Of a stretch of DNA of 64,000 nucleotides, positions 1-64,000 are shown one piece after another. The stretch lies in contig NC_058384.1 of the NCBI RefSeq assembly GCF_018350175.1, forward strand, positions 67,890,001-67,954,000, in the 5' to 3' direction. The notes beneath the pieces are model-generated. The model saw only the letters and a list, made by a program, of their open reading frames with translations. It was not told where the DNA came from and did not search any database. This stretch comes from Felis catus. Taxonomy: Eukaryota. Position 1 is the first letter of the stretch, and each line of letters starts with the position of its first letter. Position numbers and translations under genes: made by a program.

Positions 1-670
1 CCATATTCCTCCTAGTATTTCATTTGCAAATTCATACTGCTAACTTTCAGCAAGAGTGACTGCGGATACAAAGTTGAATACAAAAGTCCTGCTGTAAAGC
101 CAAGCTCGGCTGTGCCTGTATGCAGACAGAACAAGGAGACTGCAGTGCTGTGTGATGTTCAGTGCTAGAAGTTTCCAAACATCTCAAACTCTTCCCCTCA
201 TCTCCGTTTCTTATTGCCACTGACTTATTTCAAGCCTTCAGCATTTTTTCACCTAGGTTATTTCAGAAGCCTCTATAAGGGGCCCTATACTCTCTCAGGC
301 CAATTCTTTTCCCACAGTCTGCCAGAGTTACCTTCCTAAGATTCAAATGCAACATGTCTTTCAAACCTCTCCATCTTCTGTAGGGAAGGTTACCTGTAAG
401 CTCCTTAAAATGACCTACCAGGCCCTGCAAAATTTGGACCTAATTTCAATAGCCTCTCTTCTGAAAGTCCCTCTCTTGAAAGCCAGGACTCTAATCATGC
501 TGAAAGGCTTTGTTCTACCTTGTCTCCAGCCCTCTGCAAATACTTTCTCTGCCCGGTATGCTTTTCCAATTCACTTTCCAAGTGTTGCCTCACATAGTAT
601 CTCCTCTAGGAAACTTAGAAACACACTTCCAAGTCTCCTTTCCCCAACTAGATCTAATCCAGGGCTTTCT

Positions 671-878
671 TTCTTTTTTTAAAGTTTATTTCTTTATTTT
701 GAGAGAGAGAGAGAGAGAGAGAGAACAACTGGGGAAGGGGCAGAGAGGGAGAGACAGTATCCCAAGCAGGCTCCACATTATCAGTGCAGAGCCTGACGTG
801 GGGCTCAAACTCACCAACTGTGGGATCATGACCTCAGGTGAAGAGTCTGATACTTAACCAACTGAGCCACCCAGGCGC
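671..878 (-). mobile_element. Can-SINE (SINEC_Fc-like)
   Basis: Reverse-oriented tRNA-derived head (..GCCACCCAGGCGCC), (GA)n linker and poly-T. Confidence 0.85.
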
Positions 879-1699
879 CTCTAGTCCAGAGCCTTCTTAC
901 AGTGTTCATGGCAGCTCTTGTCACAAGGCTGCCATTATTCGTTTACAGGTCTTTCTCTCCCATTAGACTGCGGGGTCCCAAAGAACAGGAGCCTTGCGCC
1001 TGGCACACACCGTGGATACTCAGTAAATGCTTGCTGAATGAACGCATGATCCGGAAAGGTGTTCGTGGAAGAGGAAGGGAATTTTCCCCTCTTTCCTTCC
1101 AACCCCTTCATTACCCTTACTCTTCTATTTTAGGGAACCTTTCCTAAACCATTTCTGGCTAACCGATCTACTCTCCATCTAACTACCTTCCATCCCAGCT
1201 CCCCTCTGATATGTCCTGAATTAATATAATTACTCTCAGGTTATTTTTTCTTTTTCCTTTCTATGTCTCAGTTCCTTCCATCATGCCTCTAACTCGGTCC
1301 AGTTTGTCTCAAGGGCTCCTCCTTCCTCTTCTCCACCCCCCCCACCCCTTTTCCAACTCAGTTCATTTACACTTCCACGTATTATGTGTGAGTTCGGAAC
1401 ATACAGTTCTCGAGTGTCTTCCCCTCTTTCAGCACCTGATTCTCCATCCCTCCTTTTCTCAAACCCTTCCTCCACGGCCTTACCTCCTGACCCACAGGTG
1501 CGTACCTTTCGCTCAGGACAAAAGGGGGCCGCCCCTCCTTGCGGCGGCTAGGTAACCGGGCTGTTTTAAGAACTGGATATTTACTGGCCGTGCCGGACAA
1601 TCAGACCTCACCACCACGCCTCAAAAGCGGTGTGGAGGGGCGACACTCGTAAATGACAACTTCCAGGTCCCTTTTAAACCTCCAAACCTCACAAAGTAA

Positions 1700-2480
1700 G
1701 CCGCAGAAGTGTCATGAAGACGGCGCAAGACAGAGGAACGAGCTGAGCAGAAAGGCCGCGCGGCGGGACTGAGCGCGCCCGGCCAACCCCGCGCCCCGCC
1801 GCCGGCGCGCTGGAACCCCCGCGCCCCCGCAGCCCCCGGCGCTCCTATCGCCGCGCCCGCCAGCTACGCGAGGACGCGGCGGCGTGCGCGCCCTGGGGGC
1901 GGGGCCCGGGGCAGCTGGGCGGGGGCGCGGGACGTGCGTACGTGCGTGCGTGCGTGCGCGCTCGCGGTGNNNNNNNNNNNNNNNNNNNNNNNNNNNNNNN
2001 NNNNNNNNNNNNNNNNNNNNNNNNNNNNNNNNNNNNNNNNNNNNNNNNNNNNNNNNNNNNNNNNNNNNNNNNNNNNNNNNNNNNNNNNNNNNNNNNNNNN
2101 NCCGGGAACGAGGCGGGAGGTCCCAGGGTCTCGGGTCGGGGGGGTGGAGCCGCACTTCGTCGCCGCGGGGGTGCCGGGACTCCGGCCGCAGTGCCGCCGC
2201 CATCACGGACTTCCTGTGGGACAAGCGCACGGGCCTCGCCGCCAGAACGGTGAGCGCGCGGGCTGGCGGGCCGCGGGGCCGCGCGGAAAGATGGCGACCG
2301 CGGGGCGGGCGGGGGTAGCCTTGGGCTGGGGGCACGGCGGCGGGGCGAGAGGAGAGGAGGAGGAGGGTAGGGACCTGCAAAGCGGCGGAGGTGAGGGGTA
2401 GGGAGCAGAGGTGGGAGATGAGCGTGCCTTGGACGGACCCGGGCGGACCCGGGAGGACCTCCAGCAAACTTGGGAGGGGC
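1700..2480. promoter_or_regulatory. CpG-island promoter of CLK2
   Basis: Very GC/CpG-rich, with GC boxes and a YY1 motif AAGATGGCG at 2288-2296. Confidence 0.8.
2102..2249 (+). other. CLK2: CLK2 exon 1 (5' leader), visible part
   Basis: Ends AGAACG|GTGAGC (donor 2250-2251) and would splice directly onto the ATG at 3848. Lies in a CpG island; its 5' part is in N-run 1970-2101. Confidence 0.8.
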
Positions 2481-3847
2481 CCGAGTAGGGGAAGGGGTGA
2501 TGGAGCAGGGAGGGGAGCGGTTCCCGAGAGGAGAAAGAGCAGAATATCAAAGTTGGAGCGGGGCTGGAGATGAGGAGGACCCGCCGTGTCACTGGGAGGG
2601 CATGGAAGGAGTTTGACTCCAAGAGTTCGTTCTGGATTTTCTGAGCGAGAAAGGAGGGGGAAAGGTTTATAAGTTGGGAAAGGTAAACTGCAGGTGCTTC
2701 TGGTGGGGAGGGGCGTGAGAAACTTTGGTGGCCGTGTGCCCTGTGCGGAGAGGATGTTTGTGTGGCTGTGCTGAACAAGCTTGGGTTACCCTGTGGCGGG
2801 GGGTGAAATCTGCAGCTCGCGTCTTTGCCACGGGCCTTCTAGACCGGGACCGAGTCCGATATCACCCTCCTCGATTTGAGGAGGTTGGGAAGTAGAAAGC
2901 TCAGAATGAGAGCCAGATGTTGGAATCATTAAGCCTTTCCACACCTAACCCCCCCCCCCCCCCGCCCCCAAGACTTCAGTCCCTGGGCCTGTTGAATTTT
3001 ATTTTGCTGTCATATTTTTATCTTTCTGGATTGTGACAGTGATTTCTCTCTTGATTTCTTTCCTTTAAGGAAGAAAAGCGTTTGTGCACCATGCCATTCC
3101 GATTCCAATAACTAACTGGAAGGAGGCCAGCTTTTAGCCAAGCAGTGCTGATACTAATTAAAAACCAGTTATTCTCTATTTCCTAAGCAGGAGGGGAGGG
3201 GCAAGTGGAAATCAGACTGCAGCTTGGGGCCTTCTGTATTAAAAACTTTTGAGGGGAGTTTGGCCCGTGGTGATAGCCAGTGAGAGTTGACTAAGGCAGT
3301 TCAAGAGGTCAGACCCAAGTCCCTGGAGCCTGCCTATATTTGGTGTATGCCACCGCATGTAGAAACCAGGTATGCTGGATTGCTGCCCACAGGACACAGA
3401 ATGGTCTAGTTGGGGAGGTAGAGATACACTCTTCATTGTAAAACGTGTATTGTGATAGCATATGCTAAAATGTTACCCTGGTGGGTTGTGAGGAACTCGC
3501 ATGGAGTCGATGCAGCTTAGACTCCGGCCAGGGGTGAACCGTGGCAGTGTGCATCAATTACACAGTCTCACCCGGAATGAGCTGTGGCCCCGACCCGAAG
3601 ACTTCACGGAGCCAAGTTTGAGGAAAGTCCATAGAGCAATGAGAGGAAAGGGCTGGGGGCGCGGGGCAGGCTCCTAGAGTTTTCTAGTGGAGTTGTTAAG
3701 TGATACGTAAGGAAGTTGTAGGAGGTGAAAAGAGGTGGGAGTGGCAGCAGAAAGCAGCTTCGCGCCCCTGGGGCAGCCAGTGCTTGGAGGGGAGCTCCGA
3801 AAACTCCGAGCCTGTCTCCACTATTCCTCTTTCTCCTTTTCTTCCAG

Positions 3848-6800
3848 ATGCCTCATCCCCGAAGGTACCATTCCTCAGAGCGAGGCAGCCGGGGGAGTTA
3901 CCACGAACACTATCGGAGCCGGAAGCATAAGAGACGAAGAAGCCGCTCCTGGTCAAGTAGCAGTGACCGGACCCGGCGGCGCCGGCGGGAAGACAGCTAC
4001 CACGTCCGTTCCCGGAGGTGAGGCTTCAGGGGGAAAAACCCCTCCTCGGGGTCGCTCACTCATTTATTTACTCAGCAGAGATTTATTGGTTAGATGCTGA
4101 GCGGTTGGGGTAAGGGGCCACTCAGGACTGTTACCAGAATGAGCCATTTGCACTGTGGTGTTAAGAGTGCTATCATAGAGGAAGGGCGTGGTAAGGGGCT
4201 GAGGAAGCATCTAGCAGTTTGGTTGGATTGGGGCAGGATGTGTAATTCAAGAACCAGGGTGAAGTGTCTCGGGCGAAGGGAGAGGAAGTGTAGAAGAGTA
4301 GGGTCTAGAGATAGCTAATGACATAACAGACAAGACAAAGTGAGGTCTGCGTGTTCAGCGTGGGAGGGGTGGGTTAAGGATAGTTTGGAGCAAAATTGGG
4401 TGTCAGTCAGGAACGACTCAGGAAAGAAATGGCTCTTTGTTCCATCTGTTATGTCACTAGTGGCAGGCGGGGGGCGGGGGAGGCCCCCAGAGGGAGCGGT
4501 TCTGCCTGTGTCCCTTCGGGGGTCTTGGTGGCATGCAGGTGTGGGGATCCTCGTCTGCTCTTAATGATTTCACTCCTCTGGTCCTTGGTCCTCAGAATGA
4601 CCCCATGAGTGTCTGAGAGCAGTTCTTCCAGCATCGTTCTTTGTCCTTGTTGAGGGAGGACCTCGTCCTGTCGTGGGGCAAGGAGTGTGGCCTGAACAGA
4701 TGCACCTAATGGGTGTCTGTTGTCCAACAGCAGCTACGATGACCGTTCATCGGACCGGCGGGTGTACGACCGGCGATACTGTGGCAGCTATAGGCGCAAC
4801 GATTACAGCCGGGACCGGGGAGAAGCGTGCTACGACCCGGACTACCGGCACTCCTATGAGTACCGTCGGGAGGACAGCAGTTACCGCAGCCAGCGCAGCA
4901 GCCGGAGGAAGCACAGGCGGCGGAGGCGGCGCAGCCGGACGTTCAGCCGCTCGTCTTCGGTGAGTGCTCGCCCAGGCCCTTCCTCTCCCCACTCCTCTCC
5001 GGCCCTCTAGGACCCTGGTAAGTGAGAAGTACCCTTGTTTTTAGCTGAGCACTGGGGCAGGAACACTGAGGTGGGCACTGAGTCTCTGCTCTCTCGGAAG
5101 CTCTCCAGCTCTCGGAGGGCCCTGGAATCTGCTTTGGAGGTGGACGGGCACGGAGCATTTGTACCCCGGTGCCTTCCTCGGCATGCTGGGCCTGTTGTGT
5201 TGGGGACAGCTCCTCTGTCCCAGACGCCTCCACTCTGTAGTGGAGACCTTGCCTGTGAATTGCCTTTCTCCCCCAAGCTCTGGGCTCCACGGCCCCTCAG
5301 TAGGTGGGCTCGGGTGGGGGCAAAGGGAGATCGGTGCCTGCCTGGAAGGGCATTGTGTAGAGCATGGGGTTGCGGGTGACATTGGCAACGACACCACTTC
5401 TCTGCTCTGCCCGTTCCNNNNNNNNNNNNNNNNNNNNNNNNNNNNNNNNNNNNNNNNNNNNNNNNNNNNNNNNNNNNNNNNNNNNNNNNNNNNNNNNNNN
5501 NNNNNNNNNNNNNNNNNNNNNNNNNNNNNNNNNNNNNNNNNNNNNNNNNNNNNNNNNNNNNNNNNNNNNNNNNNNNNNNNNNNNNNNNNNNNNNNNNNNN
5601 NNNNNNNNNNNNNNNNNNNNNNNNNNNNNNNNNNNNNNNNNNNNNNNNNNNNNNNNNNNNNNNNNNNNNNNNNNNNNNNNNNNNNNNNNNNNNNNNNNNN
5701 NNNNNNNNNNNNNNNNNNNNNNNNNNNNNNNNNNNNNNNNNNNNNNNNNNNNNNNNNNNNNNNNNNNNNNNNNNNNNNNNNNNNNNNNNNNNNNNNNNNN
5801 NNNNNCAAGTCACAGCCTCTTGCCTTTCCTCAGTGGTGTTGTTTATCTGGGTGGTTTGAGTTGCTGTTGAGAATTGACCTCTGCTGTCCACTCCCAGCTC
5901 TCATGGCCCCTGGGTTAAAGGTGGTGGGAATCACACAGGGGTGTTCTTCCCCTGTGACCATCTGTATCTGTTCCCCCTTCCTTCATCTCACCCCAGGTTG
6001 CCGTACCCTTTTTTCTTCCAACTCAGCTCATTCCCCACCTTCTCTCCCTCCCTCTCCCCGACCCTGCTCTGTTTCATTTCAGATGAAATTGTCAGCACGT
6101 TGGGAGAGGGGACCTTCGGCCGGGTTGTCCAGTGTGTCGACCATCGCAGGTAACTATAGCCCCTCCCTGCTCCGTACTCCTAGGCGTGGCGAGGTGCTGA
6201 GGGTCAGTCTGGGGGTGTTTTTGCTGATTGGCCAAAGGTAGGATTTCTTAATCCCCGGACAGCCCCGTTCATTTTGAGATGTTCTTGACGACCCAGCAAA
6301 AACCTCTTCTGGCCACCACAGGGGTGGGGCTCGAGTCGCCCTGAAGATCATTAAGAACGTGGAAAAGTATAAGGAAGCAGCTCGACTTGAAATCAACGTC
6401 CTGGAGAAGATCAACGAGAAGGACCCTGACAATAAGAAGTAAGCAGCAGAGGGGTGTGTGGGGGTCTGGGAGGCTCCGCTCCTGTACAGGAGAACCCAAA
6501 CCCTCCCGGCCTGGGTTAGGCAGGCAGGGGAGTCCTGGGCCTTCTCATCCATTCATCTTTTCGTCATCATCTTAGACTAGCAGGACATTAGGGCAGGAAG
6601 AGAGGGTGTGTGACATTGTCTAGTCTGTTCCCCTTGTTGTCAGGGCACTTAGATTGCTCTGCACTTTGGCTCCAGCCAGGGTGGCCTCTGTAGAGCTCTG
6701 CCCTGGAAATGGCCCTGAGACTGAGAATCAACATTTTCCGTGAAAAGTCACTTGAGCTTTTTGATATCTAGAACCGTGTTGCCGAGGCGACAGACATTTA

Positions 6801-9800
6801 CGTGTAATATTTGTGTCCACGCGCCTTTTGTAAGCCAACGTGGAAGAAGGGCATTAAGGAGACGGCCAGTAGAAACACGGGGCCCACTGGCAGCCGATGG
6901 TGAATGGATCTCAGGAGTGGGAGCCGGGGTCCGGGTTTAGGAATGACAGTTTGACAGTTCAGGGTCCACACCGGAGACCGGCACCAACAGCTCTTCAGCA
7001 AATGGAATCTTTTTTAACTATTTAAAATGATGCAGGAAAATGGTGTGAACCTTGGGTCTGCCAGAAAGGCCGTTCGCTGGCCGAACTGAATTGTGTTGGT
7101 CATACTGCCCGGCAGGTTTTTACCCGAGGATGTGGACTCAGCTGCCCTGCAGCCCCTCCTTGTTGGAAGGGTGGTGGGCAGATAGGAGCTCATCAGACCN
7201 NNNNNNNNNNNNNNNNNNNNNNNNNNNNNNNNNNNNNNNNNNNNNNNNNNNNNNNNNNNNNNNNNNNNNNNNNNNNNNNNNNNNNNNNNNNNNNNNNNNN
7301 NNNNNNNNNNNNNNNNNNNNNNNNNNNNNNNNNNNNNNNNNNNNNNNNNNNNNNNNNNNNNNNNNNNNNNNNNNNNNNNNNNNNNNNNNNNNNNNGTGGG
7401 GCGGGCCGAGATGGACTCTGGGGCAGCCCCTCCCTCTGTTGGGCCTCTTCTGTGTCAGTGAGCAGTGGTGAAGCCCCTAAACTGTCAGCTCGATTATCTG
7501 CAGTTCTTTCATTCACTGTCACGTTGACACCTCCTTAACTCCTTGACCAGTGTTCTCACCGTCATCGATTGGTCTTCCTCCACATCCAGCCTAGCAGGAG
7601 CTGGAAGAGAAAGCCTTTGAAATCAAAGCATTGATTGGATTACTTCTTTTTTCCTTCATTTCCCTTTCTTGGGAAAGTAGAAGTCAGGTTGCAAGCACAA
7701 AGAGACAAAAAGTCTGCCCTAGCTAGAGGCTTACATTTGTCTGAGCTGAGATGCTCTCTGTTTCCACCAGAGCAGGTGCAGCCAGGGACTAAGGCAAACA
7801 AGGGGCCAGATGGGGGGTCCAGACACAAGTACGTGGTTCCCCTTGGGTCTTCCCGACTATGCAGTTTCCCAGAGTTGAATTCACGGAACGTCAGATAGGC
7901 ACGCACATCAAGGAACAGAACTGCAACGCGTAGCAAACTCTTTGTACGTCAGTTGAGGATCATGTTTGTTCTCTGATACTGATAAGCATTGTGCTTCTTA
8001 GACCAGGCATTTCATTTGGAAGTAGGGCAGAAAGCAGCCTAGTGATTCTGGATCTGCCTCCTCACCAGCTTTGAGCCAGGTGACCAAGCTTGGGGTCACT
8101 GGTGCCAGTTCGCCCTGGCCACCTGGAACAACCCTGACTTGGTNNNNNNNNNNNNNNNNNNNNNNNNNNNNNNNNNNNNNNNNNNNNNNNNNNNNNNNNN
8201 NNNNNNNNNNNNNNNNNNNNNNNNNNNNNNNNNNNNNNNNNNNNNNNNNNNNNNNNNNNNNNNNNNNNNNNNNNNCTTAAAGCCCCTCTCTCCTCCCTGG
8301 TACTTTCTCCCATGTTCTCTCCCAGTATGGCTCTGACTAGGTAAGCCCGAATACCAAAATAGAGTGAAAGGGAGAGATTTAAGGGATGCTTGGGGGGCTC
8401 AGTCAGTTAAGTATCCAACTTTGGCTCAGGTCATGATCATGGTTCATGAGCTCGAGCCCCCGCGTCGGTCTGTGTGCTGACAGCTCGGAGCCTGGAGCCT
8501 GCTTCGGATTCTGTGTCTCCCTGTCTCTCTCTGTCAAACACAAATAAACATTAAAAAAATTTTTTTTTAAGATTTAAGAAGATATACTTTGGAAGAGAAC
8601 TTGGAAGGAGGAGCTCAGAGAACTTTCCAATAGAGAGCAAATGCTTTCAAGATACTTGGTTGGGGCTTTTTTTCTCTGTAGGAAAGCTCAGTTCTGGACC
8701 TATTCTCAGAAGCACCGTAGTACCAGTGCGTGGGAAATGTCCGCATACGCAGGGACTTGCGTGCTCTCCCATGATCCCGCTCCTAAGTCACCTGCAGGAT
8801 ACGGGGAAGCTGTAAAGCAGATTCTCCTTTGTGCATGGGAGCAAGCAGGGGGTGAAGTTGCTTTTTTTCAGGCTTGAAAGCACTCTAAAGAGTAGTGGTA
8901 GAATCTTGGTCTCAGGTGGCTGGGTCCATCCTCCTCCTGCTCTGCTCCTAGAAGCGAGATGAACGCAGCGTGAAGAGCACAGCTGTGCGGGTGGTGGACT
9001 TTGGCAGTGCCACCTTTGACCATGAACACCACAGTACCATCGTCTCCACTCGCCATTACCGAGCACCAGAGGTCATCCTCGGTGAGTGGGGGCGAGTAGG
9101 GGAATGGACTCGTCCAAGGGTGGGCGGTGGGGAGGGTGGGGCCCCCTAAGCACCGTCTAACACCTTGTTCCTCCCATTCCCACTAGAGTTGGGCTGGTCA
9201 CAGCCTTGTGATGTGTGGAGCATAGGCTGCATCATCTTCGAGTACTATGTTGGCTTCACCCTGTTCCAGGTAAGCGGTGGAGTGTCTTATGTCCCCACTT
9301 GGCATTTTCCTGCCTGGGTTCCTTGTCTGCCAGGGACCTGTCTGCTCACTCCTCCCCTTTGCTAATCATCCCGGAAGCTGGTCCTCAGCAGCCCGTTTGC
9401 AGCACCGTGCTCAGTTCTGTCTTCGTTTCGCAGACGCATGACAACAGAGAGCATCTAGCCATGATGGAAAGGATCTTGGGTCCTATCCCTTCCCGGATGA
9501 TCCGGAAGACAAGGTGAACCTTGAGTTGGGGGGAGCTGAACCCTTTTTCCTTTCTCTCCTCAAAATTGGTCGATTTCACACCATTTTCTTTTTTCTTTGA
9601 CACCTTCCCTCCTCCCAGCCACTGTAAGATGGGGGAATAAGGGAAATGTCCCCCAACAAAAGGGACCTCCTGATTCCTCAACCTCCCCTTCCCCTCTAGG
9701 AAGCAGAAATACTTCTATCGGGGCCGCCTGGATTGGGATGAGAACACATCAGCGGGGCGCTACGTGCGAGAAAACTGCAAACCACTGCGGGTGAGCCAGG

Positions 9801-10509
9801 CTGGGGATACCTTGCGCCCACTGGCCAGAGGGCATTTCCTTCTTCAGGTGGTTTGCCCCTGGAATGCACTTCACAAGAGAGGGTTAGGAAAGAAGGGGGG
9901 AAACCGAAATGCCCCTTTGGGTAGCGTAGAGATACGAGGGAGTGGTTTTGTGGAGGGAAGGAGGTTAGATAGCCATGGATTTCTTGAGCCAACCAGAGAT
10001 CACAGTAATGTCCTGGGTTCTGTAGGTCAGACAGAAAAGAATAAACCACCTTTGAAGAGCTTACATTTTAACGAGGAGCTAAAGAAGATTCATGACGTTG
10101 ACAAGGATATACAAGCAGAAAGAACCTTCAGAGAGTATGAAGGAGTAATTGTGCTAGTGGGAGGGAGTTGAGCAGTAGTATCCGCAGCGCTCGTAAGGTC
10201 GTGTTCCCAATAGCATTCATAACGGCAGAGGCTTGGTCCTCTGAGGTTGAAAGTTAGGGCCTTGAAGAAAAAGGGCAGGAACTGTAAGGCGTCGTGCCTC
10301 ACCTTTTCCCTGCCCTCCACCACCAGCGGTATCTNNNNNNNNNNNNNNNNNNNNNNNNNNNNNNNNNNNNNNNNNNNNNNNNNNNNNNNNNNNNNNNNNN
10401 NNNNNNNNNNNNNNNNNNNNNNNNNNNNNNNNNNNNNNNNNNNNNNNNNNNNNNNNNNNNNNNNNNNNNNNNNNNNNNNNNNNNNNNNNNNNNNNNNNNN
10501 NNNNNNNNN
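3848..10509 (+). CDS. CLK2: Dual-specificity SR-protein kinase CLK2 (12 coding exons, three masked and one mostly masked)
   Basis: Visible GT-AG coding exons: 3848-4017 ([16 protein letters not shown]), 4731-4959 (RS-rich), 6083-6149 ([14 protein letters not shown]), 6322-6438 (VALKIIKN), 8952-9081 ([18 protein letters not shown]), 9187-9269, 9434-9513, 9700-9790, and last exon from 10327 (RYL). Exons 4, 7, 8 and most of 13 fall in N-runs 5418-5805, 7200-7395, 8144-8275 and 10335-10597. The stop position is estimated from the human length. Confidence 0.97.
8384..8570 (+). mobile_element. Can-SINE in CLK2 intron 8
   Basis: GGCTCAGTCAGTTAAG..TCAGGTCATGATC head; flanking AGATTTAAG duplication. 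Confidence 0.85.
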
Positions 10510-10834
10510 NNNNNNNNNNNNNNNNNNNNNNNNNNNNNNNNNNNNNNNNNNNNNNNNNNNNNNNNNNNNNNNNNNNNNNNNNNNNNNNNNNNNNNNNAGC
10601 CGGAGCCAGCTCCTTCCTCCTGGCTCCCTGTATACCTGTGAATATGTGAAATAGTGTAAATACGGAAGAACTTGTACCTACTGCTTCGTCCCCAGCCTTG
10701 TACAGAATGCTGTTCCTTCCCACACTCTTCCCGCCGTCACCTGCCCCCTCGCTGTTGAGCTGGACAGGGCAGGATGAGGTGACCGGGTGGCATCTATCCC
10801 ATGTTTTATAAGGAATTTTGTACAGTCTTTGTGA

Positions 10835-10840
10835 AATAAA
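10835..10840 (+). terminator. CLK2 polyadenylation signal
   Basis: AATAAA downstream of the last exon. Confidence 0.8.
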
Positions 10841-11422
10841 AATGACGTGCTTCATGCGACCCCCACCCCTGGAGTTCGAGGTCTGGGACGCTGGGCTGGA
10901 GGGATGAGAAGGCCGGCCACCCTTCTGAGTTTGTGGACCCAGGGGGTCCATCCTCCCCCCTGCACCGTCCTGAGCCCGGCCGCCGGCTCGTCCGGTGTGT
11001 CGCGAGAGGGTTGCGGTGGCCGGGGAGTTCCTGTGGGCCGGTCGGGGGCACTCGTCTGAGTGCTGTGCCGGGGGGCAGGGGCCCGGGCCAGCCGGACTCC
11101 GGTTGCGGAAGCGTGCGCAGGGCCTGCGGCGGCTCCAGCCGGTTGGCGGGCCCGCCCTCCGACGCGAGGCCCGCCGGGACGTGTAGTTCGTTGCGGGGCG
11201 GGGCCGCGGCGTCACGTGGGGCGCTTCCGTCCTCGCCCGTAGCGGAGGCGCAGGCGCAGCCGGCCGCCGCTGCGGGGATCCTCGGGACCCTTCCGGTCTC
11301 CGCGGCCAATCCGTGCACGGCGGAGCGGGCGGACCGACGGGAGCGGAGGGAGCTCCGGGAGCCGCCGCCGCCGCCGCGCAGGGGCGTGGAGGGCAGGGGC
11401 GGCCCAGGCCGCAGTTGCAAAC

Positions 11423-16443
<5,021 letters not shown>

Positions 16444-16727
16444 CGCCCGTCGGGGCTGCCCTGGCCCTGCCGCTCGGGGGAGCTCACTTAGCCCCCCTCC
16501 CTGAGGTCTCTGGGACTTGGTGAGGCGCGCTGCTCGAGGCCTTCTTTCTAGTGCCACCCGCTCCCACGGCCGTGACTGCTGACCCTGACTTCGGGATGCG
16601 GGGAGCCCACTGTGACCCAGTCTCCGCTTGCCCCGCCACCCCCCAATTAGGCCACACTACTGCCAGCTCTTACACACCCCAGCCCAGCGTCCCTCTGCTG
16701 TGCCAAGGCTGTTGCTTCGGTTATTTA

Positions 16728-16733
16728 AATAAA
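16728..16733 (+). terminator. SCAMP3 polyadenylation signal
   Basis: AATAAA about 285 nt after the stop codon. Confidence 0.8.
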
Positions 16734-16779
16734 AAGAAAGTGGAACTGGAACTCAAATCCCCGTTTCCGGCATCTTTAT

Positions 16780-17705
16780 TGGGAACCAGGTCTTTGGAAG
16801 AGAAAGCGGAGTGCGGCGGCGGGGTCTGAGGCGGAAGCAGAGCGTGAGCTTCGAAGGGAAGGCCGGGCGCGGGCGGCTTCGCCACCGACGGCCAAGGCGC
16901 CGCCCCCCCCCCCGCCGGGAACGCCGCGGGCCCGGGGCCCGAGGGGCTGGGCGGGGCCGGCGCGGGCGCCAGTTCCCGGGGTGCCCCGCGCCGGCCCCGC
17001 CCCCGCGGGGCTCCCCCTCCCCGCCCCTGCGCGGGGCCTGCGGGCGGACGCCGACTCCCGGGGTGCACCGCGCAGGCTCCGCCCCGCCCCCGCCCTCGCC
17101 GCCCCCTCTGCGCGGGGCCTGCGGGCGGACGCCGACGCCCTGGTGGCACCGCGCAGCCCCGCCCCCGCCCCGCCCCGCCCCGCCCCGCCGCGGGGCAGGA
17201 CCTGCCGCCGCCCGGGACTGGGGAGCACAGCGAGTCGCGCGGGGGGAGCGGGGCGGGCGGCCGGGCAGCCGGCGGCGCCCCGGCCTCTCCCCGCCAGGCG
17301 GTCTCAGGCCCCTGGGACCCCTCCCCGCTTCTTCCCACCCTCCCCGTCCTGCCCCGCGTTCCCGACCGCCGCCTCTCCTCACGCCTGGACCTGCCCTTCT
17401 CGGCGCCCCCGTTCTCCAGGGAGATGCGATGAGCCGGCGCCCCCGCGTCCTCATCGCCGTCCCGGGCACGGTGCCCGTCCGGTGCCCGTGGTGGGGAGGG
17501 AGCCCCCCTCGACCCCTTCGTGACGCCCCTCCCTTGGGCCCCCGCCCAGCTGGAGGCCCTGGGCCATGCCCCAGGGGACCCATCCGGGAGGTCGGCTCTA
17601 GAGCGAGGAGGGTGGAGAAGAGAGAGGACGGGGCCTTGGGCGCCTCTGAGATGCTCCCAAGCGCCGGTGGAGCCCGAGCGAGGCGCAGGCAACCGCGCGG
17701 CAGGC

Positions 17706-17720
<15 letters not shown>
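16780..17720. promoter_or_regulatory. CpG-island promoter of ENTREP3
   Basis: Extremely GC-rich with many GC boxes and an internal 81-bp duplication. Confidence 0.75.
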
Positions 17721-22198
<4,478 letters not shown>

Positions 22199-22627
22199 CC
22201 TGGGCTTCTTGCCACTGTGAACAGATCCGGGTGAATGCTGGGGCCACAGGCACCAGCTGGTTGGGACCAACAACCCCCAGCGCCCCACGCACTGGCTGAC
22301 ACAAAAAGAAACCCGCTGAACACCCCCAGAAGTATCCCTTTGCCTCCTACCTCCGGGGGCTCCTGCTGCTTGGCTCTGCCCCTCTGGACCAGGGGAGCTG
22401 CTGTCCTGTGCTGCATGGGCATTCAGGCTGTGGGGGAGAGGCCCCCGCTTACAGCATTGGAAGAGGAAGATAAAGTCTTATCCCCCAGCATGAAAGAGCT
22501 CTCTCTGACTTGACAGGGACACTGTGGCCAGGGCAAAGGCGTGGCCCAGTGCTTAAGCACAGGGGGCTGTGTGCCTGTGTAATGGGGTGGTAAGGCATGA
22601 AGAGTCCAAAAAGTCTGGGGGACTCTC

Positions 22628-22751
22628 AGCTCTGCCACCTCTAGCTGCATGACCTTGGGCGAGTCATTTAACCTCAATTGCCTGATCCATAAAACATTGT
22701 GAAGATGAATGTTTGTAAAGCTCTGAATACACGGAATAAGCCTTCAATAAA
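22628..22751 (+). mobile_element. MIR SINE remnant in the ENTREP3 3' UTR
   Basis: CTCTGCCAC..GCTGCATGACCTTGGGCGAGTCATTTAACCTC resembles the MIR core. Confidence 0.6.
22746..22751 (+). terminator. ENTREP3 polyadenylation signal
   Basis: AATAAA at the end of a MIR-like segment. Confidence 0.7.
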
Positions 22752-23899
22752 TTTCAATTTTCCCCTTCTCTTCTGGATCATCTTGGTCACCATTGAAATT
22801 TGTCCTGGCATCCTTCATAGTTAAGAAAATTGCCTCAAGACATTTATTTCCAGCTATCTGTGTTTCTGCTTCTTTTCATAGCAAAATGTTTTCTCTCTTC
22901 CTGCCCTCCACTTCTTGAACACTCCAGTCAGGTCCCATCCCCACCCCTCCCCAGGCACTGCTCTCGAAAAAGTGTTCGGTAGCCAAAAAGGTTTCAGACC
23001 CAGTGGCCATTCCCCTGCCTGCATGTCACTTGACCCCTGAGAAACGTTTAACCCGGATAATCAGCATCTTTCCCCTTGAATTTTGCCCTTTGAAGACCTC
23101 ATGTTCTCCCATTTTTTCCCTCCACCCTTTCGGTTTCCTTTGCCAGTTCCGACACCTCTGCTGAGCGGTTTAATGCTGGAGGACCCCAGGACTCTCCCCT
23201 TGACCCTCTTCCGTTTTCTGTCTGCAAGAGGCACTTTAAATAATCTACGTGTGGCTTTAAATAATCTACGTGTCCACGGACAACTCTCCTTGGCTCCTCC
23301 ACGAGCTCCAACCTCCAACTTGACATCTCTGCTTGGATGTGTAGGGGACCTTTCAGACTCAACGTGGCCACAGGTGAACCCTTACATCCCATCCCCAGCA
23401 CCTGTTCCTCCACTGTTCCCATGTCGATCAACAGCACCACCGCTCAGCCGGCTGCACATTCCAGAAGCTTAGGAATCATTCTGATTTCATCTTTTCCCTC
23501 ATCCAACACACCCAATCCTACCCTGAATTCACGCGTGTTTCATCACCTACCCAGTTCAAGCCACCCCCCTCCCTCCCAGCCTCTGGTCTCTTTCCACTCT
23601 TGCTAAAATCCATTCTCCGCTCAGCAAAGTGATAAGAAATCATGTCACATCGAGTCCTGCCGAAGTCTGATGGCTTCCCGCTGTATTTACAATGGTCTCC
23701 AAACTCGCCAGCACACGATGGGGTCAGACACAGCCGGTCTCGCTGCTCCGGAAAACTGCCTCACACGAGCGCTCCGCCCCTCCTTCCCCTGCACACCTGT
23801 GCCCTGCGGCCGTGCCCCCCCTCACCTTACTGGGCATCCCTGCTGCGTCAGTGCCACGTTGTTCTGCGCACTTGCCACTACCCAGCATCAGCTTGCTTT

Positions 23900-24560
23900 T
23901 GTTTTTGCTCACTGCGCTGGGTCTAATTGTCAAGTTACTGGAGCGGTGCTCGGGCAGCCACAGGGCGCGTACGAGGGCGGGGAGCAGGGCGGCGCGCTGC
24001 GCGCACGCGGCGTCAGGCGGCCAAGCTTCTGGAACAACTCCCCAGCACGACTAGCGGCCTCAGGGAGTGCTGGGGCGTGGCCGGACGGCCACGCGATGGG
24101 AGGAACTGGGCACTGGGGTTCCCGCGGGACAGTTCCCGGGCGCTGACTGTTCCCTACCCCGAGGCTCCCAAAGGAGCCAGCTAAGGAACGCAGCCCAGCC
24201 CCGGCACGCTGGACTCGGCGGGGGACTCCGCCCCCCGTCGCCCATTACAGTGCGCTGTCGCCGGGCGCCCGGGAGCATGCGCGCTTCTCGCCTTCCGCGC
24301 CCTCTTTCGCGTACATTCCCCAATACGCTTGCGCCCCATCGGGACTATGGCTGGCCAGCGAGAGCAGTCCGTCCCCGAGACGGCCAATAGGCGCGCGGAA
24401 CGGGCCCGCGGCCGGCCTCCCGGCTATTCGAAGTCCCGCCCACGTACCGCCCCCCACATCCCGCGGCTGCGCGCAGAGGGGCTGCCGACGCCCTGAGCCC
24501 AGGCTCTTTGGGCCGCCCTTCCCGCGGTGCGAGCAGCGGAGGGGTTTCCCTTCGCCTCCG
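23900..24560. promoter_or_regulatory. Orphan CpG island, candidate distal GBA1 promoter
   Basis: CpG-dense; NRF1-like TGCGCGCA (23998-24005) and GCATGCGC (24275-24282), CCAAT at 24384-24388, GC boxes. No coding exon recognised nearby. Confidence 0.6.
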
Positions 24561-24691
24561 GTTGAGGTTTTCTTGAGAGGTGGAGTGGGAAGGAAGTCTG
24601 TAAAAGTTATCCATTCCTTAGTCATTCGACAAATGTACACTGCGCACGGGACCAGTGCCAGGCACTGTGCGGACACCGGTAATAAGGCACC

Positions 24692-24945
24692 CGGGATAGG
24701 GCGCGGGGATAGGGTACAGGGACAGGGCGCCAGGGTAGACAGCGGGGATAGCGCGTAGGGACAGGGCGCCAGGGAGGCCGGGGATAGGGAGCAGGGATAG
24801 GGCGTGGGGATAGGTCTTTGGCGATAGGGCACCAGGGATAGGGTGCGGATAGGGCACCGGGGATAGGGAGTGGGCATAGGGCCTCAGGACAGGGAGCTGC
24901 GATAAGGTACCAGGGCATCAGGCCCAGGGGATAGGGCGGGGCACC
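24692..24945. repeat. Degenerate ~13-bp minisatellite (GGGATAGGGCRCC-like)
   Basis: GATAG recurs at 24695, 24708, 24747, 24783, 24796, 24809, 24823, 24837, 24848, 24862 and 24930. Confidence 0.8.
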
Positions 24946-27559
24946 AGACACACCCTATCGTGCCTACCCTATTGTGCTTACCCTGGGACACAGCAATTAC
25001 AATGGGACACATTGGTACAGTTAAGTCCAACGGTGGTGAGCTACACAAAAGACGTAAAGGCTGTGATCTCGTGTTACAGGAGGGGTGTGGGAGCTTGCGT
25101 GGAGAGAGAATTTCTAAGAAAATGGCATATGAGCAGAGTTCTGAAAGAAAGATGAACAGGCATAAAGGAGGCCAACCGGAGGAGAAGAGTGTTGCATGCT
25201 GAAGGAAGAGCCTGCAGAAGGGACTTAGAGCAAAGGGGAGGAGGCTGGTCTCTCTGCCTTGGCACCTGCCCCTTATAGTCTGATTTCTACACAGCAGCCA
25301 AAGTGATCTTTTAAAAATATAAATCTAATCTTGTCACTTCCCTGCACCAAACTCTCCAGTGAATTTCCATCTTAGAACAAAAGTTGGACTCCTTATTGTG
25401 GTCACTGAGGCCCTACAAAATCTGGAGGCAACCAGACTCACTGGTTCTCACTCTCCCCCTCACTGGTTCTGACCAGCCCACTCTAGCTTTTGTTTTGCTT
25501 CGTAATTCTTATGGTCACCCGAAACCTTCTGTTTTTCTCCCTTCCACCCTCACTTGAATATGAGCTCCGTAGGGCCAGGGACTTCATCCTCCTCCTCATT
25601 GCCATATCCCCAGGCTCGAGAACAGTATCGACACCAGTATCGACACCTAGCAGATACTCAGTTATTTGTTGGGGCGTAAGGTGCGAGTGGAGAGGTGAGA
25701 AAGGAGGGGGAGCAAGGGCCAGGGCCCATAACCCCTCTTAAGGGCGGAGTGGAGCCATGGAAGGATGTAAGGAAGGAGAGAGTGGAAGCTTCAGAATTTG
25801 TGTTTTAGTTAGGACATCCAGTTCTCGGAGAATGGATTATAAGAGAAAAGTGGAGGTTAGGAGACCACGAGAGAGAGGTTTCAGTAGTTTAGAGGAGAAA
25901 TAATGGGGGTAAGGGTACAGAGAGAGAACAGAGTCAAAGATGAGCCCCAGGTTCTGGGAGGAAGGGGTTCCATTCCTGGGGAAAGAAAGCACAGGAGGAA
26001 GAGCAGAGTTGGCTGCAGGGCACAGTGACCTCGTGATTGTCCTGCCGATGGCGTCTGTGAGACACCCAGAGGGAAGGTCTGGAGGGCAGAGCCCTGTCAC
26101 AGAGTCAATCCCAGGAGAAAGACTGGGATCGGAGGTGGAGATTTGGGAACCAAAAGCAACTAGAAAGGAATCAAAGCCATGGGGTTGTCTCTTTGGAGAG
26201 AGCATGACGTATGAGGAGAGAAGGCCTAGACCAGGTCCCCGGAAGGGACACCTAGACAGAAAGGGGGGGGGGCTGCCTACAAAAGAGAAGGAGCAGCCAA
26301 AGGAGTGGGGGGACATCCGAACGTGGAGTAGAGGTTGGAGTCGTGAAAACAGGAGCAGGCTTCCGGAAGAGGGGAGTCCTGTGTCGACTGAGGTGAAGAG
26401 TCAAGTCAAAGAAGGGCCGAACCCTACCCATGGGACTTAGCAACAGAGAGACCATTAGTGACCTTGGCAGGAGCAGGTCTGGAGCAGAGAGAGGGTCCAG
26501 AGCAGGCCCGCGGAACGCAGGAAGTGTGAGAGGCATGTAGCAACTCGTTCAGGAAGTCTGGCCACAAATAACCCCATCGCGTGCGTTGCCCCGTGAAATC
26601 CTCGTCACGGCCGCCAAGGCAACAGGAGATGAGGAAATTCGGGCTCTCAGAAGTCAGGTCGCTCCCCGGTGTCTCAGATCTGGTGAGTGACTGAGTGAGG
26701 CTTCCGGTCCTGAGCAGGTTCCCCGGGGTCCCGGCTCAAATGCCCTTCCACTTTGCCCCTCCATCTTGGCTCTCTTTAGGGGACAGGGGCACACGGGGGC
26801 AGCGGAGGGAGACTTAAGGGTTTCGGACACAAGACGCCTCGGACTGTCCCTGGAGGGGGAAGACCGGCTGAGGAGCAATAAAGTACTGATTCCGCCCTGA
26901 GGTTTCCATGGAACTTTCCAGTCCACAGACATTCTTATCTTCCGTGAGCCTCATCACAACCTTGCACGAGAGGCTCGGAACAGTAGGGAACGTGCGGGCA
27001 GGTTCGCTGGTGTTCGCTGTTTGAACCCGTCCTCCCTGCAGCCTTGACCGCATCTCTCTGTCGGGCCTTCCTCGAAGTCTGACCCCCGCGTTCAGTTAGT
27101 CCCCCTCGGCCTGCGCGGTGGGGTCAGCGCTGCGGTGCTGGCTCAGCCAGACTATTTTTGTCCTGCTGCTTGTCGCTTATATTTAGCTCCCAGTCACCTT
27201 CTCTGGTGCTCAGCTAAGTCTTTTAAAAGTGCTGCGCGAAGGGGACAGAGGGATGCGTCCGCGGCCACCTCGTGCGCCCCTCGTGGCCGCTGCCAGCAGG
27301 CCGGCGTGCGGGCGGGGACTCCCCCAGGGCCGCGGTCCTCAGTCGCCCCCTAGGGGCGTTCGCAAAATCTGTGTCTTTTGCGCGGTCCCGGTCGGGAGGC
27401 GGTCAGAGGTGTCGGCCGTGCGAGGGCAGGAAGGGCAGACGGGCCAGACGGCGCAGGGTCGCCCCGCGGCGGGAACAACTGCCGGTCGTTCCGCGGGACG
27501 TTGGAATGTTCTGCTCAACAACACGTGCAGAGCAAAAATCAGATGTCAGCCTTGCAGGG

Positions 27560-28780
27560 GCGCGTGGGGGGGGGGGCGGTGCTCCGTCGGTTAAGCGTCC
27601 ACTTCCGCTCAGGCCACGATCTCACGGTACCTGGGTTCGAACTCCCCTGTGCTCTGTGCTGATTCCGTGTCTTCTTCAGATTCTGGGTCTCCCTGTCTCT
27701 CTGCCCCTCCCCCGCTTGCACTCTGTCTCTCTCTCAAAATTAAAGACAAAATTAAAAAAAAACTTTAAGCCTTTCAATTTAAGCAAGCCTTTATTATATA
27801 ATAATGCAGAGAAGTTTTACGCGAAGTTTTTTTTGTTGTTGTTGTTTTGGGGGGTTTTTTTTTTGGATAGAGCCCAATAATTTAGGAGAAGATCGTGGCG
27901 GAGAGGGAAGCGTGGAGACAGTACATCGTCCTGACGCGGCTGCAGCTGCCTTCTCGGTGACCGGGAGCGCGTGCAGCTGGGGAAAAGACGTGGTTGAACA
28001 GCCTTCTGCTGTGCCCTGTGCTCCCGCAGGTGCTTGCAAGGCCACCAGCCAGCAGCACATGCGACGCACTGTTTACTGGTTCAGCCCAGGTGTGATCTGC
28101 GGGGGGCCTGGGCGGCTCTGTGGGCTAAGCGTCAGACCATCTGTGCTCAGGTCATGATCTGTTGGTTTGTGAGACCAAGCCCCGCTGGGCTCTGCGCTCT
28201 GCACTGACACTGTGGAACCTGCGTGGGGTTCTCTCTCTCTCTCTCTCTCTCTCTCTGCCCCTCCCCTGCTCATGCTTGCGCTCTCTCTCTCTCTCTCTCA
28301 AATTAAATAAACATTTAAAAAAGTCTCTCCAGGGGCACCTGGGTGGCTCAATCGGTTAAGCGTCCAACTTCAGCTCAGGTCATGATCTCACAGTTCATGA
28401 GTTTGAGCCCTGCATCGGGCTCTGTGCTGACAGCTTAGAGCCTGGAGCCTGCCTTGAATTCTGTGTCTCCCTCTCTCTGTTCTTCCCCCACTCATGCTCT
28501 GTCTCTCTCTCTCTCCTTCAAAAATAAATAAAAACATAAAGTTTTTTTTAAAAAGTCTCTCCAGAGGAACCTGGGTGGCTCAGTCGGTTGGGCATCTGAC
28601 TTTGGCTCAGGTCATGATCTCGCAGTTCATGGGTTCAAGCCCTATAATCAGGCCCTGTGCTGACAGCTCAGAGCCTGAAGCCTGTTTCCGATTCTGCGTC
28701 TCCCTCTCTCTCTGCCCCTCCCCTGCTCATGCTCTCTCTCTCTCTCCTTCCAAAATAAATAAACATTAAAAAATATAAAA
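27560..28780 (+). mobile_element. Cluster of four sense Can-SINEs
   Basis: About 27560-27762, 28100-28320, 28332-28549 (TSD AAAAAGTCTCTCCAG) and 28565-28780. Confidence 0.85.
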
Positions 28781-28859
28781 AAGTGGATCTGTCACTGGAA
28801 TCTACTCCTGAAATCATCATTGCACTATATGCTAACTAACTTGGATGTAAATTTAAAAA

Positions 28860-30260
28860 AAAATCAAGTATTTGTGTTTCAAAAGACACCATCAAGAAGG
28901 TGACAAGATGGGGTGCCTGGGTAGCTCAGTTGGTTGAGCGTCCGACTTTGGCTCAGGTCATGATCTTATGGTTCGTGAGTTCAAGCCCCACATCGGGCTC
29001 TGTGCTGATGGCTCAGAGCCTGGAGCCTGTTTGGGATTCTGTGTCTCCCTCTCTCTGCCCCTCCCCTGCTCCTGCTCTCTCTCTGTCTCTCAAAAATAAA
29101 TAAATGTTAAAACATTTTTTTTTTTTAGTTTTTTCAACGTTTATTTATTTTTGGGACAGAGAGAGACAGAGCATGAACGGGGGAGGGGCAGAGAGAAAGG
29201 GAGACACAGAATCAGAAACAGGCTCCAGGCTCTGAACCATCAGCCCAGAGCCTGACGCGGGGCTCGAACTCCCGGACCGCGAGATCGTGACCTGGCTGAA
29301 GTCAGACGCTTAACCCACTGCGCCACCCAGGTGCCCCAAAACATTTTTTTTTTTAAAAGGTGACAAGATGACCCACAGAATGGGAGAAAATATTTGCAAG
29401 TCATATATCTGACAAGGGCCAAGGATCCAAGATATATAAAGAGCTCCTACAGCTCAATCACAAACAGACAACCCAATTTAAACATGGGCAAAGGATTTGA
29501 ACAGACATTTTCCCGAGGATAACGTACAAATGGGCAACAGGCACATGAAAAGATGCTCGACAGTATTGGTTATTAAGGGAATGCAAACCAAAACCATTGT
29601 GGGCCACCACTGCGCCTGCCCTAGGATGGCTACTGGCTACAATAAAAAAGACAGTGACAACCGTTGTCAGGGATGTGGAGACATTGGAACGCTCATGTGT
29701 TATCGAGGGGAATGTAAATGGTGCAGCCGCTTTGGAAAACTCCTCAAGAGAAACCAAAGTATTAGGGGCGCCTGGGGGGCTCAGTTAAGTATCCGGCTCT
29801 TGGTTTCGGCTCGGGTGGTGATCTCATGGTTCGTGAGTTCAAGCCCCACATCAGGCTCCGCGCTGGAAGAGTGGTGCCTGCTTGGAATTCTCTCCCCTCT
29901 CTCTCTGCCACTCCCCCACGCGTGCTGTCTCTCTCTCAAAATGAATAGACTTAAAAACGTTTAAAAGGAGAGAGAGAGAAACGAAAGTATGTTCGGAATA
30001 CTATTCAGCGACAAAAAGGAACAAAACAGTGACACAGGCCGTGACGTGAATGATCCTCAAAACATGATGCTAAGCGAAAGAAGTCAGACAGAAAAGATCA
30101 CATATCACATGATTCCATTTATATGAAATTCTAGAATAGGCTATCTTTAGAGACAGAACATAGATCAGTGGTTGCCTGGGACTGGGGTGAGAATGGAGAT
30201 TAACTGTTGCACGACTCAGTAAATTTACCAAAAACCATTAAACTGTATACTTGAGAGGCT
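28860..30260 (+). mobile_element. Degraded LINE-1 3' fragment (ORF2 end and 3' UTR) interrupted by SINEs
   Basis: ACCCACAGAATGGGAGAAAATATTTGCAA; translation NRHFPEDNVQMGNRHMKRCS resembles the L1 ORF2 C-terminus. SINE insertions at 28911-29110(+), 29127-29337(-) and 29764-29960(+). A separate short carnivore-L1 3' tail lies at about 28790-28862. Confidence 0.8.
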
Positions 30261-30267
30261 TTAAAAA

Positions 30268-32637
30268 TTTTCTTTAATGTTTATTTTTGAGAGAGAGAGA
30301 GAGAAAGAGCGAGAGAGACGGACAGAGCGTGAGTGGGGGAGGGGCAGAGAGAGAGGCAGACACAGAATCCGAAGCAGGTTCAAGGCTCCGAGCTGTCAGC
30401 ACAGAGCCCGACGTGGGGCTCGAACTTACGAACTGCAGGATCATGTCTTGAGCCGAAGTCGGACGCCCAACCGACTGAGCCGCCCAGGTGCCCGGCACAA
30501 ACACTTCTTGTTTTGATGAGTCCGATTTATCTTTTTTTCTTCTGTCATTTGTGTTTTGGAATCATATATAAGAAACCATTGCCTAACGAGATTCTAGACT
30601 TTGGCTATAATAAGAGGAGATTGTGGGGGAGCTTGGGGGGAGGTAAAATATTTATGTGTGGGAGGGACATGACTATTGGGGACCAGAGGGCGGACTCTGC
30701 TAGGGAGCCTCCTAGATGGCCCTACCTGGTGTTCATACCTTTGTCAGTCCTTCAGCACCGCCCCCCGTATCACACAGGGGAGGCCTGTGTGACCAATAGG
30801 GTGTTGTAGAAATGACGATGTGTGGCTCCCGGAGCTCCTGCCTGGCCGTCTCCCTGAGACCTCTCACGCTGCCATGTTGTGGGGACGCGCAAACAGCCCC
30901 GTGGATGAGTCCACACGGTGAGGACCCGAGGCCTCCTGCCAACAGCCAGCCTTCGGTCCGCCCGGTTCGTGTTAGTTAGTGGCTCACCGTCAGGTCGTCT
31001 CCGAGCCTGCAGAGGACCACAGCCCCGGCCAACATCTAGGCTACAGTCTCATGAGAAACCTCAAATCTGAAGCAGCCAGCTAAGGTACTCCTGAATTCCT
31101 GACCCACAGAAGCTCTGTGAAATAAGAAATGTTTCTTGTTGCATGAAGAAGAAGAAGGGGGAGGAGGAGGAGGAGGAGGAGGAAGAGGAGGAGGAGGAGA
31201 AGAAGAAGGAGGAGGAGGAGGAGAAGAAAAAGAGGGGGGCCTGGTGGCTCAGTCCATGGAGCATCCAACTCTTGGTTTCAGCTCAAGTCATGATCTCACG
31301 GTTCATGAGTTGGAGTCCTGAGCTGGGCTCTGCGCTGACAGTGGGGAGCCTGCTTAGGATCCTCTCTCCCTCTCTCTGCCCCTCCCCCCACCTCTCTCTC
31401 TCAAAAGAAATAAATAAACTTAAAAAAAAAAAACATATAAAAGCCTCAAGGGCAAATCACATTGTGAGAGAAATCTGTAAGATGAGATGATGTCTGTGCT
31501 GGAAACTCTTTACAAACGGAAGGGTAAGAGGGGGACACGAGACGCTCACCAACCGTGTGCCTGCAGAGGGGACCAGGGCAGGGACAAGGGCGCTGCAGCC
31601 TGCGAGCCGGCCAGGGCCAGGGGTATGTGCTTCACACACACCGTCGGGCTGAGCAAAGGGCAGCGCGGTGAGGTGCGGGGTGTCCCTGCCCTCCTCCCGA
31701 GAACGAGGCCTGACCGCACCTCCTGGAAAAACAGGAGACCGGCACGGGGCCGGTGATTCGGCTCCGACTGACCGCTTGGCAGCCGCCCGCCCGGGGCCCG
31801 GCCAGCTGCGCAGTGGGAGGAGGGCGCGTCTTCACGGTCGGCGAGCTCCCTCCACACACACGCCTAAGCTGCTGCTGTAGTTGGTGCACACACGTGTGTG
31901 GCCACACGTCGTCACCCGGGGGTCCGGTCACCGCCGCCTGGCGCGGGACGGTACACAGGCCGAGCGCACGGGGCGCGAGGACTCCCAGACGCTGTCCCGG
32001 CCCCTCCCGGGGCTGCTTCCACAGAGACCCCAGAAAGCTCCCCTCAGCGACCCTGCCGACACCCTGCTCTGGGCCCAGTCCAACGCGATTCCCACCCTGG
32101 AAGTGGAGAGGCTGGGTCTCCTGCGGCCTGGGAAGCAGGACGCGGAAGGGCTACGACCCGGTTCTCTGCGTGGAAAGACCCACAGCTCTTTGGGGGGGCG
32201 GGTCTGCCCCCTAACCAGACTCCCGACGGGTCGGGGGCGGGAAGCCCTCTCTGCTGCAGCTAATTTGCGCCCCTCCTTAGCCACTTACTGTCAGGGGAGA
32301 GCGGGACACGCCACCCCCCACCCCCCCACGAAGTCCGCCGTCGGGCTTGGCACGTTTGGGGACATTGCAGGGACCGGCACCTCGGCAGCGCAGCGCGTGT
32401 GGCTTAGCGTGATGCAGGAGTTCCTTCAAGGTCACCCAGCCGGAGAGTGCGGGAGCCAGGATTCAAACCCAGCTTGTCTCACTGAGACTAGGCTTCCGGG
32501 CCGTAGGAACCTAGAGGCAATGATCAATTTTGCCCGGAGTGTGTCTGGAAAGTCTTCACTGAAATCATTTCTTTAATGTTTTGTTTTGTTTTTTTTATTC
32601 TGACAGAGAGTGAGAGAGCAAGCTGGGGAAGGAACAG

Positions 32638-32676
<39 letters not shown>

Positions 32677-33725
32677 CCCAGGCAGGCTCCCACTGTCAGC
32701 GCAGATCCCAACGCGGGGCTTGAACTCTCGACCCACGAAATCATGACCTGAGCCCAAGTCGGGTGCTTCTCCAACTGAGCCCCCCGGCGCCCCATCACTG
32801 GAATGATTCAACAGACCACAGTCACACAGGAAACCAGCGGCTCTCCAGCCCCTCCTGGGCTCCAGGCGCTGCACTCGGCTTACTGGTCCCAGTCAGGGCT
32901 CCGTCTCACAGGTGAGATCAGCCCCCAGAGCCACGGTTCGGAGCCGTGCGTGTCGCTCCCGCTAAATCAGAGGTTCCCCGGAGGCACCACTGCGGCCCAA
33001 ACCCTTCTCACATCCACTGAGGACACAGCTGCGTATACTGACCGGTTTCGGAACCACTTTGCACAACCAAGGAAAACCAGTTGTGACAGTCCTCGTCTGA
33101 TGAAGGGCTTGGTGTTGGTGACTCCCGCCCTCGGCCAGGACCTGTCCTCCCTGCATTTCCACCCCTTCTCCTCCGAGAAACCTTCCTGGGTCACTCCCAC
33201 CATGCAGGGCCACCCACGAACGCTTGTTACCTTCTCTTCATCTGTAACTACACGTGATTTTTTTTTTTTTTTTAGAAAACTTTAAATGTTTATTTATTTT
33301 TGAGAAAGAGAGAGACAGAGCACCAGCAGGGGAGGGGTAGTGAGGGAGGGACACATAGAATCTGAAGCAGGCTCCAGGCTCCGAGCTGTCCGCACAGAGC
33401 CCGACGCGGGGCTCGAACTCAGGAACCGTGAGATCATGACCTGAGCTGAAGTCGGACGCTCGACCGACCGAGCCACCCAGGCGCCCCTGTAACCACCCGT
33501 GTTAAGTGTGTGACTCCCCTCACAAGGCCTATAAGGCAAATTAGGCCTTAACCACTTCCAGGATTCTGGAGGTGAATCTCTTTCATTAGTATCACCTTTA
33601 TTAGTATTACTTTGTTTTTATTTGTATTTATTTTTTTAAGGAAGCTCTGTGCCCAGTGCGGGGCTTGAACTCACAACCTGGAGATCAGGACTCGCCTGCT
33701 CTACCGACCCAGCCAGCCTGGCGCC
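30268..33725. mobile_element. Further Can-SINEs upstream of GBA1
   Basis: About 30268-30493(-), 31236-31435(+), 32570-32792(-), 33260-33487(-) and 33625-33725(-, short). Confidence 0.8.
31143..31232. repeat. (GAA/GAG)n polypurine triplet tract
   Basis: Seen directly, just 5' of a SINE head. Confidence 0.9.
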
Positions 33726-33960
33726 CCACCTTTATTGGCTGTTACTCACAAGCCTCTTTTCTTGGGAAAGCGGTGGGCCTGCTGTGTCGTCCGTCCTCAG
33801 GGATTCGGGAGCCTCTACCCAACCTTCCGCGCGGATCCTTGATCCACGTTCTTCCTGAGGCTGTCACCCACACGTGCCTCCCAGGATGTCCTAGGATGAA
33901 TAATCGCCAACAGCCTGGAGGAGGCCAGTCGCCCTCTACAAGTATGGTTGCAATTGCCTC

Positions 33961-34001
33961 ACTTCCTGTATCATGTGACACTCCCAGAGTCGTCACGTGA
34001 C
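33961..34001 (+). promoter_or_regulatory. GBA1 proximal promoter with two CLEAR/E-box elements and an ETS site
   Basis: ACTTCCTG 33961-33968, TCATGTGAC 33971-33979 and GTCACGTGAC 33992-34001, about 150 nt before the ATG. Confidence 0.8.
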
Positions 34002-34146
34002 CCACCGACTCCCCCCTTTATGCCGGAACTAAACCCGCAGGGTTGATCGGGTGTCCAGCCACCGCCAGGACCTGCATCCCTGTTTGTATTTAGGGGACCC
34101 TCTGTCCTCCCGAGGCTCGGGAACCCTGCAGTGCCGTCACCTGGTG

Positions 34147-38354
<4,208 letters not shown>

Positions 38355-38924
38355 TGGGGCAGATACCCAAACAGCGCCTGGGCTCGGCAGGGGCATTAAA
38401 GGGACAGAGTCGGCTCACATGCTGTCTGTGGCTACAGAGGGTATACGAGGGCCAGGGCGAGCTTAGGTGACGTAAGCCCAGGGGCCGTGGTTTGCGTGAC
38501 TCACTCTCCCCCTGGTGGGTGCCAGGGCCCGGAGGCCCCTAAAGGGAGCGCAGGGAAGCCCCGGCGGCCCCGCCCCCCGCCTGTGAGTGCGCGCTATGTG
38601 CTGGCTCCCGTGGAAACTGGGCCCGGGCCCAGGGTGAGCTCACTGTCTGTATGGACACAAGCTGGGGGCGGGGGAGGCCGAGGAAAGGGAGATCAGAGAA
38701 GCTGGGCCCCAAACGGGGGTGTGGGGGAGGGGGGGACTGTGTCTTTCGTGGGCCGTGCGGAAGCAGTCACGGCGTCAGGGCACAGGCAGCCGAGAAGCCA
38801 GGCACCGGTGGGGGGTGGGGGGGCTCAGGCACCCGACGGCCGCCCCCCCCACCAGCCAGCAGCTCCTGGAAAGATGACGGTCCCTTAAGAAAGAGAATGT
38901 GCGACTGCAGCCCGCGGGGACAGC

Positions 38925-38930
38925 TTTATT
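38925..38930 (-). terminator. MTX1 polyadenylation signal
   Basis: TTTATT on the + strand, about 105 nt beyond the MTX1 stop. Confidence 0.8.
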
Positions 38931-39034
38931 ATGGGAGCGGCGCCCGTTTTCCAGCCGCACCAACAACGGGGAAGCAGAGGAGCCTCTGGAATGTGTGAGA
39001 GTAGAAAAGTCCGTCCCGGGAGCGCGAGGCGGCG

Positions 39035-42000
39035 TCACTCGTCTTCCTCCTCGTCGGCCATGCTCAGGGACCGCGTGCCGGGGGCCCGGGCGGGTGCCGC
39101 CCGCTGGATAGAGACGATGCCGCTGAGCAAGGCGTAGCCCGCCATGGCCGCCAGCCCCGCCAGCACGGACAGCACCTGGTTCCGGCGCCGGTACGGCTCC
39201 TCCTCGGCCTCGGGGCCCGCTGGCGTCTGGCGTGGAGGCGGCACCTCCGCTGAGGAGCGAGGCAGGAAGGGGGGGGGGTTGGTTCCCGTGTTCCCCCCCC
39301 CCCCCGCCCCCGCCAGCGCCCGGCCCGCAGCCGCCCGCCGCTCACCTCCATCCCAGGGGAAGTAGAGGCTGAGGATGTGCGCGCAGTAGGCGCAGAGGTT
39401 GTGCAGCCCCCGCAGGTGGGCCTGCAGCCTCCCGCTGGGCAGCCTGGCCTGCAGCAGCGGCGCCAAGTAGCCGAAGACAAAGGCGTCCAGCGAGGCGGGG
39501 CTGGAGCGGAGAGAGAGAAGGGCTGCAGGGGAGAGCCCGGGCCCGGGGGCGGGGCCCTGGGGGGGCGGGACGCCCCGTCCTGGACCCACCGGGAGCGGGG
39601 AGGGCTCCCCAGGTGGGGCCGGCCGGGCCCTGAATGGGACTCTATCCCAGGGCTGCATAAAGGGCACATTGAGAGCCCCGCGGCCCCTCCTGGGCCTGGC
39701 GGCCCTCCCGCCTCACACACAGCCCCACTGTCATCGGGCCCGGCCGTCCGGAGGACCTCCTGCACAGCGCCCGGGCCACCCCGGGCCCCGCAGCGACGTC
39801 TGAACCTGCCTCTCGCCCCCCACCCCCCAGACCACCTAGTTTCCCCGGAGGCAGACTCACGCGTCCCCGAAGAAGAATTTCTGAGAGCCCAGGCGCTGGG
39901 AGAGCAGGGTCAGGCATTCCCGAGCCTCCTGGTACAGCTGCAGAGAGGACACGGGGCGGACTCGCGGCTGCGGGGACCCCGGGCACCCCCCCATCGCCGT
40001 CCCCGACCGCCCTCTTCGGGGCTCCGCTCGCACGGCGGCCCCGGCCCCAGACGCACCTCCTTCTCCAGCTCTTCCTCATTCTCGGGCCTGTGCTCCCCGC
40101 ACAGCAGCTGCAGCCGCTCCATGAACTGCCGCTGCATGCGGCCAGGAAGGAAGAAGTTCAGGGGAAAGGGCATGGCCTCAGCGTACCACTTCCGGGTCAC
40201 CTCCACATAGTTCTTGGTGTCCACCCAAAAAGTATGGATCTGGATGGGGGGGGGGGGCAGGAGGGACGAAGCAGGTCTGAGCCGGTGCACCTGCCTAACT
40301 TAGGGCGGGCTCCCCGTCGCGTGCGTGTGCGCCCCCCCCCCCCCCCCGGCCATGAACGTCGGGAGGTTCGGGCACACTCACCAGCACTGGGAGAAGCTTC
40401 TCCTCCAGCAGAGACATGAAGGCCAAGGTGTCTGCCCCTTGTCGGGCCGACAGATCGTAATCGGCGTTGTACTTCTGTGGAGGAGATGACCGTGAAGGGG
40501 ACGCCGGGAGGCTCCAGGGGCCCTTCCCCAAGGAGGGAGGCATCCTGTCCGGCACCACCCTCACCGGCCCCTGCGTGTAGCAGAGGGACGCCAGGCAGCT
40601 TTTCCCGCCGAGGCCCCCTCGCCTGGGCCCGTCCAGTAGCCTGTTGCTGTTGGCGGAGAGCCTGGGCCTTGGAGCCTGCTGGCCCTCAAGGTCGGGCGCC
40701 CGCTGGGGGGAGAGGAAGGCCCCAGCCGCAAACCAGGAGCGGCTCCTGGAGTCTCCACGGAAAGCTGGAAGCACGCCCGCTGACGGCAACTTTCTAACAG
40801 GAACTTCCCAGTCCGGGCACCACAGGGCTGGCGCGGTGGAGCTCAGATGCAGTGTGGGCCTCAGCCCAGGCCTCAGGAACCAGGGCCCCCTGGCTGGTTC
40901 TCTCAATGCCCAGGTCTTGGCTATTTGTTCCGTTTCATTCCATGGCCCGGGTGCCACCACCGCACGTTGTACCCGCGCCCCATGTCTCAGCCTGCCACAC
41001 CTCAGCAACCCCCTCTGCACATCCTGAGTGAGGTTTGTCCCCACATGACCTCTGGAGCCTGATCCTTAAAAAAACAACAAAAAAAATCTCTCTGAGCCTC
41101 AGTTTCTCCCCTGCAGAATGGGGTAACAGCCCTCTCTCAATGTGGCTGTGTTAGGAAAAAACCCTGCAGACTGGAAAAACTGTGCTCATACATAAGGAAA
41201 CAGGGCGGTGGCCCAGGCCCTACCAGGAACTTTGGTTTCTCCCTGGACCCCCTCTCTCCATGCCTCCCAGCTCCTTCACCTTTGGGAAAACACAAGAGGC
41301 TCCTACATCTGCCAAGTGTTCCCACGAAAGTTAGATGAGCCCTCGGAAAGCATCCCGGCTAAACCCCTGGTTTTATAAAGAAGGGGCTCACAGCTCTGAG
41401 AGGTGAAGCAGCTTGCCCAAGGTCACACAGCCAAGGCCAGGATGAAGGACAGTCAAGATATCCCCATGCCTCTTGTAATACTCTCTCAACTTCCCCACCG
41501 TGGCTCTACTCCTTGTCCATCCTGAGCCCCATATCCAGCCCAACCTGGGCCCTGAGAAAAGGACAACGGCCCTGACGAGTCCCTCTCCAGAGCCACCTTC
41601 GAGGGCCTCACCTGAGCCAAACGTTCTCTCCTGCCCTCCTTTCCCTTCTAGGTGTCATCAGCCCGTTTACCTCTCCCTCCCTGCCCAGCAGGCAGAAGGC
41701 CCTGTCCCTCCGGATACCTCCCCAGCGCCCCAGCTTAACGCCTGGCCGAGCGCTTACTGAATCCACACAGTGTGTCTGTCCCATCAGACTGTGTGCTCCT
41801 TGAAGTTGTGAGCCTCCTGCTTCTGGCTCGGCACAGATGACAAACGTGTGATGCGTTGACATGACAACTACTCTCGCCGGCAGCCCTCCTACCCAAGCCA
41901 CCTACCTCTTTTCGAAGATGGGTGATGATCTTGTGTGGCACCGAGATGACCTCGCCGTGACTGGTCCGAAGGGCAGGCAGAGTCCCTGACATGGAGAGAA

Positions 42001-43536
42001 AAGGACACCCACAGACCCTTAGCTGCCTATCCATGTGTATTTACACCACATTCCTGTCTGTCTCCTGCTCCTCCCCTTCCTCACCCCCCAGGGACACTGG
42101 GTACCTGAAGGGCTCCGCCAGGGGTTGGTGATCTTGTACACCTTGAGTGGGGCACCAGTAAATCTGGCATAGGTCTGCAGGGAAGGAAGCAGAAGGCAGA
42201 GAGGCCCCCACAGGGGAATCAGGAAGAGCAAAAACGGGCTCCTGGGTGGCTCAGTCGGTTGGGGGTCCGACTCTTGATTTTCGGCTCAGGTCGTGATCTC
42301 ACGGTTGGTGAGTTCGAGCCCTGTGTTGGGCTCTGCACTGACAGTGAGTGCGGAGCCTGCTTGGGATTCTCTCTCTCCCTCTCTCTGCCCCTCCCCTGCT
42401 GGCACACGCGCGATCTCTCTCTCAAAATAAATAAACGAAAGAAAAAAAGAAAAAATATTTATTGAACCCTTTTTGTGCTGTGCTTGGTACTTGCCTCACA
42501 AAGAGGTGGACGCTATGGTTTCCATTTCACAACGGGTAACGCAGGGCTCGGGGGGGTTGTGAACCGGTCTCTAATACTAGGTCTGCCAGCAAAAACCTTC
42601 CCTCTCCTGCCGTCTACCTGATGTACAAACATCCTCATAAGTTCTTCCTACCCAGTAGATCCCTTTTCCTGGAAGCACTGATCGTGCCCTTCTGAGGGAG
42701 TCTCTGTGGCCCGCTCCTACTTAAACCTTGGCACCTCAACTTATTACCTGGATTTGCTAACACGTTTGCCTTTCGGTAAACAACTACAGGGGAGGAACTA
42801 AGTCTTACTCATCTTTGCACGCCAAGGTGTGGTATCTGGGAGAGGCCTGATAACATGCTTATTAAATGAAAGAGTGAGCGAATAAAGTGAACGGACTGAC
42901 TCCAAAGCTCTTTCCACAGAGCCTGGCGGGAGGCCTTTTGGTTCAATAAATGAACTCAGTAATGNNNNNNNNNNNNNNNNNNNNNNNNNNNNNNNNNNNN
43001 NNNNNNNNNNNNNNNNNNNNNNNNNNNNNNNNNNNNNNNNNNNNNNNNNNNNNNNNNNNNNNNNNNNNNNNNNNNNNNNNNNNNNNNNNNNNNNNNNNNA
43101 TGCCACGCCTGAGAACCCTCAGATCGCCGAGGCTCAGTAAACCTCCGGATGAAGAAACAGCCCTCAGAGACCAGGGAGGGATAGCCCCAAGGTCACACAG
43201 CCAGTAAATGGATGAGCAAGGACTAAAACCCATTTCCTGAACCCCCGACCAGGCCTCTTTCTATGGCTGCGCAAAATCTAGGCTGTTAAGCCACAGGGCA
43301 CTGAGCCTACGTCGGCCAGGCTCAGTCTTTGATTGCCTCAGTTTCCCCCAGTGAGCCCGTGCTGAGGCGCCCTGGTCAAATCCGGACGATCGGCTAGTTC
43401 GGCTCCCTCCCCAGTCCTCCAGGGCGCAGCAGAGGGCGACGGCGCCACCCCTCACCAGCACGGCCAGACTGTCCAGGTCCACTGACGGCAGCCCCCAGCC
43501 CCCCGACCAGCAGAACAGCTCCATGGGCGCCGCCAT
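39035..43536 (-). CDS. MTX1: Metaxin-1, core 317-aa form, 8 exons
   Basis: Minus-strand exons 43536-43456 ([27 protein letters not shown]), 42174-42105, 41985-41906, 40474-40382, 40239-40057, 39937-39861, 39500-39346, 39249-39035. Total 954 nt; C-terminal TM segment and acidic tail. Confidence 0.97.
42236..42460 (+). mobile_element. Can-SINE in MTX1 intron 1
   Basis: SINE head, CT linker, A tail. Confidence 0.85.
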
Positions 43537-44840
43537 CTTGCCCGCCCTCTGTCCCGGAAGCACCTCCCCCCGCCGCGCTTCCGCCCGCCCCCCGCGCGGC
43601 CCCGCCCCCCAGGCCCGCCCCTCGCGCCGCCCGAGGCGCTGGCCGAGGGGAGGCCGCAGGCGAGGCGAGGCGAGGCGAGGCGAGGCGGGGCGAAGCGGGG
43701 CGGGGCGGGGCGAAGCGGGGCGGGGCGGGGCGGGGCGGGGCCGCGGGCTTTGGGGGAGGGCGGCCGCCGCCGGCTCCAGAGGCGGCTCCTGAAGTGGGGG
43801 AGGGTTCTCGCCCGGGCCCTCTTGGCGGAGGCTGGGCGCCCTGGCCGCGGGGAGCCCCGGAACCCCGAGGGCGCGGCGGGTCCCGGCCCAGCGGGTGTTG
43901 TGCGTCCGGTCGGGCTCTGGGGGCTCTCGCAAATCTGCACGCGGCTTGGGCTGCTCCAGGGCCCCGCGGGGCTCGGCCCGGAGCGGGGGCCGCGGGGGGG
44001 TCCCCCGCGCCGCATGTTTTCCACAGCGCGTTATGTTTGGAGCGGGCCCCGCGCCGCCTGTCGCCATGGAAACAAAACAGGGGCGGCGGCGGCCGGAGCC
44101 GGGTCGGGCTGGGGCCGGGGAGGGGGGGAGGGGTGGGGCTCGCGCGCCGTTGCCGTGGTAACGGGAACCGAGGCGCCCCTGCGCCTCATCCGGGTCACGG
44201 CCTGCCGGCCAGTACCCGCTGTGTTCCGGGTCTGGCCGCGGCCCCTGGCCTGTCCCCTGCTTTACTCCTGTCCCCGGAGGCCCTTTCCTCCTTCCTGATT
44301 CCTCCCTCCAAGCGCTTCGCTGACCACTGTGTTAGACGCGCTCTCCGCTTCCCATCGGACGCTTCTAAGTTTTCCTAGGAGCGAGTCACGTGTCAGGGGA
44401 CCCCCCTCCCCCCCACCCTAATGAGGGGCGCTCGCTTCGTCAGAGCAGCAAAGTTCATGCCATGCGGGCATCCCCTGGGCACGATAGCAAGCTACTTTCC
44501 GCCACTCCCTTGGCACCCTTTCATGCCAGCTGGGGAATAATGCCCGGTGTCTGGCGCTGCCCCTGCCAGGGGCTCCTGCCTTCCCCAACTGCGACTTACA
44601 GGAAACGGTAGCATTCGGTAGTGGCCCCCAGCAGCGAGACGCCGGGAGGGAGGGAGGAAGGGAGGGAGGGAGGCACCTGGGACGGAGGACCGTTAGGGAG
44701 AGGCAGGAGGCAGGGAGGCCTCCAGACTCTTCCCCAGTGCTCCTGGTTCCCAGAGCTGGGGATGCCTCCAGGCTGATTGGCAGCTCTTTGTTTCAGCCCC
44801 CCCTCACTCGCCTGCTGGCCCCCCCCTTCAACTCCCCCTT
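43400..44840. promoter_or_regulatory. Bidirectional MTX1/THBS3 CpG-island promoter
   Basis: Head-to-head genes about 1.4 kb apart; X-box-like 44060-44073 and 44149-44162; E-box GTCACGTG 44385-44392. Confidence 0.8.
43661..43740. repeat. GC-rich pentanucleotide repeat, 16 x CG(A/G)(A/G)G
   Basis: (CGAGG)5, then CGGGG units interrupted by two CGAAG. Confidence 0.9.
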
Positions 44841-44933
44841 CCAGNNNNNNNNNNNNNNNNNNNNNNNNNNNNNNNNNNNNNNNNNNNNNNNNNNNNNNNN
44901 NNNNNNNNNNNNNNNNNNNNNNNNNNNNNNNNN

Positions 44934-47900
44934 NNNNNNNNNNNNNNNNNNNNNNNNNNNNNNNNNNNNNNNNNNNNNNNNNNNCTCGCATGTGCCAGTC
45001 AGGACCTGCAGGGTAAGCCCGTCTCCATCCTCTTAGACCCCTGCTCTGCCTCCTCTCCTTTGGCCCCCAGCCTAGTAGCAGGAAACATGTGGGCAAGGGG
45101 AGAGTCCTGAAATTGAGCCGGATGGAAGATTGATGAAATCATGGCCATGGGGGTAGGAGTGAACAGCAGAGGGTACTGGGTGAGTGGGAAGTGGCCAAGG
45201 TCAGCACGAGGCCAGGGCAGAGGACTCAGGAGCTGGATGCTAGGGCTGCCTGGCTGGGTGGGTGTCTGAGCATCCACAGGCATTCCAGGCTCTGGGAGAG
45301 CAGTGCAAAGGTGGGCTTCTTCACCCCCCCACCCCCAGCCAGGGCTCCTGGCTGCCCTGGGACATGGGGGGTGGGGTGGGGACCCAGAGGTCTGGGCTCT
45401 CCCGGAGGTCTGGCTGTGGGATGGGCCTGTGGGTGTGGGAGAGGTAGCTGGAGCAGATGACACAGGCACAGATTCATTACTGGCTGGAAGGGAAACCACA
45501 GATTGGCCAGGACACAGGAGGCACAGGAGCCCGGTCCTACATTCCCGAGGGGGAGAGGCAGACAGGAGGGTTGGAGCCCTCAGTGGGCAGCTCTTCTCAT
45601 CCAAAGTGAGTGTGCTGAGCCCCCAGGATGGGAGGAGGGGCATCTGGGTGTGGAAGCAGCCAAACGCAGCAGCATAAAGAGAAACTGCTTTTCCAGTTCT
45701 GTGCTGTGGGCACCAGGTGCTACTTCTGCCTGGGATCAGCACGGTGGCTCCCTTGCGCCACCTGGTGGGGGCATCTCAAGATTGCCGGGCGCCGTTTCTG
45801 TATTTGCAAGAGAGCCTCAGGCCCGCGGGCTCCCAGACCCGGTGGGGAGGCACTGCTGAGGGAAAAAGGAAGGCACGATGCCCTGTCTTCCCAGAGCAGC
45901 AAGGCTTGAGTTTCAAGAAGGTGACTAATACTGCCTGGTGGCGGGCGTGGAGGTAGTGATGAAGGGTGCTCCACCCCCGAGGGCTCAGGGGAAGGGCAGG
46001 CCTTAGCATTTGATCCCTTTACTGACCTTGATAATCCTTGCCTGCCAGTGATTGACCTGCTGACTGTGGGCGAGTCTCGGCAGATGACCGCTGTGGCAGA
46101 GAAGATCCGGACCGCCCTGCTCACTGCTGGGGACATCTACCTCTTGTCCACCTTCCGCCTGCCCCCCAAACAGGGTGGTGTCCTCTTTGGCCTCTACTCT
46201 CGGCAGGACAACACACGATGGCTGGAGGCCTCTGTTGTGGGCAAAATCAACAAAGGTGACTGCTGGGCATCTCCTTTCCTGCAGTGGTGCCCCTTGAGCA
46301 CTTTCTCTCATCCCCACCCCTGCATCCCTCTTAATTCTCCTGGGGCCCCATGGACCCATCAGGCTGTGCTCAGGCACCGGGGGTGGGGGGGCGCACCTGG
46401 TTCGGGGTGCTTGGAGGTGCCTCAGAAGGCCAGGTATCCAAACAGTAGAGTGAGGCCTAATGTTTGTATGGAGTGGATGTTGCACTTGGGGAGGGGAGGC
46501 CTGTCTCTGTGTCCTAGCAAGGGTGTAAAGCAGTCCAGCAGATCCCTGGCACGATTCGGTGCGTGCAAAACCAGCTGCCACCCTAGCAGGGGACAGAGCG
46601 ATCTGATGCCACTGACGAGTAAGAAAGTCTTGGTCTTTGAACCCGTTTGAAAAGCACGTATCGTGTGCACCTGCCGTGTATGAGGTGTCGGGAGACGTTA
46701 GCTGAATGAGGACGATAGGTGTGTTACACGGAAGAGTTGATGCGAGGCTCGGCTGGGAGGCAGGGGATGGGGGACAGTCCCCTACTGACCTCCCCTCCTG
46801 GGCAGTGCTGGTGCGGTACCAGCGGGAGGACGGCAAGGTCCACGCGGTGAACCTGCAGCAGGCGGGCCTGGCCGACGGGCGCACGCACACGGCTCTCCTG
46901 CGACTCCGAGGTCCCTCCCGACCCAGCCTCGCCCTGCAGCTCTACGTGGACTGCAAACTGGGTGACCAGCACGCCGGGCTCCCAGGGCTGGCCCCCATTC
47001 CTCCAGCGGAGGTGGACGGGCTGGAGATTAGGACCGGACAGAAGGCTTATTTGAGGATGCAGGTGAGCGGGAAGGGAGGCCCCGGTGCTTCTGCGGAAAC
47101 GGTTTGCCCCCGTGGGAGGAGTTAGCGGGTCCTCCCACCCTGCTCTGCTCCTGTCCCCCCAGGGCTTTGTGGAGTCTATGAAAATGATTCTGGGCGGGTC
47201 CATGGCCCGGGTGGGAGCCCTGAGTGAGTGTCCGTTCCAGGGGGACGAGTCCATCCACAGAGCAGGTAACACGCAGACTTCCGTTAGCTGACATTCCGGA
47301 CCCCAGATCACGTCCTGTGGTCTTTATTGACTTTCATCTCCTCGATTTCCCCCTTACCACTCATTCCTGGGCTTCTGACCCTCTTATCCCAATCTCCTCC
47401 GCCTCTGGCTCTGTGATCCCCAAATAACACAGCCATCCCAGGAAGTGTGGGTCACAAAACTCTCCAGGTTCAGGCCACCACCACTCCCCCCCTTCCCCAA
47501 CCAGGGTGGCTGGGAAAAACAGCCAGGAGAAGACCGGAGCTCCGTGTGAGGGGCGGGAAAGTGGACTGCTTGGTCTCAGTGGCTAAGAGAAGGGTCTTGG
47601 GTCTTACAGTGGCGGCTGTCACCCATCAGCAGTTTCTCTGAGCATCGTCCATCTGCCTGGTCTCCTTGACAGGGATGTTCAAAGGTCCTTGCTTAAATAA
47701 AACGCCCACTTCCCGCAGATCGGTCCAAAAAAGGACTGTGGAAGCAGGAGCTCGGCGGGGGAGGGGCGTGTGGAAATGGAGTGGATTGGGGCCCTGGCCC
47801 TGCTCTGGGTCGCCTCTCACTCGGATCCCTTCTGCCCCTGCCAGGCCGGGACCGGAGGTGTGGGCTTTGACGGTCTGCGAGGCAGCCCTTCGCAGAGTCT

Positions 47901-50900
47901 CTCGCCCGGTGGGAGAGCGGGTGCTGCCCGCCCTTCACCTCTGCCCTCCCGCCATCCACCTGCCTGTCCTTATTCTAAGACTCCTCCAGGCCTTTGTTCC
48001 TGTCCCTCTTTTCCTTCCTCCTCCTGGCCCTCTTCACGACTCCGCCCTTGACCGTGTTTTCTCCTCTCCAGTGACCAACGCGCTCCATTCCATCCTGGGT
48101 GAGTGGGCCACGAGGAGGTGGGAGGGGCCAGGGGCCAAGGTGGGAGGGGCCAGGGGCTATGGCCCGCCACCTCTTTGGCCAGGACAGGGTGGGACTTAAA
48201 AGGCGGGTGGGCAGTAGCCGCGGGAATTGGCTTCTGACCCTAAAGAGGGACCAAGGTGGTGGCCCGGCTCTGAGCCTCTCTGCACCCTGGGCTCTGACAG
48301 GGGAGCAGACCAAGGCGCTGGTCACCCAGCTCACCCTCTTCAACCAGATCCTGGTGGAGCTGCGGGATGACATCCGAGACCAGGTCTGAGCGCACCTGCA
48401 CCAGGGAGGTGGTGCTGCTGGGGGAGGGGGGGAGCTGCCAGGAGCCGACTGCCCCCCCCTCCCGCCCTTCTGTCTGCCAGGTGAAGGAAATGTCCCTGAT
48501 CCGAAACACCATCATGGAGTGTCAGGTGTGCGGTGAGTGGGGAGCGGGGCGGGCGCCAGGCGACCCCGTGCCCCCGGCCCCGCGGTGGCGGTCCCCCCCA
48601 CCTCTGCGGGGCCGGAATGGCCGCCTCGGGGTGGCTCTGACCTCGCCTGCCCCCCAGGCTTCCACGAGCAGCGTTCGCACTGCAGCCCCAACCCCTGCTT
48701 CCGCGGCGTGGACTGCATGGAGGTGTACGAGTACCCCGGCTACCGCTGCGGGCCCTGCCCCCCCGGCCTGCAGGGAAATGGCACCCACTGCAGCGACATC
48801 AATGAGGTGGGGGCGGCCAGCTTGAAGGGGCACCGGCACTCGGGGTGAGGGAGGTGGGAGAGGCCCAAGGAGGCGGGGTACCTGTCGGTCGGGCGGCGCA
48901 GGGCAGTCTGGGCCTAGCCGGGGAGGGGGGGGGGCCGGGGGGCCCACAGGCAGAGGCGCCCGACCATCGTCCTCCGTTCCCCAGTGTGCCCACGCGGACC
49001 CTTGTTTTCCTGGCGTCAGCTGTATCAACACCATGCCCGGCTTCCGCTGTGAGGCCTGTCCCCAGGGCTACAAAGGCACGCGGGTGTCCGGTGTGGGTAT
49101 TGACTACGCCCGCGCCAGCAAACAGGTCAGGTCGGGTAGAATGTGTAGACGAGGGGCGCCTGGGTGGCTAAGTTGGTTAAGCGTCCGACTTTGGCTCGGG
49201 GCATGATCTCATGGTTCGTGGGTTCGCATCGGGCTCTGTGCTGACATCCTGGAGCCTGCTTTGGATTCTGTGTCTCCCTCTCTCTCTGTTCCTCACCAGC
49301 TAACACTCTGTGTGTCTCTCTCTCTCTCAAAAATACGTAACCGTTAAAAAAAATTTTTTTAACTGCAAAAAAAAGAACGCACAGACGAGGTCGTGGCCTT
49401 GCCGGGGCCTGGTCGGCCGTCCGGGTTGAACATGGGTCCTTGCGCTAACACCGATTTGGGGTCTGGGCTTCGTGTCAGTGTCCACGGGCAGGGGCACGAG
49501 GAGTTCCGTCATCGATCTGTCCCGTCAGGTCTGCCAGGACATCGACGAATGCAGTGACGGTAACAACGGTGGCTGCGACCCCAACTCCATCTGCACCAAC
49601 ACTGTGGTAAGCCGAGCGGCCCAACCGCGTCCGTAGCGGTGGGACAGTGCGCCTACACGCGTGAGCACACCCACACCCCAAGTCCTACTTCCTGCTTCCT
49701 TCCCTGGGGCACCACGCGCACACGTTCCCCACACCGGTTTGGAAGCCGGGTCCTGCTTCTCACCGTGACTGGCGAGCCCGGCTTTTCCGAGCGTCAGTCT
49801 ATTCACCTGAAAAACAGGGCCGGCAGACACCTTGAAAGGTTGTCAGGGGAACCCGAGGAAGTGACTGATGCGTGGCCTCGAGCAGGAGCAGGGAGTGAGG
49901 TCCCGCACCGCCGGCTGGGGCACCTGGCAGCCTGAGCTCCTTCCTGAGTCACCGCTTCCCTCCTCTTAGGGTTCCTTCAAGTGTGGTCCCTGTCGCCTGG
50001 GCTTCGTGGGCAACCAGAGCCAGGGCTGCGTCCCCGCCCGCACCTGCCACAGCCCAGCCCACAGCCCCTGCCACGTCCACGCGCACTGTCTCTTTGAACG
50101 CAACGGGGCCGTGTCCTGCTCGGTGAGCTAGGCCTGGGGCTTGGAAGGAAAAGGGAGAATCTGGAGAGAGGGGTAGGGCTGGTGACCCTGCTTAGGGCCT
50201 GGGTGGGGCCTGAGCAGGGAAGGGAGGTGGTCCTGGGCACAGGTGCCGGTTGGTGAGAATAGAGGCTGAAGCAGGGAAAAGGGTGGGGCACGAGGAGATA
50301 GCGGGGACCCTCATTCCTACCCGCCCCGCCCCACTGCCCCAGTGTAACGTGGGCTGGGCCGGGAACGGGAACGTGTGTGGGACCGACACGGACATCGACG
50401 GCTACCCGGACCAGGCCCTGCCCTGCATGGACAACAACAAACATTGCAAGCAGGTGTGGGGCGGGTAGGCGGGCAGTCGGGGGGGGGGGGCGGGGGGCAG
50501 GCACCCTGGCTGGGGCAGGCCACAACCCATCCGGCCTCTCTCTCCTGCTCTTTAGGACAATTGCCTTTTGACCCCCAACTCTGGCCAGGAAGATGCTGAT
50601 AACGATGGCGTGGGGGACCAGTGCGACGATGATGCCGATGGCGATGGGATCAAGAATGTCGAGGTGCCTCCTAGCCGTCCCACCCCTTCCAGTTCCTCTG
50701 CTCCCCACCTTGCCCTGCCCCATGACCCTGCCCCCCGTTGGCCCCTGGCAGCTCTACATGAAGGGCCCCAGGACTGTTGGGGGGGGGCACACGCCCTGTG
50801 CCAGGGCAAGATGGTCATGTGGAGGCTGGGCTAGCCGGCTGTCAGGATGGGGTCAAGGGTGTGGGGGTGAGGAGGCCAGCAGTGGAGAGGAGGCCTGACC

Positions 50901-53900
50901 CTTTTTCTCCCACCCCAGGACAACTGCCGGCTCTTCCCCAACAAGGACCAGCAAAACTCAGATACAGATTCATTCGGGGATGCCTGTGACAACTGCCCCA
51001 ACGTTCCCAACAATGACCAGAAGGACACGGATGGCAATGGGGAAGGGGATGCCTGTGACAACGACGTGGACGGGGACGGTGCAGGACGGGGCTGAGGGGG
51101 GTGGGGGGCCTGTAAGAATTTGGATGCAGGTGGGCACAAGGGGCAGCTAGGAAGTCTGAGACTGGCGTGGGGCAGGGGTCAATGGGAATGTGAGGAAGGG
51201 GGGCAGGGGGCGCAGGCAGGGGTCTTGAGCAGCTTTTCTCTGAGTGGGAGGTGAGCTCTGGGCTCTCACCAACACAGAAGAGGATGTGACGTGTCCTAGT
51301 GACGGCTCTGTGCTATCCCCGCGTCTTATAGGTATCCCTAACGGACTGGACAATTGCCCTAAAGTCCCCAACCCCCTGCAGACAGACAGGGATGAGGACG
51401 GGGTGGGAGATGCGTGTGACAGCTGCCCTGAAATGAGCAATCCCACTCAGGTACAGCGGGCGGGGTAGGGGGCCGGAGGGTGGAGCCCCAGCCCTTCAGA
51501 TAGGAAGTGGGCCAGCCATCCTCCAGTTACCAACAGATGCTGAGAACCGGCCCCTCTCCCGCAGACAGATGCAGACAGCGACCTGGTGGGGGATGTCTGT
51601 GACACCAACGAGGACAGGTAGGGTTGGCAGAGAGCTAGATGGTCCTACAGGGCTTCCTCTCCTCTCCTCTAGCACATACTCAGTTTCCTCCGTGGTTTAG
51701 CCTTGACCGTCCACCACTGTCGAGCAGGAGGTCTGCCCTCCACCCCTGCTGTGGGACTTTACCTCACCTGGCTGATGGCAGGGGGTGTGGCCGAATGGAG
51801 GGTACACCCCAGTCCCCACCCCGAAGAGAGGGGGCTGTGTGGCCGAATGGAGGGTACACCCCAGTCCCCACCCCGAAGAGAGGGGGCTGTGTGGCCGAAT
51901 GGAGGGTACACCCCAGACCTCACGCCGAAGAGCGGGGATGGATGTGGTACTTTTAGAGCCTTTATCTGGTGCCTGTTCTGGGCAGCGACGGGGATGGACA
52001 TCAGGACACCAAGGACAACTGCCCACAGCTGCCAAACAGCTCCCAGCTGGACTCTGACAACGACGGCCTTGGAGATGAGTGTGACGGGGACGATGACAAC
52101 GACGGGATCCCAGATTATGTGCCTCCTGGTCCCGACAACTGTCGCCTGGTTCCCAATCCCAATCAGAAGGACTCAGATGGTAAGGCTGGGGCCCCACAGA
52201 AGGTTGGCCCGGTGTGGGCCCTGCCCAGGGAGGGGTGGCAGCGCAGCCTCGGGGCCATGGCCAGGCCTTCCCAAGTGCCTGGCCTCACCCTGCGCAGGCA
52301 ATGGCGTCGGTGACGTGTGTGAGGATGACTTTGACAATGATGCGGTGGTTGACCCCCTGGACGTGTGTCCCGAAAGTGCGGAGGTGACCCTCACGGATTT
52401 TCGGGCCTATCAGACGGTTGTCCTGGATCCTGAGGGCGATGCCCAGATTGACCCAAACTGGGTGGTGCTCAACCAGGTACTAGGGCACCGGGTTGGGCAG
52501 GTGCTGTCAGACCAGACTGCCAGGTGGGGGCTGGCAGGGGCGGGGGGGGGGGCGGTCAGAGCACTGGATCAGGGCTTCCTTCCTTCCTGCCACGACCAGG
52601 GCATGGAAATCGTTCAGACCATGAACAGTGACCCCGGCCTGGCCGTTGGTATGTAAGGGACACCCAGCTCAATAAGTTCCGAATGGAGAAATCCCACAGG
52701 GGCGGACGGTGGGGGGCTGAGCTGGCCACACGTACAGCTGGCGTCGCACCCCCCCTCTACCCCCCCCCCCCCCCCGGCCCACAGTGGGCCACTGGTAGCT
52801 CTGCCGGCCCTGACCTTGACCCCGCCCACCCCCAGGATACACAGCCTTCAACGGTGTGGACTTCGAAGGCACCTTCCACGTGAACACGGTCACAGATGAC
52901 GACTACGCAGGCTTTCTCTTCAGCTATCAGGACAGCGGCCGCTTCTACGTGGTCATGTGGAAGCAGACGGAGCAGACGTATTGGCAGGCCACCCCTTTCC
53001 GGGCGGTGGCTCAGCCCGGGCTGCAGCTCAAGGTCTGGCGACTGCCCAGACCCGCCACCTCCTTGGGCCCTTCCCCAGACTCCCCACCCCCCACGTGAGC
53101 GGGAACCCTCTTTCCCAGGTATCTGGCCTGGAGGTTGGCTCCCGGGGTCAGGGGGTGGGGGGCCCTCCAGATCGTTCTCCCGCCCACCTTGACTTCCTCT
53201 GCCACCTGCACTTACCAGCCTGTGGTTCGGGGCCTGTGGCTAACGCACTGTCCTCACCGATACCCTCCAGGCAGTGACATCCGTGTCTGGCCCAGGTGAA
53301 CATCTCCGGAATGCCCTGTGGCACACTGGCCACACCCCCGACCAGGTGCGACTGCTGTGGACTGACCCCCGGAACGTGGGCTGGCGGGACAAGACCTCCT
53401 ACCGCTGGCAGCTACTGCACCGGCCTCAAGTCGGCTACATTCGGTGAGGGGAGCGCGGAGCCCTCCTGCCGGACCCCAGGCCCCGCCTTTCCTTCACCTT
53501 TAGCCGAGACCCGCCGGACTGCCCCTCCACTGCGTTCCTCGGTGCCCGGTGCCCTGGGCCAGGACTGGGCCGCTGCTCTCTCCTCCCTCTCACCACAGAC
53601 GTACCGCCTCAGCCCCGCTCTCCTCGTCCTCAGGCAGCCGGGGCTCTGGTGCGGGTGCTGCGGAAGGAAGACCAGTAGGCAGCGTTGGGCGAGTCCTTCC
53701 TTTTCCGTGCTCCGTTTTCCCCTCCGTGAAATGGGGCGATCTTGGGAGCCTCTAAGCCGCAGGCCAGTCTGCGGAGAGGCCCATCACTTCCAGCCCCTTC
53801 CGTGCTCCATCCCAGAAGCTGCCCCATCAAAGTGTCTGACCTGGAGGGGGCCGTCATTTGCAGAGGAGTAAACCGAGGCCCAGATGGCACATCTCTTAGT

Positions 53901-54674
53901 AGCGGAGCTAAGGCTTCTGGGTTCAGTGCCGTGCGCACAACTGCGCATCTCCTAGTCGGTGGGGATGACAGGGAAGGGACAGCCAATGGCAAGAGCCCAG
54001 GGTCCCGGGACTCGGGTTGGTTCCCCTTTAAGGTGCCTGGGGCTGCAGGGTGCCAGGGCAGGGNNNNNNNNNNNNNNNNNNNNNNNNNNNNNNNNNNNNN
54101 NNNNNNNNNNNNNNNNNNNNNNNNNNNNNNNNNNNNNNNNNNNNNNNNNNNNNNNNNNNNNNNNNNNNNNNNNNNNNNNNNNNNNNNNNNNNNNNGAGGC
54201 AGGGGCCCCAGGCCTGAGAAAAGCACCCCCGTCCCTCCCCTTTCCTTCCTCCCTCTCCCTCCTTCCGTTCTCTCTCAGGCCCGGTGAGCTCGAGGGGGGT
54301 TGGGGATGAGCAGGGCCCGGGCTTGATGGCCCAGTGCCCACTGGGCACCCTCGCACCAACGGACACCCCTCTCCCGGGCAGGGTGAAGCTCTATGAGGGC
54401 CCTCAGCTGGTGGCAGACTCCGGGGTGATCATTGACACGGCCATGCGAGGGGGGCGCCTTGGCGTATTCTGCTTCTCCCAAGAAAACATCATTTGGTCCA
54501 ACCTCCAGTATCGATGCAATGGTGAGGCTGAAGACGTGGATCAGCCTGGCCTTCCGACCCTCGTCCCTCCTGGGAGGGTCCCATCCTCTGACCCTAGTGA
54601 CTCCTCCCTCCTCAGACACCGTGCCCGAGGACTTCGAGCCGTTCCGGAGGCAGCTGCTCCAGGGAAGAGCGTGA
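44934..54674 (+). CDS. THBS3: Thrombospondin-3, 23 exons, about 956 aa (ATG masked, start estimated)
   Basis: Exon 1 ends at 45012 (..ASQDLQ). Then 46049-46255, 46806-47062, 47163-47265, 48072-48098, 48301-48383, 48481-48532, 48658-48806, 48985-49125, 49529-49606, 49970-50122, 50343-50453, 50556-50663, 50919-51078, 51332-51450, 51565-51617, 51986-52179, 52298-52476, 52600-52648, 52836-53032, 53271-53443, 54382-54521, 54616-54674. LamG, coiled coil, EGF, type-3 Ca repeats and C-terminal domain. Confidence 0.97.
49153..49375 (+). mobile_element. Can-SINE in THBS3 intron 9
   Basis: GGGGCGCCTGGGTGGCTAAGTTGGTTAAG head. Confidence 0.85.
51785..51940. repeat. 52-bp minisatellite x3 in THBS3 intron 16
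   Basis: GTGTGGCCGAATGGAGGGTACACCCCAG.. starts at 51785, 51837 and 51889; the third copy is diverged. Confidence 0.92.
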
Positions 54675-55099
54675 AGAGGCGGCCGCCGGATTCAGAGTCC
54701 TGGTCTTTGCCCCTTTGGCCTCGGGGTCCGTCCTGGAGACCCTCGGGTCTAATCTGCAGCCGCTCAGCCAAACACAGACCCTCCTCCGGCACCCACGGGA
54801 GTTCAGTCCCCGAGGGGTGGTGACCCCACTGTCCAGGAGACGGGAGGTTTTCAGGGGGTGTTTCTCAGGCACTAACCCCAGGAAAGAGAACACGTTGCCA
54901 TAAAGTTGCAGTGGTTTTCCACACTCGTTGGTGTTGCTTATTTTAGGGATTTTCCGGGGTAGTGTGGGGAGCAGGAGGGAAGCCGAGGGGTGAGGAGGAG
55001 GGCTGGTAGGATGAGAGTTAGAGATCTCGGGGAGGTTGGGGGCCTGGTGGAGGAAGAACGGTGCTGGACTGAGGTAGGTGAAGGATGAGGGGCTGGTCC

Positions 55100-56900
55100 G
55101 AAAATGGCTTAGGTGCGCCCAGCCCCACTTACTCACGGTGGCTGCGGCGACGCTCCAGTGGATCTGAGGTGGTCCGGGTCGAGAGCCGGGAGGGCTGGAG
55201 CCGGCTCGCNNNNNNNNNNNNNNNNNNNNNNNNNNNNNNNNNNNNNNNNNNNNNNNNNNNNNNNNNNNNNNNNNNNNNNNNNNNNNNNNNNNNNNNNNNN
55301 NNNNNNNNNNNNNNNNNNNNNNNNNNNNNNNNNNNNNNNNNCCGCTTGCAGCCGGACCAGCCCCAGAACCGGGGTCGCGCCGGGGAGTTTGGTCCGCTTC
55401 GGAAGCCAGAGACTCGGCGCCCGGGCGAGGGGGAGGGGACGGCCGGGGGAGGGGGGCGCGGGGAGGCAGGAGGGGAGACCGCGGTGGCCCGGAAAGCCGC
55501 TTTCCGACACCCAGCCGTTGCGCGCGCTTGCTCTTTAAATACTCGGAGTGCGCGGCGCGGAGCCGTCGCCGTGGCGACGCGTGTCCCAGCAACCGGACTG
55601 AATGGCTGTTGCCTGGCAACGCCGGGGCAGCAGTTTTGGGACCGCCCACCTAGATGCTCGCGCCTTCTCGGGCGGCCGGGCGGGGGGCTTCCGCGCCCCT
55701 CGGGCCTCCGCGCGTAACCGCGGCCCCGCTTCCTTGCACCCCGCCGCCCCGAGGGGTTGTGAAAGCTCCTTTTCCAGTCTGTACCCGCGGCGACTGGGAA
55801 CGGTTTTCCTAATGGGGGCGTAGCTGGGGTGGGGGAGGTAACCTCTGGGGGGGGGGGCCCGACCCCCACGCTCCACGTGCGCGGCGCCCAAGCGTTTGCG
55901 TCCTTAGTTCTTCTCGCCACCCCCCCCCGCCCAATCACGCACCCCCCCCATACGGTCCCCGGGTCACACCGTGTGCCTGTCTACCCCCAATGCCACTCTG
56001 GGCCCCCAAATACCCTTCGGTTGCCCCACCTACTCTCTGCCGCCCACATGCGTCACTAACCTGCCCCGTTTCCCCTCCCACATTCCGCTGTCCTCTCCCA
56101 CATATTTGGGTGCCCCTTCCTTGTACCTCGGGACCCCACCCACTGAGCGCCGTCTCCTCCAGACGCCGCCCCCACGCGCCCCGGGGTCCCCCTCTTGCCG
56201 CCAGCCCCTCCCGTCGGTGGAGCGGAGCGTCCCTGCCCTCCGCGTCTGAGCCCCAGACCTGCGCGCCCGGCCCCTCGGGCCGCCCTCGGGCACGCCGCCC
56301 CCTCCGGCCAACCGGGCGCCCGGGGTCCCCGCGCGCTGCCGCCAGGGGGCAGGAGAGCCCCGCCCGCCGCGAGCCGGAGCCCCGGGCAGGAGAGACCTCG
56401 GGGTGCCGCGGAGCCCAGGTTTCGGCCCGCGTCCAGTGGGACTTCTTCCCCGCCCCCTCCTCGGGAGGCAGCCAAGGCGGGAACGCCGGCCCTGGAAAGC
56501 CCGGCAGGGGCGGGGACTGTGGGTTTCGGTGGATCTGCGCGCGGAACCCTGAAGGGAGCGGCGATTCCGGGAAGTGGCGGGGGGAGGGGGTCCAAAACTG
56601 GCCCCGGGCCCCCCTTTCTCGAGCCTTCTCGTACCCCCCCGCCAAGCCCCCACGGTGGGGCTTCAGGGGGCCCATTGAGAATGGGGCGCGGGGTGAGGGA
56701 CGCGAGGGTGAGCTTCCTCGGCCCGCGGTCCGGGACCCTAACCCGGCCCACTTCCTCTGCCCCTTTTCTCACCCCGGCTGTTGCCCGGAGGCCAAAACTA
56801 GAGCCGAGGAGGCCCAGGTCCTCGGTTCCCCCCCCCCCCACCCCTGCTCCTCTTCTGGAGCCGGGCAGTGGCCGGTGATGGGAGCACCCGCGGGATGTCA
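55100..56900. promoter_or_regulatory. CpG island between THBS3 and MUC1 (antisense promoter and MUC1 upstream region)
   Basis: CpG-rich; RFX-like boxes 55565-55620; kB-like GGAAAGCCC 56494-56502; STAT site TTCCGGGAA 56565-56573. Confidence 0.7.
55210..55341 (-). ncRNA. MIR92B: Inferred miR-92b precursor (sequence masked)
   Basis: Not visible. Inferred from synteny: in human MIR92B lies a few hundred bp beyond the THBS3 3' end, antisense, before MUC1. The mature sequence was not seen elsewhere in the window. Confidence 0.6.
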
Positions 56901-57009
56901 GAGGGTGGAGTGATCCGAGCCCACGTACCCCACCTGAGGGGCCAGGAACGGTTGGGGAGGAGGAGGAAGAGGTAGGAGGTAGGGAAAGGGGGAGGGGGCG
57001 GGGTTTTGT

Positions 57010-57061
57010 CACCTGTCACCTGCTCCTGCCAAGCCTAGGGCGGGCCGGGGACCGGTATAAA
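57010..57061 (+). promoter_or_regulatory. MUC1 core promoter
   Basis: Tandem CACCTG E-boxes 57010-57022, GC box, TATAAA 57056-57061. Confidence 0.85.
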
Positions 57062-57135
57062 GCAGCAGGCGCCACCTCACACGCAGCTCCTAGCCGAGGG
57101 TGTTCCGCCCCCTCCCCACCCAGCTCACCACCACC

Positions 57136-60100
57136 ATGACGCTGCGCTTCCTGGCCCCTTGCTTCCTCCTGCTGCTTACAGGTGAGGGGCACAGCCGGGG
57201 AGGGGGCTGCCTTGCTCGTGTGGTCTTCTCAGCGTTTGCGTCAGGTCTCTTTCCTCGCAGATGGCATCCCCGGGGGCGGCCTGGTCTGTGCCAGAATACA
57301 GGAGGGCGGCCAAGGACAGACAAGAGCCGGCCCCTCGCCCCTGGGGAGAGCTGGTGCCAGGGGCCTAGAAAGACCTGAAGAGAAGTCTGGGGAGGTGGGG
57401 GGGGGGGGTCAGGAGACATAGATCTTAGGAGCAGAGAAATGGACAGCTAGGAGCAGGGGTGTGGGGGGAGAGGGAGGTTGCCAGCCAGGGAGGAGGAGGA
57501 GGGCCCGACCAGGATTTGCCCCACTCCGAATCTTCCCGAGCCGTTGCTTCTCAGGAGGCCGAAGGATGTCTTTCCTCCTTGTTCTGATTTGACCCCAACC
57601 CAGACCTGTGCCCTCAACCTCTTACACTTATCACTGCAGCCCAAGACACCGCTGGCACCTCGTCCCTGACCATCAGCCCTACCTCAAGCTCGGCCTCCGC
57701 CCCAGGACTCCCTGACACCTCACCCCTGACCACCACTGACACCTTGTCCTCGACCACCACTGACTTCCCGTCCCCGACTACCACTGACACCTCATCCACC
57801 ACTGACACCCTGACCACCAACGACACCTTGTCCTCGACCACCACTGACACGTCGTCCCCGACCACCAATGACACCACGTCCCTGACCACCAATGACACCA
57901 CGTCCCTGACCACCACTGACACCTTGTCCTCGACCACCACTGACTTCCCGTCCCCGACCACCACTGACACCTCATCCACCACTGACACCCTGACCACCAA
58001 CGACACCTTGTCCTCGACCACCACTGACACGTCATCCCCGACCACCAATGACACCACGTCCCTGACCACCAATGACACCTTGTCCTCGACCACCACTGAC
58101 TCCCCGTCCCCGACCACCACTGACACCTCATCCCTGACCACCAATGACACCTTGTCCTCGGCCACCACTGACACGTTGTCCCCGACCACCACTGACATGT
58201 CCCTGACCACCAATGACACCACGTCCCTGACCACCAACGACACCTTGTCCTCAACCACCACTGACTCCTTGCCCCTGACCACCACTCACACCTTGTCCCC
58301 GACCACCACTGACGTGTCCCTGACCACCAATGACACCACGTCCCTGACCACCAACGACACCTTGTCCTCAACCACCACTGACTCCTCGCCCCTGACCACC
58401 ACTCACACCTTGTCCCCGACCACCACTGACATGTCCCTGACTACCAATGACACCACGTCCCCGACCACCAACGACACCTTGTCCTCGGCCACCACTGACA
58501 CCTTGTCCCCGACCACCACTCACACCTTGTCCCCGACCACTACTGACACGTCGTCCCTGACTACCAATGACACCACGTCCCCGACCACCAACGACACCTT
58601 GTCCTCGGCCACCACTCACACCTTGTCCCCGACCACCACTCACACCTTGTCCCCGACCACTACTGACACGTCGTCCCTGACTACCAATGACACCACGTCC
58701 CTGACCACCAACGACACCTTGTCCTCGGCCACCACTCACACCTTGTCCCCGACCACCACTCACACCTTGTCCCCGACCACCACTCACACCTTGTCCCCGA
58801 CCTCTACTGACACGTCGTCCCCGACCGCCAATGACACCACGTCCCTGACCACCGCTGGCACCTCATCCTTCACCAGCAGCCCCGCCAGCCACAGCGCCAG
58901 GACCACCACCAGCGCCACTAACCACAGTGTGGAGCCCGTCACCTCCTCCAATCATAAGACTTCTCCCCAGTTGTCCATTAGGATCTCCTTTTTCTTCCTG
59001 TCCTTTTCCATTTCGAACCTTCAGTTTAACTCTTCTCTGGAAGATCCCAACACCAGCTACTACCAGGAGCTGCAGAGAAACATTTCTGAGTGGGTGAGTG
59101 GCTATTTTTTCTCTGTCGTGCTCCCCCAGCAGCAGCCCCAAAACCGCCTGAACGGTTTGCATCAAGCCTTAATCCCGCCCTTCTCACCCAGTTTTTGCAG
59201 GTTTATAATCAGGAAGATTTTCTGGGCCTCTCCAGCATCAAGTTCAGGTACAATTCCGGGCGTGGGCCCTGTGGGGAGGGCGGAAGTTGCCGCCACTGTG
59301 GGGAGGGCTGGCGCACTCACGGCCCCGGGGTGGGGGTGGGGGGGATTGCTGGCCCGGACGCTGGGACTCCTGGCTGAGTTCTCTTTCCCCGGGAGCAGGC
59401 CAGGAACTGTGGTGGTAGAATGCACCCTGGCCTTCCGACAGGGCACCACCGATGCCCTCAACGTGAGGACACAGCTTGAGGAGCACAGAGCAGAAGCAGC
59501 CAGATACAACATGTCCATCTCGAGTGTCCATGGTGAGGCCCCCGCCTCCCGGGCCCCTCCCTCCCGCCTCCGGGCTCCTGCTCTTCTTCCCCAGAGTGCT
59601 GGGAGGGGAGGGCCACCTCCCTGGGACAGTATTTTGACCACTGCTTTTCCTCGTAGTACGTGACGCGTCATTTCCTTCCGCTGCTGGGTCCGGGTCTGGG
59701 GTACCCGGCTGGGGCATCGCCCTGCTGGTGCTGGTGTGTGTCCTGCTGGCACTGGCCATCGTCTATCTCGTTGTCCTGGTGAGTGTGTGGCCTCCAGCCC
59801 TGACCACAGCTGCCCCGCTGGAGGGAACTCCACGGCCCCCCCTGACACCTTGTTTCCCCAGACCGTGCGTCAGTGCCGCCGGAAGAACTGTGGGCAGCTG
59901 GACCTCTTTCCGCCCCGCGATGCCTATCACCCTATGAGCGAGTACCCCACCTACCATACCCACGGGCGCTACATCCCCCTGGGAGTACCAGACGCAGCCC
60001 CTATGAGGAGGTGAGGGTGGGGCCCACGGTGCTAGGGCTGGGCAGGGGCTCTGGAAGGATGCTTGCAAAGCCCGGAGAACTTGGAAGGGAAAGGTGGTGC

Positions 60101-60970
60101 AGAGGACGCGGCACAGGGCCCGGTGAGCATGGGGTCAGAGGTCAGAGGAGGCCTGGGGAGGGGACCTTGGGAATCAGGGGACCTCCAAGGAGAGGGTCCG
60201 GCGTCTCCAGCTAGCGTTCCCTGCCGTGCCGAACGGGGATCTCAGACATGAAAGGGGTGAGGCTCCGTGCCCAGGGGAGCCCTTCCCGCGGGGACTCACA
60301 AGGGAAGAGGCACCTGTGCCCCGCCTCCCCTCCAGGCTGCTGAGAGTGGAGAGTAGATTGAGAAAGGCTGGCAGGAACGTGGGCTAAGAAGTCTCGCCAG
60401 GCGAGCCTGGGCGCCATGGGCCTCTGGCCTCTGGAGGAAGCAAGGACCCCTCCTCCCCCTCTGCTCACCTGGCCTTTCTCTCCAGGGCCTGGTAAATAAT
60501 TACTCGGGCCACCTGGGGCTGGAACGCCACTCCAGGTGGGGGAGGGGAGCTTCCTTCCCTTGACCCTGTTTTCCTTCGCCCGCGGACTTCCTTCCCCCAG
60601 TTTTACGGAGACACAGAGACACGCATACACCTGCCGGGGCTGCGGGCACAGAGGATGGAAGGAGAAGGGAGCAGTAGGGGAGGGCAGGGGGGCTGCTGAG
60701 AGCCCAGGGGAGGGAGTGAAGGGGAGCGGAGGGAGGAGGAGAGGCCCCTGTTTACGGTCACCTGGCTGCCAGCGGGGGCCCGGCAGGTGTTTTTCCAATT
60801 AACCCTTCCAGAGTTAGTGAGAGTCTCGGGCCTGTTACCCCGCCTGGGGTGGGACCCACAGCCCCGGGAGGCGCTCTCAGCCGGCGTCTCCCCCCACCCA
60901 GGTCTCCGCGGGCAACGGCGGCGGCAGCCTCGCTTACACGAACCCGGCGGCCACCTCTGCTGACTTGTAG
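57136..60970 (+). CDS. MUC1: Mucin-1, 7 exons, with an apparent 1-nt deletion in exon 6
   Basis: Exons 57136-57181 (signal peptide), 57640-59093 (VNTR and SEA start), 59192-59247, 59399-59532 (GTVVV), 59657-59778 ([16 protein letters not shown]), 59862-60010 ([15 protein letters not shown]), 60902-60970 ([15 protein letters not shown]). Total 2030 nt, one base short of a whole number of codons. Confidence 0.95.
57715..58860 (+). repeat. MUC1 coding VNTR, 24-bp (8-aa) monomer with 21-bp variants and higher-order blocks
   Basis: Units such as ACCACCACTGACACCTTGTCCTCG (TTTDTLSS) and ACCACCAATGACACCACGTCCCTG (TTNDTTSL). Confidence 0.95.
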
Positions 60971-61231
60971 GGCGTGTTGCCTGCCCGCGTCCAGCCGGTG
61001 CCAGCTGCCTCCCCCGGGCTCCTTGCTGCCAGGCCTCTCCTCTCAGCTCCGTCCCGGGCTGGTGAGCTGGCAGTTCAGCTTGGGCCACTCACAGGCCCCA
61101 CCACGTCCCCTCACCGGCCTCGGCCCTGCCGAAACCCATTGGAGCCCCTTGGGGACAAGCCTGGGACAGTGGCTCCCAGGAAAACAGGCCCAGGGAGCCC
61201 TGAGAGGGAAGTTAGCCCCAGAATGTGGCTG

Positions 61232-61237
61232 AATAAA
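61232..61237 (+). terminator. MUC1 polyadenylation signal
   Basis: AATAAA about 260 nt after the canonical stop. Confidence 0.85.
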
Positions 61238-62122
61238 ACGTGGACCCCCTCTGTGCTGCCACCTTGGGATCTGTCCTCTGTGGCCCCTCGTGACCCTCTG
61301 TGACCCGTAGATGGGGGCGCCGAATGTGGGGAGGGGACCTGGAAGGGGTCTTTGCCGGGGGGGGGGGGAAGAAGGCAAGAGGTGGGGTTCATCTGGAAAG
61401 CAGGAGGCGTGGTGAGGAGACGACATTGGGGTGCCGGTCACCTCTTCCCATCCCTGGCGGCGCAGGAGGAAGGAGGAAACGAAACCGAGGCGGCTCCGAG
61501 GCTGGCGTGACCCGGCTCCACCTGCACCCGCGGCTGCCCTCGCCCCTCTCCTGGGCTGGGGGCTGGGGGCTGGTGGCGGCCACACCCTCGCCTCCCCTTG
61601 GCCCCGTGCCCCTGGCGGCTCTATTCTTAGTGTCCCGGAGTGTGAAGTAAGCCCCTGGGCCGCGATAACGCAGGCAGAGTCAACACGGCCACCACGATAA
61701 GCTGCATCAGATCCCAGATCCGGAGGTGCTGGCGCCGGGCCCGGCCCCCTCCCTGGCCAGCGGGGTCGACTCCAGGCGCCCCGGGAATGGGGAAGTCGTT
61801 CTGCTTCCCTGACCCCTTCGGGCCCAGGCACAGGGCCTGCCCTCTCGCCACATCCCCTGGGGCCCTGGGGCCCTGGGCCCCTGCCGGGCCGGCAGCCACC
61901 AGGACGGCGGGTCCCCTGAAGGCCGCCGTCAGCCTGGGCCTGAGCGGGAGCCGGTGTGGCGGGAGGCCCAGAGCACCCGGCCAGGGACCTCCTTCCCTCG
62001 GGCCCCAGGTCCGCCCAGCACCCCTGCTCTGAGCCACGGTGCTGCACCCTGGGTCCTTCCCGTCTGCTACGCCCAGCACAGGAAACAAAGGAATGGAAGG
62101 CAGAGATGTGCCGGCATCACAG

Positions 62123-62128
62123 TTTATT
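62123..62128 (-). terminator. TRIM46 polyadenylation signal
   Basis: TTTATT on the + strand. Confidence 0.75.
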
Positions 62129-62833
62129 GTTTATAAACCATGAAAGTAACAGCTGTTGTTCGGCACGGGCCGGGCAGTGCCCACTGCAGGGGGGCAGCAG
62201 CGGACCCCAGAGGCCTTGCCTAGCCCAACCCACGGGGGACACCCAACCTCAGCTGGGGCCCCACGGGAGACTTGGCACGTTGGCGTGGGTGTGGGACAGG
62301 GTAAAGCATGCAAGAGGGAGACAGGGGATACAGGCATGCGGCCGAGGGGCGTGGGGACCCCAACGACTAAAGCAGGATGACGGGGCCCCCTTCCCCTCAC
62401 CAGGGAGCGCCTGGGCAGTGTCTGGCCAAAAAAGCCTGCCCGCCCCAAGGCTGTAGTTGAGGACTGACGGGGCAGGGAGCTGGGCAGGGCAGAGTGCAGA
62501 GGGCAGACTGGGGATCATGCCCAGAGTTCCAGATGCCTTCCCTCCCCGGGAGCCGGGGGAGAGGCACGGGACAGGGATGGGGAAGGGGGCCCCTCCGTGA
62601 CTCGGGTAAGATGCCAAGGGCAGGGTGTGGGGCAGAGACTCGGCGGGGGCTGGAGGGAATGAGGGATATCTAGAAAGGTGAGCAGAGGAGAGTCCCCTGG
62701 TGGAGGGAAGGCCCCAGGAATACACAGACATCGGGTAAGGGGCCAGGGGGCACGGCAGGAGGAGCGTGAGGGGGAAGCTGCCGGAGGCATAACCCGGCTC
62801 CAGCAGGCCTGGGGGGGGGGGGCAGGGCCCGGG

Positions 62834-63227
62834 TCAGTCCAGCTTGGCGAAGCCCCCGATGGTGACCTTCCTCTCAGGCTTGGTGCCCACGGGCTCCTGC
62901 AGTTGGACGGCACCGCCCCCGATGAAGCAGAAGGCAGGGCACACGGGCCCCGAGCAGTCCAGGGGGCACTCCAGGAGCCCGCGGAAGGACACGGCGTCCA
63001 GAAAAGAAACTCGGCCCCGCTCGTAGTCCAGGCAGATGCCCAGGCGGGGCGGCAGGGGCACGGTGCAGCTGGCCGCGGGGCCGTCCCGCCCCGTCAGCCC
63101 CGCGTTGGAGCTGGCCCCCGACCCCAGCAGGATCTTGCCCATGCCGATGGTCAGGAAGGCGAAAGGTGGCGAAGCCTCCACGGTGGCGTCCTCGGCACCG
63201 CTGTCGTGTCCGCTGTCCGGGTCGTAC
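62834..63227 (-). CDS. TRIM46: Tripartite motif protein 46, last coding exon only (SPRY C-terminus)
   Basis: Acceptor CGCAG| at 63228-63229; [60 protein letters not shown]. Confidence 0.93.
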
Positions 63228-64000
63228 CTGCGGGAGCCGGTGGGTGGGAAGGTGTTGGGAGCGGAGGGGGGAAGTGGGGCACCGGGGGGGGGGGGAAGGC
63301 AAGGGCTGGCTGAGACACAAGGGGTGGGGTGGGGCCGAGGGCTGAGACGGTGACAGGACGGGATGTCGGGGAGCGAGAGGATCGACTTGGGACGCGTCGC
63401 AGACACAGGGGTTAGAATATGGGGCGGGGGGGGGGGGGGGAGTCTGAGTCCACGAGGAAAGCGGTATCGAAGGGCAAGGACGTTGGCACGAGAGGCAGGG
63501 GAGAAGGAGGTGAGGATCAGGCACCATGAGGAGGCAGGAGACAGGAAGGAGTGAGGAGAGCAACGGGGGAGGGGCATCACGCCGGCAAGGAGCTCCAGGA
63601 GGGTTTGAGGGGGTTGAGGCGGCCTAGTGACCGAGGGGCTGGGGAGAGAAAGGCTGTCGGGAAGGCAGGTGTTGGGAGAGAGCTGGGGTGGAGGGGTGTG
63701 GGATGGGGGTGCATTTCAGAGAAATGGAGTGTTTAGGGACAGTGCGGGGAGAAAGGGTTCGGGGAGGCACACGCGTGGGGGACGTTAAGCAGGGCGCTGG
63801 CAATGGGGGGGTGGAGATGGCAACGTCAAGGGAAGGATTTTAGGATGTTGAAGACAGACGCGGTGAAGGAGGTCCTGGGAAGAGTGGGTTTTGTGGAGAC
63901 AGCACGTTGGAAACGGCGTTGGGAGATGCAGAGGCCGGACAGGTGGCCTGGTGGGCCTGAGGGACAGGTGGAAGCAGGTGGACGGCCCCTCTCCCCACAT

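What the first reader, a model, noticed from the sequence alone, without database searches (positions are those of the whole stretch)
2193..2249. Candidate non-AUG N-terminal extension of CLK2 in near-perfect Kozak context
Seen: GCCGCCGCC-ATC-ACG-G. The ATC at 2202-2204 is exactly 48 nt before the exon 1 donor, so it is in frame with the ATG at 3848 and encodes ITDFLWDKRTGLAART-MPHPRR. ATC has the textbook GCCGCC(G)CC upstream context, and the next codon ACG has A at -3 and G at +4. The frame is also open further upstream to the N-run. The annotated ATG is the first base of exon 2 and has C at +4. Inference: CLK2 may have a 15-16-aa longer proteoform whose abundance depends on start-codon stringency. 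It may already be in ribosome-profiling catalogues; I could not check.
Basis: partly seen in the sequence, partly recalled or inferred. Interest (0 to 1): 0.7.

Follow-up and report, generated by a model that had tools for sequence, protein, structure and literature searches.

The report
CLK2's known ACG-started longer form
The gene for the splicing kinase CLK2 has an in-frame ACG codon 45 bases before its annotated start; published human data already show protein starting there with 15 extra amino acids, and this mammal likely does the same, since the extra peptide is almost unchanged in birds and lizards.

Summary
Human N-terminomics found Ac-MDFLWDKR and Ac-TDFLWDKR in CLK2 (Na 2018). TISCA placed the start at ACG (Ichihara 2021). 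Furukawa 2026 lists this ACG context as conserved in human, mouse and rat. Fedorova 2022 lists it under ATC, with negative PhyloCSF. The main start is ACG 2205 (15 residues), not ATC 2202. Two points were not found in my paper searches. (1) Residues 1-13 are identical in 6 of 6 bird and lizard species. Identity falls to 0-2 of 6 from four codons upstream, and Ile becomes Lys in lizards, so conservation starts at the ACG codon. (2) The Thr-starting peptide, published as 'ACG decoded as Thr', is more simply ATC initiation followed by Met removal, as was shown by mutation for the GUG-ACG pair of FMR1. ATC is then likely a minor start. The annotated ATG has A at -3 after splicing, and all four CLK genes have ATG at the first exon base. 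Translation in this species and the peptide's function are untested. The scan held no earlier CLK2 note. Already known; interest 0.27.

The parts
2196..2204 (+). GCCGCC-A-TC: positions -9 to -1 of the ACG, a full NAT1-type enhancer context
   Evidence: sequence; motif definition GCCGCC(A/G)NNXXXG; the same 15-mer context is listed for human CLK2
2202..2204 (+). ATC, in frame; likely minor start (Met, removed, leaving Ac-Thr); supplies A at -3 for the ACG
   Evidence: sequence; Trips-Viz call in human; Lys in 3 of 3 lizard species; minor-start role inferred from the FMR1 precedent
2205..2207 (+). ACG, main non-AUG start (A-3, G+4, A+5)
   Evidence: human Ac-MDFLWDKR, codon ACG, -45; TISCA; conservation boundary
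2205..2249 (+). 15-codon N-terminal extension (M/T)DFLWDKRTGLAART at the 3' end of the leader exon
   Evidence: translation; residues 1-13 identical in 6 of 6 bird and lizard species
2238..2249 (+). second GCCGCC-AGA-ACG unit directly before the junction (A at +4 after splicing); role unknown, not kept in lizards
2250..3847 (+). phase-0 intron, GT..AG
   Evidence: sequence; junction crossed by database translations
3848..4017 (+). next exon, beginning with the annotated ATG; CLK2 residues 1-56
   Evidence: tblastn 98-100% to CLK2 proteins P0012 and P0111; single copy in the genome

Best explanation
The CLK2 leader exon ends in an open, in-frame 45-base stretch that begins with ACG in a full GCCGCC-A-NN-ACG-G context, and scanning ribosomes likely start there with Met in this mammal, as published for human, giving a kinase 15 residues longer than annotated. 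Shown here: sequence, frame, context, and protein-level conservation across amniotes starting at the Thr/ACG position. Shown in print for human: Met at the ACG, N-acetylated, and the commoner of the two upstream N-termini. Inferred: a smaller share starts one codon earlier at ATC and loses its Met (giving Ac-Thr); ribosomes that pass both start at the AUG of the next exon; the long:short ratio moves with eIF1/5MP/eIF5 stringency; and the conserved DFLWD-containing peptide acts as a short interaction or stability motif that tunes CLK2, its partner unknown.
For: Ac-(M/T)DFLWDKR, gene CLK2, codon ACG, -1 codon AUC, distance -45. TISCA finds the ACG and not the annotated AUG; many Met peptides, one Thr peptide. 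Listed as NAT1-motif ACG site, footprints in human, mouse, rat. 38 of 146 proteins held carry the peptide: 14 mammal-like and 11 bird records letter for letter, 8 lizard records with K at -1 and changes in the last one or two residues, 5 primate 'CLK2-like' records with Met for Thr. One record each of 3 bird and 3 lizard species: positions +1 to +13 identical in 6 of 6, positions -4 to -15 in 0-2 of 6 (ungapped), codon -2 Ala in 6 of 6, codon -3 Ala in 5 of 6, codon -1 Ile or Lys, both starting with A. Birds: extension 15 of 15 against 47 of 56 for the next exon. 3 of 14 mammal-like records change frame about 8 codons upstream of the Thr, 0 of 14 inside the extension. Full motif in frame in 4 of 5000 shuffles.
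Against: No RNA, Ribo-seq or peptide data for this species. PhyloCSF over 29 upstream codons is -39.7 in 120 mammals (about half of these codons lie upstream of the ACG, my reading). Trips-Viz assigned ATC, not ACG. Conservation was seen in proteins only: that the Thr codon is ACG in birds and lizards, and any synonymous bias, were not seen. Records were found by likeness to the peptide, so broken versions would be missed; several are isoforms of one species, and 13 of the 14 mammal-like records are unnamed contigs that may hold errors. Amphibian, fish, turtle, marsupial and monotreme records did not show the region. No unusual downstream hairpin (z -0.78 to +1.15 in 6 of 6 windows). CLK2 is not among the 13 rows of the Fedorova table that appears to list exclusive non-AUG starts.
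Confidence: 0.88

Rival explanations
1. ATC 2202 is the main start (16-codon extension), as the first reader put first.
For: Perfect GCCGCCGCC upstream; Trips-Viz names ATC; Ac-TDFLWDKR fits ATC initiation with Met removal.
Against: Met peptides from ACG outnumber the single Thr peptide; ATC lacks G+4, TIS score 3.6; codon is Lys in 3 of 3 lizard species.
Confidence: 0.05
2. The stretch is conserved as a DNA or RNA element (promoter-proximal factor site, splice enhancer); translation from ACG happens but the peptide is incidental.
For: Lies in a CpG-rich first exon next to the donor; PhyloCSF negative; such leaders are rich in GC-type factor sites; no nucleotide alignment was available to show synonymous change.
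Against: 13 residues including F, L, W invariant from mammals to lizards, with the boundary at the start codon; frame changes seen only upstream; CCGCCATCAC does not fit the YY1 core CCGCCATNTT (recalled motif), and CCAT is lost where Ile becomes Lys.
Confidence: 0.1
3. The ACG form is essentially the only CLK2 N-terminus and the annotated AUG is an internal Met (EIF4G2-like exclusive non-AUG start). This is a stronger version of the best explanation, not an alternative to the ACG start.
For: Annotated AUG not found by TISCA or proteomics; no CLK2 or MPHPR entry among 5,664 rows of Na Table S1; ACG in the full motif averages 104% of the AUG control by regression.
Against: The short form begins MPHPR-R: Met removal before Pro, no acetylation and a 4-residue tryptic peptide make it invisible to these proteomics (established N-terminal processing rules, recalled). 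The AUG has A-3 and score 69 and is positionally shared by all four paralogues. Not in the Fedorova 13-row table.
Confidence: 0.25
4. ACG is at times decoded by Thr-tRNA at initiation (Na 2018; Ichihara 2021), which accounts for Ac-TDFLWDKR without any ATC start.
For: Published reading.
Against: The -1 codon is AUC, a near-cognate in a GCCGCCGCC context; the Na substitution database held ACG, CUG, GUG, UUG and four controls but not AUC; in FMR1 the matching Ac-Thr peptide was almost lost when the preceding GUG was mutated.
Confidence: 0.2

Closest known systems
Human CLK2 ACG-initiated extension: Na et al. 2018, PMC5749180 (sections 4 and 5, passages, Suppl. Table S3 rows); Ichihara et al. 2021, PMC8287933 (abstract, passages; supplement unreadable); Furukawa et al. 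2026, PMC13754004 (abstract, sections 6, 7, 9, Table S3 row); Fedorova et al. 2022, PMC9789052 (passages, section 10, supplement rows)
   Same: Same gene, same context GCCGCCAUCACGGAC, same -45 distance, same peptide.
   Different: Another mammal, with no translation data. Conservation is stated in the passages read for human, mouse and rat only; here it reaches birds and lizards. The Thr-starting peptide is read here as an ATC start.
FMR1 FMRpolyG tandem GUG-ACG starts (bioRxiv 10.1101/2020.10.19.345736, section 8 read)
   Same: A near-cognate codon directly before an ACG; Ac-Met major and Ac-Thr minor peptides (16-18% there).
   Different: There the origin of Ac-Thr was tested by mutation; FMRpolyG is a repeat-associated product, not an extension of the annotated protein.
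EIF4G2/NAT1 GUG start (motif as defined in PMC13754004; named as exclusive non-AUG in PMC9789052 section 10)
   Same: GCCGCC-R-NN-codon-G context.
   Different: CLK2 keeps an in-frame AUG 15 codons downstream with A at -3, so two forms are expected.

Membership tests
NAT1-motif near-cognate start (PMC13754004) | GCCGCC(A/G)NN at -9 to -1 | tested here: met
   GCCGCCATC before ACG; GCCGCCGCC before ATC
NAT1-motif near-cognate start (PMC13754004) | near-cognate codon with G at +4, and not G at +5 | tested here: met
   ACG-G-A meets it; the ATC (A at +4) does not
NAT1-motif near-cognate start (PMC13754004) | measurable ribosome footprints from the site | not testable with these tools
   published for human, mouse, rat; none for this species
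Non-AUG N-terminally extended proteoform | in frame with the CDS, no stop, no upstream in-frame AUG | tested here: met
   for 2102-2249; the N-run upstream was not examined
Non-AUG N-terminally extended proteoform | coding-type conservation beginning at the start codon | tested here: met
   protein level, 6 of 6 bird and lizard species over 13 residues; codon-level test not possible; published PhyloCSF negative
Non-AUG N-terminally extended proteoform | N-terminal peptide seen by mass spectrometry | not testable with these tools
   published for human
Non-AUG N-terminally extended proteoform | long and short forms differ in function | not testable with these tools
   only an AlphaFold 3 hypothesis in print
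Exclusive non-AUG initiation (EIF4G2 type) | downstream AUG not used | tested here: inconclusive
   TISCA missed the AUG, but it has A-3 and its peptide is not detectable by trypsin-based N-terminomics; absent from the table
CLK-family-wide leader extension | similar peptide or full motif in CLK1, CLK3, CLK4 leaders | tested here: not met
   no DFLWD-like peptide on the sense strand of 3 of 3 paralogue leader regions; only CLK4 has a GCCGCC-ATT-TTG-T site, without G+4 (donors predicted, not shown)
YY1 site | CCGCCATNTT core (recalled) | tested here: not met
   no match at the finding; the only YY1-like hit in 1501-3000 is AAGATGGC at 2288 in the intron

The most novel reading that the evidence does not exclude
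The 15-residue extension is the principal N-terminus of CLK2 throughout amniotes, a motif more conserved than the annotated start of the protein and missing from standard annotation, so that start-codon stringency sets the form of a splicing kinase; and the published exception 'ACG decoded as Thr at initiation' is in fact initiation at the adjacent ATC with Met removal.
Probability: 0.4. Interest if true: 0.5.

Novelty: already known. Interest (0 to 1): 0.27.

Why it matters
Work on CLK2 built on the AUG form may lack a conserved N-terminal motif carried by much of the native kinase, and the site would link initiation fidelity to SR-protein phosphorylation. That idea is already in print (PMC13754004). 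What is added here is modest but testable: the bird and lizard conservation argues that the peptide itself is selected despite a negative PhyloCSF score, and one codon change would settle whether a cited exception to Met-only initiation is real.

Tried and rejected
Complex prediction of the extension plus 17 following residues against the kinase domain: score 0.00, verdict 'no answer', alignments not used; not evidence either way. Downstream hairpin: nothing above shuffles in 6 of 6 windows. Retrocopies in the own genome that would show the junction: none, one match each for leader and exon. Pfam on the 30 leader codons: 0 families. Deeper homologues: 33 hits in the representative search added two mammal-like records and no amphibian or fish extension; these models start at the annotated Met or lack the region, so this is no evidence of absence. 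The 5 primate 'CLK2-like' records with Met for Thr were rejected as evidence of an AUG-started orthologue: they are diverged or deleted, probably retrocopies, and ACG to ATG is the ordinary CpG transition (inference). 'ATG at exon base 1' rejected as a special sign. Na Fig. S4 text gave no CLK2 match (file cut when stored), so I cannot say how far that figure traced conservation. Unseen supplements that may bear on the claims: Ichihara Fig. S5, Na Tables 1-2 (no text), Fedorova MOESM5, 9 and 13, all figures, bioRxiv supplements. No RNA reads were laid, so the transcription start and junction in this species stay open. Earlier scan notes: none on CLK2.

Full report
Observation. The sequence is as described: GCCGCCGCC-ATC-ACG-G from 2193, donor after 2249, acceptor ending 3847, ATG 3848, and a spliced frame ITDFLWDKRTGLAART-MPHPRR open back to the N-run. 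The downstream exons match CLK2, followed by SCAMP3; some coding exons gave no match, and the window holds several N-runs in that region. Leader and first coding exon are single-copy in the genome. A near-cognate codon with R-3 and G+4, in frame and open, is commonplace in this GC-rich leader (3068 of 5000 shuffles); the full GCCGCC-R-NN-codon-G form is not (4 of 5000). Only the ACG has that form; the ATC has A at +4. After splicing the annotated ATG has A at -3.

Literature. Na et al. 2018 (PMC5749180; sections 4 and 5, passages and supplement rows read) found Ac-MDFLWDKR and Ac-TDFLWDKR. Their Table S3 gives gene CLK2, codon ACG, preceding codon AUC, distance -45. Ichihara et al. 2021 (PMC8287933; abstract and passages) detected the ACG by TISCA, saw many Met peptides and one Thr peptide, and did not detect the annotated AUG. 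Fedorova et al. 2022 (PMC9789052; passages, section 10, supplement rows) list CLK2 among ribosome-profiling extensions under ATC, PhyloCSF -39.7 over 29 codons, TIS score 3.6 against 69 for the AUG. Furukawa et al. 2026 (PMC13754004; abstract, sections 6, 7, 9, Table S3 row) list GCCGCCAUCACGGAC as a NAT1-motif site conserved in human, mouse and rat, and propose from AlphaFold 3 that the peptide competes at the kinase domain. The finding is therefore known.

Conservation, tested here. Three homologue searches (49 of 116, 33 of 45 and 16 of 16 candidates), a cluster look-up and a representative search (33 hits) gave 146 proteins; 38 show the peptide because their gene models begin further upstream. 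The other 108 start at the annotated Met, read through introns, carry other upstream exons or are other proteins, and say nothing on the question. Of the 38, 14 mammal-like and 11 bird records are letter for letter, 8 lizard records have Lys for Ile and changes in the last one or two residues, and 5 primate 'CLK2-like' records have Met for Thr. With one record for each of 3 bird and 3 lizard species, positions +1 to +13 are identical in 6 of 6, -1 in 3 of 6, -2 in 6 of 6, -3 in 5 of 6, and -4 to -15 in 0-2 of 6. Ala-Ala-(Ile/Lys)-Thr-Asp is what GCC-GCC-ANN-ACG-G would encode, so the context seems kept while the ATC is not (inference; only proteins were seen). In birds the extension is 15 of 15 identical against 47 of 56 for the next exon. 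Three of 14 mammal-like records change frame about eight codons upstream and none inside. Limits: ascertainment by likeness, repeated isoforms, unnamed contigs, no codon-level test, nothing for amphibians or fish. Searches listed no paper stating conservation outside mammals, but Na Fig. S4 could not be read for CLK2.

Which codon. ACG is the main start by peptide counts, context and conservation. The Thr-starting peptide was published as Thr decoding of an ACG start. The codon before it is AUC, which the Na substitution database did not include. Met removal before Thr is common, and for the GUG-ACG pair of FMR1, mutating the GUG nearly abolished the matching Ac-Thr peptide (bioRxiv 10.1101/2020.10.19.345736, section 8). 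I infer that ATC is a real minor start, at about 0.75-0.8. That paper cites CLK2 as the Thr-decoding precedent without reinterpreting it; searches listed no paper that does, and the review PMC9082881 does not name CLK (passage search).

The annotated AUG. Its absence from proteomics is weak evidence, as MPHPR-R would give an unacetylated four-residue peptide (recalled processing rules). All three paralogues in this genome also have AG|ATG at the first base of their first coding exon (the names CLK1, CLK3 and CLK4 are recalled from their N-termini), and none shows a like peptide upstream. The extension therefore looks CLK2-specific, and a mixture of long and short forms is more likely than exclusive ACG use.

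Mechanism. Leaky scanning over ATC, then ACG, then AUG; the ratio is likely set by eIF1/5MP/eIF5 (proposed in print; no CLK2-specific test in the passages read). No special downstream hairpin. The peptide likely acts as a short interaction or stability motif, given invariant F, L and W; its partner is unknown. The published out-of-frame peptides are less secure, since upstream frame changes in 3 of 14 records would alter products of the GTGs at 2144 and 2171 (that these GTGs are the published O and Q starts is my assumption).

Verdict. Real, already known, interest 0.27. The amniote conservation and the ATC reading of the Thr peptide are the additions.

Noticed in passing
window 2238-2249: A second GCCGCC-AGA-ACG unit sits directly before the junction, giving ACG|ATG after splicing; the last two codons differ in lizards.
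   Followed up: partly
G000:C1, joined L007+L006 position 4687 (CLK4-like leader): GCCGCC-ATT-TTG lies in frame and open 87-90 nt before the best predicted donor. It fits a YY1 core (recalled) but could be a near-cognate start; CLK4 appears in the Fedorova RiboSET_ext gene lists and not in the Furukawa supplements.
   Followed up: partly
G000:C15, C17, C1 (L003-L007): All three CLK paralogues, like CLK2, have ATG as the first bases of the first coding exon.
   Followed up: yes
P0049, P0072, P0074, P0076, P0018: Primate 'CLK2-like' records, probably retrocopies, have Met at the Thr/ACG position, so a CpG transition turned the near-cognate start into ATG.
   Followed up: partly
window 2288-2295: AAGATGGC, a YY1-like site (recalled motif), 38 nt into the intron.
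   Followed up: no
window 2144, 2171, 2191: Out-of-frame GTGs: two open 62 and 53 codons to a stop in the next exon, one stays open through it.
   Followed up: partly
window 11429-16440: SCAMP3 follows CLK2 closely on the same strand; several database models fuse the two (763-764 aa records).
   Followed up: no
P0052, P0096, P0098: Some Pogona models insert 8 residues between the extension and the annotated Met, apparently from a later donor; P0097 has the direct junction.
   Followed up: no
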